Of a stretch of DNA of 64,000 nucleotides, positions 1 to 64,000 are shown piece after piece. Position 1 is the first letter of the stretch, and every line of letters begins with the position of its first letter. A program made the translations under genes and the position numbers. The notes beneath the pieces were generated by a model that was not told the origin of the DNA, did not search any database, and saw only the letters and a program-made list of their open reading frames with translations. Source of the DNA: Adineta vaga (lineage: Eukaryota; Animalia; Rotifera). The stretch lies in NCBI GenBank assembly GCA_021613535.1, contig CP075494.1, positions 5,146,001 through 5,210,000 of the forward strand, given 5' to 3'.

Positions 1-493
1 GTACCAACCTGTTGACAAGGCTACAACTTTTTGAGAATCAGGATAGAACAATCCATAACATGCACCGCCCCATCCACCGTCACCACCTTGTTGAAAACTA
101 TTCAGCGTCAATACAGCCGAAGATTTTGATGATGGAGAACATTTATATTGTTGATAACTGACACCTGTTTTACAGCATTCAGAAAAATTGTCTGTATTGC
201 ATGCAGTACTATGAAAAGAAGCATATATATAATCTCGTTACAAACCAATGGCAACGTTCTTACCTAGTGCCATGCAATACGCCAAAAGGTGTGCATATTT
301 TATCTTGATCAATATTTTCACGATCACCACACTTTCCACTCAAACAGATCATGTCTCCATCGCAATCATTATATGTTGAACAAGGATCACCAGCACAGTG
401 ACCTATCCAAGAACAAGTAGAAGATCGTGTTTTTCGAATAAGTTTCGATCCTGTAGTGGTAAAAAGTAATAAGAAAACGAATAAAGAAATCAT
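1..493 (-). CDS. Kiwellin / ripening-related (barwin-like DPBB) secreted protein, 3' end outside window
   Basis: Exon 493-264 has a signal peptide and [23 protein letters not shown] (kissper-like). A 55-nt GT-AG intron (263-209) follows. Exon 208-1 reads [69 protein letters not shown], matching plant kiwellin motifs (CSP..., LTLNSFxxGGDGG, VVALSTGW). Confidence 0.92.
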
Positions 494-1599
494 GTGAAAA
501 TCTAAAAGATGATAGAATCGTACGTATTGTATTTAAAACAAAACGTTTAAAAATAATCTGATTTTAATCGATTTTTTAGAATAAAAATCGATTGAAATGT
601 CACAATTTTAGTCGAATTTTTAATTGAAAAAGAATCTTTTTTAATCGATTTTCAATATATCTCTATCAAAATATCGATTTTAAACAGATTTCTAACGGTT
701 TTTTTCTAATCTTTATCGAACGAATCCTGACAAAATGTCGATGCATTCGTGCTTTTTTAATATTGCATATTGATCAAAGAATAACTTTTCAGGTCAATCT
801 CGATCTTTCTTTCTTTCCTTTTTCTTTTCTTTTCTTTCAATGTATATAGGCGTATTATTTCGATAAATAAAGTTAGAGAAAAGAGTAAAGCCCGCGGCAC
901 GTTCGTCTACTTACATTATATTTATTATCATAAATAACATCTCTAATAATGAGTATCTTTCAATCGATCAAATCTGTTCTCTGTTGAATAATTAGTTTGA
1001 TATAAACTCTCCGATTTGCTGCAACAGTATCACAAAAAGTCACATAACAGTTTTAAATAAGATCAAATCATCTCACTATAGAGGAAATCGTTTATATATA
1101 CAAATAGTATTTCAATTCAGCCACATATGTCAAATCAAATATGAACTTCAGTGGTGCTAGAAATTGCGTCATATTTTGAACTTTATTTTTGCTTCATTAG
1201 ATAGATCACGACTTTTTTGAATGGATAACATTAACAGATTCGTTGTCATAGTAATTCCTTGTAACGTTCGATGTTTTCATTGTTTTGTTTTAGAATTCAA
1301 ATGAGATGGAAGAAAGAAGACTTGACGGAGAAATAGATTTCAAATTTCGTCATGAAAACACTGAAGAAAATATACAGAGGTCACTAGTCAATATGTATTT
1401 GCCCATGACTGGTTTACAGTTCTTTTTCTTGAGCGTTTCAGTCGGAAGAACAGAAAAGAAAAGATTGACGATATTTTCATCATACACGTGAAAATGGCCG
1501 TATAAGGATAATATTGTATATTACTCAAATAAACTTAAATATTCTGTTGCAATACTAACATATACAATGCATTGATTTCTGCTTTTTTACTTTAAAACA

Positions 1600-3329
1600 A
1601 TGTGCATCGGTTTGCGACGTTTTTTCTTTAGACAAATACAAAAACGATCTTTCACTACTCGAATGACTGAGTCGGAAAATCCAGATGATTTATCCCATAT
1701 TCCAACTGATACAGAATCATATTCTTCTGTTTCAACACATCCTGAAATCAAATATCGACCAATGCCTGATCCATTATCTGTTTATGTACCATTGAATTCG
1801 TTAACTCAGAAAACTATTGATTCTATTGTGTCAACAATTCATCAATCTGAAAAAAGAGATTGGCACTTTGGTAGACGTACTCTTCTTGCTTTTCTACTTG
1901 CAATCCATAATCAATTGAAAGTAATCGAACAAAATAAAGATCGGGAAAATAAATTCGATGAAAAGACAATTCAACATGCATCAAAAGTTCGAAAATGGTT
2001 GGTAAGAAAGGATCAATCTGGTGATGTTAGTGAACTTCAATGGGATGAATTAGAAACTAATTATAAAAAGATGATGAAAGAGAAAGATAGTGGAATGGCA
2101 GCGAATTTTTATGTCGATGTTAAAGAGGTCGAACCTTATTATGAATTAACTATTCCCGAAGTAAGTTTTTATAATTTTATCAAGTAATTTCACAAATTAA
2201 TTTTCGTTTCTATTCGAATTTATGTAGTTACATGAGGATGTAAATCAATCTCGAAAATATATGAAAAGATTTCGTAGTGAGGGTTGGGATCCAAAAGAAT
2301 TGAAATTATACTGGGATGTACAACAACTAGAAGATCTTTGTCCAAAAGATGAAATTCAAACAAAAGTATTGGAAGAAAAAGAAAAAGATGAAATCAAAAC
2401 GGAAAATGAACAAACGAACGAAAGTAATACACTTCCTTGTGATCCATCTGATTTAGATGCTATGGAAGCTTTACGTCAATATCCAGTCTCACAACGAAAT
2501 CATGCTACTAAAATTGAATATATCAACAAAGGAATTGAAAAGGCAGTTTTTGATGCACCTGAAGACGTTCAATTAATTGTTCTTAACTTTGCTGTAAATA
2601 ATCTTTTCTTTCTAAAATTATCTTTGATATTTATCTGACTATTTTAGAATGAACGATCTCCAGGAGGAGGATATTTACGACATGCTTGTAAGTTTATCTT
2701 ATTATCAATGAACCAATAGGATATATATTTTTCTATTTAGGGGCACAAGAGGAAATTATTCTATATAATTCTGATGGTTATCGATCATTACTTGATTTAA
2801 AATACGGACGAATGGGTGGTGGATATGCTATACCTGAATTTGGAGTTGCTTATGTTCGGGATATACGATTTTTCGATCAGAAATCGACTAGAATTCGTAA
2901 AGCGGATATGTTAGTTTCGGCATGTTATTGTCTCTCCGGTTCACCTCAACTTTATGAGAATCCAGAAGATACAGATATGGTAACACATACAATTCATCAA
3001 TTCTAAACCATAAACTAACTTTATTTTGATTCTTGTAGGTAATTTCAAATACTGTTGAAAAATTTCGTGCATTTATTGCTGCAGCTGTTGCTAATACGAA
3101 AGGTGATGGATCGAATACATATCTTTTACTTGGTCCCATTGGCACAGGTGCTTTTGCAAATGATACAAGAGATATTGCTTATACTTTTCGTAAAGTACTC
3201 TCGTCGAAAATGATGGGATCAACAGGTCCAATAGCAAATGCATTTGGAAATATTTGGTTTGTATCAACAGATCAATGGAAAAATCTTTTATTTGAAGACG
3301 TTTTAAGTGAAAAAGATCAAACCAAATGA
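1600..3329 (+). CDS. Microbial-type poly(ADP-ribose) glycohydrolase (DUF2263/TIGR02452 macrodomain), 5 exons
   Basis: Exons 1600-2160, 2228-2593, 2648-2687, 2741-2979, 3039-3329. The spliced product has VLNFANERSPGGGYLRHAWAQEEII (GGG-x6-QEE catalytic loop) and LLLGPIGTGAFAN. Confidence 0.85.
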
Positions 3330-3627
3330 GAATAGAATTTCCTATTTTATTTTTTCATAGTTTAAACGCGAAATGAGATAAGTATATATATATATATACA
3401 TACTCAATAAAAATATGTAAACAACTAAAATATTAAACAGTTGATTCGATATATCTAATTATTAAAGCCAACAAACATATTTACAAATTATATAGAAAAT
3501 GTGCGTTTTAACAACATTTACAAAAGTAACAAAAAGGCTTATCTAATGGTAAATTATCTTTTGATATTGAGGTGAAGATAGGTGAAAAAGAAGTTTGTAT
3601 TTTTCATAAATTCAAAATAATAAAACC

Positions 3628-4938
3628 ATGTTTTTTATACAATGGATATGTTTATTTGTATTCTCGTATGTAGTTCTGTGTAAACACATACCAGACTCTC
3701 GTCTCGATTTAGATGAAGTTGTTTATCATGATGAACCATCAAAAATTTACCTTGGTTCGCCATCAATTGTTCGTTTATCATCAGGACGTCTTGTTGCCAG
3801 TCACGATTTCTTTGGTCCTGGATATCAATCTCAACCAAGAAATGTATCCATCTATGTTAGTGATGATAATGGTGAAAATTGGATGTTTAGATCGTATATA
3901 AAACATAGTTATTGGACAACATTAGCAGTTTATAATGATATGATCTATGCGATTGGCACAGATAGTGACACGAATGCGAATATAATAATTCATCGAAGTA
4001 GTGATCATGGTACATCATGGAATTATAATGGAAATGATGATGGAATTATTCTATTTCATGGATCATTTGCAACAGGTGCAACACCGATTGTGATTGCTAA
4101 TCAAATTATGTATCGAGCAATTGAAGCTTGGCCAGCCCCTTCTCGATGGCCTGATGATTTTCAAGCTGCTATTGTTAGCTGTAATTTAACAAAAGCAAAT
4201 CAATCTACTATGGATGATGATAATGATCCAATTATGTCATCTAATAATTGGCGAATAACTCCACCGTTATCTTTCAATACATCATGGATACCAAAAACAT
4301 TTCCGAATATAACTAAACCTGGCTATTTAGAAGGTAATGTTGTTGTATCTACAGCAACGACTGGATCAAAAGAATTACGTATTTTCAATATCATTCGATT
4401 TAATTCTATTCCATTATCAAATCTGGCTATTATATTAGAATTAAATCAAATAACAAATACATTATCATTTATTTCAATTATAAAATTTCCTGGTGGAATG
4501 ACGAAATTTTCTATAAGATATGATCCTATTAGTGAAACATATTTTACATTCGTCAATCCAGTAACACGAGATTTCGATCCAATTCAACGAAATATTTTAA
4601 GTTTATCATATTCAAAAGACTTAACTAATTGGACAATTGCTGTTGATCGTCTTGTATATGATGATACAGGTTTTACAGTAAATGATAGCCTTCGGTATAC
4701 TGGTTTTCATTATGTTGATTGGCAATTTGATGATTTATCATCGTCATCATCATTATTGAATAGTAAAGCAAGTTGTGTCGAATGGAATTGTGATGGTGGT
4801 CCTGATATGATCTATTTAATTCGTACATCATATCGTGGTGCTAATTCTTATCATAATTCAAATCGCATTACTTATAAAACATTGAAAAACTATCGAGCGT
4901 TAGTTGAAAAACAACATAAAAAAGACTTTTTTCCATAA
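3628..4938 (+). CDS. Secreted sialidase-like / BNR Asp-box beta-propeller protein, intronless
   Basis: Signal peptide; YLGSPSIVRL..GRLVASHDFFGP; Asp-boxes SDDNGENW, SSDHGTSW, SKDLTNW; GFHYVDWQFD; GANSYHNSN. Resembles bacterial exo-alpha-sialidase-family proteins. Confidence 0.75.
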   Translation: MFFIQWICLFVFSYVVLCKHIPDSRLDLDEVVYHDEPSKIYLGSPSIVRLSSGRLVASHDFFGPGYQSQPRNVSIYVSDDNGENWMFRSYIKHSYWTTLAVYNDMIYAIGTDSDTNANIIIHRSSDHGTSWNYNGNDDGIILFHGSFATGATPIVIANQIMYRAIEAWPAPSRWPDDFQAAIVSCNLTKANQSTMDDDNDPIMSSNNWRITPPLSFNTSWIPKTFPNITKPGYLEGNVVVSTATTGSKELRIFNIIRFNSIPLSNLAIILELNQITNTLSFISIIKFPGGMTKFSIRYDPISETYFTFVNPVTRDFDPIQRNILSLSYSKDLTNWTIAVDRLVYDDTGFTVNDSLRYTGFHYVDWQFDDLSSSSSLLNSKASCVEWNCDGGPDMIYLIRTSYRGANSYHNSNRITYKTLKNYRALVEKQHKKDFFP

Positions 4939-5537
4939 CTTCAGTTAAGTATATTTTCATCTATACCTTCATATTTTTGAAATCGTCAAAACTATTTGTT
5001 GGAAATTTATGAAAATATAATTATCACTGAATGTGTTTTTATTCTATATAATATAGCAACTGATGTTTTTATCATCTTCTAATGTAAAAGTATAGCATTG
5101 ATAACGAGATTCGCAGCAGCGTTAAAAGACTCATTTTTTCCCTTTAGAAACACTTCTGACATTCTCACACGCCTTCGAAATAAAATATCTAAGAATAATA
5201 AATCATATTTGAAAGACAATGCTGACGTTCATTTATCACTAAAGAATAATGCATTTATTTCTTAACTGTCGTAGGAATGCTCTCGAGTGATGATAGAAAT
5301 TACTTATCTACTTATTCTAATTTTGGTCTGAAGATATGAGAACACGATGATTTGCACGTATCGAAATAAAACATTTGATGAAATATAGTCATATTTATTG
5401 AATTCAATCAAAAATGAGAAAAAGATTGAGCTATTATTTTCAGCTGAAGTGTAATTAGTTTTTATTTTTATTTTTGCCGAGGCGTCAAACTAAAAGTATA
5501 TAAAAGAAATGCGTCAGTGTATATTGTATTGACTAAA

Positions 5538-6377
5538 ATGATGAAGACAATAATTCAACTCGCTATTGTTTACATTGTATTCATAAAAACATTAGCATCA
5601 ATGTCTACTGGAGCTTCAATGAATCCTAGCATAATATCAACTGTTTCTGATCGTCCACCCGGCTTCGCAATGACATCAGTCTTCAGTAGTTCCCCACCAA
5701 GAGCTAGTGTATTATTTTCATCCATGAATTCTTTTCTAACAAGTTTCAAGCCAGATCCTATCACAAGTGGAAAACCTCCTATTTCTGATTCTTCACCACA
5801 TCCTTTCACAGCCTCGTCAAATCCTAATGGACTTCCGACATTCACCAATCCACCGCCGATAAATTATAGTCCAACAGCAAGCTCTATTGGAGGATCACCT
5901 AGTTCCCGTTTTCCAACAACCATCTCTCCCGGTATAATAAGTCTAAGTACACCATTGATGTTTATCAATCAAGATTCAAGTCCAAGAGAAAGTCCACCAA
6001 TTTCTTTGGCAACTTCGTCAAATCCTAGTAGATCTCCAATAACTACTACTGGTAGTTATCCTTTGACAAGTTCCCATCCATCTACAGGCATTTTTAGTGG
6101 ATCTCCGATGTCGACAAGACTACCATCAACATATCTCAGTGCCTCACAAACTTCTTCTAGTCGGTCTGTCAACACACCTACAACAGGTTCATCATTCAAT
6201 AACAGTAGAATTTCAACCATGTTAAACTCAAGAGGATCATTTACTACCTTTATTGCCACAACTGCTCCTAATACACAAAGTACACTGCAAGTAACTACCA
6301 GTGCTGGTCAAGTTCTTTCGATTTGTCATTCATTGATGTATATTTTTGTTACTCTCCTTTTTACATACTTTCTTTAA
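5538..6377 (+). CDS. Ser/Thr/Pro-rich mucin-like secreted protein, probably GPI-anchored
   Basis: N-terminal signal peptide, low-complexity S/T/P body, hydrophobic C-terminus; TATA-like TATAAAA near 5499. Confidence 0.7.
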   Translation: MMKTIIQLAIVYIVFIKTLASMSTGASMNPSIISTVSDRPPGFAMTSVFSSSPPRASVLFSSMNSFLTSFKPDPITSGKPPISDSSPHPFTASSNPNGLPTFTNPPPINYSPTASSIGGSPSSRFPTTISPGIISLSTPLMFINQDSSPRESPPISLATSSNPSRSPITTTGSYPLTSSHPSTGIFSGSPMSTRLPSTYLSASQTSSSRSVNTPTTGSSFNNSRISTMLNSRGSFTTFIATTAPNTQSTLQVTTSAGQVLSICHSLMYIFVTLLFTYFL

Positions 6378-6625
6378 ATGATTATTATCATTTATAGATG
6401 ACTTATTCATGAACTTGTCCTTTTGAAATGCACTCACAGAATTATGATATCATCATTCCGAAGATTCTTCTGTCTCAGAAATAAAATAAATAACACATAT
6501 ATAACACTTGAACACTCGTTTATATTTATAATCTTCAATATATACTTCGTTTATTCACAAATCAATTACTAATTTGTATGAAATTATTAAAAAAAAAATA
6601 TAATTTTACATGTTGCAGTAAATTG

Positions 6626-7843
6626 CTAACTGCTATTGATAATCGAAATTTGCGCATCTTTATCAGAATAGTTCATGATCACAATAGTTGATGTTTGATC
6701 AACAGCTAATACACGTTGTCTAGCATCTCGGGGTCCAATACGATATGTAGCATTTCCTTTATGGCTAATAACCCACTCTTGAGTGAAATTACCCGTCAAA
6801 ATATCAGTTTTTACTGTACCCATCGATGCTGTAGCACTATACGCGTTGAACAATATTACTCGTACTGTTGTCAACAATATACCAAGACATTTGTTTGTTT
6901 GTGCTTGTGATGAAAGTCGATAAGTACTATTGGCGAGAACACGAGCTAAATCTTCTTGCATTTGCCAATAAGCTGGTTTTGGTTGATAGTCAGCATGAAA
7001 GAGTGATGATTCACCTTCTGTATGATTAGTAGCAGCCGGAATCCAACTATATCGATCTATAAAACCCCAAGTAAGTAATGCTGGAGTTCGCGGAGCAAAG
7101 TGAAAAACATAATCGAGAACAGAACGATAGACAACACCTTGTTTTTTCAATATCAGCAGGATCTTTAGGATCACCATCGACCATTGGAATGCCAATGTCA
7201 AGTTCTGTTACCATTAAATCTAAATTTCTATCAATAAATCGTTGAGCAGTTTGATAATGTACATCTCCCGGAGTGACAGCTACAGAAACTTTTATACGTC
7301 ATTGAATTCCAATACCATGAATAGGAACATTTTCTGATTTTAACCAATCAATAAGTGCAACTACTCGTTCGGTTTTTAATCCTCCTTGTTGAAATCCAAA
7401 ATCATTATAATAAAGATTGAACATGTTCAGGTGTTATAAATGGTTCTCTTTCTAGCAATCAATGAGGAATTCTCATATCATAAGCCCACACTAAAGTATG
7501 TCCACGTAATTGCATTCCATTCTGTTGAACCCACCCAGTTGTAGTTGGCGTTGCACCTAAAAGCCAACCTGAATCAGTAAAGTTATACAGATTCTCACCA
7601 ATCCAATTATATTCAGGCTTTAATTCGAATCCTGACACAATTAATTGATAATTTTTTTACAATCGTAGCATTGTATTGTCCTTGATCAATATCACGTCGT
7701 AAATAGTCAACAAGAGTTGCCGTTCCTAGTAGCAAACCATGGAACGATGCTGATACTTTCAAACCGATTGGATCTTGTGCTTGAATATTCAAATACTTTG
7801 CTAAACAAAATACGAATAAAAATAATATGGTAGTGTTTTTCAT
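6626..7843 (-). pseudogene. GH10 endo-1,4-beta-xylanase with C-terminal ricin-B-like lectin remnant, disrupted
   Basis: Signal peptide; LRGHTLVW; LYYNDF; IHGIGIQ*; MVTELDI (nucleophile Glu); TWGFIDRYSWIP; LFHADYQPKPAY. Two in-frame TGA (near 7461 and 7300), frameshifts in homopolymer runs (~7655, ~7145) and loss of the WDVVNE segment near 7410. Confidence 0.85.
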
Positions 7844-8311
7844 AATTATAACGAATTATTCGACTATTGTTAGTATGCAAAACATGAAATATAATGTGCT
7901 TGTATCGTCGATGAATAAGAGAAACGGAAGGCACATGTGTTAATCTTTCGAAGTCAAATATCAACAAGAAATAAGAATTAATCATATAGACAATACTAGT
8001 ACATGAAGGATTTGAAGATTTTTCTTTCATACTATGACATTCCATCGTGAAGTATTCATCTTGAGAAAAGAAAATCTGGTAAGCTGCACGTATAGATATC
8101 TAATGTGTTGAGATGTTTTACAGAAAAGAAAAGAAAAGAAAAGAAATCTTTTTATCAAGAGATATGAAAAGAAAAAGCAAAGAACATTTGATGACTACAG
8201 AAGATGTCAACAGTTATTGCATTACTCGACGTTTTAACACACGACAGTTTTTTTTCTCGACATTTTTATTCTTTTTCTAGTCTGATTATTTAGATTCTTA
8301 CCTATGAAAAT

Positions 8312-9581
8312 ATGTCTTATTCATTATTTTCTGGTATTCGACGAACATTAATTTCTCCATCAACAGTTACAGAAAAATCCGATGAAGTAATCGGTCACGA
8401 TGTTTTAATTAAATTCCATGCTGCTCATGTAGGTCACTCTATCTATTCTTATTGGTTTAGTTAATTGTTTTTAGAATTTACCAAAAATGGATGTTGTTGG
8501 TACTGCTGATCCTTATTTTCGTGCTAAAATCGATGATGGTCAAGTTGAATTCAGTTCTTCATGTATCATTAAGACATTAAATCCGGTTTGGAATGAAGAA
8601 TGGATAGTAAGAAATATACCTTCAACAGCCAAACTGTTCGTTACCGTCTATGATAAAGATGATGATACACTTTTTGATGATTATATTGGCAAATTTCAAA
8701 TCGATATTCAACCTCTAGAAAATGAATGCATACCAATTCTCGGCTTTTCAAATACTCATCGAGGTACATTTCAATTAAGTATAGAATTACTTCCATCTGT
8801 TGAAGCTCGTCCATATACATTTGATGGTCCTGTTCGTTTTTCTCGTCATAATTCATTAACAGTTGGTCATTTAACAAAAGTAAATGATGAAAGACTTTAT
8901 TCAACTTGGGAAATTCATTTGAAACGTATTGATATTTATTTTGATCGAAATAGAAAACAAAAATGGAATTCATCATATCATGCTGCGAAAAAAATTTTTG
9001 AAGGTCCTATGGCTCATGCTATTCAATCGGTTATTAAACAAGCACATCGAGTTTTATATGCCAAACATACAACAAATGAATTTGGTCTAGTCAGTACGAA
9101 CGAAGATTTTTGGCGATTATTAACCGATATAAATACAAATATGATCAAACCGTGTGTTTACACGTATATTATTGAAGATAATACTTGGCGTTTTAGTGAA
9201 ACGGGTGCTTCATTTTTTGTGGATTTTGCTTCAAAACATGCTCTACATGCCAATTGTGCACAGACAGTTCATTATGCAGGTGAATTTCATCCGCGACCAA
9301 AATGTGGTTGGGATGAATATGATCCAAATGAAATTCTTGATTGGAATCAATGGGAATTAGTCATTGATAATGGTTCAGGAACATATGCACCTGATTTAAG
9401 ACTTCTTAATAAATTACAAGAATTATTAGTATTTAATTTTCCAGATCTGAATGTTGTTACATATGATTTCAAAGATCCAGCATTGATATCAAGTATCAAA
9501 GCATGTCGAGAGTTTGCTAAAAGTCCAAAATCGAAATCGATTCGAACACTGAAATATCTTATACCAACACCATTAACTTAA
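8312..9581 (+). CDS. C2-domain protein with fungal/protist-type C-terminal domain, 2 exons
   Basis: Exon 8312-8428, intron 8429-8474, exon 8475-9581. C2 motifs NLPKMDVVGTADPY, TLNPVWNE, VYDKD..DDYIG; C-terminal SKHALHAN..YAGEFHPRP..LVIDNGSGTYAP. Confidence 0.8.
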
Positions 9582-9661
9582 ATAAAAGATCGCATATATA
9601 GATACATATCAATTTATTGATTAAACAACAATCATGTAACATACAATATCGAGATTCATAA

Positions 9662-10720
9662 TTAAGTCATTGATGCTACTCCTTGTCGTCGAGCAAGTAA
9701 GAGGAATTGTTGTCGAAGACTTTTTCGAAATAATCGACTTGTTAATGTATTAACATAGAATGTTTTACAATAATTCATATAATAAAACCATCTTGCAATA
9801 AAAGTAAATATAATATATAAAAGAAGATAGTATAAATCTGTTGGTGGTCGATTAAAATATCCATAGAGATAAATAGTCATATATGGAACATTGAAAAGTA
9901 TTGTTACAGTGACTTGCATTAATAACATTATTAACATATGAGAATTATTTCGAATTGAAACTTGTCTAATCTGATTTGTTGATGGTATTGGATCGATTGT
10001 TGTTCGATTACTTCGAGTAGTTTGTTGAGCAGTAACACGTCCTCGACTTCGTTTCATATTGTAACATATTAATAAACCAAAAGCTGATAAAAAAAATGGA
10101 GCAATAGCTCCATTATATAATGCAAAGAAAAATCCATCTATAATCAGATAAGTTGTTGGAGAACCAAGAATAACTTGACATTTAGTAACATTCGTGATAG
10201 GATCAGTGACATAATCATAACCAATGATAATATGTAATTCAAATAAAACCCATAGAATAAAAACGATTCGTACGATCATGCGACTGATCTTCAATTGACT
10301 ACATTTTCGAAGTGTGGTATTCAATGAACTTGCACAAAAGCGATCCATTGATGCAAGTGTTAAATAAGTCGACGATAAACATGGTAAAAGTGAAAGAAGA
10401 AAATTTCCAAATTTACACCAAATTCGTGTGGAATAGATTAATGTCGACAATGGCAAATGAAATCTTGTGATCATTTCTAATAAAAGAAATACATTCATTA
10501 TCCAAAAATCAATAATCGATGTTGATAGAAAATAAACTGAACAAGAATTCATTCGAATTTGTTTTTGAATAAATGTAATTATATTCAAAATTGAACCTAT
10601 CATACCAATGACATACAATCCAACTAACATGCAATTATCTATTGTTAAAATAATTTCTATTGCTCGACCAAGATCAATAGACGGTGCTACTGTTATTGTT
10701 GTTGTTGTTGTGTTCGACAT
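9662..10720 (-). CDS. Orphan class A 7TM GPCR, intronless (tandem copy 1)
   Basis: Seven hydrophobic segments, IWCKF, ASMDRF, NVPY in TM6; likely ATG at 10720. Confidence 0.88.
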   Translation of the reverse strand: MSNTTTTTITVAPSIDLGRAIEIILTIDNCMLVGLYVIGMIGSILNIITFIQKQIRMNSCSVYFLSTSIIDFWIMNVFLLLEMITRFHLPLSTLIYSTRIWCKFGNFLLSLLPCLSSTYLTLASMDRFCASSLNTTLRKCSQLKISRMIVRIVFILWVLFELHIIIGYDYVTDPITNVTKCQVILGSPTTYLIIDGFFFALYNGAIAPFFLSAFGLLICYNMKRSRGRVTAQQTTRSNRTTIDPIPSTNQIRQVSIRNNSHMLIMLLMQVTVTILFNVPYMTIYLYGYFNRPPTDLYYLLLYIIFTFIARWFYYMNYCKTFYVNTLTSRLFRKSLRQQFLLLARRQGVASMT

Positions 10721-11274
10721 TTTAGTTTTTTGGTACGTGAGACTTGGAATAAAAGAGTGTAAAGGTGAAATGAAATAGAAAGCAAGAGTATTTATAGTTA
10801 TCCAGAGAGAAAATGACTGAGAATTATCAAGTATCAGATATCGTAATGAGATTAAAGGATCAATAGAAGTAAATATAAACACGATTATGTAAATGATCAG
10901 AAAAGGAGAGATAGAGAGAGATTGACTTGATTTGGTTGAAATTTATATTGTAACAGATAATTAGTGTTTATAAAAACGAAAACGAATGGGATTTTTTATA
11001 TAAAATAGACATTGACCTATATTCGGAAACAGTAAAGTTTTAATTATAAATCTATGATGATCCTGCAACTTCTATTGGATATCAGTTTCTTTATGATCCA
11101 CTTTTTTATATTTAGAATCAAATTTTAATTTTTAAGATCTAATTAAAAGAGTTTACTTACAAGAAAACAAGTATTAAGAAATCTTTCAATAATGTTTTTT
11201 CGTTTAAAATATTTATTACGAAGAAATTTTAGAAATACTTGAAAACTAACAACAATCTAGTTTCTCTGTGTTTT

Positions 11275-12348
11275 TTAACGATTGTTTGTATGTGTGGAAA
11301 AAAATGTTCGAAGAATGATTGAAATTCGATGTTGAAGTAGAAAATTAACACATTGTAATCGAAGACTATCCCGAAACAGTGCACTTGTTAATGTATTGAC
11401 ATAAAATTTTTTACAAAAGTTTCCATAGTAAAGCCATCGAGCAATATAACTGAAGATAATATAAAGAAGTAAAGATTCGAGATCAGAAGATAATCTTCGA
11501 TAAAAACTCAATAAGTAAATAACAGTGTATGGCAAGTGAAATATTATTCTAAGAGAAACTTGAACTAATAACATCTTAATCATATGACTATTTTGTCGAT
11601 TGGAAATACCGCCTGTACCATGAAGTAAACTATTATTTCCACTTTCTACTTGAGTAGTAACTCGTCGACGACTTTTCTTAACATTATGAATAATCATTAT
11701 GCCAAACATTAATAATAGAAATGGAATAATAACTCCGTTGAATAATGAAAAGAAATATCCATCGATTGCAATGAAAACTGCTGCCAAACTGGTTTGTACT
11801 GTACAGCGACTTGTATTGGTGATTGAATCTTGAACATAATCATAAGCAATAGGAACATGTAAACCAAATAAAGCCCATATCATCAACATTATAATGACAA
11901 CAATTCTACTGATTATTAGTCGACTCCATTTTCTCAATGTTTGATTTAATGAACTCATACAAAATCGATCAAACGATGCTAATGTTAAATAACATGATGT
12001 TAAACATGGAAATACAAATGTCATATAATTTCCCAATTTACACCAAACTCTAGTTGAATAAATTAAAGTTGAAAATATTGGATTGAATCTTGTTATAATT
12101 TCCATGAGAAGAAAAACTTGCATAATGCCAAGATCAACGACTGATGTTGATAAAAAGTAAAGTGAACATGGATTTCGTCGAATTTGTTTCTGAAGAAATG
12201 TTATAATATTTAAAATAGCTCCGACTACACCAGTAATATAGAGCATCACAATCATATATGAATCGAAAATCAACAGAATTTCGGATACACGAGTAATAGT
12301 ATCAACTAATGATCTATCTGTTGCTAATGTAATGTTTGACATTTTCAT
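11275..12348 (-). CDS. Orphan class A 7TM GPCR, intronless (tandem copy 2)
   Basis: 7TM pattern, VWCKL, ASFDRF; paralog of both neighbours. Confidence 0.88.
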   Translation of the reverse strand: MKMSNITLATDRSLVDTITRVSEILLIFDSYMIVMLYITGVVGAILNIITFLQKQIRRNPCSLYFLSTSVVDLGIMQVFLLMEIITRFNPIFSTLIYSTRVWCKLGNYMTFVFPCLTSCYLTLASFDRFCMSSLNQTLRKWSRLIISRIVVIIMLMIWALFGLHVPIAYDYVQDSITNTSRCTVQTSLAAVFIAIDGYFFSLFNGVIIPFLLLMFGIMIIHNVKKSRRRVTTQVESGNNSLLHGTGGISNRQNSHMIKMLLVQVSLRIIFHLPYTVIYLLSFYRRLSSDLESLLLYIIFSYIARWLYYGNFCKKFYVNTLTSALFRDSLRLQCVNFLLQHRISIILRTFFSTHTNNR

Positions 12349-12939
12349 AAATCAATGAAAATATGTGAAAAACGTTGTATTGTTATGAAGAAGAACTGAG
12401 AAATTTCAATGAATAAAGTGTTCTTGTTTTTTATATGAGCTACAAACAGTGATGATTATCGAAAGATTAATATTACCAAATTACGTATCAGTTTTTTTAT
12501 TAAAATCTCAGATATTCTCTTATATCATATTTGACCTCGCAGGACAAAAGATCACTGAAGTTCAATAGTTCTCAAAGTTATTAAGAGCATTTAAAAAATC
12601 AAAAAGCATGACTACGACTTTCGTTTTTGAAGAATTTCCATCGGCATCAATAAAATTCATTAGCGATTTCCAAAACATTCATCAGGATCAAAGAGTATCT
12701 TGCATACTGGTTGGCTAATCATTTTTCTTTATTTAGACTTGCTTTAAATTACTAAACTACAATTTCATCAGTAGACTAATTAAATCTCTTGAATTACATC
12801 AGGCTGTCGGTGACAGACAGAGTATTTATGAGTTCATCAATGTCAATATCATTCAGTGTATTTAATACGAAAGAATTTGATATGAATTTTTATTTAAAAT
12901 TGTATGACAGACAACAGTAAATAGAATATTGAACATTTA

Positions 12940-13983
12940 TTAAGTGTTTGCTCTGGTGAAAAGTGATATTTCATAATGATGAACGAATAGAGTGAATTGT
13001 TTTCGAAGACTACTACGAAATAAAGCACTTGTTAATGTATTAACATAGAAATTTTTACAATAATTCATATAGTAAAACCATCTTGCAATAAAACTACAAG
13101 TAATCAATACAAATAAAGGCAATGGGTCAGCTGGGATCGTTTGATAAAATCCCAATAGATAAATAATTACATATGGGATATTCAGAATAATTGTTAATAG
13201 AACTTGAACTAACAACATTTTAATCATATGACTATTTTGTCGACTACGAACAGTACCTATTTCGATACGTGAGTTGTTATTTCGTCCTTCTACTTGGACA
13301 GCAACTCGGCGACGACTCTTTCTAACATTATAAATAATCATTATACCAAATACCAATAAAAGAAACGGAACAATAGCACCATTAAATAAAGAATAGAAAT
13401 ATCCATCAATTGCAATGAAAACTGCTGCCAAACTGGTTTGTACTGTACAGCGACTTGCATTGGTGATTGGATCTTGAATATAATCATAAGCAATAGGAAC
13501 ATGTAAACCAAATAAAGCCCACATCATCAACATTATAATGACAACAATTCTACTGATTATTAGTCGACTCCATTTTCTCAATGTTTGATTTAATGAACTC
13601 ATACAAAATCGATCAAACGATGCTAATGTTATAAAACTAGATGACAAACAAGTTAATAGAAATGTCAGATAATTTCCCAATTTACACCAAACTCTTGATG
13701 GATATATTCGATTGGAAAGTATTTTATTGAATGTTATTATAATATCTAATAAAATCGTTACGTTCATCAAACATAAATCAAGAATTGAACCTGATAGAAA
13801 ATAAACTGCACATGAATTCTGTCGAATTTGTTTCTGAAGAAATGTTATAATATTTAAAATAGCTCCGACTACACCAGTAATATAAAGTATGACAATCATA
13901 TATGAATCGATAATCAAAAGAATTGCTGAGAGTTTATTAACATCTAGCATAGTAATACCTTTTGTATTAGATATATTCGACAT
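12940..13983 (-). CDS. Orphan class A 7TM GPCR, intronless (tandem copy 3)
   Basis: 7TM pattern, ASFDRF; shares near-identical DNA tracts with copy 2. Confidence 0.88.
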   Translation of the reverse strand: MSNISNTKGITMLDVNKLSAILLIIDSYMIVILYITGVVGAILNIITFLQKQIRQNSCAVYFLSGSILDLCLMNVTILLDIIITFNKILSNRIYPSRVWCKLGNYLTFLLTCLSSSFITLASFDRFCMSSLNQTLRKWSRLIISRIVVIIMLMMWALFGLHVPIAYDYIQDPITNASRCTVQTSLAAVFIAIDGYFYSLFNGAIVPFLLLVFGIMIIYNVRKSRRRVAVQVEGRNNNSRIEIGTVRSRQNSHMIKMLLVQVLLTIILNIPYVIIYLLGFYQTIPADPLPLFVLITCSFIARWFYYMNYCKNFYVNTLTSALFRSSLRKQFTLFVHHYEISLFTRANT

Positions 13984-14328
13984 ATTGATGTTCAAGATGA
14001 GAAATGGAAACGGTTTTTGATCTAAAAAGTTAATTAAATATACGTAAAAAATAGGCTAAATAGTTCTCATGAGTACGAGTATCAGATTTTAAGATGTTCT
14101 ATGACACTTTCTACTGAATAGAGAGAAAAAAGATTTCTTCGCAGTGAAATGTAAAATAGAATATTGTTCTACTTCTTATTATCTTGTTTATAATTTATTA
14201 GCTGAGCTATAATAGTTTATTCATTAGTATTAATATCTAATGTTATATTTAGTTTTTAGAAATCGAACAAGATATTCTAATAAGACAAATTAATTTCATT
14301 ATAAAATAGAAAGAGGAGATTATAAATG

Positions 14329-16950
14329 TCATTGAGAGTGAGTATTATTTTGTGGCGACGATTCTCGTTCAAGTTCACAAGCAGTTGTATGTGAATTATG
14401 TCCTCTTTTATGTTCACCTCTTTTGTCAAACAGTTGACCGATTTTGGAATGAATTCTTGCCAGATTTGATTTGTTTGGATTAGAAGATTTTTCTAAATAT
14501 TTTAATGTTTCTTGATAGGAATGAAGTGCATTTGAAGTATCTTCAATTTCGTTGTATAAACTAGCCATTCGTTCACAAATCTTTGCTAATTCAGGATAAT
14601 TGATAGAATCACGTTTGTTTAAAATGTCGTATGCATTTTGACATTGTTTTATTGCTTCTCGATATTTACATTTTGTTTCTAATACTTGACTGATACTGAT
14701 AAAAGTTTTAGCTATTTTAATTTCGTCTCGAATGAGACGATACTGTCGTATAAATGATACTTGATGCAAACGTTTCAATGCATGTTTGTATTCTTCGATA
14801 TTATAATACATCTCGGCAATATTTTCATATAATGCAGCTCGATAAATATGATTTACAGGATGAGATTTTTTATGAATTTTGAATTGTTTTAGATAAAAAA
14901 ATAATGCTTCTGAGTATTTATTCATACTTTTGTATGCGTCCGCTAAATTACCATAGGTTATTTGTAGATCGGAATGATTACGTGGAGTTATGTTCTTTTG
15001 TCTATCGAATGCTTTTAGATAGAATTCAAGTGCTGTTGGATATTCTTTTTTTTGATAATAAATTGATCCAAGATCATTGAATAGAGTCGCTAAATGTAAA
15101 TGATTAGAATCAGGAGATTGTTGATAGATTTCTAGAGCTTTATCAAAGAAATAGTGTGCATCGTCAAGCTTATTTTTGTATTGTTTTGTTTTTCCTATCA
15201 TATGATAACGATGACCATGTTTTTCGATGTCAATTTCCGAAGATTTGTTAATTAATATATCGTAAATATCTTCTGCTTGATCGAAATAACCCATTCTTAA
15301 GAATAGTTTACCAAGTCGATCCCATCCTGTCATATCTTGTATTTCTCGACGAACGGATTCAGTTAAATTTTTCAGATCACTATTATTGTCACTTGTTAAT
15401 GAAAGTTCTACTTGTCGTAAATGATCCTCACGTTCGGTTATTTTACCGATTCGAAATACAGAATTCATTGAAAATAATGCTTCATTTTCTTCATTTTCAT
15501 AATAACTTTCATTACTTAACGATGCTATTCGAGTCGATGTCAACACAGTAGGACTGACAGTTATTTTGAAAACGATACCTGTTAAATCTGGATTTTGTTG
15601 AGAACTTTCTGCATACATAACTGCGACACTTTCATCAAGAGTGGTGGAGAGAAATGTATTGAAACAAAAAAGACCGCCTTCCATCATTTCCAATTGCTCG
15701 AAATCGGCATGTGAAAGTCCTTGTCCTCGATAATAAGTACAGGTTTTTATAGATGATTGATGTAATTTGTCGATTTGTTTTTCAAGATGTTGAATAAGAA
15801 AACCAACTTTGATAATAACATGAATTTCTAGCAATCGAAATGCTTGATTAACTAAATTGAAAAGAAAACAATCTCGTGTATACCACCAAATTGGTGAATG
15901 TTTATGATATTGATCTTCTAATTCATTGATTATTTCCGAATATTTACTGGATTGATCATTGTATCTTTCACGACAAAATTCAGTAAATTCTTTTATCGTA
16001 TTATCATCATATGTCATGGTAAGTAGAATCTCTTTTATCAATGTTGTATACATAAATGATGGATCAAGACTATCCAGATCGATTGAACTGTTAGTTGTAA
16101 CAATAGATTCTCGACGTTTGTTTTGAATATCAGTCTTAATTATTTGATAAATTGAATTGATATTACCATAGATGTCTTTGATTTTATGATATTGATTTAT
16201 CCATTGTTTTTTCTGCGATGTGTTTGTGTCTAAGATGTAAATTGAATCGAGTTGTGATATTTCATGAACGTAACTGATGATTGAATGCGCAAAATCATGT
16301 GAAACGATTAGAAATATTCTTTGATCTGTAGCTTTTCGAAAAAAATCAATACACGCATGAGGTTTCTTGAAGGTTTTAATTTGATCAAATATTCGACGGA
16401 ATTGCCCTATCAAATGCCTGTGATCGTTTTGCAATTGTTCAATGTTTGAATCAAACCATACTAATTTTAAGTTATTATTGACTCGCAATGGTGATCGTAT
16501 TGGAGTCGGTTCATTTGGTGAAAGTGGTTCGTCTGTATCACTGTCGAAAAGAGTTGTTACTGATATGGTATCTTGATTTGAGATTTGTGGTAGTTTAAGT
16601 TGTGAACTTGCTAAACAGTTGTAAGCTTCATTGGAAAGTTTCGATCTGAATGATAAGTCTTTTGAAGTAGTAATAGACTGTGAAACTGGTATTGGTGGTA
16701 GTTTTAAAACTTTTTCAGTCACATTTGTATTTACTTCAAAGGAGTGAGTGAGTCGAGTAATTGGTAATTCTCTTCTTGGAAGTATTAGAGGTTTTCTCGG
16801 TATAATTTTTGGTAAATATCCTGTTATTTCAACTTTTCGACCGGTAACTTCACCAACTGTTTCATATTTAAAGGCATGCTTATGCCATGCTGTTGATCTT
16901 ATCTTATCTTTGGTAAGTGCTTTGAAGTAGAATTTACGATCGTTCGACAT
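14329..16950 (-). CDS. NAD+-arginine ADP-ribosyltransferase (R-S-E, toxin-like ART) with C-terminal TPR array and upstream receiver-like domain
   Basis: PIWWYTRD, YYRGQG (R), FNTFLSTTLD (STS-like), ENEENEALF (ExE), then about 8 TPR-like repeats; intronless 873 aa. Confidence 0.88.
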   Translation of the reverse strand: MSNDRKFYFKALTKDKIRSTAWHKHAFKYETVGEVTGRKVEITGYLPKIIPRKPLILPRRELPITRLTHSFEVNTNVTEKVLKLPPIPVSQSITTSKDLSFRSKLSNEAYNCLASSQLKLPQISNQDTISVTTLFDSDTDEPLSPNEPTPIRSPLRVNNNLKLVWFDSNIEQLQNDHRHLIGQFRRIFDQIKTFKKPHACIDFFRKATDQRIFLIVSHDFAHSIISYVHEISQLDSIYILDTNTSQKKQWINQYHKIKDIYGNINSIYQIIKTDIQNKRRESIVTTNSSIDLDSLDPSFMYTTLIKEILLTMTYDDNTIKEFTEFCRERYNDQSSKYSEIINELEDQYHKHSPIWWYTRDCFLFNLVNQAFRLLEIHVIIKVGFLIQHLEKQIDKLHQSSIKTCTYYRGQGLSHADFEQLEMMEGGLFCFNTFLSTTLDESVAVMYAESSQQNPDLTGIVFKITVSPTVLTSTRIASLSNESYYENEENEALFSMNSVFRIGKITEREDHLRQVELSLTSDNNSDLKNLTESVRREIQDMTGWDRLGKLFLRMGYFDQAEDIYDILINKSSEIDIEKHGHRYHMIGKTKQYKNKLDDAHYFFDKALEIYQQSPDSNHLHLATLFNDLGSIYYQKKEYPTALEFYLKAFDRQKNITPRNHSDLQITYGNLADAYKSMNKYSEALFFYLKQFKIHKKSHPVNHIYRAALYENIAEMYYNIEEYKHALKRLHQVSFIRQYRLIRDEIKIAKTFISISQVLETKCKYREAIKQCQNAYDILNKRDSINYPELAKICERMASLYNEIEDTSNALHSYQETLKYLEKSSNPNKSNLARIHSKIGQLFDKRGEHKRGHNSHTTACELERESSPQNNTHSQ

Positions 16951-18020
16951 CGTGATTTTCTACTAAATATTAAAATGACAAAAAATATACAATTCACTGC
17001 TCAACTGTTATTAACGAACGTATGCCTATAGATGAGTATGAGTTTCAATACTGACGAACTTGTTTAGTATCATACAAATCTTCACAAACCACATCGACAA
17101 ATATCTTACCTGTAGTTGTTGTCTTATTCATGAAATAGGTTAGAATAGTTGCATTGACTTATTTAAGGACAAAAAACGCGTTCTTTCACCAGTTTTATTT
17201 TTTTATATGAAGTTGATAAAGTATTTCTTATCGAACGTCGTTTATTTTGCTTTGTCATTTTTTATTAGTTTATCTGCGCCGAAAATGCAAAATAAAAGTA
17301 TGATATTTCAAAGCTTGTTTGAATACGATCGTATAACCAGTCTCTCGGCAACTCTTTTTTATGACATATGTCTATATGAGTCCAGTCGTTACAATTATAT
17401 CATTTAATCTGTAAAGATTTCTCTTCCTTCCTACTTCAATAAGAGAATAATCAAAAAAATTTGAAAACAACTAATACACATAATCAAATCGTGATATTAT
17501 AGTCTCAAAAGAATATAAAGTCAAGTATACCACGTATTCTGTCTTTCTACCTGTAGCTTGAAGTTACTAATCGATTATCCGTTATCGATAATTATTTTCT
17601 TCGTATTCATCGAGATTATAATACGGAATTCGATATTTGCATCTTGAGCACAAGATAGTGCTTTCTTTTATTTGAATTTTATCATCGAAAATTAATCATT
17701 TCTAATAAAGCAACATTGACTCGTTCCGAGAAAATGTTATCAAATAAAGCATACATTTTTTCCAACAGAATCGTATGAAGAGTATTGTGTGAGAAAAAAA
17801 ATTAAGGTATTTTTATGAGTGTAAGGTATGAGTAGGACAATAAACCAAGAATGAGTCAAATACGGAAGTATAGAAAATAAAAAGAATAGAAGCATTTGAA
17901 TTACATCAAAGTAAGAAGAGCATAGCAAACGATTAAATTGGAAAAAACCCACAATTTGATTATGTCATATTATAAATTTACATGTTATTGTAATATTGAA
18001 ATCATTTTATAGAATAAACC

Positions 18021-19355
18021 ATGAGTAATACAACACTAAAACCAACAGCTAGTTCCGAGAAATTAAAATGGCAAGCTAAATCAGCATTTAATGAAGGCAA
18101 TTATACATTAGCGATTGAATTATTTAGTTATGCCTTAGAACAAGTACCAAAATACGCCCCTTATTTAACAAATCGCGCTTTATGTTATTATCGTTTAAAT
18201 GATGCCGATAAAGTAATGAAAGATGCATCGTCAAGTATTCAATCCGATCCCAAATGGACTAAAGGATATTTTTACAAGGGCAAAGCATTAGAAATGTTAA
18301 ATCGAAAAGATGAAGCTATTGAATTTTATCGTAAATGTTGTGAGTTAGAACCAAATGCAAAAGAATATGAGGATGTTCTTAATGACTGTCTTCGAACACA
18401 ACAACGACCACCAATATCTACTCCAATCAATAAACCAGTTAATCAAATATCAAGTCATGATGTCATATGTGATGTATGCCGATGTCGTCCAATTATTGGT
18501 ATTCGATATAAATGTTCTGTGTGTGATGATTATGATCTCTGTTCAAAATGTATTAATTCAAATCCAAATCAAAAAGGACACCGAGATACACATTCATTAA
18601 CTCCAATTAAACAACCTCAACAATCATCTCCTCTGATTCGACCATTATCTACAATGTCGAATACAACATCAACACCACGACAGATTGACATATCACTTTC
18701 TATAAATAGTTATAACGTTGTTCTAGTTGTAGATGTGTCTTTATCAATGATTGGCTATGAATCACAAAATCGAATAAACCCAACAAAAAATCGTTGGCCA
18801 GCAACTGAACGTGGTATAATTAAAATCGCTGATCAATTAGGCGTGAAAGATTGTCTGACTTGTTTAGCATTTAATGCTAAAGTTTATGAAGTAATGGATG
18901 GTGAAACAGCGAATATGGCCAAATTAAAACTTGCACTTGTTCTTCCAGCTTTAAAACCGAATATAACTGACGAAAATTCTGGAACTGCTTTGTACGATGC
19001 AATTGATTCAACATTTAGAGTTTTATTACGAAATAAACTTGCTGGTCTTTTAGTGGGTGATTCGAATCGAAATCAGATTATTTTATTAACCGATGGAGAG
19101 GATTGTAGTTCAACGAACTGTAATTTAGATCAAGCATGTCAACGAATGAAAAGTATTTGTGATGATTTTGAAACCGATGTTTTATTAATTGGAATTGGAC
19201 TAGAATATCAAGGAAGATTAGCAATGAATCAATTGAAACGATTCGGTGGTGATCGATGTAAATTTTTAGATTTAAGAAATTTAGCAGAATTAGATGATAT
19301 TTTTGATCGAATATCATTTATTTTTACACAACGTACGGCTGTTATTAATGTTTAA
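18021..19355 (+). CDS. TPR + ZZ zinc finger + vWA domain protein, intronless
   Basis: Three STI1-like TPRs; CDVCRCRPIIGIRYKCSVCDDYDLCSKC..H...H (ZZ); MIDAS DVSLS, GTALYDAI, ILLTDGED. Confidence 0.88.
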   Translation: MSNTTLKPTASSEKLKWQAKSAFNEGNYTLAIELFSYALEQVPKYAPYLTNRALCYYRLNDADKVMKDASSSIQSDPKWTKGYFYKGKALEMLNRKDEAIEFYRKCCELEPNAKEYEDVLNDCLRTQQRPPISTPINKPVNQISSHDVICDVCRCRPIIGIRYKCSVCDDYDLCSKCINSNPNQKGHRDTHSLTPIKQPQQSSPLIRPLSTMSNTTSTPRQIDISLSINSYNVVLVVDVSLSMIGYESQNRINPTKNRWPATERGIIKIADQLGVKDCLTCLAFNAKVYEVMDGETANMAKLKLALVLPALKPNITDENSGTALYDAIDSTFRVLLRNKLAGLLVGDSNRNQIILLTDGEDCSSTNCNLDQACQRMKSICDDFETDVLLIGIGLEYQGRLAMNQLKRFGGDRCKFLDLRNLAELDDIFDRISFIFTQRTAVINV

Positions 19356-19493
19356 AGAGTTTTTTCTCTCCTACAAGAACATGTATTCGAGATTTGTCAT
19401 GCTTGATGTAATATAAGTTTATTTATTTGTATGAAATTTAAAAAGCAAAGTTAATAAAATTGATCGGTATTAGTTTCTTTTTGATTGAAGTTC

Positions 19494-22393
19494 TTAATGC
19501 TCATTTTCATTGGTATCAGTATATATTGAAGATGCATCAAAAGCTGGATTCGTTGTAGGTATAACGGCATTATTTTTGTTCTCTAGTATTGATGATCGTT
19601 TCGAGGACACGTCTTCAACACGAATTTGATTGTTGGTTGCTTCACTTTTCAAATGAGCATATCGTCCCTTTTGATCATTTCTTCGTCTTGGACCCCAAGT
19701 TTCTGCAGGCGAGTTATTCAGTCTCAATGCTTCTAAGTAAAGTGGTCTTTGTGAAGAGGCATCGGAACGATCGCCAACGGATCCATTTGAAGTGGTATTT
19801 GTCTTCGAATAGTTTCAAATTAAAGTTGAAAAGAAAAAGAAAAACAATAAAACATACCAATCGTTCGGCAGACAGTTTTCGATATTGTTTAATATAACTG
19901 ATAATAAAAACGAGTGGAACTGGTAGAATACAAAAGGCAAATATAAACCAACCCAGAACAGTACTCCATGTTGGATATTCATATTCTTCAAAACCAGCCC
20001 CAGCTTGATCGATCAATGGTTGAGAATTCAATAAATTCGTAATGGTAAGAATCTTAAAGACAGAACGAATAGTACAAATTTGATCTATTCATTTCTATTT
20101 ACCAATGTCAGTAAGGGTGCTGTGATACACCATGTTATAAACAGATAGTATTCGGCTGCTCGTTTACCCAACATCATTGAAACATCATCCATAAATCGAT
20201 CAAAACCATAGATGTATGCAACGGTCACTACTTCGAAAAAGCCAATAAATACTAACGATATATTAGCTGTATATTCTTGAAAAAGCTCGAAGAGATAAAT
20301 ACCACCCTAAGACAAACAATAGGTATGAATTTTTTTCGATAATAAAGACTACTTACAGGACAAGCGAATGGTAAACTAATAATATAGAAAATGATACAAG
20401 AAATAATGACGAGTAGATAGCGTTTATTTGCATAACGTGGAAAAAATTCCATAAGAGCAGTAATTGGTACATCAGTCGAAGCAAACTAGAATAGGTAGTC
20501 AAAAGTTCGTTTTAAATAAAGATCTAGAATCGATTTACCTGTGATCCTAATCCAAGAGCAAGAAGCATCAGAAAGAAGATAATAGAAAAAAATGGACTAG
20601 CAGGCATTTTTGAAAGTGCTTCAGGATAGGTTATAAAAGCTAAACCAGGCCCAGATGCTTTTGCATATTCATCAACTGGTGCACCTAATGATTTTGCTAG
20701 AAATCCAATCGTAGCAAAAACAGCAAAGCCCGCGAAAACACCAGTAAAACAATCACACGAAACCACAATACACATTTGTCTATTGTTAACATACAATGAT
20801 AATCATTAGATCAAAGAGAGAACTTTTTCTTACCGATAAAAATTATTGTTAAATTTATTAGCTGCTGAATAGGCGATTAGTGAACCAAAACTAAGACTTA
20901 GAGAAAAGAACACTTGAGATGCTGCTGCTTGCCAGATCTTTAAAAAAAATAGTTAGTTATAGTTAGTCAAACGAATGTTTAAACTAAGCAAGATATTTTC
21001 AATGAAATTGAATATGATAGTTCATACCTTAAAATTACCAATCAATTCCCATCGAGGTATAAGATAATACTTGATACCATCACCAGCTCCATCCAAAGTT
21101 GATGTAAAGATGATAAGTACAAGAAGAACGATGTATGGAAAGATGGCAGTAAAATATGCCACCTAAACATATATTCAATAAAATTAAATGAATAGTAAGA
21201 AGATATTTACTTTGCCCGATGATTGAACACCACGAATAATGCACAAGCAAATAATAAGCCAAGCTGCTAATAATAACACAGACATATAAGTACCAGGTAC
21301 ACCAAAATCATCAAAACTTGAACTTTTATTTAACAATAAACGACTAAAAAAACTTTTGATTGAAAACAAAACCTAATTATGACGAAGTAGGACACTTACT
21401 AGAAGAATTCTTCTGTAGCTGCTACTCTTCCAGTCAAATTAATTTGACGGCAATCATATTGAGATAAGTTATAATATTGTTCTTGTGTACAATTCCATGT
21501 TGTTCCATTCTCGCTGAAAAAGTTATTTGCATTACCGGGTACAAAACATCGATCTGTATTCCACCAGTTACCACAATCAGACCACAATAATTTTGAGCGA
21601 AACGAAAGAACGAAATAAAAGAGAGCCCAAGCAATTAAAACATTGTAATAAAGAGTGCCCAATATACTATTTATAATCATTGCAATACCAACGCCTAAAA
21701 AGAAAGTAATCGTAAAGATGGAAAATATTCTTTCGATTTTGTACCTTGCCATCCTCGACCGAGAACGAATCCAGTAGCTGGACCTCGACTTGTAAATTGT
21801 CCGAGAGCTAGTTCCATGAAATACAATGGAGCTCCAATGAGAAAATAGAGAATGAAGTATGGAATAAGAAAAGCACCTAAAATAATCAGAAAACTATAAA
21901 AAAAAAGGAAAGAAAACAGTGCCATAAAAACTGACCTCCACCACTTTGTGCTGCAAGATACGGAAATCTCCAGACATTACCAAGACCAACAGAGTTTGAA
22001 ATAAGCGACAAAACGAATTCAATAGGACGATCCCATTGATGTTTATTTTCTTCCTGTATCAAACTTTGAATAACAATCGATTTGTTGTTAAGATAACACT
22101 TACATCCTCATCATTACCATCATGATTTACGACTTCAATATTATCGGTATTCGTTGGACGAACAGCAGCATTTGAGCCACGAAACTAGAATAACAAATCA
22201 ATCGTTTTCTTTTCACTCATCAAAATATTTTACAGATGTTCTTAATTTACTAACCAAGACTCAAAAGAACAAAACGATGCATGTCTCATAAATAGTATAA
22301 CTCTCATACCAAGCGAAAAGTCACAAAAAAAACCAATTGTCAGTTGTTTTCAGAAGAAAAATGACTTACTCTATTTAGAAATCTATTGAACAT
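19494..22393 (-). CDS. SLC6 sodium:neurotransmitter/amino-acid symporter, multi-exon
   Basis: [31 protein letters not shown]; MELALGQF; [13 protein letters not shown]; [14 protein letters not shown]. Probable first exon 22393-22370 (MFNRFLNR). Confidence 0.92.
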
Positions 22394-23970
22394 AACACCT
22401 CAACAATATATATGTTGTTTTGTTTCACTATTGTCACACAACTGTCAGTATTATTGTGTTGAAATACGTCAATTCACCTTGGATTGATAAGAACTATAAA
22501 AAGAAATACTGATGTAATCTTCATATACCATATCTGCAACAGAAGAATGACAGAGCACAAATATCATTTTGTCATTGTTCTCTCCCCCCCCCCTCTTTTT
22601 TTATGTCTACAAAATAACTTTTCAACAGAATGAAATGTTGTTTTCACACACTTCAACAATAAAAAATAGATGTAAAGAACTTTGTAATTGAATATCATTA
22701 TTCATTATTATTTCGTGAAGTTTATGTAAGAAAAAACTTTGAAGAAAATTGTGCGTTTATCAATATGCAAACAGCAAATTACTTTTGTCAATACTTAATA
22801 GTTCTCTTGCAGTAAGATAAAAGAAAGAATAATATGTTTTATAAAATTATTTTGATAACAAAAAACCATTTGATTTTTTTTTTGCATAGAAGAAACAATT
22901 CATACGAATCATTTTGAATTCTATTTTCATGTACATTCATTTATTTTGTTTAATTTATATCCGTATGGATTCAAATTTCGATGATAAAATTGAATACCAA
23001 TCAGTTTTTTTTGTGACCCTTGAATTGAGTACAATCAATTCACATTCTCCGTATGATATTGTTAATACGAATATGAATAGAGAAAAAGAAATCATATTTT
23101 CTTAATCTACAATGATCCCTTTCGATTGAATGCTTATAGTTTCTATTCTAATCATACTTCACATTGTGTTTGTTCGAATAATTTCCTTACAAATTCATTC
23201 TTTTTTTTTGTAAATAATTACTTGATGTCTTTCATTGATTTGTAACAGCGGCTTTTTCCTGACAAAATCATCTTTTCTTTCTTTGTAATGTTGATTTTGT
23301 TAAAAGCAAAATTGTTTCTTTTATTAACCTTTCTACTATGGAAAACTAATATACAATCAAAACGATCGATATGAACTTATTTTCATTTTTCCAAATGTAC
23401 TCAACGTTCAACTGATATTAACATATAGTTTTGTCGTTTGAGAAATCACCGAATTCTCATGTGAATAATTAAAAATATTCTCTTTCTATTTCAAAGAAAA
23501 GAGAATGTCAATCATCAAAATCTAATATGTATTATTTCCATTAAAATGGGAAATAATTGAAAATAATGTTCTATGGTTTCACTCAGAATGAAAACTAATC
23601 TTTGATTGATCTTTGAATATAAGATTAGTCTGTCATAGTAGAATAAAGACCTCGTTTTCCGGTATTGAAACAGAAGAACGGATGTTGATTAAAGGCATAC
23701 GCGTTTTTCTTTAGTAATGATTGACATCCGACAAAGAAGAAAACTCATTTTCTCGAACCATTACCAATAGAATTTCTCGATCGTCATTTGACTTTAAAAT
23801 GAACGAATGTCAGAATTTGTTCACAATCGGAACATACATTTCTCACAAGAAAAATAAGAGAAGAGAAGGAGAGAGAGAGAGATTTAGTATATATAGGGAA
23901 CGTACATTAGTAGACAATCATTCATTTCTTTTCACATTTCTTGAAACATATATAAGAAATCTTCAAAACA

Positions 23971-24370
23971 ATGTCGTTTGACAGTGTCGATAAACTCAAT
24001 CGAGAATTTGAACGAGCTTATAATAATGGTCAAGTTAAAGAAGCAGTTAATACATATACAAATGATGCTCGATTGTTTGCAACTGACAAGCAAATTTATG
24101 AAGGTTTAAGTCAAATTGAAAAATATTATTCAGCAGCAAGAGCAGCTGGTAATTCCAAAGTTGAATTACATACAGGACAAGTTATTCAATGTGGCTCGGA
24201 TCATCTTATTGAAATAAGGTTTGTTCATCATTCATTGTCTTGCTTTTGAAATGATCTGATATGTCTTTATTTCTAGTCAATATAAAATCAGTACTGATGG
24301 TGGAAATTATGTTGTTGTTTGGAAAAAAGATGGTGGTCAATGGAAAAAACTCATTGATATTTTCAATTAA
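23971..24370 (+). CDS. SnoaL/NTF2-like DUF4440 protein, 2 exons
   Basis: FERAYNNG...YTNDARLF...YEGLSQIEKYY; intron ~24219-24275; terminal GNYVVVWKKDGGQWKKLIDIFN*. Confidence 0.8.
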
Positions 24371-26202
24371 ACAATAATTAACCATAGATGAACTTTCAGT
24401 TCTGCTTTTCCTTTTATCCTACCCTTTAGAAGCATGATCATACCTATTCATTAGATTCTTATAATAAAATTTAATCAATCTATTGATTAGTTTAGAAGGC
24501 GAAATATTTCTTTTCATATATCTACAGATGAAAATAATGGAGTAGACAACAAATCGATGAAGCTGAAGTTTGAAATCAAAACATGTCGATATGATATACT
24601 GTTGGAAATAAAAAGTAATATTTAACAGGAATTTGTACTATGACACTGAAAAGACATATAACGTTAAATATCCTATAGATTAACATTCGAGTCTTCTTGC
24701 ACTAGATTTACTTATTAGTGAGATGAAGACAAAATTCTATGAGCTATATGTGTAAGATAGTGTGTAATCTCTAAATGATCTAAGAAAAGCAGTAATTTAT
24801 AGTTTTTATTGCTGTTATTCAATTAATAAAGTTTATCAAGTTCTTCCTTGGTTCTGAATTGATAGATTTACTATTATAGAAAAGGAAAACCACTTCATCT
24901 TTAAAGTTTTCAGGTATTTCGCATACATTTCAATAGACAATAATCGTTGTACATCTTTCAGTTTTGATGGCAATGAGCGTTACCATAAAAGGATAAAGAA
25001 ATCGAAATTTGAATAGATATCATGAAACCTATCTACTTCTGAAACGAGAGTGGAGAGAAGTGTACTTGGCAAGGTGTTGCTTCTGTTTGTCACGCTCGCT
25101 GTTTTCCTAGTACTTCGCTCATCAAGACAAGGATACTAAATACTGATTCTGAACAATCATAAATTAAGTTGCGGTTTTTACTACTACTGTTCTGTAAACT
25201 TATAAATCAGAATGAACGTCAATATCTGACGACATTTTTTGACGTATATGCGCTTTAATTTTGTATCGGTTATATATGTATGAAATATCAGAAAAAATGA
25301 TGTAACAGATCCATTGTTTAACGTATCGTAAGTGCATCCGATCGATGAGTATTAACGCATAAATCGAGCAAACCATTATCCAATCAACGTCATCAAGAAA
25401 AGTAGCTTCTTGAAAAATGACAAGGATGAGACAAATGAATCAGGACGTGTTTTTGTGATAACAAATATCAAGAAAGAGAATGATCAAATGAAATAATCTG
25501 TGTAATGAGACGTGCGATGAAACTAAGAAGAAGATCAAGTCATTGATGTATTTCTTTAATTGAAATGCATCTTTGCATCTGTAAATATCGATTATTATGA
25601 ATGAAAAACAACCAATAGTATTACATGAGATTTCTTACGTTCAATTGAATCTTTTCGGAAAAGAACACTTCTTTCAAGTGCAATAATCCATACTTATTTT
25701 TTTTATTTTCATCCAAAGACTAATAACAAACAAGGGTCATATTATTTTACCATTAGAACTGATCTCTTGTATATTAAGACAAACAATTTCTTGGTTTTAA
25801 TTCCTAAGCTATCTTTGATTTTGTTTTCCTCTAGCAAATCTTCTGATTATTTCTCGCACAAAATTTTGACTGTAAAGAGGATGAGAATAGATGTTGATTG
25901 ATGGCATCTGTTTTCTACTATGTGATGATTGACATTCGAGAAAAAGAAAAAAACTAATTTTCTTAACCGAATGGATAGAATTTCTTTCTCATCGTGTATC
26001 CAAAGTTCTCTTGAATACATATATGTCAGATAGTTCGTTTGAGAAGATAAATGTTTGTTGATAGTTTTGAGATAAATTTATTCATGAAATAATTCGATAT
26101 AATTGTCTTCTGTTTTAATACGAGATAAAAAGAAAAAGACAAGAAGAAAAAAGAGAAGAAAGAAAAAAAACGTTCTATTCTACAGAATACATAAATCACT
26201 GT

Positions 26203-29200
26203 TCAAAGTTTTTTATTTGGTATAAGAAAATATGTTGTCATCCGACTTTTTCCTTTGACATCGATTTCTCCTCGTAATTCAAATTTATATCTATCTTTTA
26301 AAGCAACGGCAACACTTTCAGGAACTTGTATACGTCCTCTTTCACCAGTTGAATCCATTCGTGAAGCAACATTAACTGTATCTCCCCAAATATCATAGAA
26401 GAGTTTCGTTGTACCAATAACACCAGCTGTTACTGGTCCAAAATTAAGACCCATACGAAGTTCAAATGCAAAATTTAAAAGAGCTTCATTAAATCTTTCC
26501 ATTGTCGCTTGAAATGCTAACGCGAATTCGAATAAATCGCAAACGGAATCTGAAATATCTTGAATAAGAAGATGTCTTTTCAAAAGAAAATAAAATCAAA
26601 ATTACCCAAAGGATTTTGATCATTGACATCTGTTTGTAAACCTGACGCAGCCATAAATGTTGATCCAATTGTTTTGATTTTTTCAATTTTAGAAAATCTT
26701 GGATCAAGAAATAATTCTTCAATATCTCCATAAAATTCATTAAGGATTCTTGCATAAAATTTTCCTCCTTCATATTGTTCTTCATACATGACATGAAAAT
26801 TAATTAATGATGCGAAAAGAACACCCACACATGGATGATTACGTGAATATGAACCATGATGAAGACGTAACGGTTCGATAACATGTTCCGGTAAAATATT
26901 TCTCAAAAGCCAATCAGCACGTTCACGTTCTTTTTCAATTTCAACTCTTTGTTCGGCCGACTTATGAACAACATGGTATTGAAAACGACGACCTACTTCT
27001 AATTGACGACTAATACCATATAAAACTATTAAAGAAATTAATATGCAAATACTGATATCTACTGCATCGAAATTTGTTGACACTACGAGAAAAGAAAATC
27101 GAATGAATTGATGTTTCTTTTTGAACAAAGCAAAAAAAAAAAAAGACGACATACCTGAATTTTTATCTTTGAAAAACATCAAAGAAAGATATATAGCAAT
27201 GGACACAATGGCAATAAGAGTTTTGATCAAATGAGATAAAGATGCACCTAAGGTAAGATAAGTTGAAATAAAAAGAAAAAAGACGGGTGAAGTTAGATCA
27301 TAATCAAATAATTGAATTAAAATAAGAATTAAAGGTGATAGAAGATAAAATGAAGCAATAAAATGTCGTAAAATCCACCAATTAAGAAGTGGACGATGAA
27401 AACGAATTAAAATCAATGTTAAAATCAATTTTATACCAATAATAACACCCATAGCAATTGATGTTTGAATAAGTTTATGTTTGAAAAAATAAATATAGAT
27501 TAATAGAAGTGAAAGAATGGAAAGTATCACTTCAACAATCAATAATGAATGTGGACCAATATGAGCAGAGAAGCTTTCTTCTAATCGTTTGTCTTTATAT
27601 GTTAATGTTAAAATATTAAATGACATAACTAATTCTTTTTCTTCATTTTCAAATGTTGTTTCATTAACAGTTTCAACTGTTTTAATCATGCCCAAGTCTT
27701 TCGGTGGTTCTTCTTCAGAAATTGTTGCACGACGTGCTTGAACAACTTCTTCTAATAATGGACTTGTTACCATCTGAAAAGAATGAAGGAAAACTTTTCT
27801 TTTTTTGTTTTCTTTCAAATAAATTTCACTTACAACTGTTTCAGATGTATTCGGAATATTATTCGATTCATTTAATGGAACAGATAAAGGTACACCTGAA
27901 GCAACAGCAACTGCTGCAGCCGTTGCTAATGTCATCTGTGGTGGTTTTTGTGTAATTCGATGGCTTAAATGTCGTTTACCAATGAAATATGTTGCGATTG
28001 AAACTAAATAGAATAATTTATGATGAAGAAAAAAAAAGAAATTTCTTTTTTTATCGAAACAAACCATTGCTTGGTAAATCATAGGGTGAACCTGATTCAA
28101 ATTGAAATTCATCTCGTTTCAATAATTGATATGTTGCTTCCGTAATATGAACATAACCTATTAAGAAAAGCAAATGATTTATCTTAATGAAAACAAAAAC
28201 AAATCAGCTAATAACTGAGCAAGCAAAGAACTTAATCTACATGTTAAAAGTTAATATGAACTAAAATATGATTTAGAAAGTAATAATATAGAAATAATTC
28301 TTCTTTTTCTATGAAATTACCTGGTTTTCCAGTGGATTCCATTTTATTTGCTAATGTCACATCATTTGAAAAGATATCAAATTTAAATTTTCTCGTTCCA
28401 ACAATGCCACAATTAACTGATCCTGAATGAACACCAACTCTCATATCAACTTGTTCATTATTATCTTCATCAAATTCTTCAATGGCATTAATCATTGCTA
28501 AACCCATTAATACACATGATCTTGCATGATCTTCTCTTGGTTCCGGGCAACCACTAACACAATAATAGCAATCACCTAATGTTGCAATTTTCTCACAAGA
28601 CATTTGCACACATAAATCATCAAATCGTCCGTATAAATCTGATAATAAAGAAACTAATTGTGCTGCACTTTTATTCGATGACATATGAGTAAAACCCACA
28701 ATATCAGCAAATAAAATTGAAACATTTTCCATTCGTTCAATATGTAATGGACGAAATGTTGCCATTTTCAATTCATCGTCTGCTGGATGTGGTGTATTAA
28801 CATTTTGCACACGTTCACGAAATACATCAAAATCTTGCATGATCACCGTTGCATATTTACGTGGCATTAACGAATCAATCATTTTCGATATTAATGTATG
28901 TTCCGTTAATAAAGAACCACGTACATTTGCATCTATTAAACAAAATAGAGAGATGAAAAAAAATTTTCTTCATTTTTCTACTTACTTTTGCACAATTGAT
29001 TATATGCTGAACGCATTGTTATATCCAATGAACGATTTAAATAGATTCCTATAATATTTGATACTATCAATAGTATTAAACGCATTTTTATGTCTAATGT
29101 TAAAAAGGTGATAATAAGTGTTATTAAAACCGATAATAAAATTGATAGAAGTAGAGAAAAATTTGCTAATGTATAAATCAATACAATTAACAAAAATATG

Positions 29201-29601
29201 TGGCATTCTGCTGGATATAAACAACTTAAAATCGCTAATGGACATAGACATATAAATGAAATAATATTTGATAAAATATGAATTCGAAGACGATTGATAA
29301 GAATTAATGATAAGATATTTAAACAAATACTTATAGCTAATAATGATAAATGAAGTACTTTCGATTGTTTTGTTAAGGAATCAAATAGGAAGATTTTAAT
29401 TGAATTAATTAATGCATGACTAATTAATATGGTGACCAGTATACGATGACTTGATGGAAAGATTTTTTTCAAATAACTTAAGATATACTTTTTTTCGTTT
29501 GTTGGTGAATCGAATTGTGGGTAAAATAAATTTTTTAAAGACCATTTTTCATGGGGAACAACAGCAGTCGATAAACGATGAGTTCCCATTGCACCATTCA
29601 T
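26203..29601 (-). CDS. ADCY9: Transmembrane adenylate cyclase, type 9-like, multi-exon
   Basis: Two TM clusters. C1 ILFADIVGFTHMSSNKSA..TLGDCYYCVSGCPEPREDHA; C2 YEEQYEGGK, IEKIKTIGSTFMAASG, YDIWGDTVNVASRMDSTG. Confidence 0.9.
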
Positions 29602-29906
29602 TGACTAGAACGACAAACTCTATACCATCTATAATAAGTCATAAACACATATGACAGAATAGGAAAAAAAACGGCAAATGAATGGTATCTTTTTATGGCA
29701 ACGAAGAAAAGAAAAAGAAAGAAAGAAAGAAGTAATTTGGTTTTGTAATACGATTTCATGTCTATCTATAAGTCACCTGCAGAGGGACGGGAGGTCTTTC
29801 TCTCTCTCTCTCTCTTCTCATTTCAACTCTCATCAATGAAAATGAAAATGAATGTTGTCATGGAAAGTAAACAAAAGAAAAAAACACACACACACATATT
29901 TTTCTT

Positions 29907-30557
29907 TTATTTAAAATGAATTCTTTGAAGAGTATAAAGATTGTCAAGGGTTTTCTTATTCGTTGTCACTGCTGCTGTTGTTGTTGATGTTGTTTTTTTG
30001 ATGGTATTCAAACCTTGGAGTAAATCAAAAGTAGTTAAACGATCTTGAACAAATTGTTCGATTAATGGAATTTTATTCCATTTTGCCAGAACAAAGGAAG
30101 AAAAATGTGCATCAATCAATGCACAAAGCCAATCAATAATTGTTGATATTGGTTGTTGAAAATGAATCAAAAGAGAAACAAGTTGCTCACCCAATTCTAC
30201 AGATTTTGATGGATTCAAATATAATTTCATTGCAGATGATAATGACCAATAATCGTATCGTTTCGATAAGATTAATATTAAATAATCAAATGTTAAATTT
30301 AATGATTGTACTAATTGTTTTTCACTGATATCTTCGACAGTTTGAAGATATTTTTCAATTAAATGAATTTGATTTTTTTTATAGATCAATTCGAAAAATT
30401 CTTCTAAATTCATTCCACTGAGATATTTACCACATTGATGAAGAATTTTTTCATGATCAATTCTTTCATCTGTATTTAATAAATATGTTAATTGACCTAA
30501 AGAATTATTATCAGGACGGTTTGCAATTGTTGAGCATAAAGTTTCGACATCGGACAT
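29907..30557 (-). CDS. Nucleolar protein 11 (NOL11) C-terminal-domain-like protein
   Basis: IIDWLCALIDAHFSSFVL and terminal LYTLQRIHF resemble the NOL11 C-terminus; in-frame TAA three codons upstream of the ATG. Confidence 0.55.
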   Translation of the reverse strand: MSDVETLCSTIANRPDNNSLGQLTYLLNTDERIDHEKILHQCGKYLSGMNLEEFFELIYKKNQIHLIEKYLQTVEDISEKQLVQSLNLTFDYLILILSKRYDYWSLSSAMKLYLNPSKSVELGEQLVSLLIHFQQPISTIIDWLCALIDAHFSSFVLAKWNKIPLIEQFVQDRLTTFDLLQGLNTIKKTTSTTTAAVTTNKKTLDNLYTLQRIHFK

Positions 30558-31443
30558 GTTTATTTATTTTTTTCTTGAAAATAAGATTAGCTGAATATTA
30601 ATGAACAAATAACAATATATCGACTAGAAAAAAAAAACTCACCAATGAAATTTTGTTTCTTAGTGCATTAATGTGTTAAATATTTATTTTTTTATTTTTC
30701 AATCGATTCTGTCATTTGGAAAACGTAAACATCAATCTCAATGTGAACACATTGCATCGACAGCTAACAAGAAAGCATTATCAAAATCATTGATTCGTGA
30801 AAAGATAAATTAATAAAAGATTATTCTAAATACATTTATGAAATTTCTAATCTCAAATAGATAGACAAATCAAAACTCTCTTGTATCATTTCCTTCATCG
30901 ATCTTACGTTTTGGTAGTTCGCAATTGATAGAGTCCCGTTAGAATGAGAAAACAATATCTAGCTTTTTCAAGTTTAAGTATAATTGAAGAGAAAAATCAA
31001 TTTTACTATGTCATCTTATCTGTCAAAATCAATTTGATAATTTCGATGAGTAATATGCACTCATTGTATCTTTTAATAAAGAAGTTCGAAGATTAAACAA
31101 ATTGTTAGAACAATCAATGTCGATACTAATCACTTCCTTGTTCAGATTGTATGTGTCTTTTCTAAAGAGCCGCTCATATTTGTGACAGAAAACTTCTTTT
31201 TTCAATCATAGGATGACGGATGTGTGTAGACTGATGATTCGTTATTTCACAATCAACCATATTCGTTTTCTTTCTCGAATCGAATCGAAAAAGTAGGACA
31301 CATTGAACAAATGACAAGAAAAAAAGAAAGAATTTACCAATCAGATTAATTTCCTAAGTGCATTAACGTGCCATACTTCTCTGTAATATGCATATATATT
31401 CTTTATTTTTTCGATCTATCATTTCATTCAGTAAGACAATACG

Positions 31444-33361
31444 ATGGATCTCAGTGAACAAGGTAAAAGTTATTAAACAAAGAACTGAATAAAAAACGTC
31501 CTTTTTTCTACATAGGTGTTCTTCTTCCAGCCCCATTACGAGTCTATGATTGTTCAGCTAATGAAGTTATTTCATTCAAATTTAGTAAGTTCAATGAAAT
31601 TTCTACTATTCATTACGAATATGTTATGTTTAATTTTAGTTCGATCGGAAAAAGACTTGGAAAATGAAGAAATTGATTTTGCACCAGAATTTACACATCA
31701 AATTTTCGGCGAAAAGTAATTTTTAGAAGAAAAAAAGAGAAGATTTTCGCATTGTTTGATTTATTTTAGTGAACGGATCTTTGGATATAAAGATTTAAAT
31801 ATTGATGTTTATTGTTTATCTTCATCGTTAAATTTCTATTTAAATATTGAATATGATGAAAAAATCAATCCAAAGAAATATCAACAATTCAAAGTAATAC
31901 GACATTAGAAAAGAAAGTTTTTAAACTTTTTTCTTTTGCTTTAAGGCTGATGATATTGTCAAAGCTTTAAATGAATGGTTACCACCATCGACAACAACAA
32001 ATTTAGATCAATTTTTATCTAAATTAAAGAATGAAAATGAATATTCAACTTTTGGTGAAGAAATTTTATCCTATGAATTGAAAGGTGAAAAATCCACATC
32101 ATATTCAATCAATCGTGTTAATCAGAACTTTTGTGATGATCAAAAATTTGTTGAATGGTATACTCGTCTCGAAACATATCTCGTCTTTTTCATTGATGCT
32201 GCATCAAGAATTGATAAAGATGATTCAAATTGGATTATTTATCTTCTTTATCAAAAATATCAAAATGACAATGGTCAAACATGTTATGCACCAATTGGAT
32301 ATATTACTGTTTACCTCTATTATGCATATCCTGACAAACAACGACCCAGAATCAGGTGAGTCATATTTAGTTTTTATTTGTTTGATGATTAGTTTTTTTT
32401 TCTCGTTTAGTCAAGTGTTGATTTTACCACCATATCAACGAAAAGGTCATGGACGTCGTCTTTTAACTGCAATTTATAATGATTTACGAAAAGATTCTCG
32501 TGTTCAAGATATAACAGGTATGATCGAAAGAACTTTTAGAACAAATTTATTTGATGTTGGTTGATTAATAAGAATTCAACAGTACTTGTCAATGAATAAC
32601 ATTTTCTCATACTAATGAGTTTTGTATTCGTAATAAACAAGCTTTTAATTCGAGATGCTCTTGTAGAAGAATGACTCTCTTTTCTAATAATATCATTATA
32701 AACATTCTTTGTTGGTTAAAAAGTTAGTCTCAAGTATTAAGACGAGCACTTGATAATCATTCAATGTTTTTCTTTTCTTTTATATTTAGCTGAAGATCCG
32801 TCGGATGAATTTGTTGCATTACGTGATTTGGTTTCCCTAGAATTATGTCATAAATATTTACCTGATTTATTTTCAAAAGAATCTATTTTGAAAACGTCTC
32901 GATTAACAAAAGAGATGATCGAAAAAGCACAAGATGTTTGTAAATTAACTAAAGTAAGATTGACTTTGGTTTTCTATACAAAACAATTGAATTATTTTGC
33001 TCTTTCTTTCTTTCTTTCAGCAAGAAACGCGACGTGTTCATGAAATGTGTTTACTTCAATCAGTTAATAAAAATGATGAAGAACAAATGAAACGCTTTCG
33101 TGTAATTGTTAAACAACGTTTATTTGAACCATTACAAGTAAAGCTTCCTTTTTCTTAAAATTATTTATTGATTTGTATGGAATTATTCGCTTATTTTAGT
33201 TTGATAAACGTCGTCGTCTTCAATTAGCTGATCCAGCACTCGAAGCATTGGCTACAGATCCAGAAAAACGAAAGAAATATTTGGCAACTCAATATGAATA
33301 TGTGCTTGAACATTATCAGAATATTCTTCGAGCATTTAATAAATATCAGGATCGTTTATAA
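31444..33361 (+). CDS. HAT1: Histone acetyltransferase type B catalytic subunit, multi-exon
   Basis: [66 protein letters not shown]. Confidence 0.95.
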
Positions 33362-34733
33362 ATTCAATCTTTATTGTAGAAATCTACATTTATTTTTCTT
33401 GTGTCACTTTATGTAATGAATGTTGAAATCAAATAAACAGATTTGATAAGATGTCAATCTCTAAAAACTTCTATTTTCTAATAAAATCACATATCATGAA
33501 AATAATTTCTTTATTTCACATCCGCATCCGGATAAATAAACAAGATTCGGTAAATTATTAGGAACGGTCATATATTTTCGAATGCGAGTATCAATAAAAG
33601 TGGACACACAGCGAGAAGATCTAACCATGTATAAATTTCTTGTAGATTTTACTTTCACGTAAATCATTTATCCTATTTGCTTAAATTTCTGAATCAATTT
33701 CGACAAGTTTCTTTCGAAACAAATCTTTGCTATTAATATAGTAATATTTCTCGCATTCTATTATCGTATATGGAATCCGAGATATAATTACATCGTTATC
33801 TATAAAATACAACACTTAAAGTTAGTTCGTTTACCAGGTTATTAAGAATATCTTGTTATTCGAAACACCCCCTCTCTTTGTGTTTCGAACATCAAATACA
33901 GCGTGACAACTCTGATAGAAAATCTTGTTAACTGCATTTCGGCCCACATGTTGTATCAACAACTATCTCTTTGTTGTCATCATTTATTTTGAAAGTAATA
34001 TATTGAAATTTCTTCTCCGCTTTTAATTGGCGGTAAGTATCTACGGATTTCTTGCTAACAGGCTAACTAGATGCCTAAAATGAAATCAGTTTTGACCATA
34101 TTCTCAATAGTCGAATCGACCTTCTGTTGATTAACATCAAACTTCCTTGCCGTAGATCGTGTCGAATAAATGATCTCATGCCATGAACATTAAATATAGA
34201 ATATATTACTAGTATACAAAAGTAGGTAATCAGAATACTTTTGTACTGTACAGGTATTCTTCAAAATGGAAAAAATTTATATAAAATGACATCCTCCTAT
34301 ATTTCGATTCACGTTTAATTTCATTCGCACTTGTTGTTAATAACGAATAATTATTTTATTTTTCAAAAAATCTTTTCATCTTTATTAAATAGTGATAGCA
34401 AACAACCACAGAGAATGTAACTAAGAAGAAAAAAAAACGAATGAATTCTTGCACTATCTCTTAATCAAACTTTTGAAGTTGTTTTTTATCAAATTCGGAT
34501 GCAGATACCATCATCCATTCTATTAATTTTATATAGTATATTATGACGCTTTTTTCCTAGTTGAAACTGTTGAATATGAAAACGAAAACTATTTAATTAT
34601 CGAGAATTTTCTTGTTGAACTAGTAAATATAGTAAGTCTCGCCTTCATAATGCTGTACTTTAAAGATAAAATTTCAAATATGAAATAAAATAATTCTATG
34701 TTTGATATCGATAATAACATTTACGGTTCTTAA

Positions 34734-34786
34734 AAGGGTGTGGGTGTGGGTAAGAATAATGTATGTCTCCCTCACTCACACACCTT
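34734..34786. repeat. Short imperfect inverted repeat containing telomere-like TGTGGG/TGAGGG units
   Basis: aagggtgtgggtgtggg ... ccctcactcacacacctt. Confidence 0.4.
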
Positions 34787-34917
34787 CAAGATGGTGAAAT
34801 GAGTGATATTTATGTTTTAAAGCGCATTTTTTGTGATTTTTAAATAAATGAGACAATGTGAATAGAAGCAAATATTTAAAATTTAAGTTACAATTTTAAA
34901 ATGAGTTTACAATTGGA

Positions 34918-35909
34918 TCAAGGCTTTGTTGATTGTGGAACAATTCTGTTTAGAAAGCGTTGTTTTGTTAACATTTCTCTTGCTCTCGTCCAAATTTCCT
35001 TCGACGATCGAAGGCATACAAATGGCAGCCAAAGAACAAGAAAGTAATTGAAGAACCATATATAATCTTCAAATTGACTTGTTAAACTGTACGGTAGTCC
35101 AGCTCGCTGAACAATAATCAAAGTTGTTGCTGGTAGATTACCTACAAGAAATAATCCTGCACATGCTGATAGTTGTATAATCATTCGTCGATATTTATGC
35201 CATTGAACTTGTTGATGAAGATGTTGCTTTTGTTTGACAACACGAACGAAGAATATAACATTGATAACAACAACAAGTAGTGTAGGTGAAATACTGTGGA
35301 AAAGAACATCAAATAGAGTAAGATTTTCATACGTAAAAAGCATGCTTGAACACACCATTTTAGATCATAATTAAATATGTTTTCACAAGGTAAAACGAAA
35401 AGACAGAAAATATAGAAAAAACAAACGTACAATGGAATGATAAACATTGGAATATAATGAATAATGAGACGTTGCTTCTGAGTAGTAAGCCATTGATGAT
35501 GAAAGATAAGAATATGTCTTTCAATCGACAACCAAACCATCAATATACTTATGAGATTATAAAAACCCCAACTAACAATCCACCATAGATAACACAAAGC
35601 TGGTGTGCGATACAAAGAATAATTCCATTGAAGATAAACTAATTGATGTGGATAATCAATGATCTCAATAAACAATACAGTGACAAGTAAAATTATGGTT
35701 ATGTGATTGCTCAATGATTGTCGTAAGGTACGATGGTAAAAAAGACAAAAAAGTAGGAAAAGTGTACAAATAATTGATGGAATTTCAAAGCAAAGTATAA
35801 TCCAGAATTGAGCCATTGATGAGAAAGAAGATTTAGCAGGTGTGTCTAGTAAAGTAGAATTATTCTCAACAACAGTATTCGAACTATCATTCGAATGCTG
35901 AACAGCCAT
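34918..35909 (-). pseudogene. Orphan class A GPCR with a single frameshift (pseudogene or assembly error)
   Basis: TM1-4 (SIERH) lie in one frame and TM5-7 in another; the frames join at the A5 run 35335-35339. Confidence 0.75.
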
Positions 35910-36633
35910 AACAGGTGAAAGATTATGTACTGTTAACGTTTAATATGCAACAGAAGTGTGAGAAAGAAAATGGAATATTACAAATATTTAATAAAAAAAA
36001 AGATATCTGTTGATGAACTTCTCCTTTCCAACATATATACTCACTCACTTCTGTTACAAATACAATTATAACTATTCAAACAGCATTGTTTTTTTTAAAG
36101 TATTTTTATTTTAAAAGCAGAGAAGTCATGATAAAAACGCTTTGTTAGTTACACTTCAAAGATAAAATTAAATCCCTCATTATTTTGTGAAACATGAAAA
36201 AGGATTCTTTTGATTTTGATCTATATTTCGAGCAAATAAATAATGAACTAATATAATGATAAAGTCTGTTATTCGAATATCTTCCAAATCGCATGAGTAG
36301 ATTCTCGCTGATCAAAATTTTATCAGAACGTGAATGTGACAAGAACAATATTAAGATTAATACTAATTATTAGTTTATTTAATGATTCAACTTCATTTGT
36401 ATTTATCTATATCGATCACTATCTCGAAAAATTAATTGTTTTCTTCTAATCAATTCATGATAATTCAGATTACAGATGTTTACATGGGTATACTGAAAAT
36501 AGTACGAAAGACAAAAATAATGAATAGCTACTATAACCAACTCAAATGCTTATACATTAATACAAGTAGAAAATAACTGATTCTGAGCGATAGAATCGCG
36601 TGAAGTCACTTGCAACGCGGAGTTAGATTTGCT

Positions 36634-37763
36634 TCAACTTGTATTACTATCTAATAATTTCAGTCGATTTTCATACCAAGTAACTTCTTCTTGAAATCCA
36701 ACTTTTCGACATAATTCTAACAAACGTTGATACATTTGTTTAATACGAAAATTGACTTTTACAAATGATAAATACATTTTTTTCAAACATATTGGACAAA
36801 GATATAATAATTGACTATCCATTTCATCTTCGCAATTGGCACCATTCATTAAACATGTATAATAAATACAATGTTCTAATCCAAATAAATGTATTACTTC
36901 ATGTAAATACGTACCAACAGCACGTTTTAATATTAATATTCGTTCTTGTTCGGTACATGGTTGTAGCATTGAATCTGATGATGTATGTGGAAATAATGGA
37001 TCAAATCGAGCAAAAGAATAAATTCCAATTCCATCATCAATTGAAGCTGAACCATAGACAAAATTCCATTCTGGTCGTGGATAAATATCAGTCATAGTTA
37101 CACCAATGGAAAATAGTTCTTGACGATTGTGTCGTTTTCGTTGAAGTTTTTTCAAATAAGCAATTATACCTGCAACTAAATATTGCGGTTGTTGAGTAAA
37201 TGAATCAATACGCTTTTTTATTTTCTCATCATAATTAATCGAAGGTAGTAATTCCGTTGTACATCCAGGAAAGAAAATATCAGAGAATTCCCGAATAATA
37301 TCCAAGTTTGGCGATCTATTAAAACATAATAGACATTGTTCATCAAACGTGAAAGAATATTTACCGTGGATTATCAAAATTCCCAATTGGTTGAACATAT
37401 ATTATATTACATCTATAGTAAATATTCAAAAGAATGATAGTGTATAAATTTATAATAGATGGAAAACATACGCATACCTTGCAGTTGGTCGAACTTTTGA
37501 TGCTCTTTGAAATTGTTTGACAGTTTGTCCGTCTTCGTGTTCAACACTTAACCAATCTCCTCCTCGCGGTATTGGAATAACGGGAAAACTATCATCAATA
37601 GCAACTGTCAGAGCTTGTCGAATATCGTCATTTAACTAAAATATATTCAACTAACATAAAATAGTTTTCTTTCAGACTATATACTAACATTATCTGTTTC
37701 ACCAAGAGCTTCAACTCTGTGTTCGAGTGATGGTGGTTGAAATTTATATTCTTTACAAGCCAT
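36634..37763 (-). CDS. Archaemetzincin (peptidase M54), AMZ2-like, 3 exons
   Basis: GDWLSVEHEDGQT; DIYPRPEWNFVYG; YSFARF; HEVIHLFGLEHC..CLMNG..LCPICLKK. Confidence 0.92.
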
Positions 37764-38246
37764 TATCGACTTATATAAGAATGAGTATAGTCAAAGTCGT
37801 ATCTATCATAATGCTTATATAGTTTTTTGAGGAAGTTATTTCACTGACTCACATCACTGTGATCATTGCGAAATTTCGGTAGAAGAACACGTAATTTTGT
37901 TCGTTTTGATACATTGATGTTTGATGACAGAAAGAAATTGTTTTTTCTATGAGTTCTTTTCATGTCAATGAATCTTTCTGTATAGGAGTAGAAAAAATCT
38001 ACTTGACATCATCGTTGAATAGCGACATCTTAAGGAGACATAGAAAACTAAAATAAAATATGAAAAATATTTTTAACCAAAAAAGTTTTCAATCAACAAA
38101 AATTATATTAATTTTCTACATTGATTTTTTCGCGTCGATTACCTAAGAGAAGAAACCATGAGTCATCAGTTTGATATTTTCACCTGTTGAATGACGAACA
38201 GGATTGTATTCGATTTCATCCGATCATCGTAAACGAACATACAAAA

Positions 38247-43205
<4,959 letters not shown>

Positions 43206-43763
43206 TCTAGTCATGTGCAAATATCAGATCTCATTCTTTTCTCTCTCTCTTTTAATGAATGGTGCTTTTTATTATATATATACATATATGTATACACATG
43301 GAAATATTTTACATGTTCCGAGAATCGATGAAAATAAAAAGAAATATTACGAAAAAAAAGTCGATGTGATTGAAATTGCAACTCAGATGAATGTAGTAGA
43401 GTGACGTCTAATTTTGCTGATCATGCATCATTTCTAGCTATTGAATTATTCAATCATCAAAGTTTGCTCGATTTATTATGCATATAGATTAACTTATTCC
43501 GAACGAGTAAAAATACTAGATGTGTCAAATCATTGTCGAATTTTACGTTAAATTCTCATCAATGAGTTGATTTATGCATTATTTGACTTTCAAAAGAAAT
43601 ATTCTCTTCTTTGCGAAAGTCAATTTTTTGAAATATAATCTTTATCTGTCAAAAATTTTTCAAGATAAGATGTCATATTTGAATTCCTATAAATCTATTG
43701 AACTGCTCTAAGAAAGAAAACATATCTATCCGATTTCTGAATACATTTAATGAAATCAATCTT

Positions 43764-45519
43764 TTAAAATTCGGAAACGGAAGTTTCTTCGTATTTGTTC
43801 GTTGCAACTGATAGGTTCAATCGAAAGTTTTGAGTACTTGTGTCAGTTGAAATAGTTTTTGTTGTTCGTTTACATCGAAAAAGTTTAGAAATTAATGGCC
43901 ATGTTACATTAATTAACCATAATTTCAATAATTGTTGTCGAAATACTTCACCAGTCAATGTATAAATATAGAAATGGACCTAAAATTCCAAAAGAATATA
44001 TTCATGTTTTCGAAAGACAAATATGAAACCTTACGGCATAATTAAGATGTGCAAGTGAAAGTAAAATTGCACTTAAAAGATAAGCTTTTTCTGAAACTGA
44101 TGTATTACTTATATGTGATCGAATAACATCATTAATTTCAGTTGGAAGTGTTAAAACAAGAAAAGTTATGGATGAACCAAGTAACATTAATGTTAATTGA
44201 CGATCTTTTTCGTACTTTTTCTTGGATTTTCCATTTCGACCACGACTTTTTCCATTCGAATTTCTCAATGCATTCGATCGACATACACGATTGATTATAA
44301 TTATATTACAAATACTCATTATTATAAATGGAATAACATTTGTTCGAATGACATCAACATATGAATCATAGACAGCAAAGAATTTTTGATAACTTTTGGG
44401 TTCAATACGTTGCCTACATATGCGCAATGATTGACCTGATTCTAATCTAGCTGATAAAACAACAAAACCATAAAGTAAATGACTATTGAATAACGTATGA
44501 ATTAATATTAAGAAACATGTTATAATATAAGCCATACGTCGATGACAAAATTGACGACTTTTTATTGGAAATAAAACACTTGCAGCACGATCAATTGAAC
44601 TAAAATGAATTCCACACTAGACACAAATCGATTTCGCATTCATAAAAAAAACTTATGAAACCTTATACAAATCAGAATTTCATATCCGCTATCTGCCTAT
44701 CTTATAACTACTTGAACCAACGCAATAAAACTAATCATAACTAATAGAATCTAAAATATTCTTTAAGAAGATAATCATGTAGTTCATTTGGTGAAAACTA
44801 ACGAATGGATATTTCATTTATATTTGTTTTTGGTCGTATTGATTTATATTCTTAACTAAAAACTTAATGGAGTCTTTTCATCACCTATCAATCAGCAGTT
44901 TGTATCGGAGAAAAAACAGATATCTCATCTAAAGAACTAAAAATATACCGACTAATGTTTCTTTCTTTTTCTCTTCTTTTTTTCTCGTTTAATCTAAAGT
45001 TGACAACAGAAGATGATTGATACCTTCGTATCATTCTTTATTATCTCGATGTATTCAATGTAATTATCATACAATGATAATCAAGTTTTATTCGAAAGAA
45101 TGCGATAGATAATTTGATTCGAATACTATGTCGCATGGATAAAAGCTTCTCTACTTTTTTTTGGCTCCAAGTGATAAACAAATCAAAACCTACCATACAG
45201 TAAGAAGATAATTGGCCAAATCAAAAGCAAAATACATCGCAAATACAAATGTTTTACAAGAAAAATCGGATAAATTAAGAAGTTGAATATCATAAGTTGG
45301 TAAAACAAAGTGTACAAGCCAGCATATCATACATAAGAGATCAGCTAAAGCCAGAAATAGAAAATAAATTGAACAAGATTTTTTTCGTAATGTTTTACGA
45401 CGAAAAACAAGTAAGGAAAGAGTTCCACCAATAATACCCAAACAAGCAATACATGGACCAAATATTCGATAAACTATCGCATCAGCATACCAACGGTAAA
45501 CATCATCATTCGATGTCAT
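43764..45519 (-). CDS. Class A peptide-receptor-like GPCR, 3 exons
   Basis: Exons ~45519-45194, 44599-44034, 43980-43764; LALADL, CSIDRA, LTLP, NYAVHFYIYTLTGEVFRQQL. Confidence 0.88.
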
Positions 45520-47233
45520 ATTTTATCTAACAAAAAAAAGAGGAATCTTCGATGGAACCTGTGAGTTGTTTATGAGAATAATAATAATAATAATAGGAGA
45601 ATATTTGTTACGATATCTATCTAAGATAATAAAATATCAAAAGCAATCACCGTATGTTGCTGTCTTGTTCTATAGCTAGTAAATGAGATGGAGATGTCAT
45701 CCAACATTCTCACAAGATAATTGGATACAATGAAGCGAGAATATAACGTGCAACATAACAGACAAACCGGAAGTGCGGGTCTCTCTTTTTTCTCTCGCTT
45801 TGTTCTCTTTCTAATATCCTTTGAAAGAAATCAATGGATGCAAGTCGGAAAATACAATGTTCCTACAACATCACGCCCAACAGAAATTATTTTTCTTGAC
45901 AACATAACAACAACAAAACCGAATGATTCGAATGACCATCCATCTCTTTAATTCTGTATAATAAATAGAAGAAGAAAAAAAAAGGAACAAAATGACAACG
46001 ACACAGATGAATGACAGAAGAAAATATTTTAATTAGAAGAAAACAAACTCAATATGTATTTCTAACAATTAACTTACGAAATACAAACCAGATTTCATTA
46101 CATGATTCTAGGCGATCATTGGCTTCTCATTTGTCTATTATCAACATATACGTATTCTCTGTACTCCGTTAACCTTTCAATTTTTTTCACGAATAGATCG
46201 AAGAAAAGAGAAGATTTAAATAATCTTCTTTTCATCATTTTTCTAAAACAAACTACAAAAAGAAAAAAGGATCATCTTGTCTCATATGATGTTCAAAAAT
46301 AGCCCAACAAATTGAAAAATGAAAGTAAGAAACAAAGAAAAATCTCATTTCTTATAATCTCGACTTTGTAGATTAATTCATCAGTATTCTTGTCTAAAGA
46401 GCAACTAAATAGATTCAATAGAATCTTATCTACATTTGGGTTTTTCTCTCTCTCCCTCTCAAATCTGTGGATGATTTTTGCATACAAAATAACTCCATAG
46501 GAAATACAAATCATTGTCATTATTTGATTAATCGATTGATAAATAGACAAAGAATGAAACAATTGCAATAGATTTGCTTTTTATCCATATAATTATTCTT
46601 GATCATGACGTATATTTCATTAATAATATCCTTATATCTTCTTTTATTCTATAGCCAATCATCAGTGATTAATTAATAATTCAATCAGAAAAATGAATTC
46701 ATTTTCTATTATTCCATTTCACATAAATCAAACATTGACGATTTCTAAAGTACAACTATAGTTGTTCTTCTAGATAATGAATGATAATAGGTGAAGGTGT
46801 TCCATTGCAAAGTATCTCTTCATTTTCATCGTAAGAGTCATTATACTTATACTTTCTTCTTACTTTACAAATCGATAAATAGACAAGAAAAATCGAAACA
46901 ATCATATGAAAAACAAACGCACATACAATGCAAGGTCATGTTCATAAGCAGAGCAATAAAGGTTTTTCTTTTTATTGCTTTTTCTATCGTTTTCTAATCG
47001 AAGTAATTGTATATATTATTTTTTTCAGGTACCACTCTTCTGCAAATAAGTCGCAGATTGACACTTGAACATGTGTTTTATCAACTTTATGACTTTTGAT
47101 CAAACTAAAAGATCTCGTTTTAGTTTTCAAAAGTATGTCTTTTATTGAAGTAGGATCTACCAAAAAAAACTAATGATAACTATCGTAAAAGAAAACAAGA
47201 TGAGTTCGATTGACAGATTTCATTGTCTAGTAT

Positions 47234-47784
47234 TTAACTAGCACTAACGGTTAATCGTCGTCGTCGTTCAACATCATTGTTAGCAAGATCACCATCTTCT
47301 TTTTCGAATGATTCAGTAATTGTTATATATGTTGGTCGTCCATCGGGTAATTCACACTAAATAGAATGATGAAAAGACATTCGAGTTTTATAATAAAAAC
47401 AAGAAAACGAACGATGAAATTATATTGACCGCCGTAATCATAATAGTTAAATCGAGATTGAAATGGTTCTAATACATAATCATCTGGTGTTTTCGGCCAA
47501 ACTTTACGAACATTTCGATTGATTTGATCACGATACTAAACATTTATTGATAAAAAAAACGATATTCATTCGAAATAATTTTACTTACTTTTTCGAATAA
47601 CTCTGTAGGTGCTAATGGATTATAGACTATTGGAGGATTACGTTCTGGACGTTCTTGAATTTTTTCACTACGATATTTATTTAAAAAATGCTTCGGAATT
47701 GATGAAATTCAACCAGTTGTATCATACTTACGAATAAGGTGTTTTTCGACGTACGTTTTCGGTATTTTGTTCTTCTATGCTCAT
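47234..47784 (-). CDS. Small uncharacterized 4-exon protein (~127 aa) absent from the ORF track
   Basis: MSIEEQNTEN | HFLNKYRSEKIQERPERNPPIVYNPLAPTELFEK | YRDQINRNVRKVWPKTPDDYVLEPFQSRFNYYDYGGQYNFI | CELPDGRPTYITITESFEKEDGDLANNDVERRRRLTVSAS*, joined by three ~55-60 nt phase-0 GT-AG introns. Confidence 0.65.
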
Positions 47785-48350
47785 GTTGATTTTTCTAATA
47801 CATAATAAACACTATTTTCTCAATCTTTTTATGTGTATAATCAATGATCCGTGACAGCCAATTCATATATTTCTTTCAAACGAAAGAAAGAGAGAGAGAG
47901 AGTGAGTGAATGAGAGAGAACAGACTATTGATACGTGATAGGTTTTGCTCGTGTAGTATGATAGGTCCGTTTATGGAATAGGACCAGTATGATTGTTAAA
48001 ATCATCATATGATTTGTTCACTATAAATTTTCGTTTGATCGAAAATCTTTCTTCATATCAGATCACATGAGACTATGTAAACCATTCGTTATCGAAAAAT
48101 AGCAAAATTTATTCATTTCACGATGTAAAGATGATGTCACTATGTTAATTAATATCGATCTAACAGGTTTATTCCTTTGAGTACAGAAATTATTCGTTGT
48201 TTTATACTCTATAATATAGATGACAGTAGTTGTCTTTGCATGGATCTCATTGGTCCCTATGATTCAGATGAGGAAGTTATATAAGTAGCTTTATAAATAA
48301 ATAAATAAATTTTAAAAGAAACTAGAAGAAAAAGTTTGATTGAAATCAGA

Positions 48351-49896
48351 ATGTATTGGATACAATCCATTGAAAATGGACCTCGTCGTGTAAACCATGC
48401 CGCAGGTGCAATAGACAATTTAATCTATTCATTTGGTGGTTATTCGAATGTTGAAGATTATACGCAAATAACTCCAATTGATGTTCATATTTTAAATACT
48501 TGTAAACAAAACGATCTTTTTTTGAATTCTTTCCATTCTTAATTGGAATAATTTAGGTACATTAAAATGGTACTCATTACCTAAACCTAAAAAAACTGAT
48601 TCACAGTACAATGAAACACCTTTTTCACGTTATGGACATACAGTTGTTGTTTATCAACGAAAATTTTATCTTTGGGGTGGACGTAATGATCAACCAGAAC
48701 CATGTAATCGTTTGTTTTGTTTTGATCCAAGTAAATCTTGAAATCAATCATCTTTCATTACGATAAAAATCAATTTTTCTGATTCATTTTAGAATCCTAT
48801 CAATGGTCTTATGTACGTGTAACTGGTACTGATATACCCAGTTCTCGTGATGGTCATTCTGCATGTGTTATTAATGATCGAATGTATATATTTGGTGGAT
48901 TTGAAGATTTTGTAAAATAAATTTTCAAATTAAAATTAAAGAACTTTCATTCTTTTTGTTACATTAGAGCCAACAATTTTCGAATGATCTTTTTTATTTT
49001 GATTTTAATGATTCATCTTGGCATTTGTTTAATCCAAAAGTATTCAAATTTCTTTTAGAAATCTATATCTTTCGATTTGTCTTTCTGTATAGATCGGCGA
49101 TCATGTACCTCAATGGCGAGATTTTCATTCTGCGACTAATATAGATGGTCGTATGTATATATTCGGTGGACGATCAGATCACACTGAGCCGCATATATTA
49201 GATAATCTTTACGATAATAATCTTTATGTTTTCAATTGTAAAGCACATACTTGGTCATTAGTTACAGCAACAGGAAAAATACCTTGTGGACGAAGATCAC
49301 ATTCTGCATGTTTGTTTGATCGTGATTTATAAAAAGGAACAAAAAAAATATTCAATTTTTTTTTCATTATTTCTAGTTGGATATGATGGAAAATTGTATA
49401 TATTTGCTGGATACAATGATGTTGTTGGTTTACATTATAATGATTTACATGAATTTAATCCAATAACATCTGTATGGCGTCGTGTTAAAACCTATGGTAT
49501 TCCTACTCCTATTCCTCGTCGTCGTCAATGTTGTCTTGCAATTGACCATCGTATGTATATGTTTGGTGGAACAAGTCCAGTAACTGCATCGGCATTTTCA
49601 AATAATCTTACTGATATTCAAAATATGCCTGGCAATCGAACAGTACTCTATGATCAAAGTGATCTTTATGTTTTCGATTTTGGTAAATATTTATTCGATT
49701 CTTTTCTTTCTTCTTTATTGTAATGATTGAAATCATTTTTTTTCTAGCTCCAACTTTGAAAACTTTATGTTTATTATTTCTTTCACAACGAAAAATTTAT
49801 GTAAATAATCTTCCAAAAATTTTTCATCAAGAATATCAACTTTTTACTCAATCATCTGTTCATCGAGCACGTTCATTGGGAGAAACTAGTGGATAA
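48351..49896 (+). CDS. KLHDC3: Kelch domain-containing protein 3, multi-exon
   Basis: GPRRVNHAA..IYSFGGY..IDVHILN; RYGHTVV; WRDFHSA; GRRSHSA; RRRQCC; C-terminal BC-box PTLKTLC. Confidence 0.93.
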
Positions 49897-50705
49897 AATC
49901 TTGTTGTCATTTACATTTTGCAAACAAACGACATACTTGTAAATAAAATAATTTTTTTTGCAAATTTATCATTTTTAATTAAAATATCAATGTGATTGAT
50001 CAGATTTTAAACGTTCTAAATGATATTTTGTTTCATTCACTTGATTTACATTCAGTATCAGACGAAGGATGTATTGAAAGATTTGTGAGTCAATAAAGAC
50101 TACAAGATATACCTGTCAGGTAATTTTTTAGGTGAATTTATTGTTTAATTTAATCGGATATATTCATCTTGTACAACTTGATGACAACAATCAATAAAAT
50201 TATCTGATTGTACGCTTTATTTATACTTCTATCAGACTTTGTTCGTTCCAATTAAAGAAAAAAAATTTCATATTCTCGTCATGTTATTAATTATCAAAGG
50301 TTAATGATTGATTTGGTATGATATTTCTTTTTTTCTTCTTCTTCTTCTTCTAATATTGTCATTCATGTCGATTAATATATATATATATATATATATAGAA
50401 CGAATAGTTTCTATTCTCATATTGAATAAGAAAGAGTAGAGTAATAAATGATGGTCTGGTGACGATAAAGAAGCTTTACATGCACACGGCAAGGGTGTCA
50501 GATGATCGTTCTCGTTTTTTTTCTTCTCTTCTTTCTCATCCATCGAAACATCGGTAGAGCGAAAGAGAGAGAGAGAGAAAGAAAAAAGACGAAATGAATG
50601 AAGAAAGAGAGTAAAGTAATCGAGTATCATCCTCATCATCAATGGCGTCAACAATGATTATACGCGTCAAGCAGAAAGACCTTCGACAACGACTCGTTAT
50701 GCATT

Positions 50706-51794
50706 CCAAGGTCGTTTCTCGCTATAGTCTAATGTACTATAGCAGACAAAAAAAAAGGTTTTTATCCATTCTTCTTTATTCTCACTATATTGGTCACCAT
50801 CACTAATGAGCTCGACACGACAATGACGAACGAAAGAGAGCGAGAAAGAGAAAAATAGAGAGACACGCAACGATTCAGTCTCGTCTTCTTTTTTCTTTTC
50901 CCCTTCTTCACTGCTGATAGGAAAGAGAAGAAGAAGAAGAAGAAGAAGAAGAAGAAGAAGAAAAAAAACCGAGAGAAGAAACGCAAAATAAGTTGTCTCT
51001 CCAAAAGACGGTCTCTCTCTCTCCCTCTCCCTCCCTCTCTATCGTTGACTGCCACCACCAACGCTGTCGTCGTTCTTGTTCAAGGACTGTCGGCGTCTAG
51101 GAGCCGCTAGCAGTGACGACTCTCATACGTTCTATGCAATTGTTGTCGAGCTTTGCTGGCCTTGAATCACAAGGTCAAGCAAACTTTAATACCTGAAAAC
51201 AGCTTCTTGCATTCGACCACTGACTACCTTTTCTTTTAGATTACTAAATGTAACTACAAATCATTGCATCGATATTCAACAAAAAAAATTCTTTTTCTTT
51301 TTTATCGAAAATTTCTTCTTCTTTGGATAATTTAGTCAAAAAAAGAACTGATTTTCTTGGTTATCGTCGAATAAGTAAGTAAAATGAATTATTTCCTTTG
51401 ATTTAAATCGAAATTTTCAAGAAGATTTGAGAAAAAAGAAGATCTAAACTGAATTTTTTATCTAAAACCTTGAACAAAAATTCATGTTATTCTGTGGCGC
51501 GTCGGTCGGCCTTGAGCTCAAGAATTGTTTGCGCATGACGCGCCGATGAGAAAGAAAGAAGAACGAACAAGGCCATTTATTAAAAGTACGAGTGCATCAG
51601 CTTTTCAAGGACGTTCTTATGTCATCAACGTAGACCTTCAAATGGACAATGAGACAATCCTAAAAAATAGAAAATAGCATTTTTTGCTTTCTGTTCGAAA
51701 AATAGAAAAAGAATCATTTTGATGTTTCAAACACCCACGAGATTAGACAACAAATACTGATCGTTTTTATCCAACTTCGTTCTACTCAAGGTCG
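50706..51794. promoter_or_regulatory. Cluster of NR5A(FTZ-F1/SF-1)/ERR-type CAAGG(T/C/A)C sites around the FoxO 5' end
   Basis: CCAAGGTCG 50706, TCAAGGACT 51080, TGGCCTTGA 51157, ACAAGGTCA 51169, CGGCCTTGA 51507, ACAAGGCCA 51567, TCAAGGACG 51605, TCAAGGTCG 51786. Confidence 0.55.
50927..50961. repeat. (AAG)n microsatellite; (TA)n and (GA)n tracts nearby
   Basis: Directly visible simple repeats. Confidence 0.9.
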
Positions 51795-52304
51795 TTTGTT
51801 CATTCAGTTATTTCAAAGAGATTTCTCTTAATTTAAGAATAATAAACAACAAATATATTTTGTTTTCTTTTTCTTCTTTCTTCTTCCTATTTCGATGACA
51901 AATACAAAAACGTATCCAAATCGCGTCTGTTTTTTTCATGAAGGATAAATTAAGAAAAGATAAAATCATTGTTATATATTCGATAATAATATTCTTCTTT
52001 TAATATGAAAAAGAAAAGAATCAGAAAAGGAAAAAGACTCTTCTACTATACGTAACAACATATTACACTTTGATTAAGAAAAAGAAGAAGAAGAGGAGAG
52101 AAAAGGAAATGAGTTCTAATCCTACACACCAGCTGTTTCATTATTTCTCTTCCAAAATGGTAACAAATCTCATCAAAAGATCAAATTATTATTACAGACA
52201 AAAATTCTATTTCGATGAACATCTTCAATAGGTTAACAAGATCGTTTTATTTACTTGAATTTTATAATGAATAAATTCTCGGAATTCTTTTTCAGGTCAA
52301 ATCA

Positions 52305-53778
52305 ATGCTTGCAAGTTCATCATCAGTTCTTGTTGATGACTTTGATGAAAATTCAAATGATAAACATTTATATTCATCATCTTTCAATAGTACAACATCC
52401 AATTATCATTCATCATTTATGGATGATTTTTGTGAGCAAGTTGTTAAAGATGAAGATTTTCCTTCGGATGATCAATTAGAAGCAACATCAACAAGTAATT
52501 GTCGAACAACAGTTGAATATGATCCTCGTTTAGCATTATTAATTGAAAAAGAATTGGGTCTTAAGGATCCACAAACATCAAGAAAAAATGCATGGGGAAA
52601 TTTATCTTATGCAGAATTAATTGCTAAAGCCATTGAAAATAGTCAAGATAAACGTTTAACACTTTCACAAATCTATTCATGGATGATTCAATATGTACCT
52701 TATTTTCGAGATAAAGGAGATCGTAAAAGTAGTACGGGTTGGAAGGTATTTATCTCTTGTATTGATTTGATCTGAAAATCAAGAAATACTATTGTCTTTT
52801 GTTTTTAGAATTCTATTCGACATAATTTATCTTTACATAATCGATTTGTTCGCATCCCAAATGAAATAGCAGGTAAATCAAGTTGGTGGACAATTGATCC
52901 TCGAGCTAAACAAGTTCGTGGTCGTCGACGAGTTCAATCTAATGATAATTCAAGTAAAACTGAAAGACGTCGTCTAACAAAAACAATATCAAATGACAGT
53001 TCAAATCCTTCATCATTTGATTATTTATTTTCTAATGAACAAATTCCTTCATCATCAAATGATATTTATTCATCAACATCAACATCAACATCAAATCAAC
53101 GATCATTTACATCTGTTCGAGATATGAATAAAAATCTTTATTCACTTTTACAAACGAATAATTCTCAAGATCAATCCTATTCATCCACTCAACCAATGCC
53201 TAATATTTTACATGATATGCTCAAATCATCACCACCTTCAACATCCAATCCTAATGATAATACTTTTAATTCAGGTTAGATGATCACTTCATTTGAAATA
53301 TTATTATTATTATTATTTTTTCTTTCTATTAGGTATTGATAGTGCATATTCATCATTATCAAAATCTCCATCAGGTAGTTCACAATCTCCTTCACCATCT
53401 CATAGTGATTATGAAATTGATCAAATGATCTCATCAAAATTAAGTAAACAATTGAAAACAATGGATCGTTCGAGTCCATTGTTTCGTCGAATGGTTGTGG
53501 CGATTATGCGTCATCAAATGAATAAATCGAAACCGAATAATGAAAGACGAAAAATTCTTTCAACTCCACCATCAATTCCATCGCCGTCACCGTCACCATC
53601 GACCAATCTCTTATTTAATCAAATTCCAGCATCATCCATGGATTTAGAATTACCAAATCCTACACAAAATCCAATTCCTAGTTCGACATTTGATTTAGAT
53701 GTTGAAGCAATACTTGATTTTGAACGAACGACATTTGGAGATTGTTCTTTTGATATACATGACTTGCCCAATTTGTGA
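52305..53778 (+). CDS. FOXO: Forkhead box O transcription factor, 3 coding exons
   Basis: Exons 52305-52745, 52809-53274, 53333-53778; RKNAWGNLSYAELI..KRLTLSQIY..VPYFRDKGD..GWKNSIRHNLSLH..GKSSWW..RRRVQS; C-terminal DLDVEAILDFE. Confidence 0.95.
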
Positions 53779-54258
53779 TGTGTGTTGTTTGTTTTTTGCT
53801 TCTTCTTCTTCTTCTTCTTTTTTCTTTCTTTCTTTCTTTTTCTATCCGGTGACCGTTTCATTATCGTCATATGAATATTTGTTTAAATCCTAACATCGAT
53901 CATTTGAACAATATCAAGCATTTATCCCTTATTTATTATTTGTCACGCATTAAACAATTAAGAGAATAAATCCTACGTGACACATATATGACATCCATCG
54001 TTTGTTTTATTTTCCGACGACAAAAAAAAATATATATATATTTCGATATACAAAATTAAAGAAAAGAAAACTAGAAAAATTTTTTTTTATTTTTTATTTT
54101 ATTAAATATATTACGATTCTATTTCGTGTTCAATTCTTTCCATTTACAAAGAATGTACTGTCATCTGTTTTGAAAAAAAGCGACATCTGATAACAATGTG
54201 ATTTGATCGTTCGAATAACATTTATTTATCTGCACTGCACAAGTAAAAGCAAAAGAGA

Positions 54259-55099
54259 ATGTTATCACGATTAGAATTATCGACTCGTTTTCCAGTTTTT
54301 TCCAAATTTCCGTCCTCAGCATTACCAATTCATGGTTCACATCGTGGTGGACGTCATTGGGGAAAAGAAAATACCCTTGAAACATATCGTCGAGCTGTTC
54401 ACGATGCTCGAACAGATATTCTAGAAATTGATATATGGAAAACAACTGATGAACATCTTGTTCTTAATCATGATGGTATTATTAATGGAATTCATGTAAA
54501 TCAAAATACATTTGAAAATTTACAAAAAATCGATTCACAATTAGTGACACTCGATCAAGTTTTAAGTTCGTATTTAATTTTTATACTACTCCTTTTTTTA
54601 ATCAAATCTTGATCATTTAGGTGAATTTACTCGAATTTCATCGTTAGTCTTTTTCTTTGATATGAAAGATGCCAACGCAATTACATTAACGCTACAAGCT
54701 ATTGAACAATATCAAATTCAAGATCGAATTATATTTGGTGCTGTTGATCGATGTATAAATCAAGAACTACAAAAACAAAAACCTTCATCGATTCCACTTT
54801 GTGCTGATATTGAAACCATGATGAAAATCGCTCAAGCTTATAAACAAGGTCATCTGAATGAAAAATATCCATTGGAACATGATATACTTGGTTTCTTTCT
54901 TGAACCACATACTCGAGCAATATTAACATCACATCTCATTGATACTATACATAAAACTGGTCGACCATTAGCAATTGTTGGTTCATTACTTGATGATCCG
55001 AAAATTCAGAAAGAAATGATCGAACTTGGTATTGATATTCTTTTTACTGATCGTCCAGACATCTTACGACAAACTTTAAATTCGTATGCAAATAAATAA
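54259..55099 (+). CDS. Glycerophosphodiester phosphodiesterase (GDPD/lysophospholipase D-like), 2 exons
   Basis: SHRGG..ENTL; DILEIDIWKTTDEHLVLNHD; FDMK; LGIDILFTDRP; intron 54566-54620. Confidence 0.9.
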
Positions 55100-55227
55100 A
55101 TCAATCTTTGCTGCAATAGATGACATTAATTTCATAATAAATTATTCAAGATAATAGTTTTGTATATAAAAGTGATATTTTTTTATTTCGCTTTTTATTT
55201 TATCGTCGAAAAACGATCTCGGTGACC

Positions 55228-55735
55228 ATGAAACAATCTTTTGTTTTATATTTTCTTTGCTTTTTTTCATTATTTTCTTCGATAAAACTGCAAAAATTTA
55301 ATGATCTAACTACAGAAGCTCAACAAACCGATATAGGGTTACCAGCTTTTACATTCGGACTAGTATTAAACAGTAGTAGTAGTACTACTACTCCATCAAC
55401 AAGTAATAATCAAAGCGTTTCTGAAATGTTTATTTCGTTTTTATTTGATTGTTTAGCAATAAGATCAACTGCTTCTTCGTCCGCATCGAGCTCTGTCGCT
55501 TCTTCAACTACTACACACACAACAACAACAACAACAACAACATCAACAACTACAACTACAACAACGACCACACTACGAACATCTACAACAACAACAACAA
55601 CAACACCGAGCAAAGGTAAATGGATTTGTATCAATTGTTCATATTAATTTTTCTTCTTTTTATATAGCTAGTCATTTGGGAAATATGATCAATGCTGTTT
55701 TGATGCTTCTATGTTTCATGTTTCTTTTTTATTAG
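55228..55735 (+). CDS. Small Thr/Ser-rich mucin-like secreted protein with hydrophobic (GPI-like) C-terminus
   Basis: Signal peptide, poly-Thr (ACA repeats), spliced terminal exon ASHLGNMINAVLMLLCFMFLFY*. Confidence 0.65.
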
Positions 55736-55958
55736 ATTCAATGCACTTATTCGAGAAGAAAATCTTTTTTTCATATACGAGAAACTAAATGTTCGAATAA
55801 AAATATTTTGTTGATCGAGTTTTTCAACTTTGCTTCACTAAATTGAGTTGAATTAATTTGATATGAAATAATCCAACAAGAATGTTCCGTTTTATTTAGA
55901 AATATAAATTACAAGAAAAAACCAACATACTGATACTCATAAATTAAATAACATAGTC

Positions 55959-56213
55959 TTATGAATTGATTATATCTTCGATTTGTTGAACTTTTCGTCT
56001 TGTATTTTGATATTTTTTATTTATTTTTGCACCAGCTCGATCCAATGGAGCTCGAACTTGATTTTTCACACGTTGTATTGCTTGTTTTCCTTCTTTGATC
56101 TTTCGGTTCTTTTTAGCTCGTACAGCTTTTCGAATTTCTTGTTGAGCATCACAACAATAACTTACCAATAAAAATATAACAATAAAACAGATTACTAAAC
56201 GTGAAATTAACAT
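55959..56213 (-). CDS. Small secreted highly cationic helical peptide (paralog A)
   Basis: 23-aa signal ending CCDA; 61-aa K/R-rich mature peptide; clear paralog 570 bp away. Confidence 0.8.
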   Translation of the reverse strand: MLISRLVICFIVIFLLVSYCCDAQQEIRKAVRAKKNRKIKEGKQAIQRVKNQVRAPLDRAGAKINKKYQNTRRKVQQIEDIINS

Positions 56214-56528
56214 TCTTTTCTTTGATTTCGATGTTGAATGAATATGAATAATAAAAAAATCGACGTAGATTTATTTGATAGATTTCATCCGAATGATAAG
56301 ATAAAAGACTATCATGTTTCATTTCTTCTTAAACAAGATTGACAAAGAGAGTAGGTTACAAAAATATTCATCGCTATCAAATAACGATTACAAAGTCATG
56401 TGAAATTCAACAATAGGGAATGATCATAGTAAAACATGAAATTATCAATTTCAATATATTAGTATAAATGATTATTTTTTATTGATAAATAGAAATTACA
56501 GAGAAATATAAAAGAACAAAAGTCATCT

Positions 56529-56804
56529 TTATGATTTAATTACGTTTTCGATTTGATGAACTTTTCGTCGTGTATTCTGATATTTTTTATTAACTTTTGC
56601 ACCTGCTCGATCGAATGGTTGCCGGGCTTGATTTTTAACAGTTTCAACGGCTTGTTTTCCTCGTTGAACTTTTCGTTTACCATCATTGATTTTTCGATCG
56701 GTTTTAGCTCGTACTGCATTGCGAATTTCATTTTGTGCTTCACTACAATAACTTAGTAACACTACAATAAGCACCAAACAGAATAGTAAACGAGAAAGTA
56801 ACAT
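56529..56804 (-). CDS. Small secreted highly cationic helical peptide (paralog B)
   Basis: Signal ending CSEA; shares AVRAK..DRAGAK.NKKYQNTRRKV with paralog A. Confidence 0.8.
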   Translation of the reverse strand: MLLSRLLFCLVLIVVLLSYCSEAQNEIRNAVRAKTDRKINDGKRKVQRGKQAVETVKNQARQPFDRAGAKVNKKYQNTRRKVHQIENVIKS

Positions 56805-59529
56805 TATTCGATTGATTCTAAACGAAAATTTACGTTAGTTATTTGAATAAGTCAATATTGAATGAATGAAGAAAAATCAATGCATGTTTATTTATTGTGA
56901 TGCGCATTTTGATGATAAGATAAAAACAAAGAATAAAATGTATTCGATTTCAGTTAAACTCAATTGCCCAAGATTTCAATAAGGTCGACAAACAAACAAT
57001 CATACAAAGATGGTAGGTCGTTGTGGTAGTTATAACATATATTTAATGCTGAAGAACAAATGCAAGTCAATGTTGATGTTTACGAGATGAGACCTTGATT
57101 TATCTGAATAATCTTTTTTTTGTAAATTATTTAATGAACTCAATTGTTCACGAACAACGTTTTGAGAAGATTTATTTAATCTTGAATTTTTCGCATGATT
57201 CAACGTATTGAGCACTATGCTGATTCATGTATGTACGTATATAGATTGAAAACTTGAGAATTGTTCATAAGTGATTGAGTTTTGTCCTTCAAAATTTAAT
57301 CAATAGTAACATTGGCTGTACGTATAAAAGACTATTGCAATCATAGTTTGAACGATGAAAAGTAAAACTTTCAAGGACTTTTCATTGTATATAGATGAAA
57401 ATTTCAAAGACCACTTCTTAATTGATTGAATCAATACGTTTTTCTTTTGCAACTTGGAACAATCAAAAATCTACAGTATAGTATTTTTGATTTATTACTT
57501 CATTTGAGAATTGTATATTACAAATACATTTGTCAATCAATTTATTCATTACATTTACTAACGATAGAATCAAATATTGACACGTAATCAGATTTGACAT
57601 TGAGAACATGACTTAATATTGAAAACTTGTATATCTCACTAAAATTGTTATTAAAGAATTTTTCTCATTAAACATACACGACAGAAAGTCTTTCGATTAT
57701 GAACGCCATACATAAACCTTACTAAATGAAGGACGATAAATAAAACTGTTTTCAGTCTATAACGATGTAATTTAATCTTTCTAGTAAGACTGATGATTAG
57801 TTGGTTACTTCCTGCTAGCAAAAAGCATGCTGTCATGCTATCAGACAGAACGTCTTTCAAGGTTTATATGTATACAAAAAAATGTATCCAGTCGAGTGTC
57901 AAATAGCGATGTATTGATTGAATTAATCGAAGTTATTATTTCTTCATCATTACTCTTTAATCGTCAACTAATATACAAAATATTCAATTCATTAATTGAC
58001 TACGTGATCGATTCTCTGAATCTTTTACATCTAAATTTCTCTTTTCCTACGCAATATAAATGCAATTCTATTCATTAGAGATTATCAAAAAAGAAAACTA
58101 AAGAGAAAAATTTAATTACATAAGATTGATAATGTACATTATTGTCCTCTTGAATAATATCGTATAGTGTTTTTTCTCAGTTCTATGTCAAGAATATCAT
58201 TAATGGTTAACCGACAGTCGAAGGTTATTCTTTCCGAGATAAATCATATTGTAAATTTGCTGATAAGATCTCCGCTTATTCTTTCTCTTATTACATCGAT
58301 TGATAATCTAATTAATAAAGATTCATTTCTAAAATGTTTCTTTCTCTTCTAGCAGATCGATCGGTTATTGAAAAAGAAGAAGAAGAAGAACAATTCTTGA
58401 GAAAATAGAATATAAAATTGATCTATTCCTAAGAGAATTAAAAGAAATCTTTCATCAACTTCTTTTCTCTTCATTTTTATGTTCTGCAAATAATATTCTC
58501 GCATCATCATTTAACCATGAGACTAACTTTCTATTCTTCTTTTTCTTCATTCTTATTATTAATCAAATGACAATAAACAGAAAAATCTGAAATGACAAGT
58601 TAGCCCTTTGACATCTCTTGTTAAACCTTGAACATTCTAAGTAGATGTATTGTGTCATTTATCGGTCAATAGTGATCAAATCGATTTCTTCTGATTCTGT
58701 TTATACTGTTCGATAAACGACCTTTTAATCTAGACTGACATTAGATAACATATAGCCATGCATAGAAAAGAAATAATCAACGTTCTGTCACGCAGATTAT
58801 AATCGTCAGCATATGCTCGTTTTTTCTCTTCGATACATTTTGAACATCCTTACTAACTAAACAAATAAGTATTTTTTTCATTCCCATCACCAATTATATT
58901 CGATTGTTTGCTTAACTAATCACAAATACTTGATAGATCTACTCTCTTCTTCTAGGCAAGTTCCACACATATATTTATTCAATTAGCTAAAACTATCTAT
59001 ACAAATTTTTCTAGCAAGAAAAAAGAAAATGATTGATAATGTTATTTTATTGACCTATGTAAACAAGTGAAGATGATTCAATAGAATTGACAAGCGGTTA
59101 GTAAAAAGTGAAACAACAAGTAGATCCAATTGACAAAGAAGATTATATAATGATCTACTTTGTTCTCTAATCGTTCGATCTTGTTTGTTTAGAAGAGGAT
59201 TAACAACTAACATGAACGCGAAGAAGAAAGAAAACGGAAGGAGCCATTTTCGTCACATTTTTTCTGTTTCTCTTTCTTTCCCTCTCTCTCTCTCTGTGTC
59301 TCTTTCTTTCGCGTTTCGCACTTCATACGTACATTTGGTGATTGAACAAGGACGATGAAAAGCAGCTTCTCTACACTCTTTAAACGTGAAATAATTCTAT
59401 AGAAGTGCCTAAATAATGACACTGTCCTTCGTTTTCTTTTTTCAAACATGCAAACTTTTCTATTACATCATTACATTTTCTTCTCTTTCTCGTTTTTTTT
59501 CTCTTTTATGATCAAAGATTGTTGAAAAA

Positions 59530-60601
59530 ATGGAAGAACTAAAAAGTAATCCTTCATCAAAACATAATTCAACATCGATCGATGGAAAGCAAATCATTTG
59601 GACGTCGGCGACTCGATTTAGTACACATATGAAAAGTGAACCATTGAAAAGACGAGAACAATTAAAACAACCACCTCGCTTGAGACAAAATCAACATACG
59701 AGTAAGTTCAATCAATCAAGACGAAAGTCAAATAAAATTTTAGTCGATTAAACTTTCATTTATCAATACTCAAATTTACGGAGCTTTTTCTTTTCGTTCT
59801 CTTTTTTTAGTAGATGATTGTTTATCTGATCAATCCGCTGGTCCATGTAATATTGATATGAATGACAGTAAAAATGATGCGTTATCGTTAAAATCATCAA
59901 TGGCCTATAATTCAATCGAACGGCGTGAAAAAAAGCAAGTTGGAATAGTCAAACCTTTATTAACTGTTGAAAAAGAAAATAATCTATGGAATTGTTCCGA
60001 ATTAGAACGACTACAAAGACGTTTTTCAGAATTAATTGATGGTAAAATAACCGATGATAAAACATTACCAACGAAGAAAAATGGTCTTATCGAACGTCTT
60101 GAATCTCTTTATTCATCCATTGGTTCACATGTTTACGTTTCACCATGTTTAGCTCGTTTATTTGTTCTAACTGATTTTCAAGTTTGTTCATTAGAACAAT
60201 GGAAATTAATTCATCGTGGTTATCCACTATGGTTGTATAATACTGGTTTAAATCCTCGTCGATCAGCTGAACTTCGTCTAATCATTGTCGATGAAAAAAC
60301 CGGTTTTATTCTCTGGTCTGATCGTATTACATCAATATCGAATATAATTCAACCAACGAATTTGACACTTTCATTTCGTCATTCACTGAATAATTCATCG
60401 ATTATGTTACGTTTTGAAGCGACAGACGAAAAAACTTTCACAAGATTTTATTCATATTTGAAACAAAATCAATTCTATACTGATAAAATATTAAAAACTC
60501 ACGTTTCCAAGCGTCTCATAAGAAAAAGTGATATCTCGCCACCTTGCCATTTCAAACATCTAAATCATATCGATGAAAATATTGTAGATGCTCATCATTG
60601 A
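59530..60601 (+). CDS. EVH1/WH1-like domain + C-terminal CRIB motif protein (MESR3-like), 2 exons
   Basis: CLARLFV..WKLIHRGYPLWLYNTG..LRLIIVDEKTGFILWSDRI; CRIB KSDISPPCHFKHLNH; intron ~59702-59812. Confidence 0.6.
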
Positions 60602-62317
60602 TTCTATTCGTTTGATAAGATACACTACGAGGAGTGCGATCAGCTGTTGAACGTACAAGTTTCAAGTACAATATCACGGCATTGATGGTTATACAAGAAT
60701 AATTACAGCAAGAATGGGAAGAACAATAACCAATGCTAGATTTGTCGATGACGAAGATGAGGATGATGAACATTTTGATTTTAATTGCTGACGAGTATAG
60801 ATACCTGAAAGATTGTGAAAAGATCAATTCTTTTTTTATTGATATAATTATTTATTTTAAAAAATAAAAAGTAATTTTTTCTCTGGTATATGATCAAGTA
60901 TTCTGATCACAGGATAAACGAACTTTTACATTATAAGGATTTAGATCTGATTTATTTTAAGAATAAAAGAATATCACAGTAACGTTTTAAATTTTAAATA
61001 TTGATAGTAAACATAACGAGTGTATCAATTGATACGATGGGAAGTTATTTACGAAGCGATTATAACAGAGAAAAATGGAAATATTATATGATTTTAATGA
61101 TATTCGAAAAAATAAGTATTTCAATATCGGTTCTTTATTTCTAAAATCAAAGCCAAAATCATCTGGATTTGATCCTCTTGACACCAGCACATTACCACAA
61201 GCTATCGTTGACTGCTCAGGTAGAACGATACGCCGCTATTTTAATGAAGTGACAGTCCGTTATCTGACTGTATCTTTCGTTCTGAGTAAGTATTTGTTTC
61301 GGTAGTATCATGAAAAGAAAAACAATTGCTCATCGTCTCATTTTTGTTTAAAAATGAGCATTGACATGTGAAAATTTTTATCTTTTTCATCAGTCGAATT
61401 ACTATCGACACAGTACACTAATGTAACAAATGGAAATAATCGTTATTGTTGATTAATTTTTAAACCTTTCAATTATTAAGTAATGAATTAAATCATATCC
61501 ATATCTATCATTCTATGTATCAGTAAAATAATTCATCATTTATATTTATGTTCGTTTTTCGTTTATTTTGAGCGAGGGTGTTTTCTGCGAAAGAGAACAA
61601 AACTTATTTTACTTGGATTTTATCTTTGATCAAGAGTGATAATAGTATGAGAAGATGTAATACATTAGGCGAAAATGAAAAACTAACAACTGAACTTAAG
61701 TAGGGAAGGATAAGAAAAAAATGTATGCAAAACGAAGAACGAAAGAAATTGGGGACTAGAGCATTTTCAGAACAACAGAAGTTAGGGTCTTAAAAGATGA
61801 AACGTATATCAATAAAGTTAATCAGGTCGGCTTTACGCCATGTATTCACGCTAACAATTAACTTGTTGAATAAATGTTAATTAAACTGAATCCATTTAGA
61901 ATCTTTAATACTAGATTTGGATTTGCATTCCCATATAAGTCATACATGTTTTAATTCTTTTAAGATGAAACCATTGGCAAAAATTTAAAGAATTATTCGT
62001 AGTCATGTTTTTACAGACATCAAGTGATGAAATGAAAAAAGGCCACCTGACACAAAATATTCAACGTTGACAAATGAAGCTATATCTTTTTGTGTCAAAG
62101 AATGGAATACAACAGATTGGTATTTAGAAAGAGAGAAAAGTACGATGAAAGATTTTAAGTTTTGTAAGCTCTGAAAACTATCCATGAAGTAAAATTTGCA
62201 TAAGAAACTTTGTTCTGACGAAACCAAGTGAGGTTCGAAGCGTCAATTCGCGATCAAATCATTTTTGTTTAGAATCAATTCATTCATTCATTCATTCATT
62301 AGTTCACAATTTTTGTA

Positions 62318-62773
62318 TCTGACCGTTTTTCAGGTTTGTTCATTAGAGCAATGCAAATTAATTCATCGATTATGTTACGTTTTGAAGCGACAGACGAAAA
62401 AACTTTCACAAGATTTTATTCATATTTGAAACAAAATCAATTCTATACTGATAAAATATTAAAAGCTCAAGTTTCCAAGCATCTCATAAGAAAAAGTGAT
62501 ATCTCGCCACCTTGCCATTTCAAATATCTAAATCATATCGATGAAAATATTGTAGATGCTCATCATTGCCTATTCGTTTGATAAGATACATTAGGAAGAG
62601 TACCATCAGCTGTTGAACGTACAAGTTTCAAGTACAATACGACGGTAATACTGGTCACAAGAATAATCACAGCAAGAATGGGAAGAACAATAACCAATGC
62701 TAGATTTGTCGATGACGATGAAGTTGATGAACATTTTGATTGTAATTGCTGACGTGTATAGATACCTGAAAGA
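62318..62773 (+). repeat. Direct duplicate of ~60166-60812 with an internal 184-bp deletion
   Basis: 62359-62773 is near-identical to 60391-60812; 62318-62368 matches 60166-60216. Confidence 0.92.
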
Positions 62774-64000
62774 ATAAAATAACTTTTTCAGCTGCTCTTT
62801 TGATAAAAAGAACGTTTGAATATGAAAATATTGATACGTATAAAATACGTCAAAGAAATGTATTGATTACATCATTGAAATAGAGATCTACTCAAGTGTA
62901 TTATTAATGCACAGAGGAGGAAAGGAAAAAAATGAACATTTACTATTTCTTTAATTGAATATCATGAAATTAGATTAGTTATATATCTACCTTGATGACA
63001 TTCAGTTCCATTGCAATCACATTGTCCGCTAAATCGATTACAATTCGCACATGGACATTGATAAGCACAATCAGGTCCATATTGATTTATAGGACAACCT
63101 TCACATTTAGAGAGCAAATAATAAGTTTTTAATGAATATCAATTTGATTTGCTTCTTACTTGTATTACAGTAGGTTCCATACCATCCTGTGTAGCATGAA
63201 CATCCGTATGGATCAGGTAAACAAATTAATAATCCTTTACAATAATCATCATCACCTTGACAATTAAAATCACACGTTTGACCATAATAACCTGCAGGAC
63301 AACCTTTTATTAAAATAGATATTCATTTATTTTCTCGGAAACTAAAATTCTTTTTCTTCTCACTGTATTGACAATCGCTTCCATAAAATCCTGGTGCACA
63401 AATACATTGATTCACATACGGATGATATATTCCTTGTGAACGACATCGACCATCATCTATTGAAAGGGAAATAAGAAATTTATATATCAATAATTTCCTT
63501 GTATTTTTTTTGTCAATTTACAAAGTTGATAGTCAATAAATCTTGCATGATGTCCCGAAATACGTTTATTTTCTAATGCTAATGTGATCAAACCATTAAA
63601 ATCTTTTTTCAAACTAATTCCACTCATTTTTATATTATTTGTATTTGATAATTCACATTGTAAAGGAATTGTATCTGTTGATGACGTTCGATCAAAATTC
63701 AGATATTCATAACAAGAAGAATCAAGAGTATTATTTGTTTGTTGAAAACTTAGAACTAATGATTGAGTGTACGGTCGACGAAGGGCAACACTATAATCCA
63801 TTGGAAAATGTGGACGAACAAAATCGCCATTGATAGGAAATGATTGAGTATAAATAATACCAAGTAAACTATTCTGTGGTAGACATGCATAAAAACCAAA
63901 ACGTACATCATCACTTTGATTTGGTAGAGTTATATTCTGACAATTAGATAAACAAGTTTTATAATTACATGATGAAACTTGCATTAGTGAACGAATATCT
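62563..64000 (-). CDS. EGF/laminin-EGF-repeat single-pass membrane protein (MEGF10/SCARF-like), 5' end outside window
   Basis: Spliced exons CICAPGFYGSDC, CPAGYYGQTCDFNC..CKGLLICLPDPYGCSC, CPINQYGPDCAYQCPC; last exon 62765-62563 has TM LALVIVLPILAVIILVTSITVVLYL. Confidence 0.8.

Follow-up and report, generated by a model that had tools for sequence, protein, structure and literature searches.

[quoted passage not shown]

Introduction

Kiwellins arose in land plants, according to a family survey in which 20,630 proteomes were screened and the family was found in 142 land plants, ranging from bryophytes to angiosperms, and elsewhere only in a single chytrid; the screen reported no animal kiwellins (PMC9813671). 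The same survey identified the region of the beta3'-beta4' loop as the part that sets kiwellins apart from barwin-like proteins (PMC9813671). Maize KWL1 and KWL1-b bind and block the secreted Ustilago chorismate mutase Cmu1 (PMC9813671; PDB 6FPG, 6TI2), and cotton GhKWL1 binds the Verticillium effector VdISC1 (PMC8306359).

In bdelloid rotifers, about 10% of the genes are foreign, some of them derived from plants and some induced by fungal infection (PMC11258130). Our full-text literature search found no paper text discussing kiwellin in rotifers. However, the supplementary gene tables of two Adineta vaga transcriptome papers contain a gene flagged “HGT” (FUN_000090 in AV19, equivalent to FUN_005567 in AV20) whose best BLAST match is an Actinidia kiwellin (8.8e-30), with a baseMean of about 0.7. 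The gene number suggests that this entry is, in all probability, the C1 copy, which is decayed and is described below. A kiwellin in A. vaga has thus been recorded by automatic annotation, and is not described or interpreted in the paper text found.

Here we analyze an intact copy on contig C5, located at one end of a 64,000-nt stretch of the A. vaga genome (hereafter, the window). An original prediction, made from the letters of the window, had proposed a plant-type kiwellin gene acquired by horizontal transfer, with a spliced intron, a kissper-like module, and a loop indicative of a changed target.

Gene Structure, Splicing, and Transcription

The start codon of the kiwellin gene, an ATG at window position 493 (position 1993 of L001, the locus extended beyond the left edge of the window), opens a 77-codon ORF in the minus-strand reading of window 1-560. 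The coordinates of the gene, its parts, and its copies elsewhere in the genome are listed in Table 1. The intron is AT-rich; its donor GT occupies 263-262 and its acceptor AG 210-209. The frame resumes at position 208, giving a predicted spliced product of 222 aa. The motifs that the original prediction had quoted from the spliced frame are all present when the frame resumes at this position, as is VVALSTGWY. Exon 2 remains open without interruption beyond the left edge of the window to the TAA stop, and the C-terminus that had been anticipated there was found in this 231-nt extension, with the motifs SRCGK, VVDECDS, NNIVDGSPAVWTALG, and ITWSD.

Table 1. Features of the A. vaga kiwellin gene and its copies (window positions unless a contig or L001 is named; G000 is the A. 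vaga genome)
Feature	Position	Strand	Description
5' UTR, short	494..503	-	Transcript contigs of runs X1 and X2 end at L001 2003 (window 503), that of X6 at L001 2000
Exon 1	264..493	-	230 nt; 76 complete codons, then 2 nt of the Ser codon that the intron splits
Kissper-like Cys module	329..415	-	Exon-1 residues 27-55, six Cys
Intron	209..263 (L001 1709-1763)	-	55 nt, GT..AG, phase 2; between linker and kiwellin core
Exon 2, in-window part	1..208	-	Double-psi beta-barrel core; PF24300, 6FPG_D, AF2/Foldseek
GGDGG loop singled out by the original prediction	58..87	-	Alignments with rotifer, plant, and PDB sequences
Exon 2 without the split codon	L001:1273-1707	-	145 aa
TAA stop	G000:C5:5145770-5145772 (L001 1270-1272)	-	231 nt past window base 1
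C5 copy	C5, 5.146 Mb		Reference; intact, chromosome-internal
C1 copy (L008)	G000:C1:17569299-17569919 (17.57 of ~18.15 Mb)		77% to C5; decayed
C6 copy (L009)	G000:C6:544865-545263 (0.54 Mb)		77% to C5; decayed
C4 copy (L010)	G000:C4:62941-63069 (0.06 Mb)		85% to part of exon 2; fragment

The kiwellin locus was recovered in 16 public runs from seven studies, and four of these 16 (X1, X2, X6, and X11) were aligned to L001:1001-2300, their division into RNA-like and DNA classes being a guessed label. In each of X1, X2, and X6 (RNA-like, with two organism labels), one contig is missing exactly the intron, a stretch that reads CT..AC on the plus strand and GT..AG on the gene strand, whereas the intron is kept in the DNA-type run X11. 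Exact excision at canonical sites in three runs, against none in the DNA run, is the pattern of spliced mRNA; the 55-nt intron of the original prediction is confirmed. The spliced contigs stop approximately 10 nt upstream of position 493, so that the ATG there is the earliest in the transcript.

The Kiwellin Core

Profile, PDB, and fold searches were run per exon, with exons 1 and 2 treated separately. Exon 2 scored 200.8 bits (E 2.3e-59) against the Pfam family KWL1 (PF24300), which has a curated cut-off of 27 bits. The alignment covers positions 58-201 of the 202 in the profile; positions 1-57 (the C.PSG.L.G region) correspond to exon 1 and lie outside this score. The in-window part of exon 2 alone scored 89 bits. 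The KWL1 match is far above chance. The Pfam search with exon 2 returned no family besides KWL1 at E 0.01 or better, neither Barwin nor DPBB_1. We considered membership in the Barwin/PR-4 family and rejected it, as exon 2 has no match to the Barwin model at this threshold.

The structural evidence agrees with the profile. The best PDB sequence match of exon 2 is maize KWL1 (6FPG_D, E 1.8e-56), followed by 6TI2, 4PMK, and 4X9U. An AF2 model of exon 2 (pLDDT 76, pTM 0.73) retrieved kiwellins as all of its top nine Foldseek matches in the PDB (6FPG, 4PMK, 6TI2, 4X9U), with TM values of 0.64-0.67, E values of 4e-16 to 6e-14, and identities of 54-64%. Far behind these come a loosenin (PcaLOOL12), expansins from bacteria and fungi, and cerato-platanins, and the look-alikes in the ESM Atlas are again labeled “Streptophyta kiwellin.” Profile, sequence, and fold searches all support the kiwellin core named in the original prediction.

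All invariant columns of a 20-sequence alignment of rotifer and plant proteins, nine Cys among them, are present in the C5 gene, as are the framework motifs CSP, GGDGG..C, ALSTGW, SRC, VVDECDS, GCD, PPC, VW..LG, and a Trp near the C-terminus. The beta3'-beta4' loop is of the long Kwl1 type and aligns with the ZmKWL1 loop residue for residue. Overall, the core is a complete kiwellin double-psi beta-barrel with every family-invariant Cys. Both exons together encode 16 Cys, an even number that would fit a fully disulfide-bonded secreted protein.

The GGDGG loop led to a different outcome. The original prediction had noted that it differs from plant GGDGGGPSEC and had taken this difference to suggest a changed target. 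In the alignments, the Gly-Gly-Asp-Gly-Gly and the Cys are conserved, and the position occupied by Trp is variable among rotifer paralogues and plants: the residue following GGDGG is Trp only in the C5 copy, His in its nearest relatives, and Gly in the Rotaria proteins, and maize KWL1, which binds Cmu1, has GGDGGGAAAC. Because these positions vary in plants and rotifer paralogues alike, we do not accept the loop as evidence for a changed target.

The N-Terminal Leader and Kissper-Like Module

Exon 1 encodes a hydrophobic stretch after the start Met that aligns with plant signal peptides, and we treat this N-terminal leader as a putative signal peptide. In a low-confidence AF2 model of exon 1 (pLDDT 65), residues 3-24 form an isolated helix and residues 48-57 a beta-hairpin.

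The kissper domain is defined here as an N-terminal domain of about 40 aa with six Cys. In a comparison with kiwifruit kiwellin 4PMK, exon-1 residues 32-62 match residues 3-32, which belong to its kissper part (E 3.9e-4), and four to five Cys columns are common to the rotifer and plant kissper (C27, C38, C44, C50, and C55 are invariant in the alignment, as is G53). All rotifer modules carry an extra CSW.GHC element in front and are without the plant DDP.VGTHIC tail and its Cys. The rotifer module has gained an N-terminal Cys and lost the tail Cys, which places its six Cys in a new arrangement. From its sequence, we regard the exon-1 module as a variant kissper. The combination of a kissper-like module with a long, Cys-rich Kwl1-type loop is found in the rotifer protein and in Selaginella and Cryptomeria proteins.

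Genomic Context

The window corresponds to G000:C5:5146001-5210000, inside a chromosome-scale contig of a 100.8-Mb genome in six contigs. The original prediction had raised the concern that the gene lies at a contig end or a chimeric join, but the edge of the window is an arbitrary cut 5.1 Mb inside the contig. A 7tm_1 (rhodopsin-family) GPCR gene is located at window 12940-13995, about 12 kb from the kiwellin gene, and a C2-domain ORF at window 8487-9581, within 14 kb of it. The GC content of the kiwellin exons is 38%, compared with about 29% in the flanks and 55-57% in a fern gene and one other relative; the base composition of the kiwellin gene has drifted towards that of its host. The chromosome-internal position, the GPCR in the flank, the host-sized intron, and the RNA contigs together bear out the proposal that the gene is integrated in an animal genome.

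Two other ORFs in the neighborhood were noted. To the left of the window, an uninterrupted, convergent ORF of 383 aa (L001:4-1155, plus strand; G000:C5:5144504-5145655) encodes an aminotransferase of class V (PF00266, E 3e-20), possibly a further gene of foreign origin; it ends about 115 nt from the kiwellin stop, and RNA contigs span both 3' ends. Approximately 6 kb from the kiwellin gene, an ORF at window 6626-7201 (minus strand) matches the C-terminal end of glycoside hydrolase family 10 (xylanase; PF00331, E 1.7e-7). This ORF is probably a single exon of a second acquired gene related to plant walls.

Relatives and Phylogeny

A homologue search gave 1170 matches, of which the closest listed are Rotaria, Adineta, and metagenome proteins with 70-90% identity; the closest named matches are from Rotaria sp. 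Silwood1, Rotaria sp. Silwood2, Rotaria sordida, and A. vaga. Among the matches listed (120 of 1170), land-plant kiwellins are 55-66% identical, and the named non-rotifer matches are land plants plus one chytrid. The published proteome screen evidently missed the rotifer kiwellins.

In a 66-row maximum-likelihood tree, the 19 rotifer rows form one clade with support of 100/99, the tree being unrooted. A deletion of 2-3 residues after the CSP motif is common to all rotifer sequences. In gene L011 of Rotaria sp. Silwood2, an intron of 53 nt agrees in position and phase with that of the C5 gene, and the gene of the fern Ceratopteris is intronless. The Rotaria sp. Silwood2 paralogues are spread over three subclades of the 66-row tree, which indicates that the family diversified early. 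Pairwise dN/dS among rotifer genes is 0.09-0.13, and between lineages dS is close to 1 or higher. The rotifer genes thus constitute a bdelloid-wide multigene clade under strong purifying selection. From the single clade, the shared deletion, the intron site, and the dN/dS values, we infer one capture of plant DNA before the split of Adineta and Rotaria, followed by intron gain, duplication, and differential decay. The horizontal acquisition put forward in the original prediction is supported in this form: the rotifer sequences are monophyletic among those of land plants, and the intron site is shared with the Rotaria gene.

The donor is less clearly placed. Ferns and Sphagnum are sister to the rotifers in a 166-row quick tree (SH-aLRT 96), Selaginella and angiosperm Kwl1 are sister to them in the 66-row tree (89/89), and an AU test does not reject the fern sister (delta lnL 0.32, p 0.48); the two trees and the AU test single out no donor plant lineage. 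Barwin-like proteins are too distant for outgroup rooting over 147 columns, and since the trees are unrooted, the plant-to-rotifer direction rests on taxonomic distribution and not on topology.

Several other sequences are worth recording. In the 66-row tree, the chytrid kiwellin (P0387, from Blyttiomyces helicus) groups with P0310 and P0311 (96/85) and not with the rotifers, and its origin is a question separate from the rotifer capture. An ENA metagenome contig of 1.29 Mb (L017), probably from another bdelloid, carries tandem kissper-kiwellin genes at 7709-8417 and 9677-10557 (dS 0.49) that adjoin VWA7, TRAF/RING, and Peptidase_M10 (matrix-metalloprotease-like) genes; this pair shows ongoing tandem duplication of the kiwellin family. 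A second ENA contig (L015/L016, 686 kb; 6001-6765) has tandem intronless kissper-kiwellin genes with 57% GC that are 13 kb apart. These fall near ferns in a separate, interim quick tree (SH-aLRT 87), a placement that the 66-row tree does not settle, and their source is probably a non-seed plant in the metagenome.

Other Copies in the A. vaga Genome

Three further copies are present in the A. vaga genome (Table 1), all of them dead and near contig ends. The C1 copy has a TAG stop, has lost the GGDGG motif, and has its C-terminal strand replaced; the C6 copy has two TGA stops and one invariant Cys changed to Tyr; and the C4 copy has an internal deletion and stops. The C1 and C6 copies are 96.4% identical over 1.46 kb including flanks. 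Translated, the C1 paralogue corresponds to the named A. vaga protein P0090 (I4U23_005621). The NCBI model I4U23_005621 bridges the in-frame TAG by an implausible out-of-frame splice, and appears to be an annotation artefact over a pseudogene.

Alternative Explanations for the Locus

Taken as a whole, the locus is best explained as an intact, transcribed, and selectively conserved kiwellin that was captured from a plant and kept by the rotifer, a reading that we hold with considerable, if not complete, confidence. Contamination by plant DNA or a chimeric assembly join would account for a protein 55-66% identical to plant kiwellins in a family that the survey has only in land plants and one chytrid (PMC9813671). 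Yet the gene lies 5.1 Mb into a contig of chromosome scale, where a metazoan GPCR is its neighbor, its 55-nt intron is of bdelloid type and occurs at the same site in the Rotaria gene examined but not in the fern gene, the GC content of its exons (38%) is well below the roughly 55% of the fern and the other relative compared, and the locus recurs across the 16 public runs of seven studies; moreover, among the matches listed, no plant exceeds 66% identity, whereas other bdelloids reach 83-90%. Linkage, intron, GC content, bdelloid relatives, and runs exclude contamination for practical purposes, leaving it a negligible probability. Scarcely more credible are ancient vertical inheritance with losses, transfer from rotifer to plant, or several separate captures. 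The unrooted topology by itself gives no direction, and a chytrid also has a kiwellin (PMC9813671), which leaves some room for them. Against the first two, the screened proteomes place the family in land plants, with that chytrid as the single exception (PMC9813671), and the named non-plant matches listed here are only bdelloids and the chytrid; against several captures, the rotifer clade is strongly supported and has in common both the indel and, in the Rotaria gene examined, the intron site.

The decay of the paralogues raises the further question of whether the C5 gene is itself a relic that still yields transcripts but has lost its use. Of the four copies in the genome, three are broken, and the published table gives a baseMean near 0.7 for the kiwellin-like gene, probably the C1 copy to judge from its number. 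By contrast, the frame of the C5 copy is open, none of the invariant Cys is missing, and its assembled transcripts are correctly spliced; its dN/dS is about 0.1 against both orthologues and paralogues, at dS values above 1. We therefore consider it very unlikely that the C5 gene is a relic, and we return to the reading of a captured and retained gene in discussing what it might do.

Possible Functions

If the leader acts as a signal peptide, the protein would be secreted and would act outside the cell, like maize KWL1 and cotton GhKWL1. There, it might bind a protein released by an attacking fungus or oomycete, with the kissper-like module perhaps contributing membrane activity or targeting. 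By analogy with the plant proteins, it is possible, at something like a one-in-three level of belief, that the secreted rotifer kiwellin binds a secreted protein of a fungal or oomycete attacker. The fuller proposal, that a plant immune protein has been kept for tens of millions of years and is used as a trap for fungal or oomycete proteins, with the variable loop as the determinant of specificity, is tentative and somewhat doubtful. The salicylate metabolism on which Cmu1 acts is that of plants, and animals have no obvious equivalent; any target in the rotifer must therefore differ from Cmu1. The labels kiwellin, KWL1, barwin, and RlpA were not found in 200 supplementary files of a study of fungal infection in bdelloids (PMC11258130).

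An acquired, secreted kiwellin could instead have a job unrelated to immunity, in feeding or digestion, for instance by binding the cell walls of plants, algae, or fungi in the manner of expansins or loosenins, or as a structural or adhesive protein. We give this possibility a similarly tentative standing, and a non-immune extracellular role is about as likely as the binding of pathogen proteins. It gains some plausibility from the fold matches that follow the kiwellins (PcaLOOL12, expansins, and cerato-platanins), all members of the DPBB superfamily, from the GH10 xylanase-like fragment, a plant-wall-related foreign gene 6 kb away, and from the habit of bdelloids of grazing microbes and detritus among mosses. 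On the other side, the protein is about 60% identical to the effector-binding ZmKWL1 as opposed to at most about 24% to loosenins and expansins, and it has a variable surface loop and belongs to a family with birth-and-death dynamics, features that are typical of defence genes, though not specific to them. We know of no wall-loosening or enzymatic activity in kiwellins.

A role in defence, which would follow the analogy with the plant proteins, is an attractive hypothesis and not a result. If it were true, an immune module that inhibits effectors would have moved across kingdoms into an animal. Irrespective of function, the locus and its bdelloid relatives show that a kiwellin family is conserved and expressed in an animal lineage, which is a new host lineage for these proteins. 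The protein is also a small, easily expressed candidate for the idea that sexless bdelloids borrow defence tools across kingdoms (PMC11258130), and it offers a natural experiment on kiwellin binding in a host that is without the plant salicylate pathway on which a Cmu1-like effector would act. The surprise is limited, as roughly one in ten bdelloid genes is foreign, plants are a known source, and the kiwellin label was already in automatic tables.

Comparison with Known Systems

Barwin/PR-4 proteins, expansins, loosenins, and cerato-platanins have the double-psi beta-barrel in common with the rotifer protein (Foldseek E 1e-5 to 1e-2) but are only 10-24% identical to it, and the kiwellin-specific loop region is present in the rotifer protein. 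The relation to barwin, expansin, and loosenin proteins is at the level of the superfamily and not of family membership.

As a foreign gene, the kiwellin resembles other horizontally acquired genes of bdelloids in its non-metazoan best match, short acquired intron, host-ward composition, and transcription, as well as in its presence across bdelloid genera and the location of decayed copies near chromosome ends. It differs from them in that its product is no metabolic or biosynthetic enzyme; kiwellin is an immune protein that plants secrete.

Kiwifruit kiwellin (Act d 5; 4PMK, 4X9U) consists of a signal peptide, kissper, and kiwellin core, an arrangement that the rotifer protein would share through its putative signal peptide and variant kissper; the kissper motif PC...NDCDG..IC..GKC is common to both, and the barrel core matches at E about 1e-46. 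However, the beta3'-beta4' loop of kiwifruit kiwellin is short, as is usual in angiosperm Kissper-Kwl1 (PMC9813671), whereas that of the rotifer protein is long, and relative to the kiwifruit kissper the rotifer module gains CSW.GHC and loses the DDP.VGTHIC tail.

Maize KWL1 (6FPG) is the best solved match, aligning over residues 3-145 at E 1.8e-56 with 60-64% identity in the Foldseek alignments. Maize KWL1 and KWL1-b (6TI2) resemble the rotifer protein in the CNT.N.SECC loop, the GGDGG...C loop type, the barrel strands, and the invariant Cys. The maize protein is without a kissper module, whereas the rotifer protein has a variant one; all rotifer sequences are 2-3 residues shorter than maize KWL1 after CSP; and the host of the rotifer protein is an animal.
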